A stretch of 64,000 bases of DNA, taken from positions 365,179 through 429,178 of the forward strand of contig NW_027192215.1 in NCBI RefSeq assembly GCF_041956535.1. Direction: 5' to 3'. Both the position numbers and the translations under genes were made by a program. Position 1 is the first letter of the stretch. Each line of letters starts with the position of its first letter. The stretch comes from Calcarisporiella thermophila CBS 279.70 (taxonomy: Eukaryota > Fungi > Calcarisporiellomycota). Shown here piece after piece: positions 1-64,000 of the stretch. The notes beneath the pieces are model-generated. The model saw only the letters and a list, made by a program, of their open reading frames with translations. It was not told where the DNA came from and did not search any database.

Positions 1-1471
1 TAACCTACTAGAGGAAGGGAGAATTTTGATGGTGGTTTTTAGAAAGCTACTACAAGTGATTGTGTATCGATTGCACTAAAAATGAGCGCTCTAGGTTGGA
101 TACTCGCAGAGTTATTAGCACTCAAAGTTTTTGCTATAATACTAGAGATTTATATCTAAATAGTTTGGTCCAATCAAATCCCATAATTCTTATTTCTATA
201 TTTCTGATTCTGTCTGATTTTTTGTGGAAACTCCCAAATAAGGGGTTGAATTTTTTAATCGCTCTGCCATCCAATTTATCCCACAAATAGTCCATAATTC
301 AACTAGCTCACTTAACTACTTAAGCTAGATTGTCGATAAACAGGTATAGAAGGGTTCTGACCGAAATAGCGAGCGTTTATAAATGTTCAGCATTTAGTAA
401 CATGGGTCGATTGATTTCAAATAACAAATTGATACAAACTGGCAATCAATGGATGATATCGCTTAAGACTAATCGCCAATATTGTTGACAAGTAATTTTG
501 TCCTTCGTTGGATAAGTCTGGTTAGATGCAGAAGCTACACAAAAATACGTCGCTCTGATGGTACGTGGCTAGGGAGTAGAGTCGGAGGAAAGGCCGAGAT
601 TTGGAGTAATCGTAAGCACACTTCAGGTTTACACTTACAATCCACTATTTAACAACTCTATAATGTGAATTTGCTAATCAATATCAACCTTTAAACCTGC
701 ACTCACATTAGATAGCTTACCTTTTAGACTGAATAACCATACGTTCATAAATACTATCCTCCTTCAAGGTATATTTAACCATTTTATACTGATACTTGTT
801 TTCCTTATTTGTAAGTTCATTATACCATTGCGTGTTTACTCAGCTCGAATAATTAAATATCTATGTGAAAACTGGTGCTTCGAGAAATTAGTTGAGAATT
901 TTGTCGGTGGTTGCTGCATAGAATAAAGATTAGTTTTCCCAAAATCCGATGCACCTTATTAAAGTATCAAGTGGTTTAAGATCTCAAATATAGTCTTTTT
1001 AGAGTGGCTTTCGAAAGCTGCAAGGTCATAATGCATACATATTTGTCAACTCGCAGAGCCTGTGTGGTTAATTACACGAGATTTGAATGAATCTTTTGAA
1101 TACTGAGATCAAAATCAGACTTAATGAGCTTGGTGTTGCTTGACTATAAAATCAAGTTAATTAAAACTAGTAGGAGTATTACCAGATATTTTGCGCTCAG
1201 AAAGGGAACGAATGAGGTGCAAAGTAGCTATTTGATTCGAGGGGACACAGAACCAACATTAAACTGTGACTGATTTTCAATCAACGCCCCCTTATGACAT
1301 CACACTTGAAGCTCTTAATTTCAACTCCGGAAACACAAATTTTTTGTTTTCAATTTTCCTCTCTATCCTTTTCGAAGTTACTGAAGTGTAATTGAGCTTG
1401 GACTATCATCTAGGCGGCCAAAGACTATAGACTTCTTGACCAAATAGAAAACAGCTGCTAAAAGTAAAATC

Positions 1472-2992
1472 ATGAGCAATAATCTAGGAAGGTTGGTATT
1501 TCTCGGAACATACATATAAAGATTTTCAGAATTCTAACTATGGTTACACACTGTTCTTAGCAAAGAGGAGTTTAATGATGATGTGGGGGGTGTTATTGAG
1601 GTAACTATCTCACGAACATTCATAGCAAGGACTTCAAACAACTGAACCATTTTTTACTTTTCCTTCTCTATGATCATAGTCCAACTGGGATGAAATTGTT
1701 GACAACTTTGATGATATGAAATTGAAGGATGAACTCCTTCGTGGTATCTATGCATATGGTTTTGAACGCCCGTCTGCAATTCAGCAGCGGGCTATTATGC
1801 CCGTGATCAAGGGGCACGATGTAATTGCGCAGGCGCAATCTGGTACTGGCAAAACTGCCACATTCTCCATCTCGATCCTCCAAAAAATTGATACAGGTGT
1901 TAGCCAGTGCCAGGCACTCATCCTGGCGCCAACTCGTGAACTTGCACAACAGATCCAGAAAGTGGTGATTGCACTTGGTGATTTCATGAACGTTGACTGC
2001 CATGCGTGCATTGGTGGAACGAATGTACGCGAGGATATGAAACGTCTTGAAGCCGGTGTCCACGTTGTTGTGGGAACGCCCGGTAGAGTGTTTGATATGA
2101 TTAATCGCCGTGCTCTTAAGACTGATAACATCAAGATGTTCGTGCTTGATGAGGCTGATGAGATGCTATCCCGTGGGTTCAAGGAGCAGATCTATGACGT
2201 ATTTCAACGCTTGCCCCCAAGCATGCAGGTAGTATTGCTGTCCGCCACTATGCCCTCCGACGTGCTCGAGGTGACAAACAAATTCATGCGGGATCCTGTG
2301 CGTATTCTTGTGAAACGGGACGAGATCACGCTGGAAGGTGTAAGTTGAATATTTTTACACGCAATGCGCATCTATCTTCGAGTTTCATTTCCAAACCCAA
2401 TATTAATATGCTTTAACCTTTATTTCTAGATCAAACAATTCTATATTGCTGTAGAAAAGGAGGAATGGAAACTCGACACCCTGAGTGACCTCTATGAGAC
2501 AGTGACCATCACTCAAGCCATCATCTTCTGCAACACACGACGCAAAGTAGACTGGCTGACGGAAAAATTAACAGAACGCGAGTTCACCGTGTCCGCCATG
2601 CATGGAGATATGGAGCAGGTGCAGAGAGACCTTATTATGAAAGAGTTCCGTTCTGGTTCTTCCCGCGTGCTCATTACGACTGATTTAATGGCCCGTGGAA
2701 TTGACGTGCAGCAAGTCTCACTCGTCATCAACTATGACTTGCCTACAAACAAAGAGAATTATATTCATCGTATTGGACGTGGAGGACGTTTTGGTCGCAA
2801 GGGTGTTGGAATCAACTTTGTGACTGAGGGCGATGTGGGCATGATGCGCGAGATTGAAAAATTCTACAATACTCAAGTTGAGGAAATGCCCATGAATGGT
2901 ATGTTATCGAAGTTTTTTAAATATGGTTGTTTAAAATCGATTCTGACAAGTATTTTTTTTATTTTAAATACATAGTTGCGGATCTCATCTAA
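1472..2992 (+). CDS. TIF1: Eukaryotic translation initiation factor 4A (DEAD-box RNA helicase), 5 exons
   Basis: Exons 1472-1491, 1561-1600, 1680-2339, 2430-2898 and 2976-2992 join in frame across GT-AG introns: MSNNLGSKEE...[13 protein letters not shown]...[39 protein letters not shown]...MPMNVADLI*. Confidence 0.97.
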
Positions 2993-4774
2993 GCTTTAAC
3001 AAGGATCTCCAATGATTTCCCTCTCCCCCCTCCCTTTAACATCATTTCATTCGTTATCCCTTTCCGATTTTTTTATATCGCCTCTAGTCTATCCTTGATT
3101 CTCAAATTGCGTATATGTTCTTTTTACTATAATTATAATGCACAAAAGAGGGAAAAAATTATATAGGCAATATAGACTACTTATTCTTACCATCAGACCT
3201 ACTTGCATTAAATTTCACTTAGAAAGCATTTTTATTTTTCTATTGACGGATTGAAAATAAGATTCCATCCGGTTCTGCATCTCATTAGATGTTGAGTATA
3301 CTTATTATAATAGGACCTCGAGTAGGAAGTCATTGAAATATACATTGAAATTTTTCGACGATATATTTTGAAAAAAATTGCAAGATTGTTCCCTATTTCT
3401 CATCGGGTTCAGTTCTTTTGGCTTTCGGGAATCGCTCTTGTTGTTTCCCTTGCAAATATTAAATTTCTATTCACCCTTCTGGAAATAGCTATTTGATTTA
3501 TGGTCAAAAAATTGTCTTATAATTTGAGTTGGACAACTTAAATTCCTAATTAATTCTGATAAATCTGTCGCCAGTATTGAACTTAGGTTTAAATTGTAAC
3601 ATTAAGCTACAGAGCTATTAACTAGTTTGCTGAAATTAGTGTTTTTATTTGTATTCTTCATAGGATTTTAAGCTTAGTCGAGAACGATTTAATCGTTTGG
3701 ATTTGGCATAGAATGACATGTAGAATGCTCATGTCCACGCCACTTCAGATAGGCACTAATATGTTTTATTTTTGCAAAGGGTTAAATCACATTGATGGTA
3801 TTTACCCAAGTCTGATGAGGTTAACCACATGTAACCTTTCGTAAGATCAAAATGTGCTAAATTGCACTCATTATGATCACTCAGTTCTGTAACAGAGTAA
3901 AATGCAAATGCATCTGATTTTGGGCATATAGTTTTGCAGTTTACATGATATATACAACTCCGCAAGATAATAGTAGCACAAAAATCAACACTAGTGAACA
4001 CTATTAGAAAAGTACCCCGTTCTTTACTAATTCGTTAGTGTCATTGGTATCGTCATGATGCAGAGAAAAATGTGGTAAAAAACTTCGAGAAATCTTTCCA
4101 GGTCCTACTCGTACTTATTCCGAAAGTTTTCTTGCCACCACGTGCCAGGTTACAAAAAGCCGGTAAATGCAAATCTATTGACATATCATCAGCACAATGA
4201 CATGTGATGTTGAAGCATCTACCGATGTCATTCTAACATGAAAGATCCAGTAAATTGATATCACGCATTCATAATTGCCAGTGCTCTTTGCTTCATCGAC
4301 TCTTTTTGGTCATGTTATTTACATTTAGCCAGGCTACACTATAAGGGCAGTATCAAGTTGGGCAATTATGAAAGTTGTTAATGCCTGCATAACTGTGATA
4401 TACACCCACTACCAGAACGTATTCGCCATATGGTTATAGCAATATGTTTTTTGAAACCACAGTATCCGCTGCCAAGCTCATTCGCAATGAGGACATCTGG
4501 AATAATGTTTATCAAGCCGGGTACAAGCTTGAGAGGACCCTGTAATTTCACCCCCAATGGAGAGTGGTTGATGTGTTTTCCCCTACCCTTATTCTGTTAC
4601 TCCCTCATCATGGGGCATCTATATTGAGGTGCCCAAGGCAACCATCGTACCATTCTCGATCTCTGAAATCTTTACATTCGAGCAAGGTAAAAGCCAAATC
4701 CTACGCGTATACATTAGTTTCTGGAGAACGACCAGGCGTGACTGGTAGTCCGAATATATTCCAGATAATATTTG

Positions 4775-4994
4775 TGTTACGTCAGTTAATAGCACACTTG
4801 TACGAGCACGCGCCTTACATGTACGAGCATACGTCTCACCATCTTTACTTCTTTTTATCTCCTACCCTATCCCATCAGATATATATATAGTATGTGCTTT
4901 CTCTCTTATTAAATTCCGTAGTGTGTGTTATTTGTGTTAACCCTTCTGTCTGTTTACTTTCCTTTTATCAATATACTCTTATTAAAATACAACA
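4775..4994 (+). mobile_element. Possible solo LTR (about 220 bp)
   Basis: TGTT...AACA termini, internal TGTACGAGCA direct repeat, TATA-like run, pyrimidine tract and ATTAAA before the terminal CA. The flanks (ATTTG/GTTTC) do not form a clean TSD. Confidence 0.3.
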
Positions 4995-7900
4995 GTTTCG
5001 AATGAGAATAAGTGATTTGTCAAGTAGCCAAATTCCAAAGGACAGGCTCTTTTGAGCCTACCCTTTGTGCTCAGCCACCGCAACATGTCGACACGCTGGG
5101 GCCTCATGTGCTTCAACCTTCAACCAGCTCTCGTGATACGGAAGGCGTATCGTGAAGCAATTCCACCACAATAACCTCCAAAATTCATTATATTATTTAG
5201 CAGAGAAACTTAAGTTCTACTTTAACTCAAATAGGGTGAAGAGTACTTCAGGATAGCACTCTATCACGGAGGGTGAAGACTTCTGCTGCTTGACCAAAAA
5301 CGGCTAATTCAGCCCTAGAATGGTAGAGAATCTGGACAACTGCGCATAGAAATCCAGTTCTTCCAAAACACCATTCCCTTCGCTGGTAAAATCTCGTAGA
5401 GAGGGTACCGACCAACGTTTTAAACGTCAGGCAGGATCATCGATGCACTCGTTGCATCCTTCACAAGGAGAACATATGACAAGACTTCTTTGAATGGCTC
5501 GGTCTCAACCCGAATTGGGACTAGGCCACCAAAGTATTCACAGTATTCACAGTATTTCGTCTACAACATATCAAAGGCAGTGTCCAGAGCAAACCTGATA
5601 CTTGGGATATTAGTGGGAATATAATCCAACTTGAAGCTCAAGTCGTGTTGGACGCAGTGCTCTGTCAAGTTATAGAGGATGCATTACATAGTAATTTCGA
5701 TAATGTACAAATCCAACCAAAGAAATCTGCCAGAGAGCTAGTGGGCAAATAGTGAGCTTGATAGGAGCAGGATGAAAGCAAGCTAAAATGGGGTGTGGAG
5801 TAGAAGTTTCCAGAACAAGGTAGAAAAGCCGTGGAGCTAGGGTAGAGAAGGTGGAAAGGCACCATCTGATCTTGGAGGTAACAGGACCAACTCTATACTC
5901 GAATTTTTATTTTTCCTCTATATTATCTGTCTTACTTATTTCGGTCTATTCCAGCTATTATATTTTATTAGCAAAACATTTTATCTTATTTTTTATCCTT
6001 TTTTATATTATTGGGTATTGATTACACCTCATTCTATTTTTTATTTTCTCTCTTTCTTTTGCATTTAAAACTATTGCTCGATTTGTAAGACTATCACCCT
6101 ATAAAAAAGGCGATGGTCCTATTTCACAGAGATTTAATTGTATTACTTTTAACCTTTAGTATGTGTTGAAAAAGCCACGCGGAAATTTACTGAAGTGTTT
6201 TCGAATTGCGTGTTAAGTCGGAGTTGTATTAACTAAGCAATAATATATATAACTTTCTCATATGCTTTGATCTTTTATTATGTAATTCAGGCACTCTAGT
6301 TTAAGGGATTGAATAAGTGAAGGTAGTAATTAAAGTGTTTATCTCTTTCTTCATATTATTTATAAATACTAGCCTACTACTTTTTTTTCAACTACATCTT
6401 TCCCAAAAATTCTCTTTCATTGGCTCTATATACTAATTACAAAATCCTATCAAAACTCCGTCGCAATTCTTGGAATATATTAAGGAGGGCTTAAGAGTTT
6501 TATTGATTATTATTCTAAATAGAAAAAGCATATTTGCAATTGTAAGAAACTGTTAAAAGAAGGTAGTCTTTGTCTAGGGTTGAAAATTTGGCCTAGTATT
6601 CGACTGACAAGATTTCTTACCAGTAAGAGAGATCCGTGTATATCATTAACAAAAATCGGAGTTATGCATAACGAAAATACATAAAACGTGTAAAATACGT
6701 GAGAATTAGGCAAATGAATCATGCAGGTAATGTCCTACAATGTTATAGCAAAATTTAGTTTTTTACATTCTTCACAGTTTAAAATACTATTTTATTGAAT
6801 TAATAGGTCAAGAAATAGGTTTAGACTAGGGGATTTTTCCGATTGTTAAAACCCAAGGTGAAGGATATTACGCTTTATTTAAGATGCTACGCCCAAGTTA
6901 TTTTATAAATCTAGAAGCCATCTTTATCAATAGAAAAATTTCCAGTAAATATACGTATTTATAATCAATCAATTGTACGGGCAAACTTAAATAAGTATGA
7001 CATACGATCCTGGGAAGATATGTTGGACATACAAGTAATATGAGCGTCGCGGAGTAAGGTCCTTTTGGCATTGAACTATTTCACAATGACTTTAATACAA
7101 CTCCTATCATCTCTATATATACATATATTAAAGTAATATTGCCTTCATGTCTACATGGGTGTGTAGAATATAATACTGGGAGAATATAAGATAAATATAA
7201 TATAAATTATTAGATAAATACGAATATTCATCTGATAGAGACATAATGTTCATATTTGTAATTAAATAGCCGAGACTCACAAAGGATCAAGGTTATAGTA
7301 AGCAACGCACGAACGAGATTAATACACTCCGCAAAACTGGCTCATCAGTATTGCGTACTCGAGCAAATTTCCTGTTGGGGCAAAATACGCTTACACAGGT
7401 CTTACATGGAACAAGGTAAGTTTTAATATAAGTAGCTCTAGGCTCCTTTTAGGATGTTTGAGATGACTGGATATGGAGTTGCCGCCTTAGGGATGACTGA
7501 TGTTTGTCATCTCTAACTCAAGTCTAAAACTTATATTCATAACCACAGATGAGCCTCGATTGCAATGATAGACTGCCAAATGATTTAGGGAAAACTCCAA
7601 TCCCTTTACTGCCAAGCCTGGACATGGTCCGTTCATAGGCTATTGCATAAAAGGGATAATGATTTTCCGTATTTAAATTTTGAATGGCTGAGCCATTCCT
7701 TTTTCTAATATCGGTTTAACACCTTTATAGCTGTATGACAATTGCTCGATAGTATCTCGACTTTAAAAATCCTTAATAGCGAATTGTATTATAACGTGGG
7801 CATCGCAAAGTCTTTTTAACAATTATCAGTTTTCTTGTATGAGTAAGCATCAACACCAAGTTTTCAATTGGAGATTTGGATTCTGAAACACAGATTCGGG

Positions 7901-8528
7901 AAAATAGTTCCCTTGATTCATGCTAGGTATAAGACGTAATTCAAGAATTAAATGGTGTACGCATTGATTTTACCAACCGATAAAAAACTTAAACTTTATA
8001 TTAAACATTTCAAACGGAAATAGTATCTTTAAATCGAGAACGAAATAATATTATTAATTACATGGAGTACTATTCCCACACGTTAGCGGAAACTTAGTAG
8101 ACGATTGCGAAATTTTCACCTATGGTCATAATATATGGACACTTTGATGAGAGGTAAACTTATATTAAGAAATGGAAGGTGCCCCAGGTTGGAATCAACA
8201 AGATTAGAGTGAGGGATCCTAATGTAGCGGTAGCGGTACCCCTCCATAAACTCAAAGTAGTCAAATTTTCTTTACTTTGAATAAATCAAATTGAATGTAG
8301 AAGTAGAGCGATTCGGACTACGACACATCATAGGAGAAAAAAGAGTGAAAAAAAGGAAAAAAATATATAAAAAGAAAAACTTTAAAATTCTTTATATAAA
8401 TATTTTGGGTATAAAGAAAACCTACGGCTTTCACCGCATTGTTTTTTTTGCTATATTTTAGATCCCTATATATATAAATCCAACAATACTTTTTTCGATT
8501 ATAAAAATTCCTTTTCACTTTGATAAAA

Positions 8529-11500
8529 ATGACTATTAACGAAGTTACTCTTCAAGACAAAAAGAGCAAAGCTAGTCAAGTTTTGACTAATATTGTTGGT
8601 GGTATCAAGCCCCGGGAAGTGGAAGATATATACCCAGCTACCCCCTTGCAAACAAGCTTTATCACGGCTCTTGCTCACGACCCTCAATCCCACTTGATGC
8701 AAACGGTTTATGAGATCGAAGGTGATTTTGATATATCTCGATTGAAGTCCGCTTGGCATAAAGTCGCAGCTGCAAATACCATTCTGCGTACGGCTTTTGT
8801 CTCGACTCAAGAAGGCGTGTTTCAGGTGGTGCTTAAGTCACCACAAGATGTTTTTGAACGATATATGGAATAGAATGAAGAGGATGTTCATGAACTCCAG
8901 GAGAATTATTTGATATCTGATCGTCGCCGCGGATTCCGTGTGGATGCAACTGCGTTTATAAGGCTTGGGGTTGTCCATATAAAAGGAAAGAACCGTTATA
9001 GGCTCTTCTGGACGATACATCATTCTGTTATGGATAGAGTGTCATTTTTTGTGGCAATTAGCGATACGCTGCAAACATATTTAAGTGGAAGTGTGAAGTC
9101 TCGAACACCATTCAAAACACACGTTGAGTCCATCTTATCAGCCAATTTTACTGAAGCAAGAGATTATTGGAAGGCCGTCTTCGCAGGTGCCACAGTCCCT
9201 GAGAAGCTGAATTTTTCCGACGGCAACACAGAACTCGAGGGATCAGGCATGCTCATGCAAACTTATAATCTAGATGTTTCAATGGATGCAGTGCGGCGCT
9301 ACTGTAACCAAACCGGTCTTATCCAGTCAAACTTTCTACAAGCCATTTGGGCCATAGTTTTGCGACATTATACACGTAGTGATGATGTGATCTTTGGATG
9401 TGTTGCCACGGATGAAAATGCCAGCGATTCTTTAAGGTTTGATCAATATATATAACAATTGCATCACAAACCTTGTGGTTTGTGGCTGGAGCCCCTTTTT
9501 TCGGTTAGATTATTAATATGCTTATAATTTTAGATCAATTGGTGTGCTTGGGAATATAATACCAGTCCGGGTCGTGCTAAAAGATTCGATGACAATGTCA
9601 GAGCTTGCGCTGGCTATGCAAAATTATCATAGGGCCTCACTTCCTTACAGCCATGTTCCGCTTGCTGATATCAAGCGTTGGACAGGTTTGCCTTGGATGC
9701 AGGAGATGTTCCCAACTCTATTTGATTTCCAACAAATCGGCGCTCAACAAATTGCGTTCGAAAGCATCGGGAATGGATTTAAAATTACTAAATTAGATAG
9801 TTACGAGTCCAGGAAATATTCCATATCACTTAATATAAAATCAACATCAACATACTTAAGTGCAGATATCTTATTCAGTTCTGCCATAGTCGGTTACGAC
9901 GTCATTAGTAGGATGATATCCAAGTTCAATGAGGTGCTGGGAATAGTATTGAACACATCTGCAGATTCGATTCCAACACTAAGTGATCTCGATTCACTTA
10001 CTTCAACTGATATTTCATTTATTTCAAAAATAAGTCACGGAAAGCACACCCCATTAGTCTATCAATGTCTTCACCATGGATTTGAGATCAATGCTATCAA
10101 ACAACCTCATGCCATTGCTGTCGAGGAACTCACAGGAGTTACCATTACTTATGGCGACTTGGATGCGCGCGCCAATGCCCTAGCCCATGAACTGAGAAGG
10201 GAGGGTGTAGCTCCTGGAAGCAGAGTTGGTCTCGTCATCAAGAGATCGATCGAGATGCTTGTCGGTATCCTTGCTATCCTTAAAGCTGGAGGCGCTTATG
10301 TGCCAATTGATGCCGCATTTCCAAGAGATCGTATAGAGTATATTCTGAGCGATGCAGGCTGTGATATTGTAGTCACAATGAGGAGAGCAATTAGTTCATC
10401 CATTCAGAAGGAGTCGCGTAAAATCATGCTGATAGATGATTATATGCAGCAGCTACAAGGCGAAGTTACAAAACCCGAGGATTTAAGCACAAGTGATGAC
10501 ACGGCTTTTGTGGTTTACACCTCCGGAACTACAGGCAAGCCAAAAGGAGTTCCAATTCATCATGGGGGAGCTATGAATTGCGTGCAGGATCTCCTCAGCA
10601 AGAATGGATCAGGGCCAGGAGTAGCACAAGCGCAATTCATGGCGGTAGGGTTCGATGGTGCAGTTTCAGAGATTTTTCCGTGCCTGACAAATGGCGGAAA
10701 GTTAATCCTTCGGTCTGGAGAGGATGTGCTTGAGTCATTAAAGAAAGTACAGTCGCTAATGATAACTCCGAGTGGCCTACAGCATATCAATCCAGAGAGC
10801 GTTCCAAATCTACAAGTCGTTATACTAGTTGGTGAACCGGTTCCTCAAGTATTGGCTGAACATTGGTTGCCTCACGTGAAAATCTTTAATGGATACGGTC
10901 CTACGGAAACAAGTCTAGGTACTAGCGTGCAGGAGCTTAAACATGGGCAAAGAGTGGGAGTAGGACGTCCATTTAACAACGTATCATACTATGTGTTGGA
11001 CCATAACCTCAAGATGGTTCCATTGGGAGTCCCAGGAGAACTCTATATCGGAGGCCCTGGTGTTGCAAAGGGATATGTTAATCGACCAGATCTTACCGAA
11101 GAGCGCTTCATCGATAATCCATTCTCTGCAGGAACCAAAATGTACCGAACTGGCGATTTAGTACGCTGGAACTCGGAAGGCAATCTTGAGATAATGGGAC
11201 GAATAGATGATCAAGTGAAACTGAAGGGATATCGTATTGAGCTTGGTGAAGTAGCCTCCGCCATGAATGCATATGTCGGGGTAGATGCAGCCGTGGCTGT
11301 AGTCAAGGACAACGCACTCATTGGATTTGTCACTCCTGATCATGTGGATGTCGAAGCTCTGCGAGATTCTTTGTTCGAGTTTCTTCCCGAGTATATGGTG
11401 CCCGCTACCATTGTGGCTCTGGAGAAGTTCCCCTTGACAACCAATGGAAAAGTTGACAAAGCGAAGCTGAAGGAGATTCCACTTCAACAAGCTGATAGCC

Positions 11501-12519
11501 AGCAGCTACCGGCTACCGACAAGCAGAAGCTGGTTGTCAATCTGATGGCGTCAGTTCTCAACATTGATGCAAGCACAATTGATATAAATACATCATTCTT
11601 TGCTCTTGGTGGCGACTCTGTCTCTGCTATAGCGTTTGTAACGGTACTCCGCAGACATGGTCTTCATATTTCAATTAAACAATTATATAAAACACCAACA
11701 CCTGCGAGACTGGTGGCTGAACCCACGTCTAATACCGCGGATAACTCGGATATAGTTGTCAACCATAATCCTACCATCAATACTAATCCGGTATCCGGAA
11801 AATCTCTTCGTATTGTCTGTCTTCACGGATCAAATATGAGCGGGAAGATCATGAAGCTCAAGATGGCGCCGCTAGAAAAGACACTTGGTTCTGCAGTTAA
11901 TTTTATCTACATAGATGCCTGTTACGAGTCGTCCTCCGACTGTACTTATCGAAAATACTCATTATATAATTCCATGATCTAACTTTCTTAATTTATACAT
12001 ATAGTTGCTCAAGAAGTGAAGAGATATTACGACAGCTCCGTCTTATCATGGACTCCGGCTGAACCGCCTCAGAGTAAGCAGGTTGAACGTGCGGTCTTCC
12101 ACATCCTCTCGATTTTGTCCTTCATTGGAAAGGTGGACGGTCTCTTAGGATTCTGCGAAGGATCCCGGATCGTTGAGCTATTGGATAGATTGGCACAAAG
12201 TGGAGAGATTAAACGACAGTGGGACTTCAGTGTTCATATATCTGGTGTCCTTCTCAATCCGTCTCCTACGTTTGATCTTCTACCACCCAAATTGGCAAAT
12301 CCTGACACTTGCCCCACTATATCGATTCCTTCTGCTCACTGCATGAGCCCCAACGACAAGTTTTATCCAATTAACTTGAAAATTCAAGGGCGATATAATC
12401 CAGAATTGAGCTTGACACTGGAACACGACAGCGGGCACTCAATTCCTCAAACACCAGGGCCTGTCAATGCCTTGGGATCACTAATACTGGAGACTGCAAA
12501 AAAGTGCCAAAAATTCTAA
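8529..12519 (+). CDS. Monomodular NRPS, C-A-T-(FSH1/LovG-like alpha/beta hydrolase); in-frame TAG at 8871-8873 (possible pseudogene or recoded gene)
   Basis: C domain: EDIYPATPLQ, ILRTAF, HHSVMDR, IGVLGNIIPVRV. A domain: YTSGTTGKPKG, NGYGPTE, GELYIGGPGVAKGY, YRTGD, GRIDDQVKLKGYRIELGE, NGKVDK. T domain: FFALGGDSV. C-terminal domain: LRIVCLHG...FIYIDA...GLLGFCEG...D...HDSGHSIP. Introns 9437-9533 and 11942-12004 restore the frame. ORFs 8520-8873 and 8910-9455 share one frame across a single TAG. Confidence 0.93.
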
Positions 12520-13491
12520 TACCTAAGGAGTTCGATGTTAATGAATTAGTCGCATACGTGTCAAATTCGACTACTACTTAAATATTATATATTTTCATCA
12601 TCTAGCCTATTATTTGGGGGTACAAATAACCTCCTATTCTCTTAATTTAGTTTCCTTATACTGAAGAGAGCGCTATGATTATTCTTTAATTTATTATTTA
12701 TTTAAATAAAAACTTGATGTGTCTGTATCCTAAATTTCAATTTAAAGTCTATAACTTTTATCCTTTAAGAACTAAAACTACAAGTGTTTTCAGAGGATTA
12801 GCTGAACCCGGTATACAAGTCTATTAAAAGGCGTCTTGCTGTTAAACTCTCCAAGAAATAGTTGAATAAATAATCTCCTATTTCACTCTTTCTCTGATAA
12901 AAACTCTTGCCGGCAATTGAACAAAATAACGGTATATGCTATTAACGAATATTTGAACGGCCTTCATCCTATTACACCAAGGCTGCCGACAAATGAGCTG
13001 CAATCAGAATAATCTGATTAGTTAAATTTAGGACAATATCAAAGTATCAAAGTATTCTTGTTTTGAATCACGATCTAAACTATCTACTTGTAAGATATGC
13101 AGTGAATCCTGCCTTCTCTACAAAATGCCCATGTAGGAAAAGATTGGATCTGCTTTCGAAATTATTGAAAGTTTTCAAGATATTTTTTATATTCGAGCCT
13201 AACACTATGGAATATGTTTAGTCGTATGATCAGAAAATAACCAGACCACGAGAGTTGGGCCGATAAAGCAATTTCGGCCGTAGCTACCAAAAAAAAAAAA
13301 GAAATACAGTAATTCATGAGACTCAAATACTTATTATAATAAACCTAATCTGAGTACATAAACAATTCACAGCATTTTAGCTACGGAGACACAAACAAAT
13401 ATTTCAATAGTACTTTTGGCAAATCTCATAGGCTACTCAGCTAAATAATAATGCGGCACTTGTCGTATCCGGTGCATAAGCACTTGTCATT

Positions 13492-16400
13492 TCAATCTGT
13501 TCGCTCTGTCATGGGTAATGCGTTAAAATATTCTTTATCCACCACGTAAGTTCGTTGTCCGATTTTTATCAAGCCTATACATCTATTCAATGCTTCCACG
13601 CCAATAAATACCCACGGGCCAAACTTTTCAAAACTCCTTAGATCATATTCATCTTTGCGACATCTCACAGCCCAGCGCACAAGCGCCAACATACGATCTT
13701 CTCCTCGATATTTATGATGAAAATAAAACTGTATTGGAAAAAAATTTGGTAAGTGACTGATTTTCGAAATTTTATCGTACGACATAACAATTCATATTGA
13801 ACAATAGATCAACATGAACAGCTTTGTCCTTAAAAGATATACTCGCCTTCACTTGAGCATAGCGCTCTTTCTCTACCATATCACTAGGTCTACTGCGGAC
13901 ACTTGCGTTACGACTCACACGAACAATAGCCTAAAAGTTGCAGTGCTATGTTAATTGGCAAGGCTGATCAAGTTCACATATGGGTGCTGCTGAAGATACA
14001 AACCGCAACTGTGTAATTGTTTTCCCAGTATTCGTCGGATAGGTTGCAAAAACGCTTAGAGCTGATACGACGACCATCCTTAGTTCGTAGTTGTACATAT
14101 CGGTGGCCAGTTCTTGGAACGTCCTATTTCAATATGATATTTCCTCAAGTTATTTTGTCCACTCATTATGTGCTAGAAAAAAATTGGCGAAAATAAAAAT
14201 TACCTCAAGAGAGGAAAAATTGCACTCATATACAGTCATATAATACTCTTTGAGTCGACGCAATTCCAAATCGCCTAATGAAATGGATTTTCTAGGCCAA
14301 TACAACTGTTCTTGATAACGATCAAGGCGAAGCATCTGTTCTTCCACCCCAGGCCCCAGTTGAAATGCACTAACTGAGGGAATAAACGGTATATGATTGA
14401 GTTTTTCCAATAGATTAATCTGAGTAATAAGGCTATTATATGGGTTTGATCTTGATCTAAGTGCCAATAAAATAAAGTAGGTTTGATAAGCGGTGTATTT
14501 TTAAATTTCATTAAAATTGGACGCTTACCTCACATGAGCTTTTAGCATCCTACAGTATCTCTCCATTGGAAATTGCCAAAACACCCATGGCGGTCCAAAC
14601 TCCCTAATTGACTCTGCAATATGAAGGATAGTGTGAAAAGCGACCCGGTGTTCAGGTATGATGTCCGTAATCGCATCGGCATATTCCCTAGAAAATTCAA
14701 TTTGGTCTTAATTTGCCCATCCAATCCCAATTAGAAATATACAGTAGACATTTACTCAATATAGTGCATATAGAAGTCGTTAAGAGTGTCATGTATCTTG
14801 TTTATTTCCTCATTGGTTAGTGTCCGAGAGAGACAAAGCTTGACGGCCGATACAAATTTAACCCATCCTTTCACAACTCTAAATTGAAAATTTAGAAATA
14901 GAATAAATGTTGAGATAAAGAGGGTGACAATGGATAAAAGAATTACATCTGCACCTACCTAGTGGGAATTTTATCATTGAGAAAGACGAGCGAATACATG
15001 ATAACCCAGTCCATCCACTCCTCAGTTTTGTATTTCGGTCCATACTTGAGAATATTACGAGGTGGGGCTCCAAAACTGGTTGGAATCTTCACTTGACATG
15101 CCTGCATTGCTGCTCCAACCTCTTTAAAAGCCGCTGTTGGTGAAACACGGTCGTTGTAAACCGTTGCGAGAGGTGATAAATCACTAGTCCATTGGAAGTA
15201 CGTCGATTGGGCTAAAGGGAATTGGCAAACCAATGAAAAATAGTGTCATGTTCTAAAAGAAAAATAGCCAGGTTGCAGAGTTCACCCTGCACCTACCAAT
15301 ATCGTCGAAAAGCAAATGCATAGTATCGACGGGGAAAGAGGTAGGAAACGACGTAGTTTTGAGATCAAAGAGGATTGAACGACGGTTAATGCCTAAATCA
15401 CCAGGTTAGTTATATCTTGCACAGTCGATATTTTGCTGCGTGTAATCAATTGCAAGATAACACTGCATCAACGTCTATACTATGCCTACCAGTTTCTTCC
15501 ACAACATTTTCCCGCAATCCTTCCGATAAACTTTCCGCTGAATCGAGTAGCCGCAGGAATTCGAGAGTCTGTGTATGAGTTCGCAAAACCATAGGCTCAG
15601 TCATAGGCTCAATGGTTGAGACCAATGGAAATTGGAATTCCTGCTTTCGACGGTGGTACGTTCCACTAAGCATACAGAATCGACAGCCTCGAAGAGAATG
15701 GACTTCAGAAAATTCTGCCAGCTTTGATATGGTAGACATATCCCCAGACCAAAAAACGGTGTGTGCACGGAGGGTGAAGTTTTGGTTGTTGGATCCGTCA
15801 AAACAAGGGACACCGACTTTGCGTAGAAAATATATATATTACTGTAAATAAATACTCATTCCTTATAAACAAGAAAAAGCTCAGTTCACCTTCAAGCTGC
15901 TCTAGCTCGTCCACGAGGGGTACTAAAAAAGAGTTGAAGTCTTTAGGCAGTCTAGGGCCAGGGACTAGCGTTGAAAAGAGAATATTCTGCTTTTTGACTC
16001 GTTCTTTTGGCGCTAAATTGTGATTAATTAAAATCACCGGCCAACAGTCGTAGCCATCTCTAGATTAACGAAAAGTAAGCCAACCCAAAAAATAAGGAAA
16101 TAACTGCAGGTATAATTCATCTGACCAAGTGTATGTAATGCATAGCAGAAAACGATGATCATATAGTAGATGAAATGTAATAGTTACGTTTTAAACAATT
16201 TGAATGCATCGACAGACCCCGACAAAGCTATATCACGGGGATCCGTGAAAAAGCCGGCTTGGACGAGCTCTTTGTAGCGCTTGCCATCAAAAATATCTCC
16301 AAACTTATATTCAGGGGACGAGATATCGCCATTTGAATGCTCAACATACTGAGCCCTATATCTATGATCGCGTACAGATATTAGCAGGATATAATCCAAA

Positions 16401-17384
16401 ATCTATTGCGATTTGGCTCACACCGACCTTAGCTCCTCTGATCGTGCAGGATTTTGATATTGAAAAAGTAAGCGGTTAATAAGAGGAAAATGATAAAAAA
16501 CTTTGCGTGCAATCTTCATAGGAAATGGGTCGAGCTCGAAACGTCTCTCTTTACAGTATGGGCATTCCTCGAGATGGGCATACTCTCGGGTAAATGCAAT
16601 GCAAGAATTGACGCAGCAATCGTAGGTGTTGGGTTTGAATCCAACAAGGTAGTGTAGGATTTTCTTAACCTGATATTGGCATATATCTGTGTTGAAGATT
16701 ACTTTGCTTATATCAGAAAAAGCCTCATTCCCAAAGTTGTGCTCGAATTTTAGGCTCAGTAGTCTTAACCCGTTAATTACATCTTCGGGTAATGCATCTA
16801 CTCAGATATTAAAAGGAAATCCCTGTTAGAGGCATAAAAGAGACAACGGATGAAAATCGGACATTACTTCTATCGAGTTCCGCAAATTCTTCTGCATTTC
16901 CTCGGTCAAGTCATCATAATCTTCCACAGTTAATTCCCACTCCTCATCTACACTCTCAAAATCGCTCTCGCCCCCGTTTTCATCTTCGACCTCATCCTCG
17001 TCCTCATCTTCATACTCGCCCTCATCTCCAATTTCATTAACACCTTCACCCGCCATAGAAGAATAAGAGCTATACTCTTCCTCATCAAAAAATCTATTAT
17101 TGGACTGGTCGTTCGCCCGAATCCCCAATGGACTAGAAGTAGAGCAAAGATTTGAAGAATTGGAGCTACAAATCACCCTTAGGGAATGAATTTAGCCAGT
17201 TGAGTAGCAACTCTTATAAAACCGACCTGCCAGAATCCTGGTCCGGCTCCATTCGAATGGATGGGTTGTTTATATTCGAGCTAGCCCACCTCATCATATC
17301 CTGCTCATGCCTCCACCGGGTTGATGTGCTAACAAATTTGTCATTGCAGCGAGGGCAAACGCATCGCACTCGCTTCGGAGGCAT
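13492..17384 (-). mobile_element. CACTA/CMC (EnSpm-like, Transposase_21/Tnp2-type) transposase gene, about 14 exons
   Basis: Spliced translation gives MPPKRVRCVCPRC...STRWRH, an acidic tract, YDCCVNSCIAF...CPYCKERRF, DIFDGKRY, SVDAF, DCWPV...NLAPKER, PGPRLPKDFNSFLVPLVDEL, GDM...GCRFC, PVDTMHLL, YKTEEW, FHTILH...GPPWVFWQFPMERYC and YAQVKFYF, all typical of this family. One splice-phase conflict near 16800-16867. No TIR or TSD confirmed. Confidence 0.88.
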
Positions 17385-17439
17385 TTCCGCAAGACTTAAC
17401 AGTTACCACAAAATTGCCAAGGCGTGAGAATGCAAGAGG

Positions 17440-17476
17440 GCATTCAAAAAAGCATTCAAAAAAGCATTCAAAAAAG
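17440..17476 (+). repeat. 12-bp tandem repeat (GCATTCAAAAAA x3) upstream of the transposase; CCATTCAACG x2 near 17594-17615
   Basis: Read directly from the sequence; may be CACTA-type subterminal repeats. Confidence 0.7.
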
Positions 17477-20400
17477 TCTATTCACGAGGTGGAGCGCTAA
17501 AAAAAAAAAAGCAAAATATACTCGAACGCGAAAAGTGCGAAAAATCTGGTGGCAACTCGCTATCGATTTTGGAGAGAAACAAAGCTTCGTGATCCATTCA
17601 ACGCACCATTCAACGTGGGAGTCTAGCACGAACTGTTTTAAGAGTAATCGGGCAATTGCAGCTAATGTGTGACATCAATCTATCAAGGGTCTCAGCACCA
17701 ATATGCAACCGCCGGGCTGCTGATCCGCATTTGTTGAGGGCGGTGGGAACCGCTGGTTGCTTTCCATTGAGTTAGTCTCGGCCTGTCTATCTTCTCACGC
17801 GCCTCCTCTTTCTTTTCATTCCTACTCTCTCTGCTTGGATGCGGCTGCCAAGATGAATGTGGCGGAGTCAAACCAAAGAAACCAGAAACTTCCGAGGATT
17901 ATGAACGGGAAAAGGCACATTGTGGCTGAGAAAGTAAAGAGGAGCAAAGCTAGAGCCTGGGAATCCATTAAAGGCGTCAGTTGAAAGCAGGTGATGAAAA
18001 TAATTGGCTTAAATAATTGGACCATCTTGATAAAAAGGATAGCTTGTGATAGAAAGTTAATCACTCCGCTTCTTATTCCAAAATGCAACCTGCCCAAAAC
18101 ATATACCCCAAGTATGGTGATGTCAGTAAGTAGTCACAAAATATAAGAACTATCTAAAACCATCCAAACACGATTGCCCCATATATTTTCGGATGGGGTG
18201 AGAATAATATTGACAAACCAAGGGCAAACAAATGCTAACAATGCTTCAAACCAGAGAATTCGAGGATTCCCATTCAAGCAGAATCCCCACGAGCAGTGGT
18301 GTCTAGAATTAAGCGCATAGAGATACTTAAGAATATTCAACACAGCTAAAAAAACAGTAAAGGTGTGTTTAGAACATTATCACAGTATTTTCATGGAAAC
18401 ATTTTTAGGACCAATAGAGCTTCCGAATATTTTATCATGGCCTCGAGAGGTACTGCAGGTACAGTGAGCAAAATGGAGATTGGAAAAATAGGCAAAATCA
18501 AATCAAATTGCATTGCAAATAACTCAAAGATACCAATCTTATAGTCCCAATCCTTGGAAACAACAGGTGTTAATCAGCAATGGGGCTGAAATGGTGATCA
18601 CCAGCAAGTGTAGTAGGAAGTGAGATCAGAGAAGTCGGAAAAATGAGGGTGATTGAAGGAGATGCCGAAGCGATATTGGTTGCCATCTTCGGGAATATCT
18701 CTGGATGGGCAAAGCCTTGATGTTCCTCAGCCGAGTTGGAAAATTTGCGTGCAAAAAAGGAATACCAACGAACAGATATTTACAATACTTATCCCCCGTT
18801 TTCTTTCATATACAATATGGAAAGATTTCAGCTAGACATTAGCCACTATCAATTATCATCAAGAAGGAAATATGTTAGGTAAAGCAAATTTTAGAAAGCC
18901 GAAAACAACGCAATCACAAAGAATACTTAATGAACTAGAAAGGTTACGAATCTCACCAAGAAGAATGGGAGCCTATGAAGAGTTTGGCCAATGCCCAATA
19001 AATACTCGAAGAATACGAGAACAACAAGACGAGCACAGCAAAGCACAAGAGAGGGAAATAATAATGTAGGCTCGCCGTCGTCTCACCCATGATGGATACG
19101 ATACTGTTTACGGGCAAGGGCCAAATCTCTTTGGCATAATACGATATTTGGCAAGACTCTCGCTAAATCGAATGGCACAAACAAAGCAGAACAAATCAAA
19201 GCAGCGCTATACATGGACAAAGTCATACGTTGCCTGCTTGATCACCTAGTTTTCCAGTTCCAAGTAAGAGAGTTTGGTTAACTCTGCTGATACAGAGGGA
19301 GCCCTGTGGATTGAAGCCCCAACAAATCCTTGTTAGATTTTCCACTCGCCGTTCTGTGGTGGATAGAATTTTCGGAGATGACGATGGGTAATCCCATGCT
19401 TCCCACTAGCCGTTGGCATTGCGGTAAAGTGATTTTCCTTTTTAAAAAGGATTCAATAAACTCATCTTTACTTCTCAAGATTTGTTCCCATGAGAAATTT
19501 CTATTACTGAAAAATAAAATCACAATGAAAAATTAGAGGTTTGAACCTAGTTTCTCGTCTTGGTATTCAAATTTAACTTCGTGTAAATAAATTTGTAGAG
19601 ATTATCTTGTTGATAAAATCACTTTTGAAACATTGAAAATGTTAGACATGATATTTTTACGATGCACGGAGGCTCTTTCTATTTGCATACTTTAACGGTA
19701 TACTGATACATGAAAGCAAAAAAAAAATATAAAAGATAAAAATATTGCTCGCATTTGGAAAACGGTTATTATCACTTGATATTCTTGATAAGATTAAAAA
19801 ATACATATCATTACTGCTAGAGCGGTATATATTATTTTTAGTTAGTGCACTTGAATTTTTTTTATCCTTTCATTACGCTTGTCCTCTCCTCTTAATTTAC
19901 ACCTGTTTGGACTATTTCTCGTTAGAGGAAGTAATTGTGTATTTGACCTCGGGAAATCTTTGATGAGTCAGTTATTCAGAATTCATCCTGTTAGTCACGG
20001 TTCAAGAGGTGCGAGTAAAATAATACACGAAGCGTCTGTTTCTAGTTGGTATACTCCATATTTGGGTAAAACAGCTTCTTCTACATTAAAAGTTCTTCCC
20101 AATTCAAAATTTTTTTCAACAATAAGATTACCTTTGAAGTGAGTAAGAGGGCTAACTTTACTAACATTTTGGATTGAATCCAGATTCTAAAAGACTTTTG
20201 CATAGGTCTCCTTTATATATTAGTGTAGGATGGTGTTGCCTGGAGGGGCATTGCTCTTATATCGCTGGTAAAACCTTTGTTATTTAGGATAAGACTAGTA
20301 GATTACATGCAGATATAATGGGTCAAAGAAGATGAATTGAACGATGCCTCTAGCTCCATGCTTTAGTTTCATTCTCATTCTAGCTCGACCCAATATGGGT

Positions 20401-20676
20401 TGCTTCCCCATCCCTTCAGGACGCAAACCAGCCTATTCCTTTATTATACAGCTTCTAGCTTCAAAACAATAACCTTGAGTATCTATCTAGCTTGATCCAA
20501 AACAAGAGATATTCGCATTCACAGTCGGACTACACGCTTTTCTTAATATAGTTAACACTTTCCCAGACCTTCATATCACAGCATTACTTTGAGTTCCAAC
20601 ATAAACTCTATACTAATAAGGGATGCTTTCCCACTTCGCCGCATAATTCAATACCTTTGTAAAGAGGCCTAAAACT

Positions 20677-20683
20677 TATAAAA
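20677..20683 (+). promoter_or_regulatory. TATA box of the small Cys-rich peptide gene
   Basis: TATAAAA about 80 bp upstream of ATG 20760, followed by a C/A-rich leader. Confidence 0.6.
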
Positions 20684-20759
20684 GGGCGCCGAGAAGCTAG
20701 CAGGATATTGCATTCTCACCTCCTTCACCTAAAAAAATCCAACAAACACTTCTTCAACG

Positions 20760-20969
20760 ATGGTTAAACTGACTATTCTTGCGTTTTTGGCGTCTGCAGT
20801 GATGATGGTCTCCGCCACTCCCGTTGACCAACTTGACCAACTCGACCATAAAATCCCCGCACTTGCCAAGCGTGCTTGCTCGTACCCGTGCATTCCCAAG
20901 TCGTGCGAAGTCTACGGTTGCAACAGTGGAAATTGCCGCAAGTGGTGCAATATGTGCGGTTGCCCATAA
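20760..20969 (+). CDS. Small secreted cysteine-rich prepropeptide (signal peptide, pro-region, KR site, 31-aa mature peptide with 8 Cys)
   Basis: MVKLTILAFLASAVMMVSA is a hydrophobic signal. The pro-region ends in LAKR (Kex2-type site). Predicted mature peptide is ACSYPCIPKSCEVYGCNSGNCRKWCNMCGCP. The ORF is a GC-richer island in AT-rich DNA, with an upstream TATA and a downstream AATAAA. Confidence 0.85.
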   Translation: MVKLTILAFLASAVMMVSATPVDQLDQLDHKIPALAKRACSYPCIPKSCEVYGCNSGNCRKWCNMCGCP

Positions 20970-22392
20970 TTCTACAATTTTTAATAGCCCTTTCTGGCTT
21001 TGTCATTAAAAATGGTTCTGTCCACTTTAAATTTACTAGCTCTTTGATACTGATGAATAAAGTTGACCATTTTTGATAGTACATATTGATATTTTTTTAA
21101 GAAATTACCTTATTGAAAGTTTTACATAGGGTACTACATTACAAATAAACTTTTTATAATTTGCCCTTTTTAAATATTAGCTGCCATAATTGGAGGCATT
21201 TGGCTGATATTAATCAACCCTAAATATAAAATTAATAGAGAATCTTAATAGGAAAGGATGCACTATTGTGACCATTAATATGAGTTTGACATAATAAGTG
21301 GAGATAATGCTGTATATCCCACGTCCATGCCGAGTACGGTAAATCCAAAACCTTCAAACAAGACCTAAAAAATATAACGATGATGCCATCGAAATGTACA
21401 GTTCGATATAACGAACAAATCGTAAATTCTGTCGACAGGCCTGAGAATTTAGATATTTTCTAGAAGAGTTAAATCCGGTGCACGTATTAAATGTCAGAAA
21501 TGACTGCGTCAAGGAAAATGTATAAAGAGTGTTTGTTTTGTTTTCTAAATGGCCACTCGATTCTTATATGATGCTAAGAAATCCTCGGACTTGACATACT
21601 TCAAATAATGGTGATGTATTTTTTTACTTTATCAAAATTGAAGTTGGCTTGGAAGGAGGTCGAACTATTATCATTCAGCTATTACTATTATCTCTAGTCT
21701 TTTCATGATTCAAAGGTAAATTTTGTTGAATAGAATTTCATAGCATGTATAGTTTAATCTTTAATTTTATAGCTTGCTAACTGATGCAATTGTAGTACTA
21801 GCGCTATACTTCGTTAAGCTGTAGTAATGTCAATACAGTTGTGTATAAAAAATATAACCAAGAATGGATAAAATATACGGTCTTTCTTATAAGTCTTAAG
21901 AGAAAGGAATTACTGCTTTCAGCAATATTTAGCTTTTCAAATGCCCCATTAAAAGAGTATTTGGATGCTTATGTTGAAACTTGAGAGAACAGCCATATAG
22001 CGAGTTGATAGATTTATATAAAACACAAGGAGATTGTTAACTATGTATAAAACCAGAGCTACTTAATCATGTTTTCACAATGACTTTTAGCTGTATTTAA
22101 TGCATGCCGTCATTCGATCCAAGCCTATAATGTCAGAATTTTTACCGGGTCCTTGGTAAATATCAGTTGTAGCGGTCACTACAAACAACACCCCGTGGCT
22201 TGGCCCAACTTTCATCACTAATGGATGACAAAGAGCAAGTAGAGCAAGATTAGGAAACGTTTGGTCTGTCCGGTTCTCTACATTTGGCTCACTCCTTCAC
22301 TCTGTCTTAATAATCAAACGAGAGCGTCAGAGTGAATATTGGTTTTGTTCATTAATCGATTCTTTTGTACCTAAGGAAAAGGAGTGGATGGA

Positions 22393-23880
22393 ATGCGCTC
22401 CTTTACCGAACAGACCGCGTCACCGGCGGAAAGCCTGGCGATCGCGGAGCATGGCGAGCCACCACCATATCTCGATGTAATCCGAAACTTTTTTTAACCG
22501 AGAATATTCAGTTATATTCACAATCATGTCGATTGCTTTAAATTAGGTGTGCATTGCGGGAGGGACGGCCGGATCTATTGCTGACTTCATGATGCATAGT
22601 GTCGATACTGTAAAAACTCGACTACAAGGACAATCTGTCACAGTCCCGCTCAAATACCAAAGCATGGTGCAAGCATACCGATTAGTGTGGCGAGAAGAAG
22701 GCATAATTAGAGGATTATACAGTGGAATTATTCCGGCGATATCAGGATCTAGTATGCCAATAAAGAGAATAATGGCGACAGAAATAGAATCTTGGATTAA
22801 TGAAACTCATACTTGTTCTATTAGTACCTGCCACAACCATATATTTCGGAACATACGAGTTTGTTAAACGCAGTCTGACACGAGCAGGACTTCCTGACAC
22901 ACTTTCTCACTTAGCTGCGGGTACTATCTCCATTTACCAACTATACATTTTTTCGTCTACAGAAGATCTAATCGTTTATTGTTGAACGCATAGGCTCAGT
23001 GGGAGATCTTATGGCGTCCTTTGTCTATGTTCCCTCGGAGGTACTCAAAACACGTATGCAACTTCAAGGTCGCTATAACAATCCACATTTTATCAGCGGC
23101 TACAATTATCGCAATACTTGGCATGCGGCAAAGATGGTATGATACATAGGCCTTAATTTCTTAGAAATTCCGGGAACTAATCTTCTTCTATTCAGATTGT
23201 ACAATATGATGGATGGGGAGCATTATACCACGGATATGGTGCAACTATTCTTCGTGACGTTCCCTTTTCAGCGCTTCAGTTTGCATTTTATGGTAAATAG
23301 GAGAGCTCACCCGTTTATAGCTCCAGATCAACAACTAGAATAACTTGATGTTTTAAAAAAATAGAAAAGTTTAAAGCATTAGCGATCAAGTACCACGAAA
23401 CTCGCAACCTTCCACTTACCACCGATATCATTACTGGCGCGATTGCTGGTGGACTGGCGGGAGGAATCACGACACCGTTAGACGTCATTAAGACTGTGTT
23501 ACAGACCCAGGTGAAAAAGCCCACGGTAAATACTTGTTTAAAATGTTTCTCATTTCCACCCTCGGTGATTATATCGTAACAATGTTACTAACGATTTTTT
23601 CCGTCAATTATTTTTTTAATATCGGTAGCATCTAACCAATAATCACCAAACGATCACTCATCATTACAGCACTGGAATCGTTGACGGGCTCTCTTATCTT
23701 TATCGTCACGAAGGCTTGCGCGGTCTATTCCGCGGGGTTGGCCCACGGGTATTTTGGACGTCGTTACAAAGCGCGATTATGTTTGTTATTTATGAACAAG
23801 TGCTACTAATATTTGACCATGGTCGGTTGGGAGGGTGGTGGTCGCCGAGTTGGATTGGAGAGTGGGGTTGGGCAAAGTAG
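22393..23880 (+). CDS. MME1: Mitochondrial carrier family protein, MME1/YMR166C-like, multi-exon (start uncertain)
   Basis: Three carrier repeats: [41 protein letters not shown] and [12 protein letters not shown], plus [14 protein letters not shown] and [21 protein letters not shown]. Stop TAG at 23878-23880. Confidence 0.85.
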
Positions 23881-24964
23881 ATTTTCTTCATGTTTGACCG
23901 AACTTTTCACATATATATATTTCCTTTTTTTTATTATAGAAGGTGTTTTTACATTGCTTTTTTCTTTAATGTTGTAAATTATTATGAATGATTTTTGGAG
24001 AGAAGATTTCTGGTAGCGATTAAATATAAAACGTCATGTTCTGCCCAATATCGCTCGATGTTTTCTTGTATTGATTAACCTATTGGGCTTTAACCTGGGC
24101 TATTCGTTTAGCATTCACAGAGCCTATTTTACCTGGAGTATTGGCCTACTTATTACTATGTTAAACTTTATCTATCGAATCCAACCACATAATGATACCT
24201 GGATAGGTATCAGGTTGAGGTCTATCCACGGTTGCGTTCAAACATCGAGATATTTTGGACAGCCAAAGGAATTTTAACCGAGTAATAAAATTTAGTGTGC
24301 ATCAAAGAGGGGGCCCTCGAATTCTTTGAAATACTTTATCAGCCACGAATCTTCAAAGAGACTGTGGAACTTTATTTAGTGAAAATGTAAATCCTACCGC
24401 CTCTAGCCTCCGCCCACCTCCGAGCCCAAGCATCCGAAGTGACATGACGTAAACTCGGGTTTAGCGCTGATGGTAAGCTTTTTCTTCTCAAACGAGGAGT
24501 ATTAGCAGAAAAGTTGTTCACACAAGACAGTGAGTCCGCTGCTTCGAGGATGGCGCTTCCAGGATCATAGGGACCAAAAATAGCACTTCATATTTGCTTA
24601 TCGAGTATAAGGCAGCTCACACAATGAAATTATGAGGCGGATCAGTTTATTCTTTGGAAAAATAAAGAATTCATACGAATTTGTAGAGAATATCTCGTGA
24701 AATTTTAACATTTCAACCCTCTTCTTATACGGGAGGAAATTCGTCAAGGAAACGAGCGGTGTACGGGCGCACTCAGTCTTAGCTATGATCATAGCACGGT
24801 TCAGGCTTGGCTACATTTAGAGCCTCAATCTAACCTTGTTATATGCGCCAACTCCAATTTGGAGGTGTGACTTCGATTCCTAACTCCTGTTGCAATCTAT
24901 TATTCACTCTATTATCAACTGTGGGGTAACTTACTCCACACTTGTATAATATTAGCTTTTTAAC

Positions 24965-26262
24965 ATGAAAATAGGTAATCGCCCTCGATTCAGTAAAATT
25001 CATGTGCTTCTTTAACATTTTTATAGCATGTTTGCAATATGATCCACATCTGGGACAGGTCCAGCGGAATCAGCGTCGTGCAAATCAACTACTAGAACGG
25101 CAAGTTTCCCTTCACCCCATCCCCATCCAGTGTCTCCGTTGTTAATTTAAATCTATTTAGATTTCAACCTGGCGATATCGACGTACTCGTTCTTCCCGAG
25201 ATGGCTTTTACTGGTTACGTATTTAATGATAGAATAAGCATTTATCCGTATCTTGAAGATTCACAGAATGGAGCCAGCGTATGCTGGGCAAAAGAAACGG
25301 CGAAAAGGTTGCAGGCCTATGTCATGGTGGGGTACCCACAGATTGTTAAAGGTAATGTTGGAACAAGATGCCACATCGAAGCGAATCATTTCAATTGAGT
25401 TGTTCAAGTATTCATTTGATGTAGGGCAGTCCGATGTATATTACAATAGTATCTGTTTGGTAGATAGAACAGGTCAGTTGGTTACAAACTACCAAAAGTC
25501 ATTTCTATTTGAAACCGATGAACGATGGGCAAGCGAAGGCCCGGGCTTTCGTTCAGTGGATGTAAAAGAGCTTGGAAGAGTAAATATTCCCTCGAGATGT
25601 TTTCCTCAGGAGCCACGCTTGCTCCGGTAAAAAAAAGAAAAACCTCTCCTAATCACTTTGTACACATAGGTTGGAATCGGTATATGTATGGACTTAAACC
25701 CATACAAATTTCAGGCGCCTTTCCATGCATTCGAATTTGCACGCTTTCACCGGGTCAAGGGATCGCGCCTATTGCTCTGCTCAATGGCGTGGCTGAAGCA
25801 GCCAGAGGAGGAGGCGGATGAAGACAAACATGGGGATGCAAGTGACGATGAGATTGAGTCGTATGATGACACTTCGAATAGTATGGGTGATCTTGGAATG
25901 ATTAGAGGTTTGGGCACGAACAACAGGATTGCCGAGCTTTCAGATATCATAGAAGGGGCGAAACACCCCGCCACCTCCGTGATGAATTATTGGGCGTTGA
26001 GGCTTCTTCCCCTATACTCTAACATCGGTGATGATGACACAGGGGTACTGGTGGCGGTGGCAAATCGATGTGGAAGTGAAGCAGGTTAGTAAGAGTGGCG
26101 GACTGGCATCCATCATCTCAAGAGTATTTTTTAACATGACTTATCTGATTAGGGCTAACCTTTTGCGGCCACAGCTGTGTCATGCGTTTGACTTCTCGTG
26201 GGGTGACGCTGTTAGGGTACTTGGGGGGAAGTGAGGAGAAAGTGCTGGTGGTGGAGGTCTAG
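24965..26262 (+). CDS. NTA1: Protein N-terminal Asn/Gln amidohydrolase (nitrilase superfamily), multi-exon
   Basis: MKIACLQYDP, DVLVLPEMAFTGYVF, YQKSFLFETDERWASEG, GICMDLNPYKFQAPF..FEFA, SMAWL, YW..RL.PL, ANRCGSE...FCGHS. The Glu-Lys-Cys triad is present. Confidence 0.9.
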
Positions 26263-27583
26263 CCAATTGACTATGGCCGAGCTTCAGACCGACCTTTTTC
26301 TTAGGGATTTTTATTACCTTTTAGAAAATTTATTAAGTATTATTATTTCTTTAATTGGACATTTGTTTTACTCGCATCTAAATCTTTCTTTTCTTGCAAG
26401 CTTTGGCCTCAAATGGCTTTTGATTTGTGACTCTAGTCTCCCTATTTGAAGGTATTCTATTCGCTGTAAGCCCCTCTTACTCGATCGCTAATATACCCGG
26501 CCTACTTGTTCTCATTCAATATTACGGGAAATCTACACTGTTCGCCCTTAGGTTAGGCTGCAGTCGAATTTATCGCCTTGCAACTTATTGATCAAGCAGG
26601 CGCCACCGTGCTCGCAATTCAGTTGATCACGGGATTAATAATCGGATTAGTGCTTTAAAAAGATGAGCTCATCTAACGAGAACAAGATAGCCTATTCAGT
26701 ACCTAAATAATGCATCTTGCTCAATTCTATCAAAAGAACAGTAGGGGTTGGGTTAGAGTAGATGGTTTATTTGGGGCTTTTGCGTAAATTTGAAGTTCTC
26801 GTGAAAGAGTCAAAAAAGGGATAAACAAAGTGAATTAGTTCAATGTATCCTGCATTCCCACTCTATTTACTTGGAGATATCGGCTGACACATCAAGTTTT
26901 ATTATTTTCAGCCTTGAAACACCAGAGGATTTCTGTGGGAAATCGAGTGATGCAGCGCAGATCTCCTAATTCAACATAGATGGGAGCTTATGCAGAGCTG
27001 CATTATAACCACTGAAATACATTTGAAAGAGGCATGTATGAACACACAAATTAGCTGAATGTTTCTGCAAGTCGTCGAGGTATGTAATTATTCTTAGAGC
27101 CCTCTAGGCAATAAAAAACACCGTCAATAGTCACGAGAGACAAATTGTCAAAACACTGATGAAAAGTGTAAGCCCTCACCGAGAACGGTGGGCCCATCTT
27201 TACCCCCAATTAGGGCGATAAAGATATGATCCTTGCTTTGTACTCGGTATATGAGTCGCTCATTATGACAGCAGATATGCATATATCTATAAGAGCACTA
27301 GTCTAATTTTTTCGAAAATTTAAGGTTCGTTGAATTCTAGAATGTTTTTTAAGCCACGACCTATTATCTGCCAAGGATTTTCTACCGTTGACTTTGGAAC
27401 GTGTTAGGGTTATTTTACGCGTCTTTGATCCGATACCTTACGCGTTTATTGCTTATTTTTCTAGCTATTTTCAAAAATAAAGATACCTGCATTGTTTGCG
27501 AGCATAGTTTGTAGCTCTTATCCCAGCACTCTATTTATTCTCCTTCGTCTATTTATTCTCTACCAGCAACTACGATTCCATAT

Positions 27584-29009
27584 ATGACAACACCAACCAC
27601 TCAGAATTACGTACTCCCACCGACCTCCCAACCTCTCCTCTATTCTCCCTACACCGTACAGTCTTCCGCTCCTCTTTCTGCTCCTCAAATTATATATGCG
27701 TCTCCTTCTCCACAGATATCATCACCATCCCAACAACAGCAAGTGACATACACTCTTGCTCAGCCGTTACAGACGCATCCGCAGCAGCCAACCACTCAAA
27801 CACTCGTTCAGGGACAGCCGCTGGTAGCTATCCTATCCCCAGGAAATGGGCAACCGCAATCGTGGATGAATTCGGAGCCTATTCAGACGGTTACCCCGGA
27901 CATTAGCGATACTGAGGTATTTTCGAATCATTCATCGCTGACAAAGCGAGCTGCTCATAGCAATTTGCTCTTTCTTTAGAAAATTCTATGGGAAGGAACG
28001 ACATGGCCAAACGGTTGTTTCTCGCCTATTTGTTGCTCGTCGGGTAAGCTCTTGGATTTTATATGTTTAATCTCATTCTGATTGGATTGAATTGCGCTTA
28101 GTAAAGTGGAAATTGACGGAGAAAAAAATCGAGTTCAACACCGGCTGTTGTTTTGGTGACTATGATTGCCTGGTAACTTGTTTCTATATCGAACTGGGCG
28201 AGAAATACCGTTAGTTGATTAGTCTAATGGCCAAGTAGGAGCTGGAGTATATATCCGATATTAAGTACGAGCGCTCTTTCCTGCAAATGCTTGCGGGGCG
28301 GGGGACGATAAAGGTGTTTATGGAGTAAGTTAGCTCGCAATATTCAAGCTTTTGACTGGCTATTCTAATTTTTTTTTATTTTCACTTGTTCAGAGAGCAT
28401 GCGGATCCAGTTATGGAGATCAGTGGTAGACATTTCAAAGAGCTCTTCTACAAGCTCCAAGCGGCATGGCGCGAAATCCGACAGCCATTCTTGGAAAAGC
28501 GTGCTGTCGAGGAGCAGAAACTCCTAGCTCAGAAGCAATTGCAACAACAGCAACAGCAACAGCAACAGCAGCTTCAACTACAAACCCAGCTGCAGTTGCA
28601 AATGCACCTCCAGGCGCAAGCTCAGGCGCAGGCGCAGGCGCAGGCACAAGTCCAAGCCCAGGCAATGCAACAGCAGTTGATGTTGGCCGAGATCTCGCGC
28701 ATGCAGCAGGGTTATTACCAAACCTCTAGTCCTTACAGCGGAGGTATGTTGCAGCCGGATTACTTCTCCAAAGCTGGGCCCAGAGGTCACGAAGAGGAAG
28801 AAACGGAGGAGGAAGAAAGTGAAGAGGAGTGTATGAATAGAAAGGGAAGGTATTTGGAAGAGGACGAGCACGAAGAAGAAGAAGATGAAGATGAAGAGGA
28901 GGAGGAGGAGGAGGAGGAGAGCGAAATTGAACGTTATACAGCTAAGAGGAGCTCGGCAAGAAGAGAGAGTGCGCATTCAAACCACTCCTCAAGGAGTAGA
29001 AGAAGATGA
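27584..29009 (+). CDS. Uncharacterised protein: P/Q/S-rich N-terminus, bPH_2/DUF304-like domain, polyQ/(QA)n and polyE tail; 5 exons
   Basis: GT-AG introns join KILWEGTTWPNGCFSPICCSS-VKWKLTEKKIEFNTGCCFGDYDCL-ELEYISDIKYERSFLQMLAGRGTIKVFME-EHADPVMEI...ELFYKLQAAW in frame. The domain call is by motif recall only. Confidence 0.75.
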
Positions 29010-29576
29010 CCAGCGATCCACTGCGGATCCAATTCTGATTCGAGCGCTTAATCTTGCTTAAACTGTATATCCCGTGACTGATACTTATATCCCACTTATA
29101 TCCTTCGTTCTATACGAACCTTACTAGGGCTCTTAGGTTTTGTTTAAACTTGTTTATTCGATCTGTGTATGCGTCTAAATGGCATTTCTCTCTTGTGCAT
29201 CTGGCTAAGACGGGAGGGCATGCTCCCCAATGAGACTTATGGCTCAGACCCTTCTCTTCCTTCTGAAAACCTCCGTATTTGCATGGAATGGAACGTTAAT
29301 CCGAGTGCAGATACTCTTTTAATATATTTCAAAAAGGAGATTAAAAATTCAGAAAATAGAACAAGGTTTTTTCCCAGCTTTTCTAGGGAGGAAGCTTAAA
29401 ACGGAGCGCGCTTTCCTTACGCTGGCCCCCCTTTTTACAGGCCAGAAAAGGCTCCAGCACCGCAGCCTTGTCTTTCTCTCTTCCTCTCTCTCTGATTTCA
29501 CGCGACTGTTTCTCCTCGTCTTGTTCATTTTCACACAAGCTCAAGCCCATCACCGCTCAGAATCGTCCAAGCTAGA

Positions 29577-29759
29577 ATGGCACCCGTCACCGAAGTGGGT
29601 TGGATTGTTACTCAGCTTTGCCGCTGCGGTCGCAACTGGCCTTGTAAGTTTGAGCATCACGAGGGGCATCTGATGTACCAGTGCCTTGTGTGTGAGGTGT
29701 GTGCAGGGGCTTTCCCCGCCCATAGAAATGAATGTCGGCTGCGTGAATTTGCAAAATAA
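29577..29759 (+). CDS. Putative 60-aa Cys/His-rich microprotein
   Basis: Good start context (AGAATGG), a pyrimidine-rich leader, 7 Cys and 4 His, and a GC-rich body followed by an AT-rich 3' region. Confidence 0.45.
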   Translation: MAPVTEVGWIVTQLCRCGRNWPCKFEHHEGHLMYQCLVCEVCAGAFPAHRNECRLREFAK

Positions 29760-30086
29760 CACGCACGAACATATTCTTTATTCAATTGGCCTCAGTGCCT
29801 TTTCACAAGCCTTTTTTTTTTTGCCATAATCCGTCTTTGCTCTTTTGTTTTGTTTGCTGTCGTAAGTTTTATTTTCTTGCCTCGCCCCCGCTCTCCTCCC
29901 TCTCCCGAATTGCGACTCCGGCAGGGAAATCGATAGTAGCGGATAGAAAATGACATGTCTATTATTTTAATAACAACAATATATAACTCAGTAAGTTGTA
30001 GATATAATATTATATAGAGATGGCACATGTAAATATGTCTTCAGAGAAAGCAAAATAAGTCGAATAAGTCTGATGATATAAGCTTG

Positions 30087-31556
30087 TTAGTATTGCATCA
30101 CTTGATCCACATCCTCTCGCACCGGTTTTACATCGCCCAATACTTCCTCCACGGTCCCGCGTTTGTATCGCTTTCCTAGTGCAAGCGATAGAGTAACCGC
30201 GTCGATGGCCCGATGAAGGGTGCGGCGCGCATTGAAGTTGCGCTGAACATTGGGCAGTAGATTTGCACTCGGAATGGGCACGTTTGTTTGTGGAGCAGCG
30301 AGCCAAGGATGTACGAGCGCTTCGTGGGCGGTCATGCGATTTGTCGGATCCACCGTCAAAAACCGTGTTATGAAGTCTTTTGCTGTTGAGGGTAGAAAGA
30401 AGGCCACATTGATTAGAATCGGGCAGGAGCAGAAGTCGAACGGCAAGCTAACCTTCTTCAGAGATGCCTTCCCAATACAACGGTTCAAAGACGTATTCAG
30501 CATTCAGAATGGCAGTGAGCTCGTCTTGACTATTTTGCCGCTCGAATGGTGGCTCCCCGCATAGCAGAAAGTATGTGATGCAGCCGATTGCCCAGCAGTC
30601 TCTAGCATTTCGTGGTATAGAAATAATGAAAATTGAGAGATGGCGCCATGCATACAGCGAGAACTTACACCGGTTTTCCGTGCCCTATTTTCTTAAACAC
30701 CTCTGGTGCCTATAAGAATAAAAATAAAGAGAACCGATAAGGTCGCCTCTATGGCCAATGCAGGTATAAGGCGAAGTACGAACCATGTAGGCTGGAGTCC
30801 CGCATGTTGTTGTTAGGATTTGGAATTTTTCAGAGTCAATAATCCGTGAAAGGCCGAAATCGGCTATAAGCAGGTCGCTGTCCTCTGCTTTTGTGCGAAA
30901 AAGGAGGTTCTCGGGCTAGTTGTAATGGCCGCAAACCATCCACTTGTTAATGCGAGGAAGTAAGCGGAGAGAAAGAAAACAAAAACAAGTACCTTTAAAT
31001 CTCTATGCACGACGCCATTGTCGTGAAGATAAGCAACTCCCTCGCATATGGAACGCACCAAATTCGCAGCGTCTTTCTCGAAAAAGCTACCCTGCTGACA
31101 TATACGTTCGAAAAGCTCTCCTCCTTGCGCAAGCTCGGTTACGAGGTACACTACAATTATCATTTGCCGATATAAATAAAGTTAACAGCACAAATGGGGA
31201 TTGGGGAAATCCCACTGCGGATCCACTCACAATTGTTCATTGTTTCAAAGAAATCTACCATTGTCAGCACATTGCGATGGTGGCGGGAGATTTGGCTTAG
31301 AATTAATATCTCGTTCTTTATTAGATGCTCCCTGCCCTTCATCAGATTTTTGTTGATAATCTTAACCGCGTAAGCAGCACCTGTTGTGATGTGGAATGCC
31401 TCTAGCAATATAGTAAAAGAAAAATAATGGGGACAATGCCAAATTAATAATGGGGATGGGTGGAAAATCACCTTTGACCTCAGCATACGTGCCACGGCCA
31501 AGGGTGCGACCGGTTTTATATTGGCATGGAACCATTACTACCCTTTGTTCTGTCAT
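30087..31556 (-). CDS. CMK1: Calcium/calmodulin-dependent protein kinase (CaMK1/Cmk1-like), multi-exon
   Basis: LGRGTYAEV, YAVKII, GGELFERIC, VVHRDLK-PENLLF, ADFGLS, TTCGTPAYM, DCWAIG, and a CaM-binding tail FNARRTLHRAIDAV. Confidence 0.92.
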
Positions 31557-31782
31557 TTTTGAATACTATGATTTAAGCGCAAGTTTCAAAAAAATTGAAG
31601 GCTTAAAATAAAATCATAGGGTTTTGAAACCTTTTTTATTCCTTGTCTAGATTGCGATCGTTGATCCATTTTATCGCGCGCATAAATAGAAAGGCTTTTA
31701 AGCATTTTTCCCGTTTGCTTCTCACTGCTGCTCTCTATTAAAGACCTTCTGTGCACACGCTCTCCATTGTGTTAGTTGAGCC

Positions 31783-34700
31783 ATGCCCGGTGGAGATCGC
31801 TCCATCGCACTCAAGATGTTACCCTTAGACCGTAGCAAGCAACGTTGGTCGGACTCGGAGGGCGATGATTCGCCCCTCATAGTTGACGTTGAAGATGTGA
31901 GCTTCTGCTTTCACTCGCTCTGTATGAGGCACCGTTCTTAACATTTTATTCGGGGATGTGTGAATTTTGTGTAGGAAGAGGCAATGACATCTTCATCTGC
32001 ACGTCCACGCCAACGCAGGCGCAGACGTATGTCCTTTATATCCCAGCTTCAGAGGCCAAAACGGGAAAAGGAAGCGAGGGTAATACCATTCGATGCATCT
32101 GGTAATAGAGCGTTTCCCTTATTTTGCTACTCTCATTTCCTGCTAAACTTCAAAATTTTAATTGAATTTAGCCAAGTTTAAAGCAAAGTTCTCTCCAAAT
32201 TTGATTCGCAACCAAAAGTACAGCCTTATTACATTCTTACCGCTTGTCTTTTATGAGCAAGTAAGGATCGCGATTTCTGCAATCTTTCGTGATTCGAGTT
32301 TTTGATTAGACACTTTCTATTCTTCTTAGTTTAAATTTTTCTTCAACCTCTACTTCCTCTTGGTGGCCTTGTCACAATTCGTCCCTGCTCTGAAAATTGG
32401 CTACCTCGTCACTTATTTCGGTCCACTCTGCTTTGTTTTACTCGTCACGATTGGAAAAGAGGCCTATGATGATTACAAGCGCTATCGTCGCGACCAGGAG
32501 GCAAATTCCCAGCTCTATGAAATGTTGACAGAGGAGGGCGTGGTGATGGTACCAAGCTCGAAGATACGGGTTGGAGATTTGATCGTCTTGAAGAAAGATC
32601 AAAGGGTAAGAGCGAATGTCCACTTACTATATGCTTTATAGGGAATTTATCAGTACCTCGTATATTGTTGCTAGGTTCCCGCTGACTTAATTCTATTACG
32701 TACCTCGGAGGCTAGCAGCTCTTGCTTTATTCGTACAGACCAACTTGACGGAGAAACTGATTGGAAGCTGCGGCTTGCCGTTCCATCCTGTCAAAAATTG
32801 CCGTCGGATGCAAGTCTGCTACAAATAAAAGCGGAAGTGCATGGTAATATTAACTAGTTTCCATTTCTTAGTTAAAATTGAATATCCATCTTGTTTATCA
32901 TTTATTAAGCCGAGGCCCCGCAAAAGGACATACACACCTTCACTGGTACCTTCACTCGACTACTCGTAGGCAACAGTGCCGCATCCCAAGCTGAGCCGCT
33001 AGGAGTAGAAAACACCCTCTGGACCAATACGGTTTTGGCGTCGGGAACTGCCGTGGGCTTTGTAATTTACACTGGCAAAGACACGAGAGCCGTCATGAAC
33101 ACAAACCAGCCCGAGACCAAGGTTGGATTACTAGACTGGGAAATCAATCGTCTTTCAAAGGTGAGTAAAGATCTGATTTATTCTACACTAAGAGTTTTCG
33201 GCCCCTTCTTTCTAATATGATCTCTTCTTTAACTAGATTTTGTTCATGGTTACGCTGAGTCTGTCATTTGTAATGGTTGCTTTGAGTGGGTTCCAAGGGA
33301 CATGGTATATTTACATATTTCGGTTTTTGATTCTCTTCTCTTCGATTATTCCAATCAGGTAAAGTTCTACAAATGCTCCCATCTCTTCCATAATTACTCC
33401 CCTAATCCACAAGCAATTTTTTTTTTGGCCATTAGTCTTCGCGTGAATCTGGACATGGGTAAAACTGTCTATAGTTACCAAATTATGCGGGACCGTGAAA
33501 TTGCCGGCACCATTGTTCGTACCTCGACCATTCCTGAGGAACTTGGTCGCATAGAGTATCTTCTATCGGACAAGACTGGCACACTGACCAAAAATGACAT
33601 GGAGCTAAAAAAATTGCATATGGGTACAATGAGCTATGGAGTGGATACCATGGACGAAATTTCCCAGCACTTAGAAACAGCTATTGAGCAACAGCACGGC
33701 CAAGGTGGGAAGCATAAGAGGGAGCGTGTGGGTGGTACAACGACTGTAGCCGTCGGAGGAGGTGCTGGGAGAGGACGGAGGGATATATCTTCGAGAGTTA
33801 AGGATATCGTCCAGGCATTGGCTCTTTGTCACAATGTAACACCCGTTATCGCAGAGGATGGAAGTTTGGGTTACCAAGCGTCCTCGCCTGATGAAGTTGC
33901 CATTGTCAAGTGGACTGAAACCATTGGTCTTACTCTCGTATATCGCGATCGACAAAAGATGCAAACACGAACACGAAATGGGGAGATGATGGAGTTTGAA
34001 ATTCTGCAAGTGTTCCCCTTCACTAGTGAGACGAAACGAATGGGGATTATTGTACGGGATATCCAAACGGGAGAAATCACTTTTTACGAAAAGGGGGCCG
34101 ACGTGGTTATGTCAAGGATTGTGCAGTATAATGATTGGTGAGTGCACCAATGGCATATTTGAAACTCATACCTAATGGGCTATTCTATTTTAGGCTGGAC
34201 GAAGAGTGCGGCAATATGGCTCGTGAGGGACTACGCACACTTGTTGTTGCTCGCAAGCGCCTTTCCGATGAGGCATATACCGAATTTGAAACTCGTTATA
34301 ACACCGCCCGGTTGGCATTGCATGATCGAAATGCGCAAACGCAGGCCGTAGTTGAACACTTGCTTGAGCAGGAGCTAGAGCTTCTGGGACTAATTGGGGT
34401 GGAAGACAAGTTGCAGGATGGAGTGAAAACAACCCTGGAGCTTCTAAGGAATGCAGGATTAAAGATATGGATGCTGACGGGAGATAAAGTTGAGACAGCA
34501 ACCTGTATAGCGCGGAGTTCAAAGCTGGTGACGAGAAATCAAATTATCCATACAGTTGCCAAATTGCGCTCACCGGTGTCCGCGGTGGATGAACTGGAAA
34601 CGCTAAGAACCATGGGCGACTGTTGTTTGGTTATCGACGGAGAATCAATACAGGTGATTAGGACACCTCCTAGACTTCCTGTTTTTATAATGCTTATTCT

Positions 34701-35865
34701 AACTTTCTTTTGCAAACCTCTAGCTTTATTTGGACCATTTGCGCGAGGAGTTCATTGAAATAGCGGTTATGCTTACGGTGGTGGTCTGCTGTCGCTGCTC
34801 TCCAACCCAAAAAGCGGATATCACCCGACTAATCAAACAATACACTGGAAAGCGTGTATGTGCAATTGGAGATGGTGGTAACGATGTTTCAATGATCCAA
34901 GCGGCCGATGTTGGCGTCGGTATTGTTGGCAAGGAAGGGAAACAAGCGTCACTGGCAGCAGATTTTTCTGTTTTACAATTCAGCCATCTAACAAAATTAT
35001 TGCGTACGTATACGTCATTTTTTTTTTTCTGCCTTTAGCCAAAAGTTGATTTTAACTTTTTGCTTGCATTTAGTTTGGCACGGTAGAAACTCCTACAAAC
35101 GCTCTGCTAAGCTCTCACAATTCGTCATCCACCGTGGTCTTATTATATCCATAATCCAGGCTGTCTTTTCCGCCATATTCTACTTCGCCCCCATTGCACT
35201 CTATCAGGGAATGCTTATGGTCGGATATGCAACCCTGTATACAATGGCGCCTGTATTTTCATTGGTGCTCGACCAGGATGTGAGCGCAGAGATCGCATTA
35301 TTATATCCAGAGCTCTACAAAGATCTAACCAAAGGGAGATCGCTCTCCTTCAAGACATTCTTCATGTGGTTAATGATTTCAGTCTATCAGGGTGGCGCGA
35401 TCATGGTTGTCTCCATTCTGCTCTTCGAGAATGAATTTATACATATCGTGTCGATTTCATTCACGGCCTTGATATTCAACGAGTTATTGATGGTCGCACT
35501 GGAAATCAACACATGGTAAACCAATATCCTAATTATGTGTCCATTGGTGGCTACATATTAATGGTCTTTTTCACCCATTACTCTAATAGGCATCGTTGGA
35601 TGGTTATCTCAGAAATTGCTACCGTTCTCTCATATATTGGGTCAATGGTCTTTTTGCCCACGTATTTCGGTATGTATATGTGGTTGGTTTTTTTTTTACT
35701 CGCGCATTAACTTGCTCCGCTCTTTGTGCAGATATGAATTTTATCCTCACCTGGCGCTTCGTCTGGAAAGTCGCCATTATCACCGCAGTAAGCAGTGTTC
35801 CTCTCTATGTGTGGAAATTCTTACGCCGGCGATATGCCCCTCCTAGCTACACAAAATTAACATGA
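31783..35865 (+). CDS. NEO1: P4-type ATPase phospholipid flippase, Neo1/ATP9 class, multi-exon
   Basis: [82 protein letters not shown] and C-terminal PPSYTKLT*. Confidence 0.96.
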
Positions 35866-36334
35866 TAGAAAAGCGCGTGTTTTCATTTTGTAATATAGTT
35901 TATTATCACTATTGTTTATGCACGGAATAATCATTATACTGTAACATCAAATGGAGTTCGAGTCATAATATTTTAGATGGGATCAATAGAGTAGAGAGGC
36001 TAGGATTAGTGTGGAGCCCCTATGCTTAGTTCAAAAATTGTTCAAAGGCATTCCATTAAAAGTGATGAGAACCGTTTTATGGTGCTGTTGAATAATTCAA
36101 GTCGGTAGCATTATAGCACAGTTGATTAACTACTGCAGAAAAATCGACACTGCACCAATTCTTGCATTTGAGATAGCGGAAGAAAATTTCCCAAAGGAAC
36201 ATTATAGGTACTCAGCATCACTAATTATCTCTGGCACAATAATAGATCCCGAAAATATTCAATATAGGACATCATCTCAAGTGTGAATAAATAGGGAAAA
36301 TAACTGTAGTGACCAATTGTGTTCCATTTCTTAA

Positions 36335-38628
36335 CTAGAGAGAGTATCCCTTTTTAACCTTCTCACATTTGGCGGGTAGTTTNNNNNNNNNNNNNNNNNN
36401 NNNNNNNNNNNNNNNNNNNNNNNNNNNNNNNNNNNNNNNNNNNNNNNNNNNNNNNNNNNNNNNNNNNNNNNNNNNNNNNNNNNNNNNNNNNNNNNNNNNN
36501 NNNNNNNNNNNNNNNNNNNNNNNNNNNNNNNNNNNNNNNNNNNNNNNNNNNNNNNNNNNNNNNNNNNNNNNNNNNNNNNNNNNNNNNNNNNNNNNNNNNN
36601 NNNNNNNNNNNNNNNNNNNNNNNNNNNNNNNNNNNNNNNNNNNNNNNNNNNNNNNNNNNNNNNNNNNNNNNNNNNNNNNNNNNNNNNNNNNNNNNNNNNN
36701 NNNNNNNNNNNNNNNNNNNNNNNNNNNNNNNNNNNNNNNNNNNNNNNNNNNNNNNNNNNNNNNNNNNNNNNNNNNNNNNNNNNNNNNNNTAAACCGAACC
36801 TTTTGGATGCGGTCCTTCATATCCAGGTTCATCCATGGTGCCATATGTCTCTGGGTTGGTCGTTTTGCTTGTAGAGTAGAGGTAATTGTGAATATTTTCT
36901 CCATAAGCGTAACTTCCCATTGAGAACTCGGCATTACGATTGTGATTGGATTTGACTCGTAATATAGTTGCAAAAAAGTCCCCCCAGCCTTCTCCCATCC
37001 CTTAGTAGGCGAGAAAGTATAGTTAAAAAATTATATAAAATAAACGAGGCATTGTTCTTTTCCAAAGAAAAACAAAACCTTCAGCTTCACCCCATGACAG
37101 GCAGTTTGCATTGTTGGGGCCTCCTGTGAGACGAGTGCTGATGCCGTGAGAATACTCATGAACAATAATGCCAGAGTCCAAATCGCCATCCCGTCTGGGA
37201 TTCGCGGAAGTCCACAAAAACATTTGGATAGTGGGTTTCTGGCCATCAGGAGTTGTCCAGAAGTAGGCATTATTGGTTTCACTTCCGTCTTGAGCAAAGG
37301 CAATCACTGCATCACTTGCTTTACCTCCCTTTCCGAAATTATCTTCTTGGAAATTTCCAGCAACCTGAATGGGTTTAAGAAAAATGAAAAGGAACTAAAT
37401 TCTGGCAAACGCCATCATAAATTCACGAGAAACTAACCTCATTGAATCCATAGCGGTAAAACAGGTCGTGCATCTATTGAAAATATATTGGGTCAATACT
37501 GTGCTCTTCAATCATAATAGTGATATTATTACACACTGTGTTAGTCCAATAAAACAAATTCGTGATCGAGGCATTGAGATAGGTCTTTGGTACTTTGGTG
37601 AGATCCAGCGGAAAGTCGAACACCTTATTCTCTCCCCCAGACGGCCGGAATTTGTCCTGCCATTTCTGTAGGTTAGTGTCGCCCCTTAAATTCTCCTGAG
37701 CATAAACATTGTTGCTCAGTGTGGCTCTGGAATTCTGTGAGTTGCCAGGAAGATGCCAGCCGTTTGGTGATGCGATTTTGTCATGGGGGTCCACGAGTAA
37801 GCTTCGTGACCCCTCAGATGGATCATTTACACCAAGTGGAAAGACCTGATAGACAGCTTCATTAACCCAATCCACCATCGAGATAACATCCCCATTTTGT
37901 GAATCAACATATGCATGAAACCAGTTCAACTTCATTTTTACATCAAGTTCCCAGACAGTATGCAGGCGACGGCCGTTATCTGTGTGCATCAAGACTTTTC
38001 GCACTGGAACCCTGTTGGAGGTAGAAAAAGGGACATTGGAGAGCAATATGGGCCCATTGCCTCGAAGTGCCTCGCCTTCTTCGACCTTGATGCTTTTTGG
38101 ATCGGGAATGTCCAAATTAAGATGTTTCGCAAACGATAGAAGGGCCTGCTTTGGATCAATAATGGGTGCCTTCGGAGCACGGCGACTTAGTTTGTCATTT
38201 GTTTTGGCACCATCCTCAGCTTTTTGAGTAGATTCGCGGTAGAAGGAATTGCCGTAAGAAATAATCTTATTTTTCTTGTCGACATTAATGTTAATGTCTC
38301 CGTTCACCACCTCGAGTCCATCTATGACTTGTCGCAGATAAATGTGCGTAATCCCAGTAATATCGGTGCGATAAGCATCTTTTACCTCGAATTTGGAGCT
38401 GGTCAAGTGCTCACGCGCAAACTGAGTTGCAACAGATTGAGGAGTAGATTTCAGCAGTGTTGCTTGAGAGTTTTGCTGGGACAACTTCAGATCATCGGTC
38501 GTGTAGTTAGTGAAATTGGATAGGTCAGGGCCGAAACTCTTATTGCGAAAGCGACCCAAATTTTTCTCGGCCGAGTAAGCCAAAGACACAAATGAAGCCA
38601 AAAAGAGGGAATTATATATATTTTTCAT
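36335..38628 (-). CDS. Fungalysin (M36) metallopeptidase, copy A; 3' part in assembly gap
   Basis: Signal peptide, FTP propeptide ([22 protein letters not shown]), [38 protein letters not shown]; C-terminus KLPAKC. Gap at 36383-36789. Confidence 0.93.
36383..36789. other. Assembly gap (407 N) inside fungalysin A; further gaps at 41302-41985, 50875-50894 and 53378-54180
   Basis: Runs of N. ORF-track entries spanning them are artefacts. Confidence 0.99.
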
Positions 38629-40083
38629 CGTTGTTTATTGGGTTGTGTAGTAAGATAGGTTAAGGAGCGTAGGAGTCTGTGAAATTATATAAATAAGGGG
38701 TAAGATAGTGAAAGAGGTAGGAGAACGATATTTGAGAATTTATATATGTCAAGAGCAAACACAATTAGATAATAATGTGATCAAACACATCCCTTATGGC
38801 GATATTATAGTTGAAGTGATTTTCATTGAGTATTAGTCACAGACGATCCCTCGACGTTCACGGGAAGTGACAAATAATCTAAGCACTCATTCTTCGGCAT
38901 CTCCATTTCGATATACTGTTGCAGAGTTCAAAAAAATGATCAGAAACATCTCAGTTTACGACCTTGCACCAGAGAATTCGTTTGCTTGTCAACAACTTCA
39001 TCAAACCTCCACGTTTCCCTGATGCGCGAAGAGATAATTGTTGAATTGAACGATATTAATATGCACATAATTTAATGGTTAGCGAAGTAAGGGTTTATTT
39101 TTGCACACGATTCTGTAAAATTGTTCAATTTTGATGTGTTCATATTAGACATCTTTTATGTAATATCGCTTGTTTTCAGAAATAATGCGACACAATTAAT
39201 ACTAGATCATAATACTTGCATCACCTAAGAGTTTGATATTTTTGTGAAGCTCTTGTATGATGAAATTTGCTAATACTGTTGATATTCCTAGTATTGTGCT
39301 CGTCAGCTGAGGTGTGCAACAAACGACATTGAAGAAGGCAGCGAACCTAAATATTGTATTCCAATCCAATTTTGAAAATTAGAATTGTGATCTCCAGAGC
39401 ACCATATGAATCACAGTTGTGTCAAATTTACAATATAATGTCCGCAACGAATTCTACAATTAAGCTCAAGCGATTGGCATAAGTTGACACTGCCAAATTA
39501 TCTTATTGCAATCAGTGAAATCCTTGTTTTACTAAGGCAAATGCACCGGAGCTTAAAGAAGCTCTATTATTAGGGGCAATGTTTGAGTGAGTTTTGGATT
39601 AATTATAAAATAGTTAACCGTTTTCTATTCTTCTATTATAATAGCTAATATATTAAAAATTTTATATAGAAATAGCAAACAAATACAGTACATCAAATCT
39701 TTAACAGTACACCTTGACCTGATTGCCAATTTTGTAGTCCGCCCTCTAGCTTTTACCAACTGAATATATTATTATTAATCAAATATGCAAAAAGGAACAC
39801 ATTTGATATGATCGTCAGTTACCTATTCCAAATAATTCTTTCCTAATTCATCTCGTCTCGCCCACTAATACATCCGTTTGTTATCACAAAATGTTGATAT
39901 ATCCTGGGGAAAGCTTTGAAATTAGCCCCATGTGATTAATTTTATCGGGGATAATTATGATGTCGTGAATAGATTAAAATTGAGTGCCTTAACGTATCAT
40001 TAATTTAGGACGTTTCCCCTGTTTACGCTTTTAAACTCTCCAAACTTCTTAAAATCCTGAAAACTCCTACGATATCACTCACT

Positions 40084-40776
40084 ATGCTTCATCGAACCTT
40101 TCATTTATTATTTTTGTCCATCCTTTTTTTATTCATTGCGACCACTTTTGCTGAAGAGCCTTGTCCGCTCGGAGCGGATCCAGAAACGTATATCGATGAT
40201 ATGAAAAAATGTTCTTTTGAACAAATCTATCAACTGTTTCTCAGCTTAGACGCTGGTCCGATACCTGACTATGGTGAGAGGGTTGACTTTGAATATATCA
40301 AGCTGTGCCGGTCATCGGAATGCAAAGGCCTTGATAAATTCCTAGTCATGTTTCTGAAGTTCATTGAGTTTCTTGGCGCCAAAGGTGCGAAATGGTTTAA
40401 TCCGGGGGTGATATTTTACACAGGCCCTAAAGGTGGTACTGTGATAAATCGATTTTTTGGAAAGCTTGATAAAAAATTCGTTAAGGGATCAGTACAATAT
40501 TATGAATATCCCGCCGATGGAAAAGAAGCGATTACACTTCGTTGGAAGATGCCTATAATTCGATCGCATGTACTCGATATTATGCGCACCATATCACCGG
40601 GTCATTACCTTGGAATGACACTTGCGCCTGAAAAACCAACTCCTGGTGCTTTCTGGCTCGGAAGAAGCGATAAGAGTGAAGAAACAGTAGAAGCAGAGGA
40701 AGAAGAGGAGGAGGAAGAAGAGGACGTTGAGGGGAAGGAGGAAGAAGGAGAAAAGGAGAGCAAAAAGGAAGTGTAG
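40084..40776 (+). CDS. Intronless secreted hypothetical protein with acidic C-terminal tail
   Basis: 230-aa ORF with a signal peptide ending TFA|EE, a globular core (LFLSLDAGPIP...DGKEAITL...LDIMRTISPGHYLG) and an E/K-rich tail. Confidence 0.85.
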   Translation: MLHRTFHLLFLSILFLFIATTFAEEPCPLGADPETYIDDMKKCSFEQIYQLFLSLDAGPIPDYGERVDFEYIKLCRSSECKGLDKFLVMFLKFIEFLGAKGAKWFNPGVIFYTGPKGGTVINRFFGKLDKKFVKGSVQYYEYPADGKEAITLRWKMPIIRSHVLDIMRTISPGHYLGMTLAPEKPTPGAFWLGRSDKSEETVEAEEEEEEEEEDVEGKEEEGEKESKKEV

Positions 40777-41231
40777 TTTAAATTATTTCTTGGACCGATG
40801 TAGAATGCACTATTAACATTAGAAAATTAAAAATACTCTTAACTCTATTTGATTCACCTTTGTGCTAAAATCGATCTGTGCAATTTCAATATTTACATTT
40901 ATATTCTCGGTACACTTTGCACCATCTTTAGATACACCAGAATCTAAGATAGAATAGATGGCACAGTACAATAATTTCTGAGCTTCGTTTTTCACATTCA
41001 CACATTTCAATGCTAATATGATTTCAAGGGGTAGCCCATGCGATTGAGTTACCAAGCATTTCAAATAATGTGTATTATCTCCGGGATAGTTCAGGTCGCT
41101 ATATAAACCACGATATTAACATTATAAAGAATTGCTAATACAGTTTTCATTAGGCATTGATATAGAGTAGATGATACTAATAAAATTAAGTCATACAACA
41201 AGTATGTTTACTTGTAGACCAGGAAAAAAAA

Positions 41232-43871
41232 TTAAGTAGATCTATTAGGATGCTTGGAGGCTCTTTGCTTTGATTTGTTTTCACATTTTTTTGGCAGCTT
41301 GNNNNNNNNNNNNNNNNNNNNNNNNNNNNNNNNNNNNNNNNNNNNNNNNNNNNNNNNNNNNNNNNNNNNNNNNNNNNNNNNNNNNNNNNNNNNNNNNNNN
41401 NNNNNNNNNNNNNNNNNNNNNNNNNNNNNNNNNNNNNNNNNNNNNNNNNNNNNNNNNNNNNNNNNNNNNNNNNNNNNNNNNNNNNNNNNNNNNNNNNNNN
41501 NNNNNNNNNNNNNNNNNNNNNNNNNNNNNNNNNNNNNNNNNNNNNNNNNNNNNNNNNNNNNNNNNNNNNNNNNNNNNNNNNNNNNNNNNNNNNNNNNNNN
41601 NNNNNNNNNNNNNNNNNNNNNNNNNNNNNNNNNNNNNNNNNNNNNNNNNNNNNNNNNNNNNNNNNNNNNNNNNNNNNNNNNNNNNNNNNNNNNNNNNNNN
41701 NNNNNNNNNNNNNNNNNNNNNNNNNNNNNNNNNNNNNNNNNNNNNNNNNNNNNNNNNNNNNNNNNNNNNNNNNNNNNNNNNNNNNNNNNNNNNNNNNNNN
41801 NNNNNNNNNNNNNNNNNNNNNNNNNNNNNNNNNNNNNNNNNNNNNNNNNNNNNNNNNNNNNNNNNNNNNNNNNNNNNNNNNNNNNNNNNNNNNNNNNNNN
41901 NNNNNNNNNNNNNNNNNNNNNNNNNNNNNNNNNNNNNNNNNNNNNNNNNNNNNNNNNNNNNNNNNNNNNNNNNNNNNNNNNNNNNAGACCTCTCCCATGT
42001 CATGTGCTTCTTTAAACTCATCCATGCTGGAATAAGTTTCAGGATTGCTTTTTTTACTTGTTGAATAGGGATATCTGCGAATGCCACTCCCAAACAAATA
42101 TTCTCCTATTACAAATTCGGCGCTGCGATCGTGGCTAGATTTGACGCGGAGTATAGTTGCAAAAAAGTCCCCCCATCCCTCTCCCATCCCTAACGTAGCG
42201 GCAAAAGAAGTAAAATATTAAAAATTTACATCCTTCATTAAAATCAATGATATTTTTTTTGTACCTTCAGCTTCACCCCACGACAAACAATTTACATTGG
42301 ACGGACCGCCAGTAAGGCGATTGCTGATACCATGAGTGAATTCGTGGACAATGATTCCTGCGTCCAAATCTCCGTCTCGTTTTGGATTATTGCTTGTTCC
42401 CAAATGCATTTGCATTGTTGGATGCTTGCCATCCACGGGTGTTCCGAAATATGCATTATCGGTATCACTTCCATCTTGTGCATAAGCAAGTACTGCATCC
42501 CCTTCCTTGCCACCTTTTTCGAAATTGTCATCTTGGAAATTACCCGATACCTTATCAAATAGTGAACCGGCAGTAGGTAATAGTGAGAGGGCCAATTTAG
42601 TTTTTACCAATTTATAATTAAAAATTTTACAAATACGCTACCTCATTGAATCCATAACGATAGAAAAGGTCATGAACCTGTTTTAGGTTAGATAGTATTC
42701 ATCAATATCAAATCAATAGTGTGAGAAGTATTTCATAAGACTATGGAATGAATAAAGGAGTACTGTTACTTACGATATTGTTCCAATAGAACAAATTTGT
42801 TATCGAGGCATTCAAATAAGCCTTGGGTTCTTTGGTCAAATCGAGCGGGAAATCATACACGTTGTCCTTACCCACCGTTGGTCGGAATTTATTCCCCCAC
42901 CTCTGTAGATTGCTATCGCCCTTAAGATTCTCCTGAGCATAGACATTGTTTCCCATTGTAGTTCTAGAGTGTTCGGCGCCCTCTTTAAAATGCCAGCCAT
43001 TGGGTGAAGAGATTTTGTCTTGGGGATCAGCCAGCAGCTTTCGAGAGCCCTCAGACGGATCTGTAGTACCAAATGGAAACACTCGGTAGGCTGCTTCACT
43101 TATCCAGTCCAAGATTGATACTACTTCTCCGGTATGAGCGTCAATGTAAGCTTGGAACCAATTGAGTTTCATTTGTACGTCGAGCTCCCATACGGTTTTA
43201 AGTTTTCGACCATTTTCTGTATGAATCAAAACCTTCCTCACGGGGACTTTCTTGTCGGACGTCGCAAAGGGTACGTTAGAAAGGATGATAGGCCCATTGC
43301 CTCGAAGCGAAGCACCTCTCTCAATCTCAATGCTTTTCGGATCGACAATATCCAATTTTAGATATTTTGCAAATGACAATAGAGCATCCTTTGGGTCAAT
43401 AGATGTAGCAGTAGGCGCACGGCGTCTTAACTTGGAGTCACCCTTAGTTTTTTCTCCAGAGATAGGGTCCTCTTCGCGGAAGAAGGAATTGCCATAGGAG
43501 ATGACTTTATTCTTTTTATCCACATTGATATTGATATCTCCGTTGACAACCTCGAGTCCGTCAATGATTTGGCGTAGATAAACGTGCGTGATTCCGTTGA
43601 GGTCAGTGCGATAGGCGTCTTTCACAACGAATTCTGAGCCAGTGAGATGTTCATGCGCAAATTGAGCTGCCGCCTTCTGAGGGGTTTGTTTCCTAAGAAA
43701 CGACTGAGAGAGCCCTTGGGGTATCTTATAGGGGTCGGTTGTATAGTTTAGGAAGTTTGTTAGATCAGGCCCAAAACTTTTGTTGCGAATGCGACCATTA
43801 TTGTTCTTGGCGGAAGCCACCAAGTTAACAAACAAGGCCAAAGAAATACAGAAATATAGAGCGGTTTTCAT
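41232..43871 (-). CDS. Fungalysin (M36) metallopeptidase, copy B; 3' part in assembly gap
   Basis: Same architecture as copy A, with HEFTHGISNRLTGG and MGEGWGD. After the gap (41302-41985) it reads KLPKKCENKSKQRASKHPNRST*. Confidence 0.93.
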
Positions 43872-45543
43872 AAGGTAACTAATATAATGAGAGGAGGGAC
43901 ACTAAGGAGTGGATGAGTTATGATAATTGTCGGAAAGAAAGAATTAGCGATGGAAGTGAAGGTATAAGCAATTTGGCTTAGTATTTATCTATGTTTACGA
44001 AGATAAGCACAATTAGATAATTTTAAGCTTGTGCGCTCTTTGGTATATCAATTTCGAATACAGTGTTTTTTCATTTGGCGATCCCATGACCATGTAAAGC
44101 TGGCAAGGAAATTTTCTACTCTCTAGTAGCTTTGAATAGGTTACGCGAACAAATTTGTCTTACGCGTGGACGGTATGGTCAACCTTACCTCAACTATTGG
44201 TGAATTTGTATTGTGACATTGTGACTGTATAACTTAATTCATCTCCGATCTTTTTTCATTGTATATACATTCTGTTTGCTTGGCAATATGACAACTCAAA
44301 GACTGAATTACAATGAAAATAGAGATTCTGATATGACGAAATGCTGATTTCTAATGAGAATATCGAAGAGTCGTGTAAGCGTTACTGTCACACTAGAGGA
44401 AACTCGTCAATTAAGGATTAGGAATCTAAAATTGTAAAAAAATACCTTCGCCATATCATGTTTTACTACGCATTCAGTCTTATTATAAATCCTATTAACC
44501 TTGTTATTTCATAAACTATATACTTTTTACTAGTATATCCGCTCTAGTGATTATCAACGGCACTAAAATATTCCGCAGAGTTCCTAAGGATTGCATTTGC
44601 GCAATGTAAGCAGAAAAATGGATAACTTTCATTTTTATGGAATCCTTTAAAGCAACTCCATAAACATTTTGAAGTTCAATTGAATGGATAAGGTAAAGCG
44701 GGTTTCATGATTTGTATGAATCTAAACATGCAGTGAGAAGGAGATTTTCGAGCAAAAGCTGCAAATATTTAACAAACTCTGTAGGTAATAACAAATCTGT
44801 GATACATTTTTTATTAGAATATCGATGGTATAAATCATTTACTAAGATTAAGTGGCTAATGCTTAAGAATATAATATATTATTCATTTATATGGTTTTTA
44901 TTGCTCAAGACAAGTGAATATTAAATACTAATCTACCTCTGGCTCTTGATGTAACTTTGATTACATTTAAATACATACAATATATTAGCTATAGATAAAA
45001 TTCCAAAAAATAAAAATTATAAAGCTCTGAGATAAAGATTCCCTAATATACCCTTAACATAAAGTTTACTTAACATAACAATAGAATGATATATAATCAG
45101 AAAAATTCTACCAATTCCTATGCCATTTTTATTTTGCAGCTTTGACTAATATTTATTAAAGTTGCTTACTTGGTAGGATATAATCTGATAGCGCTTAGTA
45201 AATATATGCCACCGTAGAATTTGATAAATGCACATTGGCTGCTAAGCTTTGCTCTCAATCTGAGTCATTAAGATTTACATGAAATTGAAGTGAGCCAAAC
45301 GAACTCGCTGTACTATCTCCATATTACATACTATCCCTTGGAACTTAATACGAAAGCAAGTAGATTACCAGTACAATATCAGGAGATATAAAAATTTATG
45401 TCTTGATTCCTAGGCCTTTCGTTCCATTATTCTTAAAAACATTTACTTTATTAAATGAATCTCCACATCATACAAGACCGTATGAATACAATTACGTAGA
45501 AAATAAAAAGGAGTATTATTATCGAAAATATTTAAGTAGCGTA

Positions 45544-47955
45544 TTACGTTGAAATACCCTCACATTTCTTGGGCACTTCAAAGTTCTCTTGTCGTTTTCC
45601 TGATCCATCTGTATTCTGCTCAATAAGTTTAGCATTTACACCGAGGCCACGTTTGGCGAAACCTCGCCAAATTTCACACTCGTTTGCTCCATTAGTGAGG
45701 AGCTTATCTGCTTGAATGATAGCATCACGAGCGTTGATGAAAGTGGGCAGGCAGGGTTGGAGTTTCATACCATCAACCACAAGTTGCAAAATCAACGTAT
45801 TGCCGAATTTAAGGATATGTTCGCGGACCTCCTTTTCGTTCGTCGATAGCGGAGGGAACCATTTTTCAGTAAAGCCATGCTTTTCGACGAAATTCCAGAA
45901 AACTGCGATTAAAAATTAAGGGTGAGAAGTTTACCGAGAATGAACATGCAATATGTTTGATAATCGCATTAGGTGAAAGTGAATTTACCTTCATAGAGAA
46001 TATTTGCCCAGACAGCCCCCTTAGCATGTGGTCCCTTGTATCCACTCTTATCCATGATTCCATATGTCTCAGGATTGGTGGTTTTGCTTGTGGAATAGGG
46101 ATATTTACGGATGCCTTTCTTAAATAGATATTCTCCCATGACAAACTCAGTCTTGCGATCTTGATTAGGTTTAACACGAAGTATAGTGGCAAAAAAGTCG
46201 CCCCATCCCTCGCCCATTCCTAGAAACAAAAGAAATTAGTGTGATAATAAAAAACATTTTACGTAACTAACTGGAAGAAAGTATAAAAGTAGAAGGTATC
46301 TCCATAGTATTCGATAACATAGCGAACAGTTACCTTTAGCTTCGCCCCATGTCAAACAATTTACATTGGAGGGTCCTCCGGTCAGACGATTACTGATTCC
46401 ATGTGAGTATTCGTGTACAATGATACCAGAGTCCAAATCTCCATCACGTTGCGGATTCGTGGCCGTCCCCAAGAACATTTGCATTGTGGGCTTCTTGCCA
46501 TCGGCAGTGGACCAAAAGTATGCATTATCAGAATCCGATCCGTCTTGAGCAAAGGCGATTACTGCATCACCTCCCTTGCCACCTTTTTCGAAATTGTCCT
46601 CTTGAAAATTACCAGAAACCTTACGAAGAGTTGAAGAAAGGAAAAGAGGTAAACAGAATGTCAGAAAAATAATACATTACGGTGCCAGGTGACGGTTTAT
46701 AAGCTATTGATTTGAATTACCTCGTTAAAACCATATCGGTAGAAGAGATCGTGTATCTGTAGTAATATGGAGAAAATTATTGGAATTTTGACTTTATATA
46801 CAGCATATTCGATAATTGAGCTTGTTAAGTGAGATCAAGATTTAGATAATTTACCACATTATTCCAGTAAAACAGATTGGTAATCGAGGCATTCAAATAA
46901 GCCTTGGGCTCTTTGGCCAAATCGAGCGGAAAATCATATACATTGTTCTTACCCCCCGAAGGCCGAAACTTACCCTCCCACCCCTGTAGGTCGCTATCAC
47001 CCTTGAGATTCTCCTGAGCATAAACGTTATTTCCCATCGTAGTACCAGAGTATTCTGCACCCTCCTTAAAATGCCAGCCATTAGGCGAGGAGATTTTATC
47101 ATGCGGGTCAGTAAGCAACTTTCGAGGGCCTATTGATGGGTCATTCGTACCGAATGGGAACACTTGGTAGGCCGCATCACTCACTCTATCCGAGATTGCA
47201 ATTACTTCTCCTGATTGTGCGTCAATGTGAGCTTGGAACCAATTGAGTTTCATTTTGACGTCGAGTTCCCAAACGGTTTTAAGTTCGCGACCCTGATTCG
47301 TATGAATCAATGCCTTTAGCACTGGAACTTTGTTGTCAGAGGTTGAAAAGGGTACATTAGAAAGAAGTATTCGACCCTCTCCTCTAAGGGAATCGCTCTT
47401 TTCAATTTTGATGCTCTTTGGATCCGGAATCTCTAATTTCAGATGCTTTGCAAAAGATAGGAGAGCCTGCTTTGGGTCGATAGTAGGAGTAGCAAGCGCG
47501 CGGCGTCTTATTTTCGTTTTAGTGTTGTCACCATCTCCAGTGGGTGGTTGATTCTTCTCACGGAAAAAAGTGTTGCCATAAGAGACGATCTTATTATTTT
47601 TATCCACATTGATATTGATATCTCCGTTAACCACTTCGAGTCCCTCGATGATTTGTCGCAAGTAGACATGTGTGACTCCGTTAAGATCCGTGTGATAGAC
47701 ATCTTTCACTAAGAATTCGGACCCTGTAAGGTGCTCCCGCGCAAATTGAGTTGCCACTTTTTGAGGTGTTTGTTTCTTTAAGAATGTTCGAGCTCGTCCC
47801 TGTTGTATCTTTAATGGATCAGTTGTAAAATTAAGAAAGTTGGATAGATCAGGGCCAAACGTTTGCTCGTGGATGCGGCCATTTTTATCCTTGGCGGATG
47901 CCACGAGGGTCGCAACCGAGGCCAATATTACACATATAAAAATGATATTCTTCAT
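45544..47955 (-). CDS. Fungalysin (M36) metallopeptidase, copy C (complete)
   Basis: [73 protein letters not shown]. Confidence 0.95.
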
Positions 47956-50845
47956 ATAGAATTAAAAGAGAGTACTTGAGCTAATATTAAATAGGTATTT
48001 TAAGGAATGGGATAAGTGTTAGATTTGGAAAAATGAGAGGATGGCGACCAGAGGAGTCAGGCTTCAGCACGGTATTTATACTTTTCCTTGTTTTGATCTT
48101 TCATTAGAGTTTACAAGCAATTAGCTTTTGATCTCTACATTCAAAAGTATAGTGCTTAATTACTAAATACTTGCGATTGGCAATCTCATGACAATTGCAC
48201 CTTTAAAATGAGATTCCTTGTGTTTTGCCCTGAAAATTTGTGTAAGTTGTACAGCTATTTTATTACAAATACACTATTTAACCCTTAGGGTCTGCTTAGC
48301 TATTGATGAAATTCTTTTTGGCACCAAATCTCCCTAGGGGCATGGGGATTGAGTGATATTTATGGAGCCCACTTACTTGCAAGGAACCGAAATAAATGGT
48401 AATTCTGAGACATAGAAATACTGTACGAAGGGGTTATAATTCTGGCAAAATACCATTGACCCTAGGGTTACAAATGCTTTTCAATTTTCTATAGAATGAC
48501 ACCATTTTAAGATTGAGTTTTTCTGTTTGTATAGTAGCCGAATAAAGCCTGTTCTACCTAGGATAAATGAGGCGTTGAGTTTTCCACGAGTAAGTTTAGA
48601 AATATTGGATAATACAACCATGCTTGAGCTCATCGACGTTGCTCAGAAGCAAGAGGGAGGTAGGCTTATAGACCGGAGTGCATGAACAAAGCTCAGGCTA
48701 AAATGGCTCTCGGGGGAATGAGAGCCTTTCCATCCTTGTAAATTTTTTTTTGCAATATCGAAACCCCAATTCAATATGTATTATAGCCTGTTAATGGAGT
48801 TAAATTATCTAGCATTTCCAGCTGCCAACTGACAGTTGTTAAGCTTTCTTTCAGTGATTAAATATGACTGCTTCGTGTAGTTCTGTTAGTTGATATTCCT
48901 ATGAGTATTATCGGCAAACTAAAAATAAACCCTAAGGTAGATCACTATCTCATGTGACCCGGAAAATATTCAAGTGAAAAAAACTATAAATTCTTGGAGA
49001 GGCCAGTCAACTCTTGTGTCACTATTGACGGAATATACAGTGCATCGCCTTGTTTTTTACCGCTGAGTATGCCAATGATGCAATCAAGTCTGTTTTGTAT
49101 TATGAAGGAACACAGTACCTCTGTTCCAACCTGTGTCCCAAGATGAGTCACATTGCATTATGATCACTTGGAAGAATTTACCAAAATCGATGTGATATCG
49201 AAATGATATATGTCGAAATGATATACTAGGAAAAAGAACTGGTACCTCTATGGCTCAACAAAGCAATAGTGATTCAATGAATTAATATTATTAACGTTGG
49301 GTTAACCTAAACCAACTTTGAAATGGCACCGGCAAAATTTTGCATAAGAATATATCAAAATTGCAAGGAGATGATAGTGAATTGTGCGCCAACCACTGTA
49401 CACTGCTCATTTAAGCCATTACTCGAGGATCTATCCCTTCGTAATATCACGAAACAATTCTTGTGCTCGAATCTAATTATCAGAGTTTTGTTCAGCTTGT
49501 AATTATGTGATGCTCACGTCGTGAAATGGAATTGCGTACCACATGCTGGTTGTGAATTTTTTATAGTAGCATTCAGACAATAAAGAAAAAAAAAATTTTT
49601 CAATCAGTTTTTACATGTTTGACATCAAATATTATGTTATATACTAGTAAAGTTTTTATTTAGACATCTTATGTCGACCTAATCAATAAGCATTCTATCA
49701 TGTTGCTATTTTAAATCAATTTAAATTTCGGATATATTTTGCTTAGATAATTCTGCTAGCTTAGTCGGAATTTACTTCAACACGTGGAACCATACCTCCT
49801 TACATCTGCTAAAGTTGGCAAGTGTTACAGTACTTTTGGTGATACCTATATTTTACAAATATACTGTATGAAATATAGGGGAGACTAAAAGAGATGGAAA
49901 TTGCAAATGCTGTTAAGGATCCAGTAACGGATGAAAGGCCAGGAAGTTCAGAGCATATACAAAGAAAGGACTGTAATGAGGCTAGCAACTGGTGAAAATA
50001 AAAAAAGAGTATTCTGATGTGCTGTCGTCTTATATGGGCAAGTAAGTTGTTGATAATTCGTCTATAATATTGGGAAAAGAAGGAATATCTACACCCATCC
50101 TTATTTTTCATACTACAGTATATTACAGTATCTGACATTGTATATTCAACATAACACCACAAACATAGTTAATAAGCATATCCAAATATATTCGCGGGAT
50201 ATAATACACTCTATCCCATCGTGCATTATAGAAAAATGAGATTTACTATAGAAATAGACTGATAAATTTTTCAATATTCATAAGAGGTTTATTCATTACC
50301 ATCGAATCAAGCTAGGTACGAAGAAATAAAAGCAGACTGTAAAATTTACCCCTATTAAAATATAAGTTTTCTATATAAATGAATGCCCTTCTAAAAGGAT
50401 ATTTCCTCGGTAGTTTTAATACTAGCTCTCTCCCTTTAATAATGAGTTCATTTCTAGTTATTTTATCAGTTATTTTCTGGTTATGGCGCAATTCACCACT
50501 TAAATTCCCATCGAGAACACAAATAATAGGATGATTATGCAATGAATACAGATTTCATCTCCTATAGTTAGACTAACGGTCGCTATAAATTATGCTTGGC
50601 GAGCATCGCATTATCCTTCGCAGTAATATCTGAACTTCTAGACCTATTCTTGCAAGATATCACAAATATACCAGTGCGGCTATGAAAACTATCATTTAAC
50701 ATTAAGCTTCGACATACCACCGATATGCGGAATCTATTCCCTTTCAACCTCTTGACAGATCAACCGATTCAGGTAAACAGGAGAATGTATAGGAACGAAT
50801 ACATTTCCTGTTAGCTTAGATTAGCCTTCACAGGCTCGGCCAATG

Positions 50846-53800
50846 CCCTTTAGGCATCGTGCCCAAGGTTGTCTNNNNNNNNNNNNNNNNNNNNCCCTGG
50901 ATGGTATCTGCTCCTTCGGAGCCCAAATCGTGCTTTATTCATAGTTACAGAAAATAATAATAAAACATAAAAAAGTATAAAATTGAAGTAAAATATTAGT
51001 CAAATTTTTCCAAATTGCTGTTTTTAGAAGTAATTGTAAAAAGTAATAATACTGAAAACAAAGTTATTTAAAAACAGTGTCTGCTCTGCCAAGAGCTGGA
51101 GCACTATGACGGTCCAAGAGGGGGTAAGAATACAATTCGAAAAATTACCACCCGAGGAGCCAGTAAGTCAATTTCACCTATCCAACCACGACCTACAGGC
51201 ATTAGACAAAGCAGTGGAAGAATTCTTAAAAGACGACGTCATAGAGAAAGCGAGTCCAAAAGCAAATGGCTTCCTATCCAATCTTTTTCCAAAGCGAGAA
51301 AAGACAAAAATACGGCCACTCCTGGACCTACGACGGATAAACCGATACATACAGTACCAACATTTCAAGATGGAAAGATTACCAACCATACGAGACATGA
51401 TCCAACCGGGAGACTACCTGATCAAGGTCAATCTGAGCAATGCATACCTAACAATACCGGTTCACCCGAAGAGCAGACCATATCTCTCGTTCAAACATCA
51501 AGGGGAGACGTACTCGTTCAAAGCGATGCCGTTCGGCTAGCTTCAGCTCCACGCATTTTCTCGAAACTAATGAAGGATGTATTAGAGCCATTAAGGAAAC
51601 AGGGTCTTCGCCTAACGTATTACCTCGACGACATCTGTTTAATGAATCAATCAGAAGCCCAAGCAAAGAATCAAGCACGGCTACTGATAGAGCATCTCCA
51701 AGCACTCGGCTTTATAATCAACGAAAAGAAATCGGAATTGAAGCCGAAGAAGCAACAGATATTCCTGGGGTTCGAAATCAACACAGAAACCATGGATATC
51801 AAGCTCCCAAAAGAAAAAATCGCGCGAATCAGACAAGATATAAAATCCGCAAAGGCAAAACCGAGGACAGCGAGGCAAATAGCGTCACTAGCTGGACTTT
51901 TAGCATCGACAGCACCCGCAGTGAGGCCAGCGTTCATCTTTCAACGGCACTTACAAAGAGACCTCGCAAAGCACCTTCAAAGAACCAATCAAGGATGGGA
52001 GAAGGTGATACCACTCTCAAAAGAAACGATAGAAGATTTGAAGAAGTGGGAAAACCTCCTAGACGTTCACAAGGGCTTACAAGTAAGAATTTCACCGCCG
52101 GACGAAACAGTGAACATAATGACAGGCGCATCAGGAACAGGATGGGGGATAGTGAGCATGCACCTAACAACACATGGCCGATGGACAGACCAAGAGAGAA
52201 AAACATCATCGAACCAGAAAGAGCTGCGGGCTATCCTCTTCGCTTTAAAGCTCCACACCAAACACTGGGAGAACAAACACATAAGGATCAAGACAGACAA
52301 CAAAACAGCTGTGGCCTATATCCAAAACCAGGGGGGTACGGTGAGTTTACCGTTAGTAGACATAGCCACAGAGATATGGGAAATCTGCTTGAGACACAAT
52401 ATTCAAATAACAGCAGAATACCTCCCAGGCAAACAAAACGCAGAGGCAGACAGGGAGAGCCGCCGGAAATCATCCCAACACGAATGGCAACTACCGGAAG
52501 AAGCATGGAGATTCATCAACAGGAACTGGGGAGAGAGAACAATAGATCTCTTTGCTTCACGCAACAACACGAAGCACCCACGATTCTTCAGTATGAAGCC
52601 AGACCCAGACGCCGAGGTAATCAGTGCCCTCTCGTAAAGATGGCCAACCAAAGGAGCCTACGCCAACCCACCGTGGATTCTACTCCCCAGAATTCTCAGA
52701 GAGATTTCGCTAAGAGAACTGGAAGAGATAGTGGTGATAACCCCCAACTGGACGACACAACCATGGATAGCACAAGCCCTAAATCTGACTATCCAACAAC
52801 CAGTTATCCTAGATCTTCAACACCTGAACTCACCAAGAGCACTCCCACGACACCCAGCACAGGTAATCGCATGGAAATTATCAGGCATGCATTCGAAACA
52901 CAGAGAGTTTTGGAGAAAGCAATTGAGATCATCTCCAAGAGAGAAAGGGCAACTACTGGGAAGCATCACAATTCAGCGTGGGAAAAACCCACATCATGGT
53001 ACAAAACGAATGATAGAGATACATGCGAGAACAACTTGCCTACGACCTCAATGTTTCTTACAGAAATAACACCACTAGAAGATACAGAACCATGTCCCGT
53101 GGGAGCAGCGCACCTATACATACCTCAAGCACAAGAGACTTCAATCGATTATTATGACTTTCTGACTTTTTTTACCACAACCCGCAAAACCCCAACTCCT
53201 GCAACTGGGGATACGATAACAAGATGGATCACAGAAATGCTGCCTGAATGCGGCACCCTAGCAACGGCCCACTCAACCAGAAGCACCACACCATCTCACG
53301 TGTTAGTACAAGGCGCTCCATTGGAAGCTATACTCGAAGCAGAGATAACTTTACGACGAAACACCATCCAGGGAGACNNNNNNNNNNNNNNNNNNNNNNN
53401 NNNNNNNNNNNNNNNNNNNNNNNNNNNNNNNNNNNNNNNNNNNNNNNNNNNNNNNNNNNNNNNNNNNNNNNNNNNNNNNNNNNNNNNNNNNNNNNNNNNN
53501 NNNNNNNNNNNNNNNNNNNNNNNNNNNNNNNNNNNNNNNNNNNNNNNNNNNNNNNNNNNNNNNNNNNNNNNNNNNNNNNNNNNNNNNNNNNNNNNNNNNN
53601 NNNNNNNNNNNNNNNNNNNNNNNNNNNNNNNNNNNNNNNNNNNNNNNNNNNNNNNNNNNNNNNNNNNNNNNNNNNNNNNNNNNNNNNNNNNNNNNNNNNN
53701 NNNNNNNNNNNNNNNNNNNNNNNNNNNNNNNNNNNNNNNNNNNNNNNNNNNNNNNNNNNNNNNNNNNNNNNNNNNNNNNNNNNNNNNNNNNNNNNNNNNN

Positions 53801-54211
53801 NNNNNNNNNNNNNNNNNNNNNNNNNNNNNNNNNNNNNNNNNNNNNNNNNNNNNNNNNNNNNNNNNNNNNNNNNNNNNNNNNNNNNNNNNNNNNNNNNNNN
53901 NNNNNNNNNNNNNNNNNNNNNNNNNNNNNNNNNNNNNNNNNNNNNNNNNNNNNNNNNNNNNNNNNNNNNNNNNNNNNNNNNNNNNNNNNNNNNNNNNNNN
54001 NNNNNNNNNNNNNNNNNNNNNNNNNNNNNNNNNNNNNNNNNNNNNNNNNNNNNNNNNNNNNNNNNNNNNNNNNNNNNNNNNNNNNNNNNNNNNNNNNNNN
54101 NNNNNNNNNNNNNNNNNNNNNNNNNNNNNNNNNNNNNNNNNNNNNNNNNNNNNNNNNNNNNNNNNNNNNNNNNNNNNNNNCTTCGTTCCCCTTGGGCTCT
54201 CGCCCAAAGGG
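50846..54211 (+). mobile_element. Degenerate DIRS-type tyrosine-recombinase retrotransposon (RT, RNase H, adenine MTase-like domain, YR remnant; gag absent)
   Basis: RPLLDLRRIN, HFKME, AYLTIP, MPFG/(L)ASAPRIF (1-nt deletion near 51537), YLDD. RNase H: SSNQKEL...TDNKTAVAYI...GG...LPGKQNAEADRESR. MTase: IDLFAS...AYANPPW. Overlapping frame carries CPV and AHSTRS. Inverted terminal matches at 50895-50905/53363-53373 and 50846-50868/54190-54211. Confidence 0.92.
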
Positions 54212-54653
54212 AAATAGAAGGATTAAGTTCTTCTTCTTGGACTCGAGTACTCAATATTAATTCATATATTGGTTAAATCTTCACGTAGAAGAAAGTCCTG
54301 AACTCTTTTTCATAAGCCTATATTCCTAAGCCATTTTGCTCAAGATGGCGCATAATCTAGGCGCAAGTAGGAGATACAATACATTTACATGTAGCTATCT
54401 TTACAAATAAAGGTGGGTCTTGAAATAAGAATTCATATTAATCATCTTTTCATTATGAAAATATCATATACAAAATAATTTTGATAGTAAGAAACAACCG
54501 TCCCACAAGATTTACAACAAAAGAGAAAGCTGCAAATGCACTTTTTGTTCTAACGTTTATAAACATTAAATAAAATTACAGGTAAAATTGGGAAATAAAA
54601 TAGGAAGCGGTGTTAAAAAGTCCATATGAGTTCCGCTTCTATTTTATGATCAC

Positions 54654-56543
54654 TCATGGCTTTATCTCCTTCAATGTCTCCATGAGCTCATAGGAAAGCC
54701 ATTGCTCTACTACTCCGCTTGTGGCGGTCATCGTGCGCAACAACCGAAGCGTTTCTACAAGGTTTTGGAAGCAAATTCGCCGTATTCTCTTACTGGGATG
54801 TATCTTTGCAATGACTTTACTCAGCTTGCAAATTTCGTGAGTGTGAATGAAGGGTGAGTATTCACACCAAGATTGGTTACGGATTGCCTCCTGTAAGATT
54901 CGAATAAGATTGAAGAGCCCCTGTTGGATAATACGAAAAGAAAGTGAGCTTGGGCAACAGATGTCCGCGACAAAGTCGATAGTCCTTCCTCACCTTGGTA
55001 TATTCCTCATAGGCTTTCCTCTGTAATTGCTGCATCAGCTCGGTGTCCAATCTCTTCGCAGGCGCATTTGATACTATAAACTGTTGCCACAGGTTGCACC
55101 AGTAGAGCCAGAAATCAGATCCGATCTCGAAGGTGAGTGAGCCTCGAAAACCTATACTGGGATATTGTTGCATTATTTTCCGGTGCTCTTGCTGTAGAAA
55201 TGCGGACAAAACAAAAAGATCTAGCATGATGGCATCGTCAGAGAGTGACCAGTCTATCTCTGCTATTTTGGACATTTTGTCGCATAGCGCCAAGTCCATC
55301 TGGAAGAGTAGCTGGTAAATCACGGGTTAGATCCCTTCAGTAGGTATCTAGTAGACTTGTAGAATATTCACCAGGAAATTTTTGTATTTTTCTCCGTCCG
55401 TCTCCCGCAAAGTTGGTTTGGGTGAATTGCGTATAACATTTAAATCGATGGTGACCGACTTTCCTCCGACATAAACAAACCAGAGCTCATATTTACAGAC
55501 AGTGCACCTGAGAAGAGAAGAAAGAAAAAATGAGAGATTTGTCATGTATGGGAGAAGAGAATGAGGGGGTAGAGGTGCAATATGAAACATAGTGAAATTT
55601 CTCGAGGATCATTTGAAAAATTAACTCACCAGATTCTTACTTGGAACTCTCTCTGAGTTGGATTGATTTCGTGCGGATTCTCTTTATCCATTTTAAGTGC
55701 GAGTGCCATTAAAGCAGCCTGTTTATAGTATGTATAGGTATCCTCTATTCGCCCAAAGACTCGCATACAACTTGCCATATTGAGAAAGGCGAGAACAGCC
55801 TGAGGGGTCGGAGTATCAAACACAGATTCCAAAGAGGATCTCGCCTGGCTCAGCAAACCTCCTACCATACTATATAATGATTTTGTCATCGGGGTCTGCT
55901 TGTGCGCCAGAACAAGATGCGCAGCCGAAAAAGCAATGGCTGTATTAACCAAAGAAGGGTCGAGTTTATCGCGATAGTATTCCTCTAAAAATTCTGTGCA
56001 TTCTGGGTGGTGTAGTGGAAAGAAGCACTCGCTTGTATAAATATGGAAGAGTTGGTCCGCAAACTGACAATGAAGTGGCAATGGTCTAACAGGCAGCATT
56101 AGGTCATTATTTTTAAACGGTTGGGGAAACTCGCGTATTCTAAAGAGGGTGCAGCGGTTGGACCGTGGAAAGTCCTCATTAGCACTGGAGATCTGGGTAA
56201 GAAAAGGGAATTCATTTGGGAGACTGGAATCGCTAGCATACTGAGCAGAGAGCAAGTTAAGGAGATCGCCAAGCGAATTAAGTGTGAGCTGGAATCGGAG
56301 GCCATCTCCGGATAGAAGTGCTACATTTGGATCAAGGTTACTCTGTACCCGAGCTGAGACCATGTTGGAGCTATTATCTCGTGAAGCGGAGGTGTTTGAC
56401 TTCTTTACTAGCGCATAGTCATCAGAATGAAGAGAATTCGTAGCATTAGGATTTAGTTCATTGGTAATGATCCTCTCTATCCTGGACATCTGGGAGGAGA
56501 GATCCGAAAGCTGCGTGGAGAGTGTCCAGTAGTGCGAATGCAT
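54654..56543 (-). CDS. Fungal-specific transcription-factor (middle homology region) protein, 4 coding exons; no Zn2Cys6 domain seen
   Basis: Coiled-coil LSDLSSQMSRIERII, then QLFHIY...FFPLHH...LVNTAIAFSA...QARSSL...DTPTPQAVLAFL...AALMALALKM...QVRIW-CTVCKYE. The last exon reads GLFNLIRILQ...LKEIKP* with the stop at 54654-54656. Confidence 0.75.
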
Positions 56544-58347
56544 GTCATCCCATTTCTCGCTCTACCAAGAAAACCACGGGGGAAAATCGACGCTTTCAAA
56601 CTCCACGGCTTTCAAATTTAGTCTGACCTTTTAAGTACTCTTTGTCAGCGCTTGCTCTGGGTTGAAAAAGCTTACGAGCTCTAGGCAGGATTGCTGTAGC
56701 AGAAACAAAGTTCGCACACGACGCCGCTCAATAGTGAGTTTGAAGAAAGGAGAAATCGGGCTATGCTGTGCCGAAGCCTGTAGCCACCGGAGGGGTTCCG
56801 CTGTTCCGAGCCCTTTCCACGGCCGGCTTTTTTTCGCCCATTTCTCGTTTTGCGTTCCACCCATAAGCCTTGAGCTCTTTCTCAGGGTCTTACAAGCTCG
56901 AGGCTGGTCACCCGAACAGCCACAAATCTGAGTTAAACAAATACACTCTAATTCAAATCAAGATTTAAGCCAAGATTGCAGATATTTAGCCCTGAACCTT
57001 TCTTGGATAGTATAGGATGTGCAAAGTACTGAGAATGCCTTGCTATCATGAAGGCATGAGCCTGTCCACTAGTACAGTAAACACAATCCACAAATTGCGT
57101 TTTTAAAGGAAGATATACTTTGACATTTGACAGTAGGTCTAATACCCTTACTTTATCCTCTATTTTCAAACTGTGTAAACTCTATATTAAATTTCATGGC
57201 ATTCTAGTTAATGCCGATATTTTACAGTTTGTAAGACGTCACACCTTTATCTACTACTCTCTCATCAAAGGATCCATGGTGATAGATGGGATGTGACCAT
57301 CACATCTCTATGCCATTCTCATGAAGTGCATGTTCGACCTTATGTCTGCAAAGTTGGAACAAGGATACTGATTCAATGGCCTTGTTTGGTATGGTTTGTC
57401 CGTTCTGTATCATGTAGAATAGTTCTCACGGCCCAGTGCATATTTTCAGGAGTCTACAAATTTCCCTATTTAGAGCATTGGACGATATTAATTTCTTGTT
57501 ACCTCGGATAGTGATGAGGGTAGATTAGAAGCAGCAGAGATTACTGGAGCATATTGAGGCGATGTCTGGCTTAATCTATGGCATGCATGATTCTCATTCC
57601 TGTATGACAGATGCACCTAAACAAAGAAAGATGTATATTTGCCGGGGCAAAGACGTTCCACAAAGCATATACGTCTATAAAATCAAGATAAGCAATTCTA
57701 TTAAACATTGTAACGCTGAGATAATAGGAAAAAAATGACACCAGATTATACACTATGTTCTATAGGAATAGCAGCGCTCGCAAGGTTCTGCATCGAAAGT
57801 GTGTGTGGTATCACAAAAAAAATCTGGAAATAGCGTGCTTCAAGATTGAGGATTTCTCAGAATGCGTCATGTATGCACAGTCAAAAATACGTCTTGGCTG
57901 AAAATATGGCCTGATTAAGTTTGGAATTCGCAGCTCCGACGTACGTCCTCTTTTCGATCCGTTGCTCTAAAACAACTGTAAGAGAAAAATTGCACCATCT
58001 GCCCTCTATCTTTGGCAAATGAACATTCACTAGCCCTCATTTTTCAGAAGGTTATGGCTCCGATAGTTATAGGTGATACTTGGTCTAGAGATCTTCTTAT
58101 CATAAAATAAATATTATATAGATGCATTTATTATATAGTGGTTGAACAAAACTGTATATTTGGGCTGGTATCGAGACTAATTATTCTTATTGAATTAGTA
58201 TTATAGAGTAGTGCTACATTAACTAAGCAGGTCATCAATGTGCTCGAGCAGCTAAGACGCAGATGCTCATCCTGATTTCCTGGTCCTACAGAGAAGCTTC
58301 CGTTACATTTTTTCCCCAAGATCCGATAACACATATGTAGAGAGCTT

Positions 58348-60160
58348 TTAGCTCGGCGTATTGATCGTGACCTCGCTATGGGAATGTTGCGGCTTTTCCG
58401 TTTCCACTTCTACATTCTCAGGTTTGTTCCCTCTCAATGGCACATGCTTTAGGCCACAAATCACCAAAAATCCAAACACCGTGATGCCTGCCAACACTCT
58501 GAATGCCAATTGAATGGCTTCCACGTAAGCATTGATTATTATTTCCCGTTGATCTTGTGAGAGATGGGCAAGAGCTTCCGGGTTCAAATCATTCATTGTC
58601 ACCTGAAATCCTGGCATTTGCTGGATAATGTGGTTCTGAAACGCGTTGTTCGTAATAGAGCCGATTAGCGGCAGGCATATGCAACCGCCAAGATTCGCCA
58701 TGGTGGTGGCGACAGCAGTCACCGTTCCGACATCCTTGTCATCTACGCCTGCTTGTACAGCGATGAGTTGCGTTTGAACGGCGAAACCAAGTCCAGCGCC
58801 CCCAATCAATAGATAGCCTATTTCCTGCCCTAAGCTGCTAGAGCGTGAAAGGGTTGAAGTGAGGCCCATTGAGATGGCCAAAACTCCCATCCCAATAATG
58901 CAGAGCGAGCGGTAGGATCCAGTTCGCTTGACGATAAATGTGGCGAGGGTGGAAAAAATAAATGCACCAAAAAGGAATGGAAAGAGATGCACACCCGAAA
59001 TGATGGCGGAGGTGTTGCGAGCAAGCTGGAAGAATAGAGGGATGTAAAAGACGACTCCGAACTAATAAGGATAGAGTAGGATATGAAATCAAACGCAAAC
59101 AATAATAAATTTAAGATACATTTAGGAAATATTTTTTGATCTTACCAGACTGAAGAACAAGGTGCACCTAGTGACCATGATAATTGGGAAATTTCTGTAC
59201 TTCCAACGCAGCAGTCTCAATGGCAATAGCGGTTCGGTCGCGAAATAATGCTCCACTAATATAAAAATGACTATACCCACTACGGTTGCAACAAGCAACC
59301 CCACTACTACTCCGCTGTTCCATGCGAACTCAGTTCCCCCCCAAGTCATGGCAAGTAGAAAAGTCACCAAAAATACCACCATCGAGATCATCCCAAGGAA
59401 ATCTATGCGCTTAATCTTCTCTTGCAAAGAACCGCCCGGTATTGGCAAGTGTAGATACCGAACCAGCGTGAAGGTGACAAATGGAAGCGTAATCAGATTT
59501 ATCCAAAAACACCATCTCCATGACACTGCATCGGAAAACACACCTCCAATAAATGGTCCCAATCCGTCTGTAACTACAAACACAATATTGATAAGATTCA
59601 TATACGTAGGTCTCTCTCTCTCGGTTGTTATATCTGCAAGGATAATGATCGTCACGCTCAGCAGTCCACCACCACCTATTCCGGCAATAGTTCGCCCCAA
59701 AATCAATGTCAGCATAGTAGGAGCCGCAGCACAAATGACACTTCCGATCACAAAGACCCAAACACACCACAACATCACGATTTTACGGCCAAAGATATCG
59801 CTGAGCTTGCCGTAGAGAGGCTGAATCGAGGTGGAGGTAAGCAGATAAGGGGTAGTGATCCATGCGATTAATTCGAATGAATTGAACTCTGCTGCAATTT
59901 TTGGCTGGGCTGTGGCGACTATGGTTTGATCAAGTGCGTAGAGGAACGACGAAATGCCGAGACTACAAAAGTACATCAAGGTTTAATTATCATGTCAACT
60001 AGAAATGAAAATCATTTTCATGGCCGAATCTGAACAATACAAACCCTAACAAAAGTAAGAATAACTGAAGCCTAGGCATATCTGAGGCGTACACCTTAAT
60101 GTCATTTTGCGTTTTTGGGAGCTTCTCTTCTCCCCCTTCAAGTCTGATTGAATCGGCCAT
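58348..60160 (-). CDS. MFS drug:H+ antiporter, DHA2 (14-TM) family, multi-exon
   Basis: ALDQTIVATAQP, QPLYGKLSDIFGRK, GRTIAGIGGGG, GPFIGGVFSDAVSWRWCFWINL, IDFLG, EPLLPLRL. Probable ATG at 60160 (MADSIRLEGG). Confidence 0.92.
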
Positions 60161-61451
60161 TGGGATTCTTAATCTCCACTACAACCCTACTGATCCTTCG
60201 GTGTTAAAGAAAATGAAAATACAAGTAGAGTTCTATAAACATGAAAGTGCCACCGACTAAGCGTTACACAACCGCAAACTGGCCCTGACAAGAGCAATGG
60301 ATTTTTATATCCCCTTGTGCGTAAATATCGCAACAAAATAGCACTCTCCGCTAACATTAAATAGCTCCTTCTAATCGGCTCAATGGTAAGGAGAGAGGAA
60401 GGGGGATAAGGGAGGGCAATGGCTTGAATGGGCCTATAGGAAACTACTGGAGTTTCATTGAGGGCAGCGTAGCGAAGAACCGACCTAGGAGCGAGGCGGG
60501 CTTAGATATGCTCGGCATAATTGAAATCAACCTTATGTCGAGGCAAGTAAGTCCCACAGGTAAATCAATGCAAGATTCTAATTCCCTAAACAACCACAGA
60601 AACAGCCCTTAGCAGCGGGATAAAATTTTCCCCCGTGGAGAGCTCAAGTGATAGGTGCTTGTATTCAATTTCAACACTCGGAGTCAAACCATCCTCGGCG
60701 GTAACTCCCTTGCTAATCGCGCAAGCCTTGCAAAGAGTGCTTGGAAACATATCCACAATCTTTCCTGCCCAATTAACTTGCGCCATTTGTGCGGGGTTTC
60801 GGTATTCTTGTGGCGCAGCCTGAATTTGAACTTCGAAATGTAAGCACTGGGTTTGAGAAAATGATTGACAAGTTATTAATATGTTTGCAATAGTATACTA
60901 GGAAACAACTTCTTCCACAGGTTCCGAAAGTACCAACTTTGGCAGCATCCTGCCAGCATTGGGAATAGCCATACAAGCGTCGCTGGAACTTTAATCAAAC
61001 GGATTGAATGGATGATACTTATTTCATACTATCATGCGATGAAAGGCTAGTGTTCCTACTTTTGTCGAAAAGCTAATTTTTCACAGCCTACTCATAATGA
61101 CACGTACCATAGAATATTTATATCGTAGAGAGTGGTCTTATCGCGCTGATGAATATTCCGACTGGATTTTGCCAAATCAAAAGCATTACATTTGCATCCA
61201 ACATTCCTATTTACGAATGGCTTAATAATCAGCTGGACTCATAATTCAACTAGCGAAAAATGAAGCGCACATTGAATATCAGTTTTGGATTGAAAGCTGT
61301 TTTATTTGATAAATAGGTGTACAGGATTATGGAAAAAGGCATGGGGAATAGGTATGAAGTAAATGAAGAAGAAATGGAAAAATAAATAAAATAAATAGAG
61401 TATTGACATGTGCTTGAATATTATAATTCATGTTTAATCATAATTCTCGAC

Positions 61452-63267
61452 CTACCCCAAAACATGGAGATAAAATGTTAGGAAGGCGGTCATGGTCAGT
61501 AGGGATACCAGGTACATCACAAGCAGAACGCTGCCAATTTCGCGTGATTCTCCATCGGGGGAATAAAGTTGAGTGAGAACTACGCATGAAGAAGCAGTGG
61601 GCACGCAACCAATAAATAAAACGACAAACCTTAGAAAGAAGGAGTAAAATAAAAATAAATAAATAAATAAAAACGAATTTATTGATATCATCATTATCTA
61701 AGCATTCTGGTATACCTAAGTATTTTGTCCTCTGGATTGATCAAATGAGCTGCATAGGTTAAAGCAAAATTCATACCTATACCGGCCATGGGAAGGAGAA
61801 TGAGTTTGGATACCACGAGGAGGACGATGACTTTGGGGGATACTGATTTGAATGAGAGGCGAGCAAGGCCTCCACCCAGGCATATTAATCCCTATTCCAA
61901 ATGAGAGTAAGTAAAATTCACTGAAGAATCAAAAAGAAACACGCCCCGTCTGGAGACTTTTAAGAATAAAGATATTAATATGAATCTAATATATTTACCA
62001 TTGGAACTGCGGCCATTCCAATTGAATCAGCGGTGTCCTTCAAAAACGAAAGAGGAGGACTGGAATTGTTTGGGGTAACAACAAAAAGTGCTCTGAGTTG
62101 TGGAATCAATGCAACAATCAAGCCTACTAGCAGAGCAATATTGGGAGGATTGAAGGCGTTTCCTAGCTGCTCTCTCAGTCTTCTGAAACGCTTCCCAACT
62201 AAACGAATTCTGTTGGTATCGGGAGTAATCATCTCTTTTTTGGGAAAGGTTTTGGAAAATTCTAGCTCTGAAGGAAGCTTCTGAGGTTTGGTATCTAATG
62301 AAATCACAGTGATAACCTCCTCCTCTTCCTGGACACTATGGCTTTCCATGTCATTCGTTTCCAATGTAGAAGATTTGTCTTCCGGCGGGCTCGACTCTTT
62401 TTGCGATACTTTGGCAAAATCCCATTGGAAAAGCTTGTATCCTGCGCCCCAAAGTGTTAAATTAAATACCGCCAAGACGACCGATGCATAGGCTACACCC
62501 GTATCACTATCACCCTTACGAAACGGTGGCGATTCACCAAGAGACATTAGAACGGCAATCGGTATATCACCCTAACAATGCAGTTCATATTATGGATAGA
62601 AAGAGGTGAGTGCAAGCAGAATTACCATAGTAATTCGGAGCAAATGCTCTAACAGGTCCACTTACCCAATTACCCCAAGTTGATACTGCGATGACCGCAT
62701 AGGAAAAGTTGCCTGGCAAACGGCAGAAACGTCTAATAAGGCACCCTAACAGGAATCCCATGACTAAATAGAAAATTGCTATCAAAGCTATGACCCTAAT
62801 GCCACAAAGTAATGTAGTAAGAGTCAGAGCCCACCTTCCCCGGTTATCAGAATGAACAGAATGCCTTGGTCCTTCAGTTAAAACTCACCCAACATCTTCG
62901 ATATTCTCTAAGCTGATACCCGCAACGGTCTTCGAAAAAAGTAAAGAGGGAGATAAGAAGTTGACGATGACCTAGAACGAGGAAGGCCGTGAGAATGGAT
63001 TTTTCATAAGGCTAATTTTTTCTTTCTACCGTTAAGCTTATTCACCTTGGATATCAACTTTAGCCCCATCCCGTCTAGGATACCTGCTCTCGCCATCAAT
63101 GCACCTCCGGCTAGCATCAGAAAAAGAAAAGGCGAGAATAAGAAATAAATTTACGCTTGCGCGCACAATCCATCAATAGAAAATTGGCGCCCAGCCCTAC
63201 CAGAAGCAATGAAAATCTTTAGGACCGGCCTAACGCTAATCCATATCAGCTCTCCTAGTGTCGCCAT
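61452..63267 (-). CDS. Auxin efflux carrier (Mem_trans/PILS, ECM3-like) family transporter, multi-exon
   Basis: MATLGELIWISVRPVLKIF, IVNFLSPSLLFSK, WGNW-GDIPIAVLMSLGESPPF...GVAY, NPPNIA, PPLSFL...IGMAAVP, DKILRFVVLFIGCVPTA. Confidence 0.88.
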
Positions 63268-64000
63268 ACGATATAGTGGTATTAGGTGCGGTGGGATAAG
63301 AATACCGAAAGGGAGTCAAGTCGGCTAATTGGGGACTGGGTATATATAAATGATCACAACCTGGGAGCACTTTTTCTAGCATTTCCAAAATATCCAAGCG
63401 AGCAGGGGATTCCAGCCAATCAGTGAAGATTGTTTTGCAATTACACTTTGTTATTCAACAAAAGGTAACACCGGCAAAAAGCAGTCCCGACCTTCCCAGT
63501 TTGACCTGGAACCACTATGGATATTTGAAAAAATTTGGAGAGCCAAGTTTGAGAATGAGCGGCTAGATGAATTTGATCTTCATGCTAATCCGTGGGAATA
63601 GGTCGATGAATATCTAGAATATGTGCTTATGCTCTTTATTCACATATAAACTGGCATACTACCTCGCCCCTCCCGCCCGTCGACGCAATGTTGACTAACC
63701 GTCCGACTACTCAGCGTTGCACCATATGCATAGAAGTGCATAAGGTATGCTTGCTCATATATACTTAACCATATGGCAAATATAGACTTTCTATCGCTGG
63801 ATCAAGAATGGCCAGATTGACATAATCCAATGAGGGGCCAGTCATACGACAGGATTAATAGGAGTCATTAATAAGCCAACGAGAAAGTAATGAGTGCGAA
63901 ATCCACATGGTTACGCATGGTTTTTAGATTTGGGAATGATGCACAAGTTCGTCAGATGTCAGGGCTTATATATTTACGCGTTAATTCATCTCCGCTTCGC

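Follow-up and report, generated by a model that had tools for sequence, protein, structure and literature searches.

The question raised by this locus is how a fungal NRPS that ends in an FSH1/OVCA2-type alpha/beta hydrolase would release its product, and what part would be played by the cysteine that stands at the nucleophile elbow of that domain. The locus lies in the Calcarisporiella thermophila sequence analysed here, a stretch of 64,000 nucleotides referred to as the window, and corresponds to VTP21DRAFT_6150 of the public annotation. Its domain order is that of a C-A-T-FSH1 NRPS. The pieces of the gene were searched and folded exon by exon, not as a joined spliced protein. Its features, in window positions, are as follows.

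8529..9436, + strand: exon 1, with the start codon and the N-terminal part of the condensation (C) domain, without an upstream module; Pfam PF00668 matches on either side of the TAG
8871..8873, + strand: in-frame TAG, where 9 of 9 paralogous C domains/modules have Trp TGG
9018..9038, + strand: C-domain active-site HHxxxDG motif, with Arg for Gly (DR, not DG); Gly in 9 of 9 paralogous modules
9437..9533, + strand: predicted intron 1, 97 nt, phase 2, 31% GC; paralogues are interrupted at about the same place
10081..11451, + strand: adenylation (A) domain, core motifs intact; PF00501 (E 3.5e-75) and PF13193
11530..11718, + strand: thiolation (T) domain, Ser at 11617-11619; PF00550 (E 2.9e-14)
11800..11941, + strand: N-terminal part of FSH1 (first strand, LHG oxyanion loop), in frame with T; PF03959 (E 1.8e-6)
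11942..12004, + strand: predicted intron 2, 63 nt, phase 1, within FSH1; 22% GC, CTAAC branch-like site
12005..12519, + strand: C-terminal FSH1 exon, with the entire triad and the stop TAA at 12517-12519; PF03959 (E 4.1e-9)
12154..12156, + strand: Cys TGC of the nucleophile elbow GFCEG, in the alignment column of the FSH1 GxSxG serine
12355..12357, + strand: triad Asp, invariant in six paralogues, after strand 109-113 of the exon model
12436..12438, + strand: triad His, invariant in 27 fused-clade sequences

The hydrolase motifs are all in one frame (LRIVCLHG at 11806-11829, FIYIDA at 11902-11919), and a single uninterrupted open frame covers the T domain and the first strand of FSH1. Paralogue C37 runs from the end of its T domain through FSH1 to the stop without an intron. 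Together these support a fusion in cis of the hydrolase behind the T domain, across a single predicted intron, as an earlier note on this DNA had read it. The position of intron 2 is identical in the public model, and the site is common to paralogues C2 and C6 and to Geranomyces, Polyrhizophydium, Zopfochytrium and Dinochytrium; it is missing in C37. An alternative donor at 11921, which is also in phase, was rejected. It would cut aligned residues, while 11942 agrees with the paralogues and the public model.

Both hydrolase exons of the window match the FSH1 profile PF03959, with 28.2 and 36.9 bits against a curated cut-off of 21, and match no further Pfam family beyond it, and the whole FSH1 domains of the Cys paralogues score 73.7 and 67.7 bits. 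The Thioesterase profile PF00975, proposed in the earlier note as the comparison, has no match to the window pieces or to the Cys paralogue domains. For an intact Cys paralogue, the AlphaFold2 model of the complete FSH1 domain has a pLDDT of 95.7, and its best match in the PDB is yeast FSH1 (1YCD), with a Z of 22.8 versus 18.6 for the runner-up. No NRPS thioesterase (TE) structure is found among the top 50 fold matches. The model of the last window exon (pLDDT 88.6) likewise has 1YCD as its top PDB match. A phmmer search of this exon (exon 3) against the PDB gave no match; a profile search did find 1YCD. Word-index searches for homologues, with exon 3 and with the FSH1 alignment, yielded nothing informative.

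The exon model places the Cys in a turn that follows strand 43-49 and precedes helix 51-64, and the Asp and His after the last two strands. In a profile alignment with 1YCD, the columns of the window Cys, Asp and His coincide with the Ser, Asp and His motifs of FSH1. On this alignment and the topology of the predicted structure, Cys-Asp-His fill the triad slots of the FSH1 fold. The FSH1/OVCA2 layout, the motif positions and the Cys with retained Asp and His that had been read from the letters are thus all borne out. Having Cys in place of the serine in GxSxG by which FSH1/OVCA2 is recognised, the window domain is a Cys variant of this family and not strictly a serine hydrolase.

Yeast FSH1 (1YCD) and human OVCA2, the latter with a demonstrated Ser-His-Asp triad (PMC7077851), agree with the window domain in fold, in the order of the motifs and in the positions of the triad. 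They are, however, free-standing esterases with a conserved GFSQG, whereas the window domain is fused and has Cys. LovG belongs to PF03959. The LovG-type PKS thioesterases are likewise alpha/beta hydrolases that release a carrier-bound chain (LovG role as cited in PMC10512364). They are separate, trans-acting proteins that act on polyketides, unlike the NRPS-fused window domain; LovG is set apart here by description only. Dienelactone hydrolase shares with the window domain the GxCxG elbow and the alpha/beta hydrolase fold. Its profile PF01738 has no match up to E 0.5 to the window pieces or the paralogue domains, its fold ranks 25-39 as against rank 1 for FSH1, and in the tree the domain falls among FSH1 sequences that have Ser.

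In place of an open frame and a complete HHxxxDG motif, as expected in an intact monomodular C-A-T NRPS, the window gene has the TAG at 8871-8873 and the Gly-to-Arg change. The C domain is about 50-57% identical to internal C domains of the paralogues, and the start of the gene corresponds to a point inside an internal C domain of the multimodular paralogues. No NRPS remnant is present across the 8.5 kb upstream of this start. The public model bypasses the TAG through a 75-nt 'intron' at 8799-8873, which has an exon-like GC content of 43% and whose removal loses 25 conserved codons. A second 75-nt in-frame intron of this model, at about 9805-9879, also cuts conserved codons. Since conserved codons are deleted, both are probably prediction artefacts, one of them concealing the TAG. 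Recoding of TAG was rejected, as TAG terminates the C52 gene and is therefore a normal stop in the C. thermophila genome.

The TAG at a position where Trp is invariant, the damage to the C-domain motif and the lack of upstream modules make it probable that the window copy is either a pseudogene of recent origin or a remnant of the A-T-FSH1 type. On balance it appears to be a recently inactivated, 5'-truncated paralogue. It is also possible, with appreciably less likelihood, that the TAG stems from an error in sequencing or is read past, and that a functional C-A-T-FSH1 or A-T-FSH1 protein handles a single amino acid or a short acyl-amino acid, both loading and releasing it. The gene has a single stop and zero frameshifts in about 1,270 codons. 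Its A, T and FSH1 domains have no more disrupted invariant columns than those of the paralogues; in the A domain, 4 of 95 and 0 of 68 such columns are altered, which is within the paralogue range. A functional gene would nevertheless have to accommodate another lesion within this C domain, the missing donor module, an annotated skip intron that is exon-like and a TAG that elsewhere ends the C52 gene. Relaxation confined to the C domain would also fit the sequence. The monomodular C-A-T-FSH1 layout, proposed earlier as a class, looks here like that of a 5'-truncated copy with a stop; the family is mostly multimodular. The window copy being probably inactivated, the functional Cys enzymes are more likely to be C2 and C52. 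Owing to its TAG, the window locus is the weakest representative of the Cys-type fused FSH1, with C2 and C52 as the better cases.

There are six NRPS-FSH1 copies in the C. thermophila genome, including that of the window, and two decayed endings. In all six the FSH1 ending directly follows a T domain. The nucleophile codon is TGC (Cys) in the window copy, C2 and C52, and AGC in C3 and AGT in C6 and C37 (Ser); these three Cys and three Ser versions have 44-61% identity. A Cys-type copy terminates an NRPS of 5,540 residues with four A domains, and the Ser copies C3 and C6 both end T-T-FSH1 (L022:7123-9075 and L024:4637-9181). In C52, Ala replaces the Gly of the oxyanion loop. The paralogue loci contain stretches of N. 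The two decayed NRPS-FSH1 endings (L007, G000:C2:1439802; L008, G000:C8:1048935) have stops, and L007, which has lost the elbow, is an example of genuine decay in the family. The genome also has an FSH1 that stands free and gives three matches to TE domains. A related NRPS on C5 (L125:2691-4490) ends, by its motifs, in a reductase-like domain and not in FSH1. From these endings the NRPS family seems to swap release domains, which is consistent with FSH1 occupying the release slot.

Homologues were sought among 1.84 billion representatives, which gave 63 matches, many of them long NRPSs, for a query that biased the search towards Cys. All 19 named records from outside Calcarisporiella are chytrids, of 12 genera, and all have Ser. 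Many of these chytrid FSH1 domains terminate NRPSs of 1,500-6,600 residues. In the tree, the Calcarisporiella domains form one clade with the fused domains of chytrids (support 100/98), and the free FSH1 of the same genome lies outside this clade. The fusion itself is not new. Bushley and Turgeon (2010) described the Batrachochytrium dendrobatidis NRPS BDEG_03514.1 as T-C-T-A-T followed by FSH1 (PMC2823734), and a dinoflagellate PKS/NRPS hybrid also includes FSH1 (PMC8283056). The earlier suggestion of an undescribed class has therefore to be given up for the architecture, which is common in chytrids with Ser. What is new is the Cys variant, in a fungus of the Mucoromycota whose NRPS family is chytrid-like. 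The literature search found no functional study or assay of an NRPS-fused FSH1.

The chytrid NRPSs resemble the window gene in having FSH1 after the last T domain and, in several genera, in sharing the phase-1 intron. They differ in having Ser and often Glu or no clear Asp, where the window domain has Cys-Asp-His. Glu or no clear acid occupies the Asp slot in many of the chytrid fused domains; Asp is retained in Calcarisporiella, Thoreauomyces and Fimicolochytrium. The domains of Fimicolochytrium and Thoreauomyces nest with those of Calcarisporiella (support 95/91). Horizontal transfer from chytrids is not established by this, since the AU test retains chytrid monophyly (p 0.31) and the A-domain identities, of up to 47% with chytrids and 41.5% with Bacillus, do not discriminate. 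In one protein of Globomyces sp. (L034) the T-FSH1 unit is present twice in tandem, as near-identical copies.

The earlier note had set a tabulation of the elbow residue among homologues as a test. Of 60 scorable homologues, from the search biased towards Cys, 56 have Ser and 4 have Cys, and nothing else is found. The four are two Calcarisporiella paralogues, a Logan sequence that belongs to the fused clade, and a free-standing sequence on a long branch. The possibility that the Cys is a private decay mutation of the window copy fails on this evidence, as two paralogues and one outside sequence have it too. The Logan sequence (SRR20314591, L030:131-937) has an independent Cys, encoded by TGT, and is apparently without an in-frame T domain. 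Among distant FSH1 loci, metagenomic or genomic, Cys was found in 0 of 39 distinct matches with a pattern that permits it. The metagenome and GTDB scans returned distant FSH1 relatives only, all with Ser, and a crude scan found NRPS motifs in none of them.

The nucleophile codon is TCN in 10 of 10 outside fused-clade loci with readable DNA, nine of them from named chytrids. The codons therefore form a series of TCN in chytrids (L031-L038, L121, L122), TGC in the Cys copies and AGY in the Ser copies (G000 L022-L026). The domain tree, built from 169 columns with the nucleophile column excluded and moderately supported, is (C52 Cys,((C2 Cys,C37 Ser),(window Cys,(C3 Ser,C6 Ser)))). A clade made up of the Cys copies alone is rejected by the AU test (p 0.00035), and so is one of the Ser copies alone (p 0.003). 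By codon parsimony a Cys ancestor of the family requires 3 single-base steps, a TCN ancestor 4 and an AGY ancestor 5, so that Cys is the parsimonious ancestral state. It is likely, from these sequences, that one Ser-to-Cys change took place in the Calcarisporiella family, was kept in three copies and was followed by two returns to Ser, as AGY. The likely ancestral Cys is ahead by one step of a history in which Cys arose three times independently, with further switches, from a TCN ancestor, and gene conversion might bias this margin.

In the FSH1 exon, dN among the paralogues is 0.30-0.51 while dS is saturated, and the Cys has thus been long maintained in a conserved domain. Its long retention, and the restriction of the elbow to nucleophilic residues, is indirect evidence that the Cys may be catalytic. 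The two returns to Ser mean that it is not indispensable. The idea that a catalytic serine can move between its codon boxes through cysteine is an old one, and such moves are usually deduced where no intermediate survives. The Calcarisporiella family appears to hold such a switch with the intermediate still extant, and would be a clean example of it. A literature search on this switch found no paper.

The best explanation of the fold, family, fusion, triad positions and distribution of residues and codons is likely to be that an FSH1/OVCA2 alpha/beta hydrolase came to serve as the last, chain-releasing domain in an NRPS family of the chytrid type, acting in cis through an acyl-Cys thioester. 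In this explanation the splicing, catalysis, release role and type of product are predicted. The His, oriented by the Asp, would activate the Cys thiol, which by transthioesterification would accept the acyl or peptidyl group carried on the phosphopantetheine arm of the neighbouring T domain. Water, or an amine or hydroxyl of the substrate, would then resolve the acyl-Cys thioester to give a linear or cyclic product. NRPS TEs follow such a two-step route, in which the chain is transferred to the enzyme and then hydrolysed or attacked intramolecularly (PMC11298585), and Cys-His-Asp is an established triad among TEs (PMC11298585, PMC13288461), although Cys-type TEs are rare, at about 2% (PMC13288461). 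The bacterial Cys-TEs ObiF1, SulM, MacB and PmxB have, like the window domain, a Cys-His-Asp triad at the C-terminus of an NRPS, but they belong to a different family, PF00975 having no match in the window domain.

Hydrolysis or cyclisation is likelier for this domain than beta-lactone or beta-lactam chemistry. Release of such a strained ring, as by ObiF and SulM, was suggested in the earlier note from the Cys nucleophile, and the Asp after the penultimate strand is indeed at position II, as in these two enzymes (PMC11298585). Position II is, however, the usual alpha/beta hydrolase arrangement (PMC11298585) and is native to FSH1, and the 50 best structure matches are without an NRPS TE. Other Cys-TEs produce macrocycles, MacB-TE by ordinary macrocyclisation (PMC13288461), and a beta-hydroxy or N-sulfo substrate is unsupported here. 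No tailoring gene is seen adjoining the window gene, which has a DEAD-box helicase upstream. Strained-ring release is on this evidence highly improbable. A substitution of Ser by Cys often reduces esterase activity, which counts for a reading of the Cys domains as attenuated or inactive relics that only bind or edit, with release left to the Ser copies or to free enzymes. The broken window gene and the decayed copies L007 and L008 would suit such relics, as would the free-standing FSH1 and the three TE-domain matches in the genome. Conservation of the Asp, the His and the fold under purifying selection speaks against them, as do the solely nucleophilic residues at the elbow and the Cys domain that ends a 5,540-residue NRPS with four A domains. 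Such a relic state of the Cys domains is unlikely.

The choice of Cys may instead have been selected for an altered outcome, with the Cys copies cyclising or aminolysing and the Ser copies hydrolysing. MacB-TE, which cyclises with its Cys and hydrolyses instead when this is mutated to Ser (PMC13288461), offers an analogy. Cys is rare in FSH1 (0 of 39) yet retained across synonymously saturated paralogues, and tandem T domains are shared by C3 and C6, both Ser copies. On the other side, the changes may be near-neutral and the numbers are small, and C37 has Ser with no tandem T domain evident. Selection for outcome is thus a tentative proposal, less probable than not. The same doubt attaches to its extension to the NRPS-fused FSH1 of early-diverging fungi, in which Cys would mark cyclases or acyl transferases and Ser hydrolases, with the TCN-to-TGC-to-AGY states all extant and active. 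The preferred reading remains cis-acting release through an acyl-Cys thioester.

Product release by chytrid and zygomycete NRPSs is largely unstudied, and fused FSH1 domains stand at the end of NRPSs from about 12 chytrid genera, Batrachochytrium among them. TEs of the Cys type are useful as cyclases. The presence of three Cys and three Ser copies in one genome makes the question of Ser or Cys addressable with small excised domains. Sister genes that keep Cys or have returned to Ser form a natural set for this unstudied fungal peptide release.

The surroundings of the window NRPS show no adjoining biosynthetic cluster or tailoring genes. The nearest identified upstream gene is the DEAD-box helicase, at 1716-2975. 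Further along, on the - strand at 37474-47955, at least three genes that resemble those of secreted metallopeptidases (by eye, fungalysin/M36-like) stand in tandem, in an array broken by N gaps. At 51106-54276, reverse transcriptase and RNase H-like frames in overlapping ORFs resemble a DIRS-type retroelement.
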